Part shown: piece after piece, positions 1 to 33,901 of the stretch | How the letters are laid out: each line of letters begins with the position of its first letter | How positions within the stretch are numbered: position 1 is the stretch's first letter | Source: a virus | Taxonomy: Duplodnaviria; Caudoviricetes | Reading direction: 5' to 3' (one strand) | IMG/VR virus record: IMGVR_UViG_3300020043_005745 | Coordinates: 1-33,901 of that record | DNA: 33,901 nt | The notes under the pieces: generated by a model | What the model was told of the DNA's origin: nothing | Seen by the model: only the letters and a program-made list of their open reading frames with translations | The model's database searches: none | Program-made: the position numbers and the translations under genes

Positions 1-31
1 GTTGCTAGTGCGGTTGCCATTGGGATTTCTC

Positions 32-334
32 CTAGATTTCTGCTCCGGCCTCAACAAGCTCTTGGGCTTGCTCCTCGGCCTCGGCGGGTGGTTGGATTTC
101 ACGAAAACGCCATGCGGCAAAGCCTCGCTCCGGGTGGGGTGATTTTGCCGAGCAGGGGTTTTTAAGTTCATTAAGATAGACAACGATTTCGCCCGGCTCT
201 CCGTTCGCACTTATGCCTACGCCCAAATCCCTGACCGTGTAGGTGCGATCCTTAAGTGGGAGCGCATTGTAATAGATTAGGATTTCCGTCGGGAATCGGT
301 CATCCACGCAAACGACTTTGCTCCCAGTCCTCAC
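32..334 (-). CDS. hypothetical phage protein
   Basis: ORF 32..394. A GTG start at 334 is preferred because it overlaps the upstream TGA (GTGA). The N-terminus 'GSKVVCVDD' is typical of small phage beta proteins. Confidence 0.7.
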   Translation of the reverse strand: MRTGSKVVCVDDRFPTEILIYYNALPLKDRTYTVRDLGVGISANGEPGEIVVYLNELKNPCSAKSPHPERGFAAWRFREIQPPAEAEEQAQELVEAGAEI

Positions 335-858
335 CGTTTTTTGCCCTTCTTTTTTAGACCTTTTACCCATGCGTCCTTGTTCCATTTTGGGCATTCCTTC
401 CGTCTCCGTTCGTGAACCCGTAAAGCTCTCTCTTTGTAGATTTGTCTTACCCTTGCTGACCGTTGAACCCGTAAAACTAGCCCCGTTCTTTTGGTCAGTT
501 CCGATAGCCGTGCGGACAATGCGGCGCGGGTGTATGGCCGTCCGGTCGTGGGGTTGATGTAGCGTTTGGCTATTGCCGTGAGGCTGTCCGGGGATCGGTT
601 TGAGGCCAGCGCGAGCAGGGCTTCGTCCAGCGTATCGTCCCTCTTTGTCCGTAGCAGTTGCGAATCGCCTTCGTGCTTAATCGTTTCCTCAACAACTTGG
701 GCTGTTAGCTTGGCAAGTTCGTCTAGGTTTTGGCCTCCGTTCATGGCCTTGAGTCTGGCCAGCCGCTCTTTGACCCGATCTTCCAGCGTGTCGATCTGCT
801 CGGCCATATCGACCGTGTAGCTGGCGGCAATCGAATCGGCCGGGTCGGTCTGCTTCAT
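331..858 (-). CDS. putative DNA-binding protein (HTH-like, basic C-terminus)
   Basis: ATG at 858 overlaps the upstream stop (ATGA). Contains an HTH-like segment 'SLTAIAKRY...YTRAALSARLSEL'. Confidence 0.55.
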   Translation of the reverse strand: MKQTDPADSIAASYTVDMAEQIDTLEDRVKERLARLKAMNGGQNLDELAKLTAQVVEETIKHEGDSQLLRTKRDDTLDEALLALASNRSPDSLTAIAKRYINPTTGRPYTRAALSARLSELTKRTGLVLRVQRSARVRQIYKERALRVHERRRKECPKWNKDAWVKGLKKKGKKR

Positions 859-1145
859 TCCGTTGCCCCCTTCGCCCACTTCCAATGTGCAAACTTGCTC
901 GGCCTGATGATTCGCCCGTTCGTTTCCAGCCATTTCAAGTGATACTGAACGGCTCCCGGTTCCAGCTTTAGCACCGAGCAGATTACTGGCGTTGGTATTT
1001 CGCTAGTCACTAGCCGTTCAATGGCTTGGCGGATTAGGTCAATCCGTTCTTGTGATCGGCCTTTGCCGAATAGCTTTTGCCTGTCCTTATCAGCTACTAT
1101 GCTCGATAGGATTTGCTCGGCCTTGCTTGTGGCGGACTCAATCAC
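855..1145 (-). CDS. winged-helix/HTH DNA-binding protein
   Basis: 'IPTPVICSVLKLEPGAVQYHLKWLETNGRI' fits a wHTH pattern. The gene is preceded by a sigma70-like promoter. Confidence 0.65.
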   Translation of the reverse strand: MIESATSKAEQILSSIVADKDRQKLFGKGRSQERIDLIRQAIERLVTSEIPTPVICSVLKLEPGAVQYHLKWLETNGRIIRPSKFAHWKWAKGATE

Positions 1146-1153
1146 GGGGGCTT

Positions 1154-1181
1154 AACCTAAGTTATTGGTTTCCTTTGTCAA
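1154..1181 (-). promoter_or_regulatory. sigma70-like promoter (TTGACA-N16-TAGGTT)
   Basis: Minus strand reads TTGACAAAGGAAACCAATAACTTAGGTT, about 8 nt before the GTG at 1145, so the mRNA would be nearly leaderless. Confidence 0.6.
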
Positions 1182-1205
1182 TTTTACGGGTTTATGTTAT
1201 TTGGA

Positions 1206-1481
1206 CTAGGCAATCGAATAACTTGCAATCCGCTTCCCGCTGTCCGTCTCGCGCTCCTCGCACTTGATCGGAACTCCCGCCTTTTTTAAGTCATGGATTC
1301 GTGCCGCCAGCCGGAAGCATCCGTAGAGTTGCAAGGCTTCGATGGCCGTGATGCTCCGCCCGCTGTTTAGATGCCCTAGGATTTTTGCGTTTTGCTTGTT
1401 GCCTATTGGCTTTTGGGGATGATGGGTTTCTTTCTGCTCCACGAAAGGCATCGTAAGTTGGGATGCAAATTGGAAGCTCAT
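1206..1481 (-). CDS. helix-turn-helix protein (HTH_39-like)
   Basis: 'ILGHLNSGRSITAIEALQLYGCFRLAARIHDLKKAG' matches this common phage HTH family. Confidence 0.8.
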   Translation of the reverse strand: MSFQFASQLTMPFVEQKETHHPQKPIGNKQNAKILGHLNSGRSITAIEALQLYGCFRLAARIHDLKKAGVPIKCEERETDSGKRIASYSIA

Positions 1482-1984
1482 TTTTGCTTCCTCGCATACT
1501 GAACCTTGCGTTTATTGTCCCCTGTTTTCCAGCCTTTTGATCTGGCATAGCAGATTGAGCCGTGATCACATCCCCATGCTCTTGCAATCGCGTTCATTGG
1601 GATTCCGGCCTCATGTTGCATCCTCCAAATCTCCCACCTCCGCTGAACCACCTCGGCAGTTCGGTTTTGCTTTTTGCCTCTTTTGCCCGGAATCATCCGT
1701 AGGTCTTGAGGCACTTCGATTGTTGGGGCTAGGGCTTTGGTTAGGGTCAAACGCTGTTTTAAGCCCATTTCCGCTTCAATACGGGCCACTTTATCGCATA
1801 GCGGGGAAAGTTGGGATGCCAAAAGGGTTGCCATTTCTGGGGATAGCCTTTTATTGGCATCCTTCATTAGCTGTTCCTTGATCCCAACCCGCTCTTCAAA
1901 ACTATTAACCCGATCCTCAACCGCCTTGAGCCTTACAGAAAGGGCGGCGATGCCGGATTCTAGCATTTGGGTGTCTAGCATCAT
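1478..1984 (-). CDS. coiled-coil protein with C-terminal HTH
   Basis: N-terminal heptad-rich region followed by C-terminal 'GIPMNAIARAWGCDHGSICY'. Start chosen at the ATGA overlap at 1984. Confidence 0.6.
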   Translation of the reverse strand: MMLDTQMLESGIAALSVRLKAVEDRVNSFEERVGIKEQLMKDANKRLSPEMATLLASQLSPLCDKVARIEAEMGLKQRLTLTKALAPTIEVPQDLRMIPGKRGKKQNRTAEVVQRRWEIWRMQHEAGIPMNAIARAWGCDHGSICYARSKGWKTGDNKRKVQYARKQK

Positions 1985-2727
1985 GACGGACTCCCGGCTT
2001 TCTGCCATTCGCTAAATGATGCGAAGCCCATAATCCGATATAGCGGAGCGGACTCGCACGATGATTTGATTTGTGGTTTTGGTTGCATGGTTTGTGTTCC
2101 TTTCGGTTGTGTTCCTTGGTTTCTGCGAAAGCAATTTCTGGCGGCGGCTTGCCAATTCTTAACGGGCGCACGGCCTCCGACCTTCCATCCATTAGCCTCA
2201 TAATGGTCGAAGGCTCCTTGAACATCCTTGCCTACCCATCCAATGCTCTTTGCGTAATCCGACCATTCCGCGAGCGTGGGGCGCACCTGCGCCCTCTCTC
2301 TCTTTATCTGGCCTCTAGCCTCTGTAGCCTCTAGCCTCTGCCCCGTGACAAAGGCGTGACATCCGTTGGACATTTGCGTGACAGAGCCGTGACGCTTGCG
2401 GAACTGCCTATCCCTGTTTGACTTGCGTGTCCGCTCTTCCTTGCTCATTCGGCGTGAAAATATCGTGTCATTGTCCATTGAATACACGCCAGCTTGCGCC
2501 AACTCGATGAGCAACTCGGATGTCGTTTCGAGGCTTTGGCCGAAGATTCGGGCTAGGTGTTCAGCCGTCATGGGCTTATCCCCGGCCAACAAATAGCCGT
2601 GCCTTTTTGATTTTGCCATAAGGCAAATCATATCCACCCAAAGCCCTCTTGCCGCCGGAGTGCAACCTCGCAAGGCTTCATCCGAAAGCCAGTCTGAGGG
2701 ATAGAATTTAAGCCAAGGCAACTTCAT
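1981..2727 (-). CDS. replication initiator protein (DUF1376/YdaU-like N-terminus)
   Basis: N-terminal 'LPWLKFYPSDWLSD...ARGLWVDMICLM', C-terminal 'FDHYEANGWKVG...KNWQAAARN', and internal iteron-like repeats. Confidence 0.8.
   Translation of the reverse strand: MKLPWLKFYPSDWLSDEALRGCTPAARGLWVDMICLMAKSKRHGYLLAGDKPMTAEHLARIFGQSLETTSELLIELAQAGVYSMDNDTIFSRRMSKEERTRKSNRDRQFRKRHGSVTQMSNGCHAFVTGQRLEATEARGQIKRERAQVRPTLAEWSDYAKSIGWVGKDVQGAFDHYEANGWKVGGRAPVKNWQAAARNCFRRNQGTQPKGTQTMQPKPQIKSSCESAPLYRIMGFASFSEWQKAGSPS
2311..2393. repeat. putative replication origin iterons inside the initiator gene
   Basis: CGTGAC at 2344, 2355, 2377 and 2388 plus degenerate TTGGAC at 2366 give an exact 11-bp period. Adjacent GCCTCT repeats lie at 2311-2340. 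Confidence 0.7.
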
Positions 2728-3083
2728 TCTGGAAACCTAATGAAGTTTAAACCACAAATAATTCTAGCCCTTACCAAAAGTGGTAATTTTTCAAATAATT
2801 TTTTGCAATTTTCAAGATTATCAAGAGGGTTCGTCTTGTTCATAATTGGTTTGTGTTTAAAAATATATTGAGATTCCCTCCATCCAAGAAAGGAATTTGC
2901 CTCGGCAATAGATAAGCCAACTAAATCATTTTCCAAGGATATGGCATCAGCACTAAAAAACTTTATTTTTCTTTCTTTTATATGCTGTGCTATTCTTTTT
3001 GATATTGAAATAGCCTTCCCAATATAAATAATTTCACCATCATAATCTTTTAAAAAATAGATACCGGGATAATCTGCTTTCAT
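2724..3083 (-). CDS. GIY-YIG nuclease family protein
   Basis: 'PGIYFLKDYDGEIIYIGKAISISKRIAQH' with a downstream E...N. Visibly AT-rich compared with its neighbours. Confidence 0.85.
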   Translation of the reverse strand: MKADYPGIYFLKDYDGEIIYIGKAISISKRIAQHIKERKIKFFSADAISLENDLVGLSIAEANSFLGWRESQYIFKHKPIMNKTNPLDNLENCKKLFEKLPLLVRARIICGLNFIRFPE

Positions 3084-3289
3084 CTTTTTCCGTTCTCCAA
3101 ATCCCGCTTCTGGTATTTCTTTGCCCGTTCGAGGAGTTCCTTTGCCATGACTTCGGCGAGGTCGGCATGGTGTAGAACATCCTTGTACGATTTATGCTGG
3201 GCATGGCTCCATTCCTTTTGCATTTCTTTAAGCCTCGCCGTTGTGTAGCGGAGCAGTTGTTTCAAATAGGTTAATCTTTTAACGCTCAT
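3080..3289 (-). CDS. hypothetical protein
   Basis: 69-aa ORF with SD AGGAGG upstream, coupled to neighbours. Confidence 0.7.
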   Translation of the reverse strand: MSVKRLTYLKQLLRYTTARLKEMQKEWSHAQHKSYKDVLHHADLAEVMAKELLERAKKYQKRDLENGKR

Positions 3290-3422
3290 TCCAAAACCTC
3301 CTAGCTTTGCCCGATGCGAAGGCGGCGAGCAGTATAATGGCGACCAACCCGCCCAATATAAAGCCCACGATTAGCCCCACCTCGACCATCTTCTTGCCAA
3401 TATTTAAGAATGTTTCTGGCAT
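3279..3422 (-). CDS. small membrane protein (47 aa, not in ORF track)
   Basis: Hand-translated MPETFLNIGKKMVEVGLIVGFILGGLVAIILLAAFASGKARRFWNER. SD AAGGAG upstream and one TM helix. Confidence 0.65.
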   Translation of the reverse strand: MPETFLNIGKKMVEVGLIVGFILGGLVAIILLAAFASGKARRFWNER

Positions 3423-3430
3423 AAATCTCC

Positions 3431-3652
3431 TTATGCGAGAGGAGCCTTCGGCCACGCCGACCAGCTAGCAACTGCTTCAGCCCTTGTCCAATTATTTGCA
3501 TAAAAAGTTCCGTGAGTGTAGCGAGCCGCCAGCACATCGTTTCCAATAATAACAAGAACTCGATCATTTTCCTTGGGCTTTTCATTTGCCGGATTCCTCC
3601 ATTCTAATAAACTCCATTTTGAGGTTGGTACATCCACATTATAGGCGGACAT
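3431..3652 (-). CDS. hypothetical protein (DUF551-like)
   Basis: 'WRNPANEKPKENDRVLV...VASWSAWPKAP' resembles the DUF551 pattern. Confidence 0.6.
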   Translation of the reverse strand: MSAYNVDVPTSKWSLLEWRNPANEKPKENDRVLVIIGNDVLAARYTHGTFYANNWTRAEAVASWSAWPKAPLA

Positions 3653-3824
3653 AGGGCGATCTCCTGATGGCCGTGGCCGCATCGTTGAACAAGTCTTTCT
3701 GAACTTGATCTTCCGTGCCGTCCCTTAATTGCTCAAGAAGCATGGCGCATCGTTCACGCTCTAGTGCCGCGACTTGTGCGCCATATTCCTTTAGCATTTG
3801 TGCGGTTTGGCTGGCGTAGGACAT
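3639..3824 (-). CDS. hypothetical protein
   Basis: 'ERERCA...AATAIR' motif is common in small phage early proteins. Start uncertain. Confidence 0.6.
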   Translation of the reverse strand: MSYASQTAQMLKEYGAQVAALERERCAMLLEQLRDGTEDQVQKDLFNDAATAIRRSPYVRL

Positions 3825-3846
3825 GGATATGCTTGAGGATGTTTCT

Positions 3847-4620
3847 TCAGAAGGGGATTTCATCTTTTTTATCCTCCTCGATTACGGCTTTGATGACCGC
3901 CCTCAACGCCACATCCTTTTTGTAGGGTTGGCCGTCCGGGGCGTTCTTTAGCGGTTGTTCACTCAACCACATCAGCCAGCTAAAGCCCTCGGATGATCTT
4001 GCGATTTGCCGGACGGTCTGTCCCTTGTATTTGCCAAAGCCAACAACCATGTCCTTTACCTCGGAGTCCTTGGTTTTCTTTTCCTCGACCAGTTGCGCGG
4101 TAATTTCTTTGACCTCTGCCGCCGTTGGCTCTTCGTATTTGTCCGTGTTTATGTCTTGGAACCCACCCGGAGGAACCTCATCGGCTGGCGTTGCTGATAG
4201 GTTTTTAATGCCCATCAGCGGGACGCAAGCGGCCAAAGCCATCTTGCAAACCTTGGAAGCCGCCCGTGTTTGAGCCATCGACCGAACCGCATATTCATCG
4301 GCGTGCTTCCATCGCTTCTCATCCTTGGAGCAAAAGCCTTCGGCCTCTGCCACGATCACTCCATTGTCGGAGCGGCGGAGGTAAGCCTTGGCGATAAAGC
4401 CATCGCCCTCCCGCTTCACCTCGCCCCCGCTGACAACATAGCCAGCGGCTCCGGCCATAATAAGCCAGCCGGGGTTTTTGATGTAGCGATGCCCCATGAC
4501 CTCGATTGTTTCTTGTTCAACCGAGTCCCTCACGGCTTTGGCAAGGGCTAGGTTGGTTTTGTGCCGAACAACTGGATCGGCAATTTGAGTTTCGGTTGTT
4601 GCTAGTTGTGTGTCGTTCAT
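3847..4620 (-). CDS. putative ssDNA-annealing/recombination protein with C-terminal FGKYKG domain and SSB-like tail
   Basis: Contains 'AEGFCSKDEKRW...AVRSMAQTRAASK', 'GFGKYKGQTVRQI' and ends in DEIPF. Confidence 0.55.
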   Translation of the reverse strand: MNDTQLATTETQIADPVVRHKTNLALAKAVRDSVEQETIEVMGHRYIKNPGWLIMAGAAGYVVSGGEVKREGDGFIAKAYLRRSDNGVIVAEAEGFCSKDEKRWKHADEYAVRSMAQTRAASKVCKMALAACVPLMGIKNLSATPADEVPPGGFQDINTDKYEEPTAAEVKEITAQLVEEKKTKDSEVKDMVVGFGKYKGQTVRQIARSSEGFSWLMWLSEQPLKNAPDGQPYKKDVALRAVIKAVIEEDKKDEIPF

Positions 4621-4636
4621 GTGTTCCTTTCTTGGT

Positions 4637-5002
4637 TTATTCGTTGGGAAGTCTTTGTCTTGTGTTCAGCATCCATTGCTCGCCGTGTTGCTGGCGATAA
4701 TCCCAATAGCCCGGAAGGCCGTTCTTCCAACCGGGTTCGTAGGGGATTCGATTCATTAAGCAAAACATTTCGCGCTCAAGTTCCCGAGCCATCTGTTCCA
4801 TGTGCCATTCTGGGTTATCATGGGCAAGGCTTATAAAGTTCTTTAGGCACTCGGCATCGTGGGCTTTCTCCTCGGCCTTTTTTTGCTCTTTGCTTTTAAC
4901 AAAAGGCTCCTCGACCCTTATCACTCTTTCTTTCCAATCTTGAACGGCTTGGCGGCGCATATCGTCCGCCTCTTTAAGATATTCCTCCCTAAACGCTGGC
5001 AT
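4637..5002 (-). CDS. hypothetical protein
   Basis: 121-aa ORF coupled to neighbours. Confidence 0.65.
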   Translation of the reverse strand: MPAFREEYLKEADDMRRQAVQDWKERVIRVEEPFVKSKEQKKAEEKAHDAECLKNFISLAHDNPEWHMEQMARELEREMFCLMNRIPYEPGWKNGLPGYWDYRQQHGEQWMLNTRQRLPNE

Positions 5003-5336
5003 CTTGAATTTCCTTTTGAAGCTCTTGGTAGGTCTTTGACCCGCCCCGATTGATTGTTTCTATAATTGGAAGAACCCAAGAGGCGGCGATCTTGTCCGCT
5101 GGGATTCTAAAAAGAAGAATGCCCCTCTCGGTCATGAGGTTGTATTTCTGCATATCAGAAAGGAATCCTGTGCCTCGGTTGTGGCGGCCCCGAATCCAAA
5201 TCCCGCCCTCAATTTCTATGGCTACGCCGGAATCGTGAAAGTAATCAATCCTAAAGCGTCTTGTGGGATGGAACTTGTGTTCCTTAATTAGCTTGGGGCC
5301 GTTGTGCAGTTTCCAAAGCAATTCAAATTTGTTCAT
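4989..5336 (-). CDS. PD-(D/E)XK-type endonuclease (DUF559/Vsr-like)
   Basis: 'EHKFHPTRRFRIDY...VAIEIEGGIW..GRHNRG.GF..DMQKYN'. Start at the TAATG overlap at 5336. Confidence 0.8.
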   Translation of the reverse strand: MNKFELLWKLHNGPKLIKEHKFHPTRRFRIDYFHDSGVAIEIEGGIWIRGRHNRGTGFLSDMQKYNLMTERGILLFRIPADKIAASWVLPIIETINRGGSKTYQELQKEIQDASV

Positions 5337-5545
5337 TAGTTCCTCATCTCCCAAATCGAGGGGTTGCGGGAACGCCGTTCGGCTTGCTTGGTTTCCTCGG
5401 TTATTTTGTCCAGCCGATCCAATTCCTCGGCTACCATTAAATAAAATCTGCGCTTCTCGTAGTCGCGTTGAGCCATGTATTTTAGAAACTCCTTGCTTCC
5501 AAAATACAAGAAGAAGCAGATAAAAATTAAGAGTGCTTCGATCAT
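5336..5545 (-). CDS. membrane-anchored hypothetical protein
   Basis: N-terminal hydrophobic stretch 'ALLIFICFFLYF'. ATGA overlap with the upstream gene. Confidence 0.6.
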   Translation of the reverse strand: MIEALLIFICFFLYFGSKEFLKYMAQRDYEKRRFYLMVAEELDRLDKITEETKQAERRSRNPSIWEMRN

Positions 5546-6087
5546 AGAATCCTCCATTTGTGCCAAGAAAGGGAGCAATAAGAGGGATTAGGAATGGCGG
5601 GATAGCGGTCATCCTTCTTCATCACGAAGCCCTCCCAAACCAGCCCGCCCCGATTCTGGAAGTTCATTTCATCCCAAATGGCCTTTAGCTTCTTGTGCGC
5701 TAGGCGGGGCATCCGTAGCAGGGCATTGGAGCGAAGGGCAAAGGTTGCGGGTTCGATGTGTTCAATCTCTTTCATCCGTTGCGAGTATGGCTTCGGGTTG
5801 TTTGGGTCATAGGCATCAATCACGATCACCGTGCCCACCCCAATCTTTTCCCGCTGACCCATGATCTCGCAATCCACCCACCGAGACTTAATCCCGCATC
5901 CGGCCAGCCGTTCCGCCATGAGGCCGCTATTCGAGGCGACCCTGCCGTGGCGGTTGTAGCCGATTCCTGTCTGTTGGTCGAACCACCCGCGCCATCCGTT
6001 CGCTTTAGGTTCGATTGCCCAATCTTCATAGGTCTCCGACCAAGGTGCTTCGGCGGCTCCGACCGGGCGGGCGGGAAAGGATTTCAT
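5542..6087 (-). CDS. ATP-dependent ligase-like nucleotidyltransferase (adenylation domain only)
   Basis: Motifs I EPKANGWR, III DCEI, IIIa VIDA, IV EGFVMK and V WHKW are present. No OB-fold follows. Confidence 0.75.
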   Translation of the reverse strand: MKSFPARPVGAAEAPWSETYEDWAIEPKANGWRGWFDQQTGIGYNRHGRVASNSGLMAERLAGCGIKSRWVDCEIMGQREKIGVGTVIVIDAYDPNNPKPYSQRMKEIEHIEPATFALRSNALLRMPRLAHKKLKAIWDEMNFQNRGGLVWEGFVMKKDDRYPAIPNPSYCSLSWHKWRIL

Positions 6088-6110
6088 TTGGCCCTTATTG
6101 CTCCGTTAAG

Positions 6111-6203
6111 TTATTTCGTCAATAACAATTCAAGCCAATCGCCAAGGCCAAGGCCGACAAGGATGCCGACCATGAATACGATGTAGAGTTTTAGGTATTT
6201 CAT
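6111..6203 (-). CDS. small membrane peptide (30 aa)
   Basis: Hand-translated MKYLKLYIVFMVGILVGLGLGDWLELLLTK. SD AAGGAG and ATGA overlap. Confidence 0.55.
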   Translation of the reverse strand: MKYLKLYIVFMVGILVGLGLGDWLELLLTK

Positions 6204-6496
6204 TTGAGTGCTCCTTTCTTGGCGATATTGGCCGCCATTGTTTGCCTTGCCTTATTGAGCCTTTCCTGTCTGTCCATCTGCATGGCAAAGGCGAAAGTCT
6301 CTGCCTGCATCCCTCGATTAACAATATCCTCCGCATCAATCACGGCTTGGGCATCGCTTCGATTTGCGCCTTTGGCCTCAAGCTCTTGAACCCTTTGTTC
6401 CCAAGTTTTGATTTTAACACCAGCCCCAACGAAGCCCTCATCATCCCACTCTGTGTAGCAACGATGCGGCTCATAGATTCTTGTCTTAATTTTCAT
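6200..6496 (-). CDS. hypothetical early protein
   Basis: 98-aa ORF preceded by the repeated 20-bp leader. Confidence 0.7.
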   Translation of the reverse strand: MKIKTRIYEPHRCYTEWDDEGFVGAGVKIKTWEQRVQELEAKGANRSDAQAVIDAEDIVNRGMQAETFAFAMQMDRQERLNKARQTMAANIAKKGALK

Positions 6497-6498
6497 TT

Positions 6499-6765
6499 TA
6501 GGATTTCCTTTCTTGGTTTTTAATGTTGGCTCAATTTAACTGCGGGAGCGAATCTTAAAATTTTTGCAATAAGTCCACTCCCGATAGGCAAGAGGATATT
6601 CGTCTCGATTCCTAATTGCATTTACAAGTTTATCGGATATGTGCCACAAGTCCTTTTTGTATGCCCTTACCCAATACAAAACGCCAAATAGTTTTGTTAC
6701 CCATTTACCATTTCTGTATGCCCATACTACATTGTTTTTCATGCCTAGGATTTCCTTTCTTGGTT
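6499..6765 (-). repeat. 20-bp direct repeat AACCAAGAAAGGAAATCCTA (6499-6518, 6746-6765; 14-bp core also at 4624-4637)
   Basis: Exact match read from the sequence. Each copy sits immediately 5' of an ATG. Confidence 0.9.
6536..6742 (-). CDS. hypothetical early protein
   Basis: ATG at 6742 follows the 20-bp leader. AT-rich, 68 aa. Confidence 0.6.
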   Translation of the reverse strand: MKNNVVWAYRNGKWVTKLFGVLYWVRAYKKDLWHISDKLVNAIRNRDEYPLAYREWTYCKNFKIRSRS

Positions 6766-6770
6766 GGTGG

Positions 6771-7100
6771 TTAAAAGGTGGCGAATCTCGCACTTACCCT
6801 AGTGTAGTTCTTGTTTTTAAGTTCAAGGCCACGGCGAACCAACTCGGCCTCTATTTCTGGGATTCCACGCTCTTCAATTAGGCGTTGCTTGTATGCTTGA
6901 ATTTGTGAGTAAGATTTGTATTCGGTGCGATAGCTTTGACCAAACTGATTTTTTGGCGGTTTAATCGACCGAAATACCTCCCTCCAAGCGTGAGACCTTG
7001 CAGAAAAAAGGGCATCATCGGAGGATGATTTTAATGTGACCCTTTCCCCGCCCACATAAAGGCAGGGAGCAACTTCGGCTGTCGTTATTTTGTTCATCAT
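6771..7100 (-). CDS. hypothetical early protein
   Basis: 109-aa ORF directly after a sigma70-like promoter. Confidence 0.7.
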   Translation of the reverse strand: MMNKITTAEVAPCLYVGGERVTLKSSSDDALFSARSHAWREVFRSIKPPKNQFGQSYRTEYKSYSQIQAYKQRLIEERGIPEIEAELVRRGLELKNKNYTRVSARFATF

Positions 7101-7106
7101 GGAACC

Positions 7107-7134
7107 ATCTTAAGGTTTCTTGATAGTTTGTAAA
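7107..7134 (-). promoter_or_regulatory. early sigma70-like promoter (TTTACA-N16-TAAGAT), probably leaderless
   Basis: The -10 ends 6 nt before the ATG at 7100. An AT-rich UP-like region lies upstream. Confidence 0.65.
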
Positions 7135-7156
7135 GAGAAAATCCCTATTTATTTCT

Positions 7157-7176
7157 CTTTGAATATCAAAGACTTA
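7157..7176. promoter_or_regulatory. IHF-consensus site overlapping a palindrome
   Basis: TATCAAAGACTTA (7164-7176) matches WATCAANNNNTTR. Palindrome CTTTGA-ATA-TCAAAG at 7157-7171. Confidence 0.45.
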
Positions 7177-7183
7177 CAAAAGG

Positions 7184-7474
7184 CTAGGCAATTTTGTAGT
7201 GAACGATCGCCGAAATTCTGCGCCCCGAGCCATCGAAAATCCTAAACTCTTTTTTCAATAAAAGTCCATCCCGAACCATGCCATTTAGAAGTTTGTTTGT
7301 TGAGCCGCCAGAATGGTTGCCCTTAAAGCCCATCGCCCTCGCGGCGGCATCTGCGCGAAGCCATCCCTTCGGAACTTCCTCCTGTTGTTTTTGCAGATAT
7401 TTTTTAAGGGTCTGCGCCCATTCCCCATTAAAACCAATCTTATTCCAACCCTTGCTATGATGCTCCTTTTTCAT
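7184..7474 (-). CDS. putative winged-helix DNA-binding protein
   Basis: 'VPKGWLRADAAARAMG...TNKLLNGMVRDGLL...HYKI'. Confidence 0.55.
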   Translation of the reverse strand: MKKEHHSKGWNKIGFNGEWAQTLKKYLQKQQEEVPKGWLRADAAARAMGFKGNHSGGSTNKLLNGMVRDGLLLKKEFRIFDGSGRRISAIVHYKIA

Positions 7475-8202
7475 ACCGGGAACCTCCATTCCCCTTGGCT
7501 TGTTGGGCTAAGAACATTCACGATGCAATCCTTGTCGCTGTATTCGCCCCAAGCGATGCCGTGTTGCCACGCCAAGGTTGAGCGGTTGCGCCTTGCGTAT
7601 CCCATAGCGTCCACATTGGCTAGGCATCCGATTGACCAACCCACGGGTGCGCCAACGCTTCGGCCAGCCGCGCGATCAACCCGATGAAGATGCCCAAAGA
7701 CGCAAGACTTCCGAAGCATCTCGGCGTGGTCGCGAGTCGCCATCTGGTTAAACATAAAGCCGTGTCCGAAGAGTGTCCCGCCAAACTCCCGCCATCCTTT
7801 CGCAATATCGTATTGGACTATTTCACAACGAAGGTCTTTGCAGGTTTGGTGAATGTCGGCAAGGCAACTGGTCGCACAATGGGAAAGAATTGCATTGGGG
7901 GAATATTGATGTTCATAGGCGCGATGCTCGTGGTTGCCAATCCAAAAAACATTACATTCGAGAAGGCGTAAAAAGTTTATCCCCGCGCGGAAATCCTCGG
8001 AGATGCTTGCGGCCCGATCCGCAGAATCAGGAGAACGCATCGCCCCGGAACGAAAGGCCGCTAGGTCTATGGCATCCCCCAAGTGAAGCGTAAGGTCGGG
8101 CTTCCAGCGTCTCTTAAATTCTAGCGCGGCCTTGGTTGCCTTGGCATCGGCTAGATGGCCGTGCGAGCAAGAAACAGCTAAAAACTTTTTCCACTTCGTC
8201 AT
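7471..8202 (-). CDS. calcineurin-like metallophosphoesterase
   Basis: Motifs SCSH (Cys at the usual Asp of DxH), LGDAID, GNHE, HG and GHLHR. Confidence 0.88.
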   Translation of the reverse strand: MTKWKKFLAVSCSHGHLADAKATKAALEFKRRWKPDLTLHLGDAIDLAAFRSGAMRSPDSADRAASISEDFRAGINFLRLLECNVFWIGNHEHRAYEHQYSPNAILSHCATSCLADIHQTCKDLRCEIVQYDIAKGWREFGGTLFGHGFMFNQMATRDHAEMLRKSCVFGHLHRVDRAAGRSVGAPVGWSIGCLANVDAMGYARRNRSTLAWQHGIAWGEYSDKDCIVNVLSPTSQGEWRFPV

Positions 8203-8561
8203 TTGTCCTTGCCTGTAATGGTGAACCATATCGCCCGACAATTTTCCCTTGCGGTAGGGTTTGTTAATTCCAAATCGGTCATGCCTTCGTAAGCAAGCTC
8301 CATAATAATTCTCATGGATTGGCGAAGGGTTAAAAGATAGGTCACTTGGTCAATCGTCTCCTCGATTGCATTTTCAACAATGCGGGCGGCTGGCATATTC
8401 CAAAGTTTCGTTCCTTGGTAGGCTTGAACTCCGGCCTTGTATTTTCGGTCAAGCAAATCGCAAGTCGCCAGCTTTATTTGTTCGAGGTGGTAGCGGTGGG
8501 CTTCGGTAAATTCAAACTCAAGTTGCTTTGATTTCTCGGCCACAACCTTGCTCGTTGTCAT
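8199..8561 (-). CDS. all-alpha NTP pyrophosphohydrolase-like (MazG-like) protein
   Basis: 'KYKAGVQAYQG...ENAIEETIDQVTYL' contains an EExxD metal-binding helix. Confidence 0.5.
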   Translation of the reverse strand: MTTSKVVAEKSKQLEFEFTEAHRYHLEQIKLATCDLLDRKYKAGVQAYQGTKLWNMPAARIVENAIEETIDQVTYLLTLRQSMRIIMELAYEGMTDLELTNPTARENCRAIWFTITGKDK

Positions 8562-8565
8562 TTGT

Positions 8566-9072
8566 TTAACGACTAGACCAAGGACGCTTCTTGAAAATAC
8601 TTTTCTTTTCCTTTTTCACCTCGGCTTTTTGTGGGCTAATAAGTTCGCGCCAGCCTTTCACATCTGCCGATTCGAGGTGAGGGGTTTCCCAGTCCAAACG
8701 CCGAAGCCCCCCGGTTGCCTTAGCGATCTTGTGGGCGATTTCATAGGATTCCTCGTCATCCCACGCCGCCGTCCATCCGACTTTATTTTCGGCTAGGGGA
8801 ACAAAGTCAATCGCCCTTGCGCCCTCTCCTTGGTCGATATGGAGCGATTGCGGGGGATAGCCCCGCGCATTTGTGACTTTGGGGCCGGGAAGCGACCGCC
8901 CTTTTTTATATAGCTCTTCCTGTTCGTCTTGAGTCCTAGCCGAGCAGTAAATTAAAACATATAGCTTCTTTGCCCAGCAATCTTGGAACCATTTTGTGAC
9001 TGATTTTGCGAAGTTCTTTTCCAGCTTCTTTATATGGCCTTCGCTACGCTCTAAAGCCTGTTTAAGCGTCAT
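8566..9072 (-). CDS. endolysin, M15 family (L-Ala-D-Glu-type) peptidase
   Basis: 'RTQDEQEELY..GR..PGPKVTNA...SLH...AIDF...ETPHLE'. Confidence 0.88.
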   Translation of the reverse strand: MTLKQALERSEGHIKKLEKNFAKSVTKWFQDCWAKKLYVLIYCSARTQDEQEELYKKGRSLPGPKVTNARGYPPQSLHIDQGEGARAIDFVPLAENKVGWTAAWDDEESYEIAHKIAKATGGLRRLDWETPHLESADVKGWRELISPQKAEVKKEKKSIFKKRPWSSR

Positions 9073-9350
9073 TTGTGTTCCGCCCTAGCCCTCCACCTCT
9101 CCCCCTCGGCAATCGCATTGGAAAGCTCCACAAGTGCCTTTGCGTACTGCTCCCGTAGCTTATTATTGTAAATCTTGGTTTCTTTTTCAACCCTCTCCCA
9201 ATCCTCCATTAACCCCAAGATGTCGGAGGATGTCGGGTAAGAGTAGGTGATTTCTTGGGTGGTAGTGGCGCAACCGCTAACGATCAATCCAGAAAGCGTT
9301 ACGCTCAACACCACGAACCCAACCATCAATAGACTTTTTGCGCTTATCAT
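9069..9350 (-). CDS. lipoprotein, putative o-spanin
   Basis: Hydrophobic signal plus lipobox VSGC. Overlaps the upstream TM gene in another frame. The start could be at 9326. Confidence 0.65.
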   Translation of the reverse strand: MISAKSLLMVGFVVLSVTLSGLIVSGCATTTQEITYSYPTSSDILGLMEDWERVEKETKIYNNKLREQYAKALVELSNAIAEGERWRARAEHK

Positions 9351-9465
9351 TCTTTTCTTCTATTTCTTGGTCGGCCTTTTGCAAGCGGGTTTTTGCTCGA
9401 TTCTTAAGCCACCAGACCCACGCCCCAATCAAAGCCCCTGCGATTGCAAGGACTCCCTCGATCAT
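9277..9465 (-). CDS. putative i-spanin-like protein
   Basis: N-terminal TM followed by a charged helix. Located between the holin and the lipoprotein. Confidence 0.55.
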   Translation of the reverse strand: MIEGVLAIAGALIGAWVWWLKNRAKTRLQKADQEIEEKNDKRKKSIDGWVRGVERNAFWIDR

Positions 9466-9632
9466 TTCCGGCTAAACTTGGCGAGGAAATCAACAACCTT
9501 TTGCAAGGTGTTCTCCGGTTCGTCACCGGGAATCAGCTGGGCGATGGCGATAACCGCGCCCAAAAGAGCCGTGATTGCGCCGAGCCAAGCGAACAAGTCC
9601 GTGCTTTGGATAAGATTAATGATGGTTTCCAT
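9462..9632 (-). CDS. putative holin (56 aa, not in ORF track)
   Basis: Hand-translated METIINLIQSTDLFAWLGAITALLGAVIAIAQLIPGDEPENTLQKVVDFLAKFSRK. First gene of the lysis cassette, with an ATGA overlap. Confidence 0.7.
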   Translation of the reverse strand: METIINLIQSTDLFAWLGAITALLGAVIAIAQLIPGDEPENTLQKVVDFLAKFSRK

Positions 9633-9649
9633 ACGATTTTCCTAGTGTC

Positions 9650-9837
9650 AATTAGGCATCTGGGCAGACAACGCCCCGAGGCATTCCAAAGTTGGAGACA
9701 CTACAATTAGTGGATCATGTCTTGCGGGATTTAGCCCGCCCCTCCGTATGATCTCTCGGGCCTTCCCATTTCTGGGCTTGGCTCGCCCTCGCTTCTGGCT
9801 TGGCGATTAGAAGGGTTTTAGTTGTCTTCTCCAATTA
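9650..9837 (-). ncRNA. candidate structured non-coding RNA, unassigned
   Basis: Eight nested helices can be read by eye, including a GAAA tetraloop on the minus strand, in a gap without a convincing ORF. Confidence 0.6.
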
Positions 9838-9848
9838 AAAACATCTTG

Positions 9849-10790
9849 TCACATCGCAAAGACCGTAAGCCAATAATCTCTTCCTTCCTCTGATTGTGTT
9901 TTAATTGGCGGAATGGGAGTGCCAGATATAAAATTAAATTCAATCGGCCCGTTTGGGCGCGGTTCTCCGTATTGGTTTCCTTGGCTTCCAGTTCTTCGAA
10001 ATGCTTTATGTCCTCCCCATGCCTCATAATAAAACAACAATGTGCAGGATTTTGGAGAATCAAAAAGTCCGTTAGAACAAATATTCAGCTTTTCTGCAAT
10101 CAAATCTAGGTCTTCATCGGTTTTTGGATTTCTAAAACAAGTCGCCTCTTCTTCTGTGTTTGGGATATATGGGCTGAAATAATACCATGGGGCGATTCTT
10201 GGAAATTGTGATTCTTCATTTCCGGGCGGAAAGTTTTTTGGGAGTCCTGCCTCCCACATTTCTTGCGCCGGGAATGGCGGGGCGTTGTTTTCATTCCTCT
10301 TTTCCGGGCTATATCGAAAACAATGAATATAGTTTGGAAACTCTATGAAAGAATTATATTCATCTTCTTTGTTTCCAAGATTCCTGCTTTCCCTGCCCCA
10401 TCTCCAAGTGCGATAACATTTAAAAAGGTCTCCCTCTGGGTCTTCTGGAAAGATAATTTTGCTATCCACATTTGGCGGGGGGTTCTCGCCATAATCGTGA
10501 ACGATACATTCTTTTGCGATATAAACCCTTGAACAGAACCACTTGTAATAAAAGGATTCGCTATATCTTTTCTTTCCTCCAGCACCGCCCTCATTCGGCC
10601 AATTCGGGTAGTTTGGGCCGAATCTTTGTGTATCGTCCGGCATCATCGTTGTTGGCGGTTCGCTTCCCTTGGTTACGGTGTTGCCTTCATAAACCTTTTC
10701 CATGTAGGCATAGGGGCCGCACCGAACCCTGCAATCAATGGGGGTTGCGACTGCGGTGTGATCCCAACCCATCCCGACTTGCCAAAGCAT
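9849..10790 (-). CDS. hypothetical protein, possibly tail-associated
   Basis: 313 aa, rich in Pro, Trp, Cys and Tyr. Last gene of the tail module. Confidence 0.6.
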   Translation of the reverse strand: MLWQVGMGWDHTAVATPIDCRVRCGPYAYMEKVYEGNTVTKGSEPPTTMMPDDTQRFGPNYPNWPNEGGAGGKKRYSESFYYKWFCSRVYIAKECIVHDYGENPPPNVDSKIIFPEDPEGDLFKCYRTWRWGRESRNLGNKEDEYNSFIEFPNYIHCFRYSPEKRNENNAPPFPAQEMWEAGLPKNFPPGNEESQFPRIAPWYYFSPYIPNTEEEATCFRNPKTDEDLDLIAEKLNICSNGLFDSPKSCTLLFYYEAWGGHKAFRRTGSQGNQYGEPRPNGPIEFNFISGTPIPPIKTQSEEGRDYWLTVFAM

Positions 10791-10809
10791 AAGGATTTCT
10801 AGTTTTTGG

Positions 10810-12639
10810 CTAGTAGCCTATAACCGTGATTCGATAGGTTGCCGTGGCTGGCGTGATGTTTCCATTGGTTGCATTGATGCAATCAATCTCAAGGCCGTTT
10901 GCGGTGGTGACATGACCAGCAAAGGCGATTCCGTTGTCCATATTTGCGGGAAGCCCCATAAGAACAATATCATTAAGACTGCACCCAGTAACCGTCACGC
11001 TAACGGAGTTTGTGCTGTTTGAGCCAACAAGCCCAAAATAAAGGCTTGCAGTTGTGGTTAGGGTTTTAAGCGATCCCGGCAATACGCCATAAGTTGCAGA
11101 AGATGGGATAAGCCCAAGGGATATAACATTTGAAACTACATTGGCTTGGGTTGGCTGGGTAAAGGCAATAATCCCGCTTTTGGTTATCGAATTGGCTATA
11201 TTGATTCCAGTTCCTTGAGATGTTGGGGCAGTTCCAAAAAATCCAAGGTTCCCCGCCACCGCAAGGGTTCCGCCAAAGGAAACCGCGCCAATCGCAGTAA
11301 TTGTGCTGTTGGCATATAAAGCCCCCCCGAAACTAACCGCTCCGCTTGCCGTGATTGTTGAATTTACATATAGGGGACTTGTGGAAATTGTTACCCCTGT
11401 TCCAGATAAATCCAGCTTGCTATTGCCAAACAAGGACTGCTCATAATCCACAACGGTTGTGCCGCTTGAGTTTTTCAGCTTCCTGTTGGTTGCGTCCACA
11501 TTGGCCGTGGAATCCTCAACATATTGGGCGGCAATCTCGGCAGATGTGAGATAAACCGCTTGATCTGCCGGAACAGCAGAGCCAGTAATTATCAAATCGT
11601 TTCTTGTAAATGTTACTGCCGTGGACAGGACGGTTTGGGGTTTCCCTGCATCGGAAATTTCAACCTCCATCTTTAGGGCGGTGATGCCGGAGTTTAGAAG
11701 ATTCTCCATTTGAGCCGTGTTGAAGGTAACGGTTGCCGTTTTGTAGGGAGGCCGGAACAAGGCCGAATCATTCACAAGCAGGGCTGTGGCGATATTGGTC
11801 TGAGAAAGATTCCCGACAAAGGCAATACCAAATTTCCCATTCGCACCAGATACGCGAACATTGGGTTGGCTTATACCGTTAGTATCGCGGTATTCCCCGA
11901 TGGATGTTAGCTTGGCAAGTTCGGCCTGTATCTGCTCCGCGTTGGCATTGTAAGAGATGCCCGCCGTTTGATTTCCAAAGAGAAGGTTGTATTGACCAGC
12001 ATAAACATTGTCATTGATTTCAAGCGAATAGGTTTCGCTTTGGCTGGCCGAACCCTGCTGGGTAAGGGTAAGGGTTGCCCCTCCCGTTGTCTGTGAATTA
12101 TTCCAAGAATCTTGAAAAATTGCGGGAGACTGGGCAAGTCTTACAATCTGCCTTAACGGAACATTGGGGGCCGCGCTCCTTGTGGTATTGATAAGGATGG
12201 AACTTTGCGGGTAAAGTGTAAGGGAGTCTCCCCCAAGACCCGCAGTTGTCCCGGCAAAAACGCCAGCGGTGGTCGCTGTGATTTGATAGGCCGAATCAAC
12301 TCCAGTAACCGCAACCACGGAAGCAGAAAGGGCGTTGGCAAGAGCCGTCTGCACCGAGGCCGCGCTGGCATTGTAGCTTATGGCCGAGGAGGTGATTCCA
12401 TTGAAAGTAAGTTTAAACTCTCCGTCCGTTGGAGTGGCGGCGGTTGCCCCAATCCCAAACTTTATTGAGGAAGATGAAAAATCAAGATAGTCGTATTCAA
12501 TCCCGTTATACTTAAGAAGACCAATTTCAAAGTTCGGGGAATCTCCTCGGTCAAAATTGGGAAGGACAAATGAGCCTCCAAAACGATTTGCCAAAAGTTG
12601 CTTTGCATCAACATCAATCAAAAGGGTAAAGACATTCAT
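10810..12639 (-). CDS. tail tip/fibre structural protein
   Basis: 609 aa, rich in S/T/G/A. Two 'G.F.L.F...T..ISYNA.A..(V/I)Q..L' repeats and tandem 'LYxNSTITAxGAVSFGG' repeats. Confidence 0.7.
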   Translation of the reverse strand: MNVFTLLIDVDAKQLLANRFGGSFVLPNFDRGDSPNFEIGLLKYNGIEYDYLDFSSSSIKFGIGATAATPTDGEFKLTFNGITSSAISYNASAASVQTALANALSASVVAVTGVDSAYQITATTAGVFAGTTAGLGGDSLTLYPQSSILINTTRSAAPNVPLRQIVRLAQSPAIFQDSWNNSQTTGGATLTLTQQGSASQSETYSLEINDNVYAGQYNLLFGNQTAGISYNANAEQIQAELAKLTSIGEYRDTNGISQPNVRVSGANGKFGIAFVGNLSQTNIATALLVNDSALFRPPYKTATVTFNTAQMENLLNSGITALKMEVEISDAGKPQTVLSTAVTFTRNDLIITGSAVPADQAVYLTSAEIAAQYVEDSTANVDATNRKLKNSSGTTVVDYEQSLFGNSKLDLSGTGVTISTSPLYVNSTITASGAVSFGGALYANSTITAIGAVSFGGTLAVAGNLGFFGTAPTSQGTGINIANSITKSGIIAFTQPTQANVVSNVISLGLIPSSATYGVLPGSLKTLTTTASLYFGLVGSNSTNSVSVTVTGCSLNDIVLMGLPANMDNGIAFAGHVTTANGLEIDCINATNGNITPATATYRITVIGY

Positions 12640-12648
12640 GGATGGGGC

Positions 12649-13041
12649 TTAAGTTCTTGTTGTGTCAATCTGAACATACGAAAGAGGCTGTTCTTGGTCA
12701 TAAACCGCGCTTGTGTTTGCTGGCTGGGTGGCAACGCAAATCAAGAGCAGGTCGCCCGAATATGGGTTATCTTCTTGCTTGGTAAGAAACCCAATCTCAA
12801 TGGGTGTTCCATTCGAACAAACATTTACACTTAGGGATGTAAATTTTAAATATTGTGCGGTTACTCCGCTGACCAAGCCAATTTTTGAGCCTTCATCGGT
12901 TCTTGTTATATTGATTCCTCGCCCTGCAAGCGGTGTTCTGGATTTAACGGAATCCTCCAAATCATGCAGATACTTAATCGTAAGAACAGAGCCATCATCA
13001 AATTGCGGGACTGCGCCTTTATTGGTCGAGCCTTCCTTCAT
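12649..13041 (-). CDS. putative tail protein
   Basis: Position after the tape measure gene. 'TPLAGRGINITRTDEG' and 'VNVCSNGTP'. Confidence 0.55.
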   Translation of the reverse strand: MKEGSTNKGAVPQFDDGSVLTIKYLHDLEDSVKSRTPLAGRGINITRTDEGSKIGLVSGVTAQYLKFTSLSVNVCSNGTPIEIGFLTKQEDNPYSGDLLLICVATQPANTSAVYDQEQPLSYVQIDTTRT

Positions 13042-13643
13042 GTCGGCAAGAATCCTTTTGTTGCCGTTGCCCTAACTCTCCATAATGCGCCAGCCTTTTC
13101 AATCGAAGAACCCGTGATTCTGGTCTGCGATGTGTTGATTTGCCGACCTCCTGTAACATTGGCTGGCCTATCCTGCAAAATCTCAACATTCATAGACCCG
13201 ACTATCTGTTGAGCTATTCCCCTTGCAGGGCCATCGCTGGCAGAAGATGAGTTGGTTGTTACGGTAACTGACGGTGAAAGCCATTGAAGTTTATACTGAA
13301 CTTGCACTTGAACCAAAGGAAGGGTGATTAGGCCGGGTTCCACGCTTTCATTATAGGAATACGATGACTCGCTATAATATAAAGAAGAGGATGATCCGCC
13401 CTCTGCCGAAACGCGAATCCTTTGCAACCCTTGAACAATATTTTCTAGGTTTCTCCTAACAACCCTAAATGAACCAGATGGCTGGTTGGGAACTCCGCTA
13501 ACAACTGAATCCAACGGATAAAGGCCGGAAACATCCCTTCCAACAACGCTAAACTGGAAGGCCGTAATTCCGTCCCTTCCGTTATCAGAAATAATGTCTG
13601 TTTCAAATTGTGGGCTATCCCCCCCGATGATTGTTGCGGCCAT
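13038..13643 (-). CDS. putative distal tail/hub protein
   Basis: Directly follows the tape measure gene, is beta-rich, and has an N-terminus MAATIIG resembling the tube-like paralogs. Confidence 0.55.
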   Translation of the reverse strand: MAATIIGGDSPQFETDIISDNGRDGITAFQFSVVGRDVSGLYPLDSVVSGVPNQPSGSFRVVRRNLENIVQGLQRIRVSAEGGSSSSLYYSESSYSYNESVEPGLITLPLVQVQVQYKLQWLSPSVTVTTNSSSASDGPARGIAQQIVGSMNVEILQDRPANVTGGRQINTSQTRITGSSIEKAGALWRVRATATKGFLPT

Positions 13644-13647
13644 ATAA

Positions 13648-15045
13648 TTATTGAGGAACTGCGGCTGGGATTTTCTTTGATAAATCCTCTATGGATTTTT
13701 TAAGAGAATCCAATACGCCTCTTAGTGGTTCTTGCGGTGTTTTTGCCCTTGTTGCTCTTTGTGCCGCAACTCCGGCGGCCAAAACCTCCGGGGAAACCCC
13801 GGCCTCTTCCGCCATAACTCTTTGTGCCATGCTTGGCATTTCTGCCGCAACTTGCTGTTCTGCGAGCCTTTTTCTTATATCTTGCTTTGAAACGCCAATT
13901 CCCTCTTGAACAGATGCAACATTTGCCATTTCTTGTAGGGTGGCCTCACGAAGCCTAAAATTTTCTCTTGTTACATCAATTTCTCGCCTACGCCGCGCAA
14001 CTCTAAGAGCTTGCTCGCCAGCCCTTCCCTGCAACAAAAATTGTGCGCCCTCCGTCTCCCTTCTCCTTATTTCTTGTCTCTTTTTATCTTGTCTATCCAA
14101 TTCGTTTGCCGCCTCTCTTGAGGATTCCAAGATTCTTCTATTTGCGTCTTCCGCCGCTTTTGCCCTTTCTTGCTGGCTTCTCTTAAAGGCATCTTCATTC
14201 TTTCTGAATAACGCCTCTTCTTGTTGTTGAAGTGATTTTGACCCCTCCAATATTCTCGATAAATAATCTTCCTCTATTTTTTTGGCTTCCTCAGCCCTTT
14301 TTTTATCTTCTGCAATTCTTTCTTTGTTTAGAGCTATAAGAGTTTGAGTTGCTCTTGCCTGTTCGGCTAAAACCTTTAGCCTATCTTTATCGGCTTCCGT
14401 TATGCCCTTAATGTCGGAAATTTCTGCCAATCTTTTTCTAAAGTTAAGATTGATTTTGTAAATTTCCCCAAGCCTTCCCTCTAGGGTTGCTGAGATTTGG
14501 GCTTGGGCATTCTGTTCTGCTGTTTGATCTACAAGTTTTTGCCCAAGACGAATCCTTTCTTCAACTGCGCTGGCAAATGACTTTGCCGCCCTGTCCGCGT
14601 CCTCATTCATAAAGAATGCCGCAACAGATGCAAGCGGGCTTTGTTTAGATATTTTTTCCGCACTATCCTCGATTGCGGTTGTGAGTGTGTTAATTTTGCT
14701 GATTGTGTCTCCAATGCTTTCCCCGGCCTTTGCGCCTACGGCCTTATCTAGTCCATCGGCCAGCTTATTAAGCTCCTCTGCGGCGGCCTTGGCTTGATTA
14801 ACAATGGCCCCTAAGGCTGTCCCCCCAACTGCTCCCCCAATTAAAGATGGCCCAAGTCTAGATAGGGTTTTTGCAAGGTATTCTGAGGCGGTTCTTGCGC
14901 CAAACATTCTTTTCGCAAATTTGTCCACAAATTCGCCAGAACGCCGCGCCTTGTGGCCAACATTTTCAAGCTCCCTAGCCGCGAGTCTTGCGTTGGCAAC
15001 TCCGCTACGAACATCAAAATCAAGCTCTCCGCTTACCCTATACAT
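13648..15045 (-). CDS. tail tape measure protein (short)
   Basis: 465 aa, Ala-rich helical/coiled-coil with a Gly-rich hydrophobic patch, downstream of the frameshifted chaperone. Confidence 0.7.
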   Translation of the reverse strand: MYRVSGELDFDVRSGVANARLAARELENVGHKARRSGEFVDKFAKRMFGARTASEYLAKTLSRLGPSLIGGAVGGTALGAIVNQAKAAAEELNKLADGLDKAVGAKAGESIGDTISKINTLTTAIEDSAEKISKQSPLASVAAFFMNEDADRAAKSFASAVEERIRLGQKLVDQTAEQNAQAQISATLEGRLGEIYKINLNFRKRLAEISDIKGITEADKDRLKVLAEQARATQTLIALNKERIAEDKKRAEEAKKIEEDYLSRILEGSKSLQQQEEALFRKNEDAFKRSQQERAKAAEDANRRILESSREAANELDRQDKKRQEIRRRETEGAQFLLQGRAGEQALRVARRRREIDVTRENFRLREATLQEMANVASVQEGIGVSKQDIRKRLAEQQVAAEMPSMAQRVMAEEAGVSPEVLAAGVAAQRATRAKTPQEPLRGVLDSLKKSIEDLSKKIPAAVPQ

Positions 15046-15048
15046 TTT

Positions 15049-15852
15049 TTATAGTCCTTTGGCTTTCGCCCTATTCTGATAATAGGTTGTTAAATAATTT
15101 CTCATATCTGCCTCTATTGAAAAAAGGGCTTTTTTTAGCGGGGCATCCCTTCCTTCTATAATATCCGATCCACGAGCCGAATTATAGAAAAAGGCTCTAA
15201 ATACCGGGTATGTTGAGAACTTCGCCAAAACCCCGCCTTGTAGGCCAAGCATTTTTGAGGATGTTCCCTTTTGAAAATCAGTAGATAATTCAGCCGATGC
15301 CTTTAATCCGGCCCTCCTTGCTTCCCCGCTTTTGGCAAATGGCCTAAATAGCTCTAAAGCTGGAATCCACCCAGCTTTAATATATCCGGCCGACTTCCTT
15401 AAGGCTTTAATAAAATTATCAAAATAAATACCCATAGCACTTCCACCAAGACCGGGCTTTCCTTTTAGTTTTCTTCTATAATTCGCTATTAAAAACCCGG
15501 CTGGAACTGGTTGCGTCCTAGATGCCGCATATCTCAATTCTGGCTTGTTTTTATAGAAATTTTTTGTAGGCCGAATTTTTATGTTTCCAAATTTATCTTT
15601 TCTTTTGTTATATAATTTCCCGGCTCTTTGGCTTTTTCTAAAAGTCACATCTTGTTTTATATTTGAAACAATTTCAATAGCTTTCATTTCTTTTGTTAAT
15701 TGGTCTGCCGTTGTTCTGGGGGTAAATTTCATGGCTGTTGCTACAATATCAAAAGCCTTTGCGTTTAGGACTTCAACCGCTCCCCTATTTGTGGTTAGCA
15801 TATAGTCTTGGAGGGCGTTGGCAAAGCCGGTTGTGTCTATTTTGATGCCCAT
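15049..15852 (-). CDS. basic virion morphogenesis protein (tail completion/HK97 gp10-like)
   Basis: Very rich in K/R, with 'IDTTGFANAL...MKFTP...SAGYIKAGW'. Confidence 0.5.
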   Translation of the reverse strand: MGIKIDTTGFANALQDYMLTTNRGAVEVLNAKAFDIVATAMKFTPRTTADQLTKEMKAIEIVSNIKQDVTFRKSQRAGKLYNKRKDKFGNIKIRPTKNFYKNKPELRYAASRTQPVPAGFLIANYRRKLKGKPGLGGSAMGIYFDNFIKALRKSAGYIKAGWIPALELFRPFAKSGEARRAGLKASAELSTDFQKGTSSKMLGLQGGVLAKFSTYPVFRAFFYNSARGSDIIEGRDAPLKKALFSIEADMRNYLTTYYQNRAKAKGL

Positions 15853-15853
15853 A

Positions 15854-16431
15854 TTAAGATAATATCTTGTCTAATATCTTATCAATATTTGAGGAACGCC
15901 TTCTTACATCTATGCCCTTATTGATTAAAATTGCGTGTTCTAATTGGAATAGTTCTGCCTCTCCAATTTCCCAAAGAATATAGTCCTTATGCCACCCAAA
16001 CTCCTTGGCAAATAGCCAGATGGTTGCCGCGACCCCACCCGGCGAAACTATTTTGGGTTGCCACCGCCTTCTTTGGTATAAACTTTTGAGTCTGTGATTT
16101 CCTTAAAAACATCCTCAACAATTTTAACTGCATCAATAAAATCTTCTTCAACAAATTTATCTGCCCACTCAAGAACGGCCATACGGAATTTTGTTTTACT
16201 CCAACCCAATTCTACAAGCCTTTCCCTTGTGGTAACTAGGCAGAATAGAGTGCTCCAAATAAAAAACTCTGTCGAATCCTCCTCTTCTCTTATTTGATTG
16301 AGAATAATCCTATGGCCAAGGGTAAATTTATTTAGCTTTTGTCCCTTAAACTGCCTTTCTCCAAGTGTAAAAGCCTTATCTAAATTTTTGCTTAAAACTT
16401 CTTCATCTTTAATAAAATCCAAATCGCTCAT
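15854..16431 (-). CDS. tail assembly chaperone GT (programmed -1 frameshift product, ~192 aa)
   Basis: Slippery C-CCA-AAA (16051-16057) precedes the TAG. The -1 frame continues for 65 aa (IVSPGGVAATIWLFAKEFGWHKDYILWEIG...) to TAA at 15854. Confidence 0.85.
16048..16431 (-). CDS. tail assembly chaperone G
   Basis: 127-aa acidic protein ending in GNPK at the slippery site. Confidence 0.8.
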   Translation of the reverse strand: MSDLDFIKDEEVLSKNLDKAFTLGERQFKGQKLNKFTLGHRIILNQIREEEDSTEFFIWSTLFCLVTTRERLVELGWSKTKFRMAVLEWADKFVEEDFIDAVKIVEDVFKEITDSKVYTKEGGGNPK

Positions 16432-16814
16432 AAATACCTCGCTAGTTTCTTTTTAAGTTCCGGGCTGGCGTTCTTGCTTACAAGCAGGGTTGCCTTGCCA
16501 AAGGTCTTTTTCACCATCGGGGTTGCGTTGTTCATCATGTCCAAAAGTCTTTCCCTATTCTCAAGGACGGCCCGACAATATGCTACAGGCTCCTCTAGGT
16601 CTTGCATGGCCGACCAACCTTGCTCCCACTTGTCTATGATTTTACCCCCTAGGCCGCTTGGAACATCGCTAAAAAAGAAGGTGCAGGATTTTTTGTTCCC
16701 GTTGTCCGCATCCTCAATAATGACAAAAGGCTCGCTTTGCCTAAAGGGAATGCCAAAGGAGCAAAGAACGCTGGCGAGTTTAAGATTCTGGGTGTATAGG
16801 ATTTTTTCTTGCAT
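16428..16814 (-). CDS. hypothetical protein
   Basis: 128-aa ORF with an ATGA overlap to the chaperone gene. Confidence 0.7.
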   Translation of the reverse strand: MQEKILYTQNLKLASVLCSFGIPFRQSEPFVIIEDADNGNKKSCTFFFSDVPSGLGGKIIDKWEQGWSAMQDLEEPVAYCRAVLENRERLLDMMNNATPMVKKTFGKATLLVSKNASPELKKKLARYL

Positions 16815-16835
16815 AGGATTTCAAGTTTAGGCTTT

Positions 16836-17189
16836 TTAGCTTATGCCATCGTATCGAACTGCCGTGAAGCTGACCTGCTCAAAATTATCCGCGCTTCTTG
16901 TGCGGGTGACTTCTGTAACATAGGCCGCCCCGGTAACTCCAAAGTTAGAGCCATTCGCCACGGTTACGCTTGCCCCAATGCTTGAGGAGAATGTTGTGTA
17001 AGCACCCTCAACGCTATGAGTGGTTTTCTTATTTCTAAAGCAAACAGCGGTGATGTCACCGTCTTTGTTTTTAAGTTCAACCGCATCGGAGGAGGCGGCG
17101 GCGGAACTTGATTGAACCACCATCCCTGTTTGGGAATTTGGGATTCCAAAACTTGTGTCAGTTGAATTGCCGATGATTGTTGCTGGCAT
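16836..17189 (-). CDS. putative tail tube protein, paralog 2
   Basis: 117 aa, S/T-rich beta protein, aligns along its length with 17194..17547. Confidence 0.6.
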   Translation of the reverse strand: MPATIIGNSTDTSFGIPNSQTGMVVQSSSAAASSDAVELKNKDGDITAVCFRNKKTTHSVEGAYTTFSSSIGASVTVANGSNFGVTGAAYVTEVTRTRSADNFEQVSFTAVRYDGIS

Positions 17190-17193
17190 AAAA

Positions 17194-17547
17194 TTAGCTG
17201 TTTAAGAATGGGTACTTGGTTGCCGAAATATCGAAGGTTTGAAAGCCATCCACGGTTTGCGAAGAGCTAACATCCGTAACATGATAAGTTCCAGTTGAAA
17301 CAGCCGTTGCGTTGGCGGTAAGCCCAAGAGTCGCCCCAATGCCGGAGCTGGGAGCCGTGGAGCTACTTCCGCTTAAAGAGATGTTGATTCTGCGGTTTGA
17401 AAACGCAACGGCGGAATGAGTTCCGTCATGCTTTGAAATCTCAGTCGTTTCCGCCGTGTCGGTTGATGTAAAGTTTTGGACAACAACGCCAGATTCCGCT
17501 GACAATCCAAAAACAACCGTAGATAATCCGATAGTAGTTGCGGCCAT
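17194..17547 (-). CDS. putative tail tube protein, paralog 1
   Basis: 117 aa with a strong SD (AAGGAG), upstream of the chaperones. Confidence 0.6.
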   Translation of the reverse strand: MAATTIGLSTVVFGLSAESGVVVQNFTSTDTAETTEISKHDGTHSAVAFSNRRINISLSGSSSTAPSSGIGATLGLTANATAVSTGTYHVTDVSSSQTVDGFQTFDISATKYPFLNS

Positions 17548-17577
17548 TTCAAAATCTCCTTTATGTCAAATTTTAAC

Positions 17578-17811
17578 TTAAGGATGTCCTAGAAGCCTGT
17601 TTTTGATGATCTCCCAAGCGGCGGCAAGCACCCCAAAGACAATGGTGGAAACAAGCCAAACCCTGCCCTTAAGTCCATGAGCCTCTTGCTCAATCCTGTC
17701 CATCTTGCTTTTATGGTCGGTGATTAGTTCAAGAATATAGGCTTGCCGGGTTTCCATTCTGGCAACCCTTTCCCTTATCTCGATTAGGACACCATGATCG
17801 TCTTGGCTCAT
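17578..17811 (-). CDS. small coiled-coil protein with C-terminal TM (holin/XhlA-like)
   Basis: 'IEIRERVARMET...RIEQ' followed by hydrophobic 'VWLVSTIVFGVLAAAW'. Confidence 0.55.
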   Translation of the reverse strand: MSQDDHGVLIEIRERVARMETRQAYILELITDHKSKMDRIEQEAHGLKGRVWLVSTIVFGVLAAAWEIIKNRLLGHP

Positions 17812-17948
17812 ACTTCACAATCCTCTGCGCCTTCACAAATTCTAACGCATTCAGAGCCGTCAGAGTCTATAAAGCGTTCGATGTAGCCCTCGGCCTCCAA
17901 GTATTCCAACGCCGCAAGGAAGTCGCTGTATGTATAGGCCGCACTCAC
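17808..17948 (-). CDS. small acidic hypothetical protein (46 aa)
   Basis: Hand-translated from GTG: MSAAYTYSDFLAALEYLEAEGYIERFIDSDGSECVRICEGAEDCEV. Fills the gap exactly, with an ATGA overlap. Confidence 0.55.
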   Translation of the reverse strand: MSAAYTYSDFLAALEYLEAEGYIERFIDSDGSECVRICEGAEDCEV

Positions 17949-18098
17949 TCACTTCTTGCTTTCGGTTAGCTGTTCCTCAATCGCCTGCGCTATCGGCAAC
18001 GCTAGGACGGAGGCGTTTAGTCCCCCAGCTTTCACGGCGAGGTCAAGCAGTTGCATGGTGTTTTTGGCCTGCTCTTCGGTGATGGTGATTTGTTTCAT
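17949..18098 (-). CDS. small protein after fibre gene (possible fibre chaperone)
   Basis: MKQITITEEQ...LLDLAVKAGGL. ATG lies 5 nt after the fibre gene stop. Confidence 0.6.
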   Translation of the reverse strand: MKQITITEEQAKNTMQLLDLAVKAGGLNASVLALPIAQAIEEQLTESKK

Positions 18099-18102
18099 AA
18101 AC

Positions 18103-18873
18103 TTATGGCCAAGTGGAGATGGCAACACGCTTCCAAGTGTTTGTGGCGGTACAGATGTAGATGTAGTCAGCATCCCAACGGATGCTTCCCTCGGTTCCAG
18201 TCGAATTGTTTGCCGTTGGAACGCCTGTCGGTGCAGACATTCTAAAATTGCGGACAATTAAATCACGGAATGTTCCAGCAGTTGTTCCGTCATTAACCTC
18301 AATGACTCCGGCTGCATTTCTATAAAATCCGCAATCTGCTGTAGTCATGCTGGATGTGCTATTAGCCCAAGCAATTCCTCTATTTGAAAAAAAGCTCAGC
18401 GTTCTAGTTGCTCCTCTCCAGTTAGAAGCACCTATTTCAATTCCCATCACAAAATCAACATAGTCTCTCCTAAAGGACACAATATTTCCACCACCCGCAC
18501 CTCCGTTTATAGCAAAAGGAGTCCCGGATGCATTAGGAAGCAAAACTTCAATCCCCCTTGCTGTTCCCGTTCCAGCCGCTCCATTTCTTACATCAAATGA
18601 ATACACATTGTTCACAGAATTAAACTTAATATCCATCCGCTCATAATTAGATGAATCTGTATATGTATTATAGATTCGAAATGTTTGTGAGTTTGTAGAA
18701 TTTCTTTGTTCCAACAGGTTTGTTCCGCCAAAAAGAAAACCGCTCGTTGAAATCTGAATCGATGTAGTAGCTTCCAGCGTTGTAAATTTACCCGTGTTGG
18801 GCGTGGTGTTGCCTATCGCTGGCGGACTTGCCAGATCCACGCTCGCCCCGCCGCCGCCGAAGAAGCCGCCCAT
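18103..18873 (-). CDS. fibre/spike-like structural protein
   Basis: 'PPAIGNTTPNTGKFTTL' and C-terminal 'GSIRWDADYIYICTATNTWKRVAISTW' are typical of phage fibres. Confidence 0.75.
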   Translation of the reverse strand: MGGFFGGGGASVDLASPPAIGNTTPNTGKFTTLEATTSIQISTSGFLFGGTNLLEQRNSTNSQTFRIYNTYTDSSNYERMDIKFNSVNNVYSFDVRNGAAGTGTARGIEVLLPNASGTPFAINGGAGGGNIVSFRRDYVDFVMGIEIGASNWRGATRTLSFFSNRGIAWANSTSSMTTADCGFYRNAAGVIEVNDGTTAGTFRDLIVRNFRMSAPTGVPTANNSTGTEGSIRWDADYIYICTATNTWKRVAISTWP

Positions 18874-18898
18874 GTTAGAACGCCTCCGGCGTTTGAGG

Positions 18899-18926
18899 GA
18901 TTGAGGATTGTGGATTGGGGATTGTG
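18899..18926. repeat. heptamer tandem repeat (GATTGNG)x4
   Basis: gattgag gattgtg gattggg gattgtg, with adjacent hairpin AACGCC-TCC-GGCGTT at 18879-18893. Confidence 0.8.
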
Positions 18927-18940
18927 GGAGCAGTCATCTC

Positions 18941-20068
18941 TTACGCTTCCAAGATCGTGAAGTTTGAGGCCGTCACGCTGGACAAAATCATCACCGCCCC
19001 TGTGGGGATGTAGCTGGATTCAAAGGTGATCCCCGCCCCTGCGGTGAGCTGAATGCCCTGTGTGGTGGTGGGGGTGAAGCCGATGCCCACGGTGATGACA
19101 TTCGATCCTGTCGTCACATTCTGAATAAGCAGATATTTGCGGTTGGCGTTGGTGACGGCCGAGGTCGCAAAGGCGGTGTTTGCGGTGGTAGGAGTTCCAA
19201 AGCGGGTGGTCAGCGAGCCGTTGGGCATGGAGCCGACCGTCACCGTGCCGGAGATGGGAAAGGTGTTGGAAGGTGAAAGACTAGCCCCACCTCCAATATT
19301 TTTAATATTAACATTTAATGAGTCATCTCCGCTATCATATACAGGGCTAATCCCAATGGCTATATCTGGCAACGAGCCAATAGTGACGGAGTTGCCGACT
19401 GTGACTGAGCCAGCCCAAACTTGAACTGGGAAAGGTTTATTTTCAGAAGCCAAATATGAAAGACTTGAATCCGTAATATCTGCAGGAAATGCAACCCCAA
19501 CTCCATAAACCAGCGGTGTGCCACCACCGCCTTCACCCATCCATTGATATCCTCCAACGATCTCTGGGGATAATTTAACCCCATCTACCACATTCGCCGT
19601 TACCGTACCGCTAATAGCAGGGAGCGAGCTGATAGTGACGGAGTTGCCGATGGTGACTGTGCCGGAGATGGGGAGAGGCTGAGATGGATTAACAAATTTA
19701 TAATCCCCATCATAGTAACCAAGCTGAACCCCCAAATTAGGCTCTATACCACTAGCATCAGAGGCGATTCCTCCTTGGGCATTAGTAAAGGCTTCATTTG
19801 CAAGATTCGCCGTCACCGTGCCCGCCACGGTTTGGGTGGAGGGGAAGTTTAGGACGGATATCGAGCCTGTAACTGCACCAAAGGTCGTGCTTTGAGATGC
19901 AGGGAAGTTGGAGACAGAAACAACGCTTCCGCTAACTGCCGAAGTGATATTGGCGATAGCATTCGCCCCAAGGCTTACAACGCTATGGGCTACAATATGC
20001 TCCCCTCCTGTGACTACCGAGGAAAGCGTGGTTGCTGTCTGGTTTCCGTCTAAAACTGGAAGTGCCAT
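18941..20068 (-). CDS. fibre-like structural protein with internal repeats
   Basis: Repeated 'PISGTVT', 'GTVTAN' and 'GNSVTI.SLP'. The C-terminal 'NRKYLLIQN...GIQL..G' resembles a beta-sandwich. Confidence 0.7.
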   Translation of the reverse strand: MALPVLDGNQTATTLSSVVTGGEHIVAHSVVSLGANAIANITSAVSGSVVSVSNFPASQSTTFGAVTGSISVLNFPSTQTVAGTVTANLANEAFTNAQGGIASDASGIEPNLGVQLGYYDGDYKFVNPSQPLPISGTVTIGNSVTISSLPAISGTVTANVVDGVKLSPEIVGGYQWMGEGGGGTPLVYGVGVAFPADITDSSLSYLASENKPFPVQVWAGSVTVGNSVTIGSLPDIAIGISPVYDSGDDSLNVNIKNIGGGASLSPSNTFPISGTVTVGSMPNGSLTTRFGTPTTANTAFATSAVTNANRKYLLIQNVTTGSNVITVGIGFTPTTTQGIQLTAGAGITFESSYIPTGAVMILSSVTASNFTILEA

Positions 20069-20086
20069 TTGATTTTACCTTTCTTG

Positions 20087-20575
20087 TTAAATTGCCCCAA
20101 TATACTGAGAGTTGCGATGGTCGTTGAATTGAAGGGCGGCAATATATTGAGCCGGGAAAAGCCTTGTTCCAATAATTGACAGATTTAAGCCCCTTACCCA
20201 AGCCCTTTTATCTGTTCTGATGGTTGGCGTTTGGCTGGTAATCCTCGCCATATAAACCTTGAGAAGCGTGGTTTCGCCTTCAATCCTAGAGGCCAAGGTT
20301 TCCGATTCCTCATAAAGAGACGCAAAAACCTCAAAATAATTAGATTCAAAAGTTGTTTGATTTGTCCTAACGGCTGAATCTGAATAACTTAATTCAACTG
20401 AAATCTCAAAAACCCCGGATGCCGGGACGATAAGCTGACTTCCAATCTGCGCCCTAATCGTGGCATAGGGGAAGAATCTTGCCCCTCGCCTATTTGAAAC
20501 ATACACATTAAGCCCTGTTATTGGCGTTAAAAGCCCCGCCAAGGCATCCTCTACGATGAATTGGGGTGAGGTCAT
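20087..20575 (-). CDS. putative tail terminator/neck protein, paralog 2
   Basis: Aligns with 20572..20982. Start taken at the ATGA overlap. Confidence 0.55.
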   Translation of the reverse strand: MTSPQFIVEDALAGLLTPITGLNVYVSNRRGARFFPYATIRAQIGSQLIVPASGVFEISVELSYSDSAVRTNQTTFESNYFEVFASLYEESETLASRIEGETTLLKVYMARITSQTPTIRTDKRAWVRGLNLSIIGTRLFPAQYIAALQFNDHRNSQYIGAI

Positions 20576-20982
20576 TTGCTGGTGCAACGGATGTCTAGGC
20601 TGGTCGTTTTAGTCCAAATCCGCCTATCTGTGATGATTCCCGGCGATTCTGCCGTTACCTTGCATTGAAACACCTCTAAGGTTGCCGTTGTTAGGATGCT
20701 TTCGATGGATGGGTCTTGGTAGAATGTTTGAAGAATGGAATACCAAGTCGCATCTAGGTCTGTTCTTGTGGTTGTGTCCGCCCTTGCGGAATAGCTTAAA
20801 GTTGCTGGGCAGAGAAACACCCCAGAAAAAGGAACCAACTCCTCCGAACCTATGGATACTTGAATGACTAGGGACGGCAAAAGCCTTTGGCCTTCGTAAT
20901 CGCTTTTATAGATATTTACCCCCGAAACGCTGATGGCAGAGGCAAGGCTATCCTCTAACTGCCTTTCTATCCCAACGCTCAT
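20572..20982 (-). CDS. putative tail terminator/neck protein, paralog 1
   Basis: 136 aa. Size, position and helix-strand-'LP'-strand pattern are consistent with a tail terminator. Confidence 0.55.
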   Translation of the reverse strand: MSVGIERQLEDSLASAISVSGVNIYKSDYEGQRLLPSLVIQVSIGSEELVPFSGVFLCPATLSYSARADTTTRTDLDATWYSILQTFYQDPSIESILTTATLEVFQCKVTAESPGIITDRRIWTKTTSLDIRCTSK

Positions 20983-20985
20983 TTT

Positions 20986-21303
20986 TTAGGTCGTTTGATC
21001 GGCTATGTCGATTGTGTAGGAAAGGCCGTCTGCGCTTGTGGAATAATTGGCGATCATTCTGCCCTCGCCCCCAATCGTAATCACATTTCCAATCACGGGA
21101 ACCGACACCGCCGTGGAGTCTACGACAAGGCTCTGGGAAACCCGAATAACCTCGCCCCCAACCTCAAGATCGGTGGCGTAGGCTAGGTCAGTAATAGAGG
21201 CCGAAACCGCATTGGAGCCAAGCCCCGTGACGGTTGTGTAAAGATCGTTAATCATCTGCCGAAGGTCGGCAGTAAAGTAAGAAGTGGAAATAGCCCCAGC
21301 CAT
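20986..21303 (-). CDS. putative head-tail joining (head closure, gpFII-like) protein
   Basis: About 105 aa, with 'PVIGNVITIGGEGRMI...DGLSYTI'. Confidence 0.6.
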   Translation of the reverse strand: MAGAISTSYFTADLRQMINDLYTTVTGLGSNAVSASITDLAYATDLEVGGEVIRVSQSLVVDSTAVSVPVIGNVITIGGEGRMIANYSTSADGLSYTIDIADQTT

Positions 21304-21330
21304 ACCCAAGGCTTTTTGTCACCTTGTCAA

Positions 21331-22005
21331 TCAGCCAAGTTCCACGCTATCCCAAAGAAAGATATTGTCATTGTTCCAAGGCTCCATCGTTTGTGGGAAA
21401 TAAACCACTTTCTTCTCTTTCCTAACCCCTGCGGCCAAGGCCATTTGCCCACTATCAATAGACCAGAACTCCGTGGCTCCTCTGATCGCTTTTGCGAGTT
21501 GTGGGATGCTTGCGGCTGTGAATGTGGTAAGGCCGCTGATTTGAACTCCCGGCGGGCAGAGAACAAAGAAGTTTTCGCCCCCTAGTTTTTTTCTAGCCTC
21601 GACAATAATTTGCAGGGGGTCACGCCTGTGCCCTTGGCTTATTCCAAAGGGGGCAACCAAGTTATATTCTTTTGGCAATCCTTCGGCTGGCGATTCGTCC
21701 AATAAATCCAACACAATGTTCTTTTTATCCGCCTTCTCAATTTCTGGGTGACTATAAACAAAGTCCGTCCAAGTCATGTTGCTGTTCCTATAAGCCTCAT
21801 ACTTATCCGGCCACACCTCCAAATTCAAAACATCACCCTGCCTATGCCCAGCCTTTACATAGGAGGTCATTTCAAAAACGCCTTGGTATTGGGCTAGGCA
21901 ATCAAAAAAAACCTCGTGGCCTTGCTCCGATAAATACTTGGCGGCTGGGAGGCATCGAACGATGTCCCCGAGCCTTTGGGAATATTTAATGGTTTTAAGT
22001 GGCAT
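21331..22005 (-). CDS. glycosyltransferase, GT9 (heptosyltransferase)-like GT-B fold
   Basis: 'RLGDIVRCLPAAKYL' and 'LAKAIRGA.EFWSIDSGQMALAAG'. Confidence 0.8.
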   Translation of the reverse strand: MPLKTIKYSQRLGDIVRCLPAAKYLSEQGHEVFFDCLAQYQGVFEMTSYVKAGHRQGDVLNLEVWPDKYEAYRNSNMTWTDFVYSHPEIEKADKKNIVLDLLDESPAEGLPKEYNLVAPFGISQGHRRDPLQIIVEARKKLGGENFFVLCPPGVQISGLTTFTAASIPQLAKAIRGATEFWSIDSGQMALAAGVRKEKKVVYFPQTMEPWNNDNIFLWDSVELG

Positions 22006-22762
22006 CGTCCACCACGCTTCGGTCTTGGATATGGTTAAAAAATCTATTTAAGCGAACTGGCCCGTGGGTCTTTTGTAGTTCTTCCCAAGATTTCAAAAGA
22101 CCAGCGTAACCATAAAAATCTTCCTTAAATGCAACATTGTCTCTTGTGCAGTATGCGTAATGGTTGAATACAAGCCCAAATTCCTCGGTAATCCCACGAG
22201 GGATTCTGCTTGTCTGATGGTTTAGTTGCGGGGGTTCATGGCTAATAAAATGGATGCCCTCACCCCATTTCCACGCTCGATACCATTCATAGGGATAAGA
22301 ACCTAACCCACTTCTACTAACCACAATCTTTTTCCCTATATGGTAATTACAATGAAATTGGGCAACCGTTCCGGCCAGCTTGTCCTTCATTAGCTCATAA
22401 AGGCGAGTCATTTGTTCTGGAGTCCAAAACTCATCAGCATCTTGTTCCATCACAACCCCGCAATCCACGCCCTCCAAAGCCTTGTTCACCATCTCAATCT
22501 TTCCATCGAAAGGCTTATTTTGCCAATAAACAGAGACATTCTTGTGATTTAGATTCTTTAGATATTCATGCGTTCCGTCTATGGAAACATAGTCCTTATG
22601 CCATTTTGCGGGAACTTCCTTGCACCATCTGGTACAGTTCCTTGGGCTAGAAACTCCTTCGACAATGCGCCACCGCCAAGGGATTTGAAGTTTTTGGTAG
22701 GCTTCTAACTTTTTCTCAATATAGGGCTGGCCATTAAGAACGATTGTGAAAATGGTTAGCAT
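21995..22762 (-). CDS. glycosyltransferase, GT2-like
   Basis: 'IFTIVLNGQPYI...SIDGTHEYL...EQDADEFW...HY' with a DxD motif. Confidence 0.8.
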   Translation of the reverse strand: MLTIFTIVLNGQPYIEKKLEAYQKLQIPWRWRIVEGVSSPRNCTRWCKEVPAKWHKDYVSIDGTHEYLKNLNHKNVSVYWQNKPFDGKIEMVNKALEGVDCGVVMEQDADEFWTPEQMTRLYELMKDKLAGTVAQFHCNYHIGKKIVVSRSGLGSYPYEWYRAWKWGEGIHFISHEPPQLNHQTSRIPRGITEEFGLVFNHYAYCTRDNVAFKEDFYGYAGLLKSWEELQKTHGPVRLNRFFNHIQDRSVVDDAT

Positions 22763-23292
22763 TGTTTTACCCAGCATTGTTCCATTGTGATGAATCCAGA
22801 AACGCTTTCATTTACGGCTTGAATAACCCCCGGCCAAGTATGCACATAGTCATGGCCAGCTAGGATTCCGCCTTTTCTGACTTTTGGCAACCAATTTTCA
22901 ATATCTCTTTTTACGGCCTCGTAAGTATGGTCGGCATCTATAAAAACCCCGTCTAGTGAGCCATCTTCAAATAAAGAAACCGCCTCATCCGTTGTCATCC
23001 TATGCGCTTGGTAGTGGCCGTTGAGCGGAGCCATGTTTGCGATAAACTTTTCATATAGCCCATCAGTTAGTCCGGCAGTATGTTCGCCCGATCCAAGCCA
23101 AGTATCCACGATATGAATTTGAATATCTTGGCTTTTGTTCTTTGCCTCAACTACAAGAAAGGCCGAGCTTCTGCCCTTCCAAGCCCCAAGCTCGACAAGC
23201 GTTCCATTGGGGCGGCACTTTGAAACCATGAGCCGATAGACGCCCGGATAGGTGAACCATTGTTCTTCAAAGTTTGAATTTATGTGTTCCAT
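22756..23292 (-). CDS. class I SAM methyltransferase (Methyltransf_24-like)
   Basis: 'VELGAWKGRS...FIDADHTYEAVKRDI..WLPKV..GGILAGHDY'. Confidence 0.9.
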   Translation of the reverse strand: MEHINSNFEEQWFTYPGVYRLMVSKCRPNGTLVELGAWKGRSSAFLVVEAKNKSQDIQIHIVDTWLGSGEHTAGLTDGLYEKFIANMAPLNGHYQAHRMTTDEAVSLFEDGSLDGVFIDADHTYEAVKRDIENWLPKVRKGGILAGHDYVHTWPGVIQAVNESVSGFITMEQCWVKQC

Positions 23293-23861
23293 GTTTTCTC
23301 CGCTATTTCGTTCCACGCCCCGCTTCTTCGGATGGAATAGCCAAGCGAAAGAAGCCTTTTTGTGAGCATGGCGTGATTCTGTCCCTTGGTCGCCAAGCCA
23401 TCAGAGTGTAGAGCTTCAAATTGAATGAAGCCTATTTTGTATTTCTGGAAATCCAAGGCAAGGAGAATATGGGAATCCATACCTTCGGTGTCGATATAAA
23501 GCCTGTCGCATTTTGTAATTTTGTTTTGCCCAAAGAACCTTGGAAGGCTTGTCGCCTTGACCGCAGTCCCCTCGATAATTTTGTGGCCGTGGTAAAGGGT
23601 ATGGTTTGGGATTAGGGACGAATGATGGCTGTCGGGCTCGTTCTTTGGGCTGTAAAGGATTGCGGCTTGGGAGTCATCCGGCACAATGGCAACCTCGTGG
23701 AATTTTGCTTGCGGAATCTCCTTGTAGGTTTCCCTGCATTTTTCAATCGCCTCATGGCTAGGATCAATTAGATGGACTTGGGAAATTGATTCCCTGTTAG
23801 CTAACACAAATTCTAGGCAATCGTCCGCTCCATCATTTGCCCCGATATTTACAACATTCAT
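23280..23861 (-). CDS. FkbM-family methyltransferase
   Basis: 'NIGANDG...LIDP...LYIDTEGMDSHIL...IQFE'. Confidence 0.85.
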   Translation of the reverse strand: MNVVNIGANDGADDCLEFVLANRESISQVHLIDPSHEAIEKCRETYKEIPQAKFHEVAIVPDDSQAAILYSPKNEPDSHHSSLIPNHTLYHGHKIIEGTAVKATSLPRFFGQNKITKCDRLYIDTEGMDSHILLALDFQKYKIGFIQFEALHSDGLATKGQNHAMLTKRLLSLGYSIRRSGAWNEIAEKTWNT

Positions 23862-24466
23862 TTTCTAAAAATGGCCGAGCCATTTCTCCACAAAAGATTT
23901 TGATAAAGGCAGTCAAATCCGTTTGTTTTAAGCCATTGGTAATTGAAAAAATTCTTGATATCATTCACATCGTCCATGGCGATGATTCCGCCTTCTCTCA
24001 GTCTGGGGAACCATTCCGCCATGTCGGATTGGCCGGAAAAAGCACCGCCATCCAAAAGAATGAAATCGGGCTGATCGTCTAATTGGAATGATTCCCATTT
24101 GTATTTGGATGCGCTTGAAAGGTCGATATCCAGCCAGCTTAAAACAAATTCCAAGGAATACATATTAAGATTTGTGCTTACGGTTTGATAGAACTCCCTA
24201 ATTTGGGATTCATTTAGCCATCTTTGCGGATCGCTTGAAAGGCCATGAATTGCAGTCCCGCCGTGTCTCATGGATAAATTCATTCCATGTCTGCCTATGC
24301 GGTCTGGGTGGATTTCAAAACTATAAAGCCTTTTTGTCTTGATGCACTGAGTTGAGCCGTCCCCGGTTCCTCCCCCAATCTCAACCCCACACTCAAGCCC
24401 CGCGCTGTATTTGGCAAGGGCTTGGCCAAATGGGTCGGCAAGCGTGATTTCTTGCATTATTTCCAC
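23858..24466 (-). CDS. class I SAM methyltransferase
   Basis: 'VEIGGGTGDGST...FILLDGGAFSG...IIAMDD'. Confidence 0.8.
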   Translation of the reverse strand: MEIMQEITLADPFGQALAKYSAGLECGVEIGGGTGDGSTQCIKTKRLYSFEIHPDRIGRHGMNLSMRHGGTAIHGLSSDPQRWLNESQIREFYQTVSTNLNMYSLEFVLSWLDIDLSSASKYKWESFQLDDQPDFILLDGGAFSGQSDMAEWFPRLREGGIIAMDDVNDIKNFFNYQWLKTNGFDCLYQNLLWRNGSAIFRK

Positions 24467-26112
24467 CCATTCATTTTTCGCTTCTCATAGATAGCTTTGC
24501 CTTTTTCGTAAAACTCCGGCTTGTTGTGGTTCTTTATTAGATCATCCGGCTTGCCACCTATAAATAAAGGATTTTCGTGTTTGAATACAATATCTTTGGC
24601 CTCAATCACAACTCCTTCGGCATAAGCCCTTTCTGTAAATTCGTTGTCGGAATAGATGCCATCGCTCTCTTGGTACTCTGGGGCAAACATAAACCCGCCC
24701 TGCTGTTCCAGCCTCTTTTGCGTTAAAATGGCCATGCAGAGCAGTTTGTCGGTTCTAAGCCCATCAGATATTGCCAGCACTTTGGCTTCGTTTGTAGCCC
24801 CAATGGCGTTCGAAATTAGGGCATCCCAATGTCTAGGCGGACTCCAATCATCGCTCATTTGAATTAAAATATCGCCCTTGGCCTGTTTTGCCCCATGGTT
24901 CCAAGCGTTCACGATCCCGCCGGGGTTGCATCGGATGGCTTGGTGTGGGGTGTAGTCTTGGGGGTCATCGTGATCCACAACAAAAATCCATTCCACCTCC
25001 AAGGGCTTTTCTGCCATGCAAAGCCACTGCCACCTTCTTTGCCAAGCAATCTGCGGCCTTCCCCTTGTTGCGTGAATGATTGAGATTTTTGGGGATGGTC
25101 TGCCCTTTTTCATCTTTTGAGCCTCGCCCAATTCATTGACCGAAATGCTGGCCGTCTCATACAAATCCATCGCCTGCCATTGATAGATTGCCTCGTTGAG
25201 ATTCCAATAGTGCGCCTTGGGTCTTGGCAGGGTCATGCAGGAACGCATCGCCCCATAACACTTCAACCACTTCCCCTTGCTTGCGTATTCTTGGCCGACC
25301 CAGAAATAAGCCTCTCTGCGATCCGGCTGAAGGGTGATTGCCTCGCCAAGCCATTTAAGCCTTTCAGATTCCGGCCCACATCGCCCGATATTACAAAGCA
25401 CATCATATCTGAGCGTATCCTCTAGGCTTTCAAAAATTAGGGCTTTTTTGCTTGTCTCATAACATTCCTTGTATTTGCCCGAAAGGAATTGTTCCTGGGC
25501 TTTATAGTAAAGGGCGTTTGGGGCTGGCTCGATAACGTCCTCTAGGATTCTAAAGTTGCGCTCTGCCGAGGTCGCCTTGTAACCATGGGGCTTGTGGATG
25601 CGGACAATCTTATCAACCCCAACCAGCTTATTTGGCTCATGGGCGACCAAAGTTTCGTGAACTCGGCTCCTCCATCTACCCCTACCCTTTCTTAAGGCCA
25701 TCTCCCGAAGGGGATTAAGCTGGGCGTTTTCCACCCAATATCTAAACGCAATTAAATCTGCCCCTTGTTTATTGGCTTGGTCAATCGCCCCATCCACAAT
25801 CTCCGGCGCATCCTTCGCCATCTCATCATCAGCATCCACCCAGAAAGACCAATCGCAAGAGCAGGCATCCAAGGCCGTATTCCTTGCCGTTGCAAAATCG
25901 TCTATGTGAGGCCAATCAGTTTTTTGATTATGATAATAAACGACTTTAGCCCCAAGGCTTTTGGCAATCTCCTCGGTTTTGTCGGGTTCTTTGCTTCCCC
26001 TTGCGATACATACAACTGTTTCAGCGGCAAGCGGGGCAAAGGAACGAATACATCTTTCAATATACGCCTCTTCATTTCCGGCGATCAAATAAACAGAGAC
26101 CTTATTTTTCAT
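24457..26112 (-). CDS. GT2-TPR-GT2 double glycosyltransferase
   Basis: N-terminal GT2 (IAGNEEAYI..C; DFATARN; WVDADD; VHE), TPR-like helices (ALYYKAQE; PDRREAY), and a second GT-A domain (ISIIHATRGR; MSDD; YSDNEFT; FKH). Confidence 0.88.
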   Translation of the reverse strand: MKNKVSVYLIAGNEEAYIERCIRSFAPLAAETVVCIARGSKEPDKTEEIAKSLGAKVVYYHNQKTDWPHIDDFATARNTALDACSCDWSFWVDADDEMAKDAPEIVDGAIDQANKQGADLIAFRYWVENAQLNPLREMALRKGRGRWRSRVHETLVAHEPNKLVGVDKIVRIHKPHGYKATSAERNFRILEDVIEPAPNALYYKAQEQFLSGKYKECYETSKKALIFESLEDTLRYDVLCNIGRCGPESERLKWLGEAITLQPDRREAYFWVGQEYASKGKWLKCYGAMRSCMTLPRPKAHYWNLNEAIYQWQAMDLYETASISVNELGEAQKMKKGRPSPKISIIHATRGRPQIAWQRRWQWLCMAEKPLEVEWIFVVDHDDPQDYTPHQAIRCNPGGIVNAWNHGAKQAKGDILIQMSDDWSPPRHWDALISNAIGATNEAKVLAISDGLRTDKLLCMAILTQKRLEQQGGFMFAPEYQESDGIYSDNEFTERAYAEGVVIEAKDIVFKHENPLFIGGKPDDLIKNHNKPEFYEKGKAIYEKRKMNGWK

Positions 26113-26151
26113 TTTAGGATTTCAAGATAAAGGATTTCTAGATGCTATGTG

Positions 26152-26277
26152 TCAATTCTTTTCCCAATGTTCCCAAGCTCCCATGGTTGGGGTTTCTGGG
26201 TATTTTGTTTCCGGCAACTCCTCAATGATCGGCTTTTGGCAACCAGAAAGAATCAATGCCAAGATAAGCCATTTCAT
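26152..26277 (-). CDS. small lipoprotein (41 aa)
   Basis: MKWLILALILSGC is a clear lipobox. ATGA overlap with the upstream gene. Confidence 0.7.
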   Translation of the reverse strand: MKWLILALILSGCQKPIIEELPETKYPETPTMGAWEHWEKN

Positions 26278-26885
26278 GCTGAATAGACTACTGCTGAAAC
26301 TGATGGGGCTGGCGAGGAGCCATTGAAAACAGACCAAGTTATCCTATCGTTAGACAAATAAACATTGTCACCAGCAGTGTCGTCATATAGTCCCCATTCA
26401 TTGTATCCATTCCCAAAGTCACCATAAGATATTTGGTTGGCTCCACTTTCATAAACAGGCTCTCCGTTAATAACATTGATTCCATCCCATGTATAGGTTC
26501 CGTCTGAAGAAGTTGTGCCAGCATCAGATAAAGTAATGCTCTGAATCTCTGAATCTTGTGCATAGGAAAAAGCGGAGGAGGGGACTGGCGATAATCCTGC
26601 AAGAATATCCCATGCAATTAAGTTTTCGCTTGTATATGTATCATCACCTCCCGATGAATCGTATAAATACCAAAGTCCATCAACAAATGCAATTTGATTG
26701 TCTGCTGGGCCGGAATATACATTTTCCCCATTAAATGTTGTAGTTCCATCCCAAGCATATTCCCCATTAGATGAAGTCGCGCCAGCACCGAAGATGGCGA
26801 CTTTCCAGATGACTTGCTCGGCTTGAGCGGAAACAAGGTTTCTTTGGTTGCTACCAGCAACCGAAATTCCATAGCCAATCCTCAT
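26274..26885 (-). CDS. putative capsid-associated protein with two tandem ~85-aa domains
   Basis: 'AGATSSNGEYAWDG...NGENVY...NQI...W.LYD..G.D..Y.S...I.W....G.SP.PS' occurs twice. Acidic. Confidence 0.65.
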   Translation of the reverse strand: MRIGYGISVAGSNQRNLVSAQAEQVIWKVAIFGAGATSSNGEYAWDGTTTFNGENVYSGPADNQIAFVDGLWYLYDSSGGDDTYTSENLIAWDILAGLSPVPSSAFSYAQDSEIQSITLSDAGTTSSDGTYTWDGINVINGEPVYESGANQISYGDFGNGYNEWGLYDDTAGDNVYLSNDRITWSVFNGSSPAPSVSAVVYSA

Positions 26886-26907
26886 AAGGATTTCTCCTTA
26901 CTTGGCT

Positions 26908-27195
26908 TTAGTCGCCAATGGCTAAAACAACGCCGGAATGAAGGGTGAAGCCTTGCAAGTCTCCGGCAAGATAGAGGCCAGTTGAGCAAGTGATGGCATT
27001 GGCCGCAGTCACGCTGGCAAGATCGCTAAAACCCGTGACGGTGCTGGTGATGCTAGAAAATTTGGCTTCAGAGACAACATAAAGCCCAGCGAACTCGCCA
27101 GTAACAGCCGCCGTGGCAGTTACATAGCGGGTTCCAGGGGTGGCGGCTTGTGAAATCTGATCGTAATAAGGTTCGGATTGGGTAAGATTTGCCAT
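26908..27195 (-). CDS. putative virion protein
   Basis: 95-aa beta-rich protein directly after the capsid gene, with a strong SD. Confidence 0.65.
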   Translation of the reverse strand: MANLTQSEPYYDQISQAATPGTRYVTATAAVTGEFAGLYVVSEAKFSSITSTVTGFSDLASVTAANAITCSTGLYLAGDLQGFTLHSGVVLAIGD

Positions 27196-27219
27196 GGTGA
27201 TTTTCTCCTTATGTCAATT

Positions 27220-27261
27220 AAAAGAAGAAGGGGCTAGAGTTTTTTAGGCTCTAGCCCCCTC
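27220..27261 (-). terminator. Rho-independent terminator after the capsid gene
   Basis: GGGGCTAGAG/CTCTAGCCCC stem followed by TTCTTCTTTT on the minus strand. Confidence 0.85.
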
Positions 27262-27282
27262 AAGGAACACACAAACCAATCT

Positions 27283-28251
27283 TTAGCTGGCCGAGTAGTC
27301 GGTGGTGATACGAACCGCCGCATTGGGGTCGATCACAACTTCGTCCGTGTTCATGCGAACGCGCAGAACATTGGAACGGCGAGCTTCATCACGATAGCTC
27401 TCAGAGACGAACCCAGCCGCATCAGCCGCCCAAACCAAGGTGCGACCGATACCACCAGCGGTGAACTCACCGCCAGCGATCTGACCCACGATGATCTTGC
27501 TGTCCGGCACAACGAATCCGCCGGAGTAGGCTTTGCCCTTGTTGGCGGAGTTGATGGCCGCACGGCCCACGGCGAGGGTCTGAACACCCAGAGCCGCCGC
27601 AATCTCGGCCTCGGAGAGCAAACGCGCCCCGGTGTTGGAAATCACACCGAAGAACTGGTTTTGCAGGAGGGTGGAACGGCGGATCAACTCAAACACATTG
27701 GCGGACATCGCCACGCAATTCGGCTCATAGCCGAGCTTGTTGAGGGCGAGTTTGGCGGCGGCCACATCACGGGCAACATCAATGGTGGCGATGTTGGTAT
27801 TCGTGTAGGCAACGGCGCGAGTCTGGTCAGCCGTAGTGAAGGGGGTGGAAGCCGCCCAGAGGAGGTCGGCAACACGCTTTTCGTGGCCGAGCTTCAACTG
27901 GCGGAGGAGGAAGCGAGCAGTTTCGCTTTCCACCGAAAAAAACCTGTTGAGATCCTCGACGCTACTGTCGTCGAGTAGCTCCTCAAGGCCGAACTCTTCG
28001 GTTGCGTAGTTGGCCGAGGTGAAGGAACGAATGCCCCTCTGGTACTCGGAACCCTGCGAACGCTTGCTCGAGTTGTTTGAAAGGAGTTCAGCACCGCCCA
28101 ATTCAACTTTGAGATAGGTTCCGGCCTTGGCCTGAACATTCTGCAAGGGCAGAAGGGTCGCGCCGATCAGTCCGACATCGGCCTGAGGGGCTTCGATAAG
28201 GGCTTGATTGATGTCAGCCCGGATAGTGGTTCCACCAGCGATATAGCTCAT
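27283..28251 (-). CDS. major capsid protein
   Basis: 322 aa after the protease and decoration genes, with GC3-biased codons and a downstream terminator. 'LKLGHEKRVADLL' spine helix and 'PNCVAMS..VF'. Confidence 0.88.
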   Translation of the reverse strand: MSYIAGGTTIRADINQALIEAPQADVGLIGATLLPLQNVQAKAGTYLKVELGGAELLSNNSSKRSQGSEYQRGIRSFTSANYATEEFGLEELLDDSSVEDLNRFFSVESETARFLLRQLKLGHEKRVADLLWAASTPFTTADQTRAVAYTNTNIATIDVARDVAAAKLALNKLGYEPNCVAMSANVFELIRRSTLLQNQFFGVISNTGARLLSEAEIAAALGVQTLAVGRAAINSANKGKAYSGGFVVPDSKIIVGQIAGGEFTAGGIGRTLVWAADAAGFVSESYRDEARRSNVLRVRMNTDEVVIDPNAAVRITTDYSAS

Positions 28252-28282
28252 TTTCTATTTTCCTTTGTTATTGGTTAAATTT

Positions 28283-28648
28283 TTAGTCCACTTTCAGCGG
28301 AACAGCGATCTCGATGACCGCAAGATTCTCGGTGGCCGCTTCGAGAGCGATACCAGCCGAAATCGTGTTAGCCGCAAGGGTCGTCACAAGGCCGGAAGCG
28401 TCGAAGGAGAGCGAGTCCCCAACAGCGCAAGTGCCGGACACCGTGGCGAAGTAAGTCGGGTGGAAGAGCTTGACCGTGCCGGAATCACCAGCGGCCACAT
28501 CCTCCTGCGTGAAACCGATGGCGAGAGTCGCCCCGGTCACGGCGGCCTGTGCGCCGCCAGCGGTGGAAGTGGGCTGAACAGCCCGATAAGCACTAATCGC
28601 CGAAGCGAAAGTGAAGGTCTTGAAAAATCCGTCTACTTGAGTTCCCAT
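28283..28648 (-). CDS. head decoration/cement protein (DUF2190-like)
   Basis: Ala/Thr-rich 121 aa, 'AVGDSL..DASG.V...GIALEAA...VIEI'. Confidence 0.8.
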   Translation of the reverse strand: MGTQVDGFFKTFTFASAISAYRAVQPTSTAGGAQAAVTGATLAIGFTQEDVAAGDSGTVKLFHPTYFATVSGTCAVGDSLSFDASGLVTTLAANTISAGIALEAATENLAVIEIAVPLKVD

Positions 28649-28665
28649 TGTAGTTTGTCCTTTTG

Positions 28666-29073
28666 TTAGATGTTCTTAATACCACGGGCAAGAGCCTCGC
28701 GATATTCGTTGGGGTTTGAAAGCATGACAGCCTTCATGGCCGTCAGTTTGCTCTTGGCATACTCCGGGTGGGAGGCCACGAGTGCTTCAAAATTCTTCGG
28801 CTCTTCCTTTTTGGCGGGAGCCTCTTCGATGGCGGGGGAAGCCGGAACGGGTTTGATGCCGAACTCGGTAAGAACTTTCTTAACGACCGCGCTCATCTCC
28901 TCGGTTTCGTCCTCTTTTTCCTTCGGCTCAACCTCGACTTCAATCTTGGGAGCCTCGGCCATCTTCTCTTCTTTTTTCTCTTCGTCTTTGGGTTTCATGG
29001 ACTCTTCAAGGGCGGAGAGACGCACCTTGATGTCCTCGATGTCTTTTCCGTAATCAGCTTTGTTCTCTTGCAT
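28666..29073 (-). CDS. nested scaffolding protein (internal in-frame start, 135 aa)
   Basis: TTGACA-AAAAGGAAAATTCAACA-ATG in frame at codon 227, a layout like lambda C/Nu3. Confidence 0.65.
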   Translation of the reverse strand: MQENKADYGKDIEDIKVRLSALEESMKPKDEEKKEEKMAEAPKIEVEVEPKEKEDETEEMSAVVKKVLTEFGIKPVPASPAIEEAPAKKEEPKNFEALVASHPEYAKSKLTAMKAVMLSNPNEYREALARGIKNI

Positions 29074-29751
29074 TGTTGAATTTTCCTTTTTGTCAAGTTT
29101 GCCACCTTCCATAACTGCTTCGGGCAGATCAACTGGAATGGGCTTGCCTCCTGTCATATAACCAAATTTTTGCATAAACTTAACCATCTCCTCGAAAAGC
29201 CCGTTGGTTGCCGCAGGGCTGGAAACTAGGTCGGCGGAAGCGATAGATTGTGGGCGAATATAGTCTTTACCATCTATGGTTTCGGATTCGTTCACGAAAG
29301 CTAGGGAAACGCCGAACTGGTCGGGAGCCTCTGCGGCCATCTCTTTGATGAGGCCATAATGAGGGGAGTTGCGGAGCAAGCGGAGGTCGGCAATCAGCCT
29401 GTTTCCTTCGATTCTTGGGTTGCGAGCGAAGCCAACCACCGCATCCAATCCGCTTCCGTGGTTCATTTTAACCTTCACCCCATTACGCGCCCCCTTCATA
29501 ATATCTAGGGCTTTCTCTAGGCTTTTCTTGTCCACGAATAGGTCATGCCCCTTGGCCTCGCCTTCCTCTAGGATAGAGACTCCCGGCAACTCCAATTCTT
29601 CCATTTCCTCATCCTCATCGCGATAGGTGCTATAAGCAACTGCCGCCCTCTGTGTTTCATCGGGGAAATCGCTGATAGCTTGCTCGTTGCCCATAAAGCG
29701 ACTCACAAAGTCTTGCTCCGATTCGTCTCCTCTGGGGGTGGGTAGGGGCAT
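28666..29751 (-). CDS. prohead protease-scaffold fusion
   Basis: 'VKVKMNH...VG...FGVSL...SADLVSSPAATNGLF' protease-like domain followed by an acidic coiled-coil C-terminus. Confidence 0.8.
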   Translation of the reverse strand: MPLPTPRGDESEQDFVSRFMGNEQAISDFPDETQRAAVAYSTYRDEDEEMEELELPGVSILEEGEAKGHDLFVDKKSLEKALDIMKGARNGVKVKMNHGSGLDAVVGFARNPRIEGNRLIADLRLLRNSPHYGLIKEMAAEAPDQFGVSLAFVNESETIDGKDYIRPQSIASADLVSSPAATNGLFEEMVKFMQKFGYMTGGKPIPVDLPEAVMEGGKLDKKENSTMQENKADYGKDIEDIKVRLSALEESMKPKDEEKKEEKMAEAPKIEVEVEPKEKEDETEEMSAVVKKVLTEFGIKPVPASPAIEEAPAKKEEPKNFEALVASHPEYAKSKLTAMKAVMLSNPNEYREALARGIKNI

Positions 29752-29767
29752 AAGTTTTTTCTATATG

Positions 29768-32422
29768 TCAAAGAAGGTCGCCATCAGCCTTGCGGTAGGA
29801 TTCTTTGACCTCTCCCCCGCCAGCCATCTTGAGAAACTTGTTCACCCTAGCCATAGCCCAAGCGTTTCGGCTATTAGGTTTTCCGCCCGTGATGGTCGGC
29901 CTAAAGCTGGTTGAGAAAGCCCCTGCGCCCCTTCTAAATACCTTTTTCAATGTGCCAAGGCTAGGAGCGTTCTTTTGAGGGTGATCCTTTTTGAACTCGG
30001 CAATCTTGTCTTTTAATGCCTGTTCGTTGGCTTCTGAAATCTCAATATCCCCAGCCTTTGACCTAGTGGCCGCCGTGCCTTCGGGGTTCTCCTTGGAGCC
30101 TTTAATTCTTTCCTTGGGCGGGGCAGGGGTTTGTGCCGCTGACTTTGGGCCGGGGCGAGCGAGTTCGGAAAACTCCTCATCCCTTGAGTTCATTTGTCGA
30201 ACCACTTTTCTTGCCCACGCATAACCAGCATCGCCACCCCAGCCATTCCACGCTTGCCAGCCCTTCCCTTGCTCATCCCAAGTTGCGCCCTTTTTATCGA
30301 CTTCGTGGCGATCAAAAAAGGCTTTCATTCTGCGGACGGTATCGGGGGAGAGCTTTACGCCATTCATCAAATCCCTTGCCCTTGCGATGCCTACCGCCGT
30401 CATGCCCTTTTGGCTTGCGGGTTTTTTCTCCCTTACATCCAAAGCCCTCTTTGCGGCTTCTCTTGCTCCTTCTGGGGGAGTGAAATCAATCCCATCGTAC
30501 TTGCCCAACTCAATCCCGCCCATCATCCCGGCGATGAGCATTTTGAAATCTTCTTGAGTTAGCTTTTCAAAAACCTCTTTTTTTTTATCTTCTAGGCCAG
30601 TTGGCTCCGTAGGATTTGGCTTGGGTTCCGTAGTCTGTCCGCCGCCCGATTCCTCGCCACCTTCTCCATCTTGGGCTTGCGCTCGCTCCTCTTTTGTCGT
30701 GGGAACAATCTTTCCTTCTTGCACCCCGCCAATAATCGAAATGGCCTGTTCCCTTGAAATGGTTGGGAATGCCGCCGTTATGACCGAAACCGCCCCCTCC
30801 TTGGAAAGCGCACCAGCGGCCACGGCATTGATAACATTGATAAGGCTTGCGACCTGCGCTCCGTTGAGAGAGATATCGGAAACATTCTGATCGGGCGCGA
30901 TTGCTTGACCTTCCTCTGTGACTTGGCCTTCCTCGCCGTCTTGAGGTGCTGTTTTTTGTGTTGCAATATTGCCAAGGTTGAGAGAAATGTCGGAGATTGT
31001 TTCTGGCGCAACTTCATACTCGCCAGCCAAATCCTTAATCAGCTTGGCCTCGATTGCCCTCTGCCTCATCGCGCTTTCAAAGTCTTGCCCACGCTCGGCG
31101 TAAATATCTGCGGCGGTGCGAAGCCCGGTCTTAAACTCGGAGATTGCAGAGGCAGATTCCCGCCCTAAATCAATCGAAACATTAGCCCCGAAATTGAAGA
31201 TGCCTTTGGTCGTTCTTGTCCCCTCTATTCCGCTGATGAGGCCGCGAGCAACCGCATCGGCCAAAACAATGTTCTTAATAGGCCGAAGCACCTTATCATT
31301 CAAAAGATTCTGGTAGCGGCGGAAAGTGCGCCCCGCCTGTTGCATTTCTAGGCGAGCAGTCGGGCCGGACATCTGCGAAGGATCGACCGCAAAGGAATAT
31401 GGGATGCCAAGGCCAAGGCAGATATTACGAAGCAGAATCTTGTGGAACTCTGCAAAGGCTCCGCTGGGTCGGCTTGGGCCATTGGGGAAAATAATATCTT
31501 CTCCCGGCTCCAAATAGGAAATCTTGCCCGATTCGATTGTCTCTAGTTTGATTGCGTTCCCGCTTAAATCCTCATCATTGGAAAGAGTGGATAGGTCGGC
31601 GGCGTTGTTATTGTTTCGCTTAACGATTCCAGATTGCGAGCTTGCAACTTTCGCCGCCATCTTTTCATAATTGATGATGTCGTAAATGTCGGTTGCGTCA
31701 TTGATTGCAGTATGGAAAGCGGAAACCCCGCGATACTGGTCAATCCGTAGCGGGTCAAAAAGATGAAATGCTTGGCTTGAGGGAATCGTTAGTTGGTAGG
31801 TATAGAAGTCCCCGATACTCCGATTGTAAATATCGTAAGCCGTGGGTGCGCCAGTTGTGCGGTCAATATGGATTCCGCCGATTAGCTCTAGGCTGGTATA
31901 AACTTTGAAAGGATCGCCTAGTCTGTCGGCCTCGATGCCTTGAATCTTTAGGTTGCCATCGCCATCTCGAACTAGGACGAAAAGAAAATCGCCATCCCGC
32001 AACATGGACATAACCGCCACTTGCATGAGCGTTGATCCTGTGTGCCTTGTGGAGATGTCGCACTTGTCCCACCATTCCGCCCAATACGCCTCGACATCGG
32101 TATTGATTTGGGGATTCTGGGTTCGGGCTTGGTAGCTGATTGATCCTGCGACATGGCCAGCAAACTTGAGAAGAAGCGAGCGAACTAGGCCGACATTCTC
32201 GGCCAAGTCCCGCGCCCTTTTCATTAGCTCTACCCGATCATAATTCGAGCGATAGTCTTCCGCCCCGGATAGTGCGCTCGGCCCCTTGCGTTCCCTTGTG
32301 TATTTGACCGCATCATATTCAAACTTGGTCAGCTTTTGACGGGCAATCAGCCGATCAACTGCGCCTTGCGGATTGATAAAGGCGACTGCCTTATCAATCA
32401 GATTCATCTTGGCTTTTTTCAC
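29768..32422 (-). CDS. portal protein, lambda family, with long C-terminal extension
   Basis: 'RARDLAEN', 'RDGDFL', 'HLFDPLRIDQYRGVS' and 'LEPGE' portal core (~480 aa) plus about 400 extra aa. Confidence 0.92.
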   Translation of the reverse strand: MKKAKMNLIDKAVAFINPQGAVDRLIARQKLTKFEYDAVKYTRERKGPSALSGAEDYRSNYDRVELMKRARDLAENVGLVRSLLLKFAGHVAGSISYQARTQNPQINTDVEAYWAEWWDKCDISTRHTGSTLMQVAVMSMLRDGDFLFVLVRDGDGNLKIQGIEADRLGDPFKVYTSLELIGGIHIDRTTGAPTAYDIYNRSIGDFYTYQLTIPSSQAFHLFDPLRIDQYRGVSAFHTAINDATDIYDIINYEKMAAKVASSQSGIVKRNNNNAADLSTLSNDEDLSGNAIKLETIESGKISYLEPGEDIIFPNGPSRPSGAFAEFHKILLRNICLGLGIPYSFAVDPSQMSGPTARLEMQQAGRTFRRYQNLLNDKVLRPIKNIVLADAVARGLISGIEGTRTTKGIFNFGANVSIDLGRESASAISEFKTGLRTAADIYAERGQDFESAMRQRAIEAKLIKDLAGEYEVAPETISDISLNLGNIATQKTAPQDGEEGQVTEEGQAIAPDQNVSDISLNGAQVASLINVINAVAAGALSKEGAVSVITAAFPTISREQAISIIGGVQEGKIVPTTKEERAQAQDGEGGEESGGGQTTEPKPNPTEPTGLEDKKKEVFEKLTQEDFKMLIAGMMGGIELGKYDGIDFTPPEGAREAAKRALDVREKKPASQKGMTAVGIARARDLMNGVKLSPDTVRRMKAFFDRHEVDKKGATWDEQGKGWQAWNGWGGDAGYAWARKVVRQMNSRDEEFSELARPGPKSAAQTPAPPKERIKGSKENPEGTAATRSKAGDIEISEANEQALKDKIAEFKKDHPQKNAPSLGTLKKVFRRGAGAFSTSFRPTITGGKPNSRNAWAMARVNKFLKMAGGGEVKESYRKADGDLL

Positions 32423-32655
32423 GGGCCGAACTTGGCGTAGGTGGTAAGCACTCTGGAACCATCTGCCAGTTTGATTGCGTAAGTCAATTCCTCAATCGTG
32501 TCACGAACCTCGCCCAAATTGGCACGGCTAAACGATCTTCCCGCGATGGAATACGATGCCCCCGCTACCGCAATCGCTTCCAAGCACTCAAGATACTTTG
32601 TGCGGAGACTCGTTAGGGTAGCTACGGGCAAACCAACAAATGCACCCCTAGCCAT
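32419..32655 (-). CDS. head completion/adaptor protein (gpW-like)
   Basis: 78 aa between terminase and portal, with 'SYSIAGRSFSRANLGEV'. Confidence 0.75.
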   Translation of the reverse strand: MARGAFVGLPVATLTSLRTKYLECLEAIAVAGASYSIAGRSFSRANLGEVRDTIEELTYAIKLADGSRVLTTYAKFGP

Positions 32656-32678
32656 AAAATCACCTTTTGTGTCAAAGA

Positions 32679-33901
32679 CTATTCTTCAATATTTTCCGCC
32701 AAATCGGCTGGCGTAACCTTAAGCCTACCATGAAGCGCGGCTCCAACCAGCCCCATACATTCGGCATCGAGCAAGTGGTTATTTTTCCCTACTTGTTTCC
32801 ATACATAACGCTCCCGCCCGGTCATCGGGTTCTTAACCTTAACCTTGGCTTCTGCCGATATATGTTCGTGATAAACCAAGGGAGTGTCTTGGGCGATGAA
32901 GCCCTCGGTTTTTAAGAGGCTTGAAAAGATGTCCTTAAAAGCCGGGTTCGACCATCGCCAAACGGGGCAGAGCTTCCACTTCCACCCAGCCCTTGAGCCT
33001 GTGGCCTTACCGCTAAATGGATCGCCATTGGCAATTCTGGCGAAGGGGCGTTGAATCTTTTGCTGGCCGACAATCTCCGAGAAGCTGGTTTTATCTGATC
33101 CTACCAAGGCCATCCAGCCGTTCTTACAACAATGCAAATAAACATCGCGGGTCTGATCGCCCGAATCGCAAAAGACGCATTTCGCCTCAACCTTAAACTC
33201 CTCGGCCTTGGCTTGAATATCCCCCCAAGTCTCAAGCCTCCCCGCCCACACAAGCCTAGATTTGCCCTCGTTGTCCCAAGCCCTAACGATTGACCAAGCG
33301 TGGAATCCCCCGGCTTCTTGAATGTCGCAAGCCATGATTAGCTTCTCGCCCATCCTCACTTCGCCCATTCGATAATCGCCAGCCTTAATTTCTAGGTTCT
33401 CTTTTTCGTGCTCCATCCAAGGCTCGGCCAAAACTCGATTCACGAAATCCTGTAAGCCTAGAATCCCATTGTATTTATCTTGGAGGAACTTGACCGCCAA
33501 GGAGCCGAAAGTCACCCAAGGGGCATAGAGGCCGTTAAGGTGATAGGATCGCCGCCCCGGCTCGCCCTTTGGGTTGGTCGTTATCCATTCCCCCTCCCGA
33601 AGCATCTTGGTTTTTTGGCCGTCCCGAATCTGGGCTTTGCAGTTCTCGCATTCATAGTAGGCGGAGTTCCTAACCTTAACGAAATCATAAACCCCCTCCT
33701 CAATCTTGGCATCCTCCGCCCACTTTACTTGTCCCCAAATCAGTTTTTGTTTATGACCGCAAGAAGGGCAGGGAACGAAATAAAATCTCATGTCCCCCTT
33801 TTGCCATTCGTTCCAGATAATTGAGTCGGCGGTTGTCGGGGTGCTGGTTGCAACGACTAGGTGCTGGGGGTAGGTCGCAACTCTGGCCTCGGCAAACTGC
33901 A
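32679..33901 (-). CDS. terminase large subunit, GpA family (5'-truncated by window edge)
   Basis: The frame is open to the window edge: ...ATSTPT...GDMRFYFVPCPSCG...CENC...SYHLNGLY.PW...FVN.VLAEPW...CDIQ...DSG...NHLLD. Confidence 0.95.
   Translation of the reverse strand, partial: QFAEARVATYPQHLVVATSTPTTADSIIWNEWQKGDMRFYFVPCPSCGHKQKLIWGQVKWAEDAKIEEGVYDFVKVRNSAYYECENCKAQIRDGQKTKMLREGEWITTNPKGEPGRRSYHLNGLYAPWVTFGSLAVKFLQDKYNGILGLQDFVNRVLAEPWMEHEKENLEIKAGDYRMGEVRMGEKLIMACDIQEAGGFHAWSIVRAWDNEGKSRLVWAGRLETWGDIQAKAEEFKVEAKCVFCDSGDQTRDVYLHCCKNGWMALVGSDKTSFSEIVGQQKIQRPFARIANGDPFSGKATGSRAGWKWKLCPVWRWSNPAFKDIFSSLLKTEGFIAQDTPLVYHEHISAEAKVKVKNPMTGRERYVWKQVGKNNHLLDAECMGLVGAALHGRLKVTPADLAENIEE

Follow-up and report, generated by a model that had tools for sequence, protein, structure and literature searches.

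A predicted circularly permuted group I ribozyme ahead of the lysis genes of a phage genome

What kind of RNA is encoded between the tail-region and lysis genes of a 33.9-kb viral record (33,901 nt, below called the window) whose lambda-like terminase, portal and capsid genes all lie on the minus strand? The preliminary description of this region proposed a structured non-coding RNA with a novel fold, located in the largest gap of the genome. The gap is indeed the largest: among the ORFs taken as genes, it spans 216 nt (9633-9848), compared to 195 nt for the next largest intergenic space. The fold turned out to be a known one, that of group I introns; what is new is its topology. We consider that the element is likely, with a probability of about 0.5, a circularly permuted group I ribozyme, opened in L1, that would cut late mRNA and release a 33-nt circle.

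The locus and the copies of the element

The following features surround the element.

8566-9072: endolysin (PHROG, E 1e-11)
9462-9632, minus strand: holin-like ORF, 56 aa, hydrophobic, without a family match and named from its position
9646-9651, minus strand: TTGACA motif before the start of the holin-like gene, a part of the host locus outside the insert
9847-9852, minus strand: GTGACA, a variant of TTGACA that overlaps the upstream stop codon and is kept in all three copies
9849-10790, minus strand: upstream ORF, 313 aa, complete and uninterrupted, located before the element in all three full loci
17564-17569, 21325-21330, 27212-27217, 29766-29771 and 32670-32675, minus strand: TTGACA copies that, like 9646-9651, stand before starts

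We infer a holin-like role for the 56-aa ORF from its position ahead of two small ORFs and the endolysin. In 36 out of 36 related loci, TTGACA precedes the holin-like ATG by 12-15 nt, and six of its ten minus-strand copies in the window are located 13-16 nt ahead of late-gene starts. This distance is too short for a σ70 -35 box; the phage group may use the motif as a signal for late promoters or for translation. Neither a σ70 promoter nor an intrinsic terminator was identified on the minus strand between positions 9300 and 10200. The GTGACA motif noticed earlier at 9852-9847 is present, and its end is 12 nt away from the guide strand described below. As this is about the same spacing as that from TTGACA to start codons, the RNA may have a start of its own, with GTGACA as a possible promoter.

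Elsewhere in the window, three GTGACA copies are found within 40 nt on the plus strand (2345-2383), inside a replisome-organiser-like gene (1981-2727), and are possibly replication-origin iterons. A free-standing GIY-YIG nuclease ORF (2724-3083; Pfam, E 1e-7) is located 6.6 kb from the element, with no demonstrated link to it. The region between the head and tail genes (21995-26112) contains two glycosyltransferases and three methyltransferases (FkbM, Methyltransf_24) that are possibly involved in virion or surface glycan modification.

Full copies of the element were found in three places: in the window, in L001 (92% identical) and in L156, each following a gene of the same 313-aa family; sequencing run X3 contributed a variant contig that spans the element. 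These syntenic homologues uphold the view that the gap encodes a conserved structured non-coding RNA, and a short ORF does not explain the conservation, since a 2-nt deletion in both L001 and L156 disrupts the 39-codon minus-strand frame (9715-9834). A loose contig end from run X1 contains a more distant copy with another P7 variant and a different P9, after which come G and a downstream segment that begins in nearly the same way. The copies differ at 7-9 of 104 core nucleotides, mostly in the P5, P6a and P8 arms, compared to 5-7 of 13 and 9-17 of 29 positions in the flanking spacers, and the length of P6a varies among homologues.

Wider searches retrieved little else. BLASTN with the element and tblastn with two family proteins against 50,697 GenBank phages produced a single 25-nt chance match. 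Scans with exact motifs gave chance matches in 37 out of 38 cases for one motif and in one out of two for another, and nine out of ten pattern matches in metagenomes were unrelated. A family-specific pattern matched L001 alone among viral contigs; its seven matches in genomes included no homologue, and one of them was an ordinary intron. Apart from L029, the contig of L001, a covariance model built from the three copies (R2) found no additional copy in 70 loci; the weak matches of this model were to flanks or partial cores.

Of 36 related viral loci, 35 lack the element in front of the holin-like gene, the exception being L029, and the element is thus dispensable. In most element-free loci the stop codon of the upstream ORF is 15-33 nt away from the start codon; we regard the element as an optional insert between the stop codon and TTGACA. 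In two other loci (L013:1860-2500 and L023:1840-2500), an open frame of ca. 200 codons fills the slot before the holin-like gene; it is an inverted gene, running against the single direction of the surrounding region.

The 313-aa ORF occupies a variable slot after a large tail-region gene. Its product matched no Pfam or PHROG family, all its Atlas matches were below 0.9, Foldseek returned no match, and its AlphaFold model is poor (pLDDT 45). The closer members of the family share an invariant RDYWLTVF motif at the C-terminus. Out of 38 stored family proteins, 36 stop two residues past the position equivalent to TVF, while the other two are 129-aa fragments, and the shared stop extends to relatives as remote as E 1e-4 to 1e-7. 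The gene and the ribozyme may travel as one cassette.

A group I core in the gap

The helices listed in the preliminary description are all complementary, and the minus-strand polarity proposed there is correct. The region was also called densely base-paired; the helices exist, but its folding energy is only modestly better than that of shuffled sequences (z = -1.79 on the minus strand, a value reached by 8 of 200 shuffles, and z = -1.83 on the plus strand, reached by 10 of 200). As had been anticipated, ARAGORN detected no tRNA or tmRNA, and no Rfam family reached its gathering score in the whole window; at E<=10, the region 9550-9950 matched only a snoRNA, by chance (E 0.53).

The stretch 9712-9815 on the minus strand is, we are practically certain from its sequence, a compact group I catalytic core with P3-P8 and the guanosine-binding site. 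We take it to resemble the small IC3-like type, a subgroup label that comes from the Azoarcus and tRNA introns. Its parts are as follows.

9810-9815, minus strand: P3 5' strand, forming a pseudoknot with 9745-9740 (6 bp, including one U.G)
9783-9806, minus strand: P4 (5 bp), J4/5 and P5 (2 bp)
9760-9782, minus strand: P6 and P6a with a GAAA loop
9749-9755, minus strand: P7 5' strand with bulged A9754 and the guanosine-binding pair G9753-C9713
9724-9745, minus strand: P3 3' strand (9745-9740) and P8 (9739-9724)
9712-9723, minus strand: J8/7 (9723-9718) and P7 3' strand (9717-9712)
9700-9711, minus strand: P9, a short hairpin in which L001 has a double change from A-U to C-G

Most of the helices described earlier fit this scheme: 9802-9806/9783-9787 is P4, the GCC/GGC arm is P6/P6a, 9748-9753/9713-9718 is P7, 9735-9739/9724-9728 is P8, 9699-9712 is P9, the closing helix is P1 (see below), and the pseudoknot that had been considered possible between CCCTTC and GAGGGG is P3. 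"Ribozyme" was among the functions suggested for the element, and the group I core supports this guess; the accompanying reading that it is unrelated to known ribozymes does not hold, as the helices map to group I.

The P7 and J8/7 motifs were recognised first and then tested by pattern and by model. Two patterns taken from the element, one describing P7 and J8/7 and the other P4 and P6, were run on viral contigs. Each recovered ordinary group I introns, the second an estimated 1000 or so stretches. RF00028 matches seven of nine such comparison loci at E<=0.01, six of them at the core used. We built a covariance model, R1, from 37 ordinary cores, leaving out the element and P3; in the underlying alignment, double changes are present in 22 of 32 pairs, a number reached by none of 500 shuffles. 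In the window, R1 matches 9710-9819 on the minus strand with 49.4 bits (rough E 3e-10; the runner-up has 10.4 bits), a score that is partly circular, as the training loci were picked by element-derived motifs, and only roughly calibrated. No non-standard pair is marked in the alignment to this match. L156 and L001 score 41.3 and 37.9 bits, respectively, and in five related phage records the L001 record alone was matched. A sequence-only HMM of 86 cores assigns the element an E value of only 0.02. The element falls below the gathering threshold of RF00028; Rfam is likewise blank at three of nine ordinary cores. Several cores without an Rfam match were scored by R1, and in four loci two or three group I cores lie within ca. 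1 kb (L110:888-1639, L089:1104-1608, L109:1199-1658 and L147:1199-2066).

P3 provides an independent check, since it was part of neither the patterns nor R1: all six of its pairs are in register, and its U.G is what ordinary cores most often have at the corresponding position (24/37). The guanosine-site pair is G-C in all 37 ordinary cores, as in the element, and the P7 variant of the element is present in five of them. All P3, P7 and guanosine-site pairs are standard in the three copies; one terminal P8 pair is broken in L001. P4, P6 and P6a are present, J8/7 is a plain 6-nt linker and P8 a closed 16-nt hairpin. The element deviates from the majority in J3/4 (3 nt), J6/7 (4 nt), P4 (5 bp), P5 (2 bp) and J5/4, which reads GAG instead of the AA found in 37 of 37 ordinary cores; a short J3/4 is also present in L109 and L142.

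Within the core, the P4'/P5 arm (9792-9804) and the P6/P6a arm (9769-9782) have a near-identical word of 13-14 nt in common, and in L156 both copies of the word carry GAAA after a GCC run. The unusual P5 arm may be derived from the P6 arm by duplication. The duplication of GCCAAGCC(C)AGAA reported earlier is also present.

Two further helices of the preliminary description, 9755-9760/9675-9680 and 9685-9696, pair as described but exclude the active core or P10, and they are best read as parts of a competing fold. A catalytically silent element, either a relic or a structural RNA of group I origin locked in the multi-junction fold with 9760-9755/9680-9675 blocking the guanosine site, has to be considered in this respect. 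The multi-junction fold is calculated at -51.6 kcal/mol, compared to -40.5 to -44.5 kcal/mol for nested subsets of the group I fold, each of which omits one or two crossing helices. A pair of the blocking helix is G-C in the window, G.U in L001 and, through a double change, A-U on one X3 contig, and the predicted splice site, as shown below, lacks a wobble pair. L156, however, has a C.C mismatch in the blocking helix, each P7, guanosine-site and P3 pair is intact in all three copies, and the core has changed far less than the spacers around it. We therefore regard a silent element as unlikely.

A guide strand with both partners behind the core

The pairing that is missing from the earlier fold, and that reveals the permuted order, is a P10-type helix between 9834-9828 and 9698-9692. 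It involves the following features.

9828-9835, minus strand: guide 5' half, P10', pairing with 9698-9691
9821-9827, minus strand: guide 3' half, P1', pairing with 9666-9672
9816-9820, minus strand: A-rich linker from the guide to P3, with no P2
9699, minus strand: likely terminal G (omega-G), a G directly before P10'' in all three copies and in the distant copy from X1
9666-9698, minus strand: internal 33-nt "exon" and predicted circle, with P10'' (9698-9691), a hairpin (9696-9685), a variable middle and P1'' (9672-9666)
9662-9665, minus strand: conserved GCCC, a presumed short remnant of the 5' part of the intron, after the predicted 5' splice site 9666/9665

The 14-nt guide (9834-9821) is a perfect complement of two segments downstream of the core, 9698-9692 and 9672-9666. 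P10 and P1 adjoin on the guide strand and cross one another, so that the "5' exon" is placed behind the "3' exon". They comprise 7+7 Watson-Crick pairs in the window, 8+7 in L001 and 9+8 in L156, and the enclosed segment is 33 nt long in each case. A split complement of at least 7+7 is found in none of 83 ordinary cores (86 minus three without an anchor or flank; best 6+6) and in none of 24 more (best 5+5). None of 2000 mononucleotide shuffles reached 7+7, while the P1'' heptamer alone occurred in 434 of 100,000.

All four substitutions that distinguish the three copies within the guide and the segments 9699-9685 and 9672-9662 create or preserve a pair. A9822-U9671 of P1 becomes G-C in L156 by a double change, and at 9835/9691 the window has A.C, L001 has A-U and L156 has G-C. 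Conversely, the middle of the 33 nt differs at three and six of 12 positions, and conservation stops at GCCC (9662-9665). The covariation that had been suggested as a check is present in the form of three double changes among the three copies but is not significant alone, as 36 of 500 shuffles equalled it. The reversed order rests on match length, register and the direction of a few changes. Taking these together, we believe that the downstream P1 and P10 are very probably real. The 3' splice site is likely 9699/9698.

The predicted 5' splice-site pair is U9666-A9827 in all three copies; neither U.G nor C.A is present, and this U-A in place of U.G is the main weakness of the model. Natural splice sites with C-G exist, and a cut one base earlier, at C9667-G9826, is possible and would give a 32-nt circle. 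Cleavage at the C9663.A9830 wobble was considered and rejected, as it is out of register with P10. According to PMC11417360, u-G is the pair that is standard at the 5' splice site, and its replacement usually makes the reaction less efficient.

Could the element be an ordinary cis-splicing intron instead? The guide would then pair with 9863-9858, the 5' splice site would lie two codons before the upstream stop, and joining to 9698 (or 9664) would give the 313-aa protein a new C-terminus. This upstream P1 has 6 bp with a canonical U.G (9858/9829) in all three copies, the P10 covariation is compatible with it, and the frame past 9698 is open for 16-17 codons in each copy. The open frame is uninformative, however, as the 33 nt are open in all three frames. 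The upstream P1 (-6.8 to -7.1 kcal/mol) is ca. 4 kcal/mol weaker than the downstream one (-10.6 to -13.8 kcal/mol), which also covaries, and it lies within invariant codons, whose conservation requires no RNA cause. Moreover, even without splicing the ORF has the same end as 36 of 38 family proteins. It thus follows from this shared native C-terminus that the "intron start" is the native end of the gene and that neither candidate 3' exon restores the ORF; splicing to 9664 would add unrelated tails of 1, 4 and 43 residues. An ordinary intron is therefore quite improbable.

A guide of this length (14-17 nt), together with a possible own promoter ending 12 nt upstream, would also suit a ribozyme that targets RNA of the host or of a rival phage in trans and is inhibited by its own 33-nt segment. 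Arguing against this, no second target was found in the phage, where the best other matches have three mismatches (six such matches versus 3.4 expected), and the guide changes together with its partners in cis. We consider action in trans to be very far from probable.

The predicted reaction and its known relatives

The core with its guanosine-binding site, the 14-nt guide and the two downstream partners in reversed order are established by sequence and comparison. From these parts a permuted group I reaction can be proposed. First, 9672-9666 would pair with the guide as P1, and free guanosine or GTP would attack at 9666/9665, so that the lysis-side RNA would acquire an extra G as its 5' end, 33 nt upstream of the holin-like start. 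P10 would then form, and the 3'-OH of U9666 would attack after G9699, joining U9666 to U9698 and closing 9698-9666 into a 33-nt circle. The third product would be upstream RNA ending in the ribozyme. Finally, the circle hairpin 9696-9685, which repeats a portion of the guide sequence and is preserved in all three copies, would displace the guide; this hairpin could hold back P10 or free the circle. Overall, the reaction would separate the mRNA of the lysis genes from read-through out of the tail genes. If the holin-like gene has a promoter of its own at 9651-9646, the cut would halt read-through rather than make lysis mRNA. The competing multi-junction fold may serve as an off state, in which helix 9760-9755/9680-9675 would block the guanosine site. 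In our estimate, the chances that the full two-step reaction occurs are evenly balanced.

The predicted splice joint was not seen in contigs of four sequencing runs. Coverage of the element is partial or absent in runs X18 and X19, which says nothing about its expression; a single contig from RNA run X18 crosses both predicted sites unspliced and may be derived from DNA.

In group I introns, the wobble pair is less important for ligation, and there is a hydrolysis pathway that yields full-length circles. A permuted ribozyme might make one cut only, either hydrolysing after G9699 or carrying out the first step alone, and so process mRNA without forming a circle; in a variant, hydrolysis after G9699 would be followed by attack of that G at 9666/9665, so that the 33 nt are lost as a linear piece and the mRNA is rejoined. 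The terminal G directly follows P9, with no P9.0, and without the wobble the guanosine-dependent first step should be slower, as would be expected from the lowered efficiency described in PMC11417360. The lariat-capping ribozyme, as presented in PMC8637638, is a precedent, being a group I descendant with one-step mRNA end formation. A single cut, however, needs one helix, whereas the perfect contiguous P10 and P1 on one guide and the fixed 33-nt spacing suit ligation. We thus hold single cleavage to be rather unlikely, and the circle-forming ribozyme remains our preferred reading.

Compared to the group I introns of phages and bacteria (RF00028), the element has the same P3-P7 pseudoknot, P4 and P6 helices, P8, J8/7, guanosine pair, terminal G and P1/P10 guide, and G9699 is followed by 7-9 bp of P10 pairing in all three copies, as expected of a terminal G and its 3' exon. 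It differs in that both splice-site partners are downstream, in reversed order, and that no upstream 5' splice site interrupts a gene that splicing would restore. It also lacks P2 and an adjacent homing endonuclease, has U-A for U.G (U.G being present in the weaker upstream rival only) and is missed by RF00028. We predict from the sequence that it acts like a group I ribozyme while standing outside the intron family by gene interruption, splice-site order and wobble.

In lariat-capping GIR1 (RF01807), the P1-like partner lies between P8 and P7, while in the element it is downstream of the terminal G. Both appear to be small group I descendants that process the 5' end of a downstream mRNA rather than splice, as PMC8637638 describes for GIR1. 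No RF01807 match was found, the element is without P15 and the P2/P2.1 topology, and it comes from a phage and not from a protist twin-ribozyme intron.

The circularly permuted (CP) group II ribozymes (Roth et al. 2021, PMC8637638) are, by analogy, a conceptual twin. They have reversed splice sites around a short linker, an uncharacterised neighbouring ORF and an undefined function, and their predicted circles of 15-86 nt bracket the 33 nt of the element. They use a group II fold and branching chemistry, whereas a group I core and guanosine chemistry are predicted here; group II domains in the order D5-D6-D1-D4 are not present, and no group II Rfam match was found in the window. The ND5-717 intron found in corallimorpharian mitochondria (Chi et al. 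2019, PMC6545197) is a back-splicing intron of group I. It is opened in P8, measures 18-19 kb, interrupts a real gene and produces a 2.1-kb circle joining ND5 exons, while the element has a contiguous core with P8 closed, is opened in L1, is ca. 170 nt long, and lies between phage genes, with its enclosed 33 nt belonging to neither of them. The order of parts is the same in an engineered Tetrahymena ribozyme (Cui et al. 2023, PMC10415121), in which the guide (13 nt versus 14 here) and the core come first and the target lies downstream, forming P1 with its 3' end and P10 with its 5' end. That construct circularises its target; it is man-made, has U at a wobble-paired 5' splice site and carries an added antisense arm.

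Guide partners behind the core in place of an upstream exon are an arrangement known so far mainly from engineered constructs. The natural circular permutations listed in 2023 in PMC10085705 are limited to hammerhead, twister, 5S rRNA and group II, and the word "permuted" does not occur in the available part of PMC12350094. The only natural group I intron with back-splicing that we found in print is ND5-717, and a compact natural L1-permuted group I ribozyme was not found in the accessible open-licence PMC and bioRxiv literature; subscription papers and supplements could hold one.

A bolder, tentative view is that in lake phages group I introns may have become stand-alone, L1-permuted ribozymes for mRNA processing and would thus parallel the CP group II RNAs. 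Here such a ribozyme would combine an all-Watson-Crick splice-site helix with a 33-nt circle, put a fresh G(TP) 5' end on lysis mRNA and be controlled by a competing fold. If true, an intergenic group I ribozyme of ca. 170 nt with reversed splice sites would provide a very small natural scaffold for RNA circularisation, would test natural exceptions to the U.G wobble rule and would show that phage introns have been repurposed as mRNA cutters.
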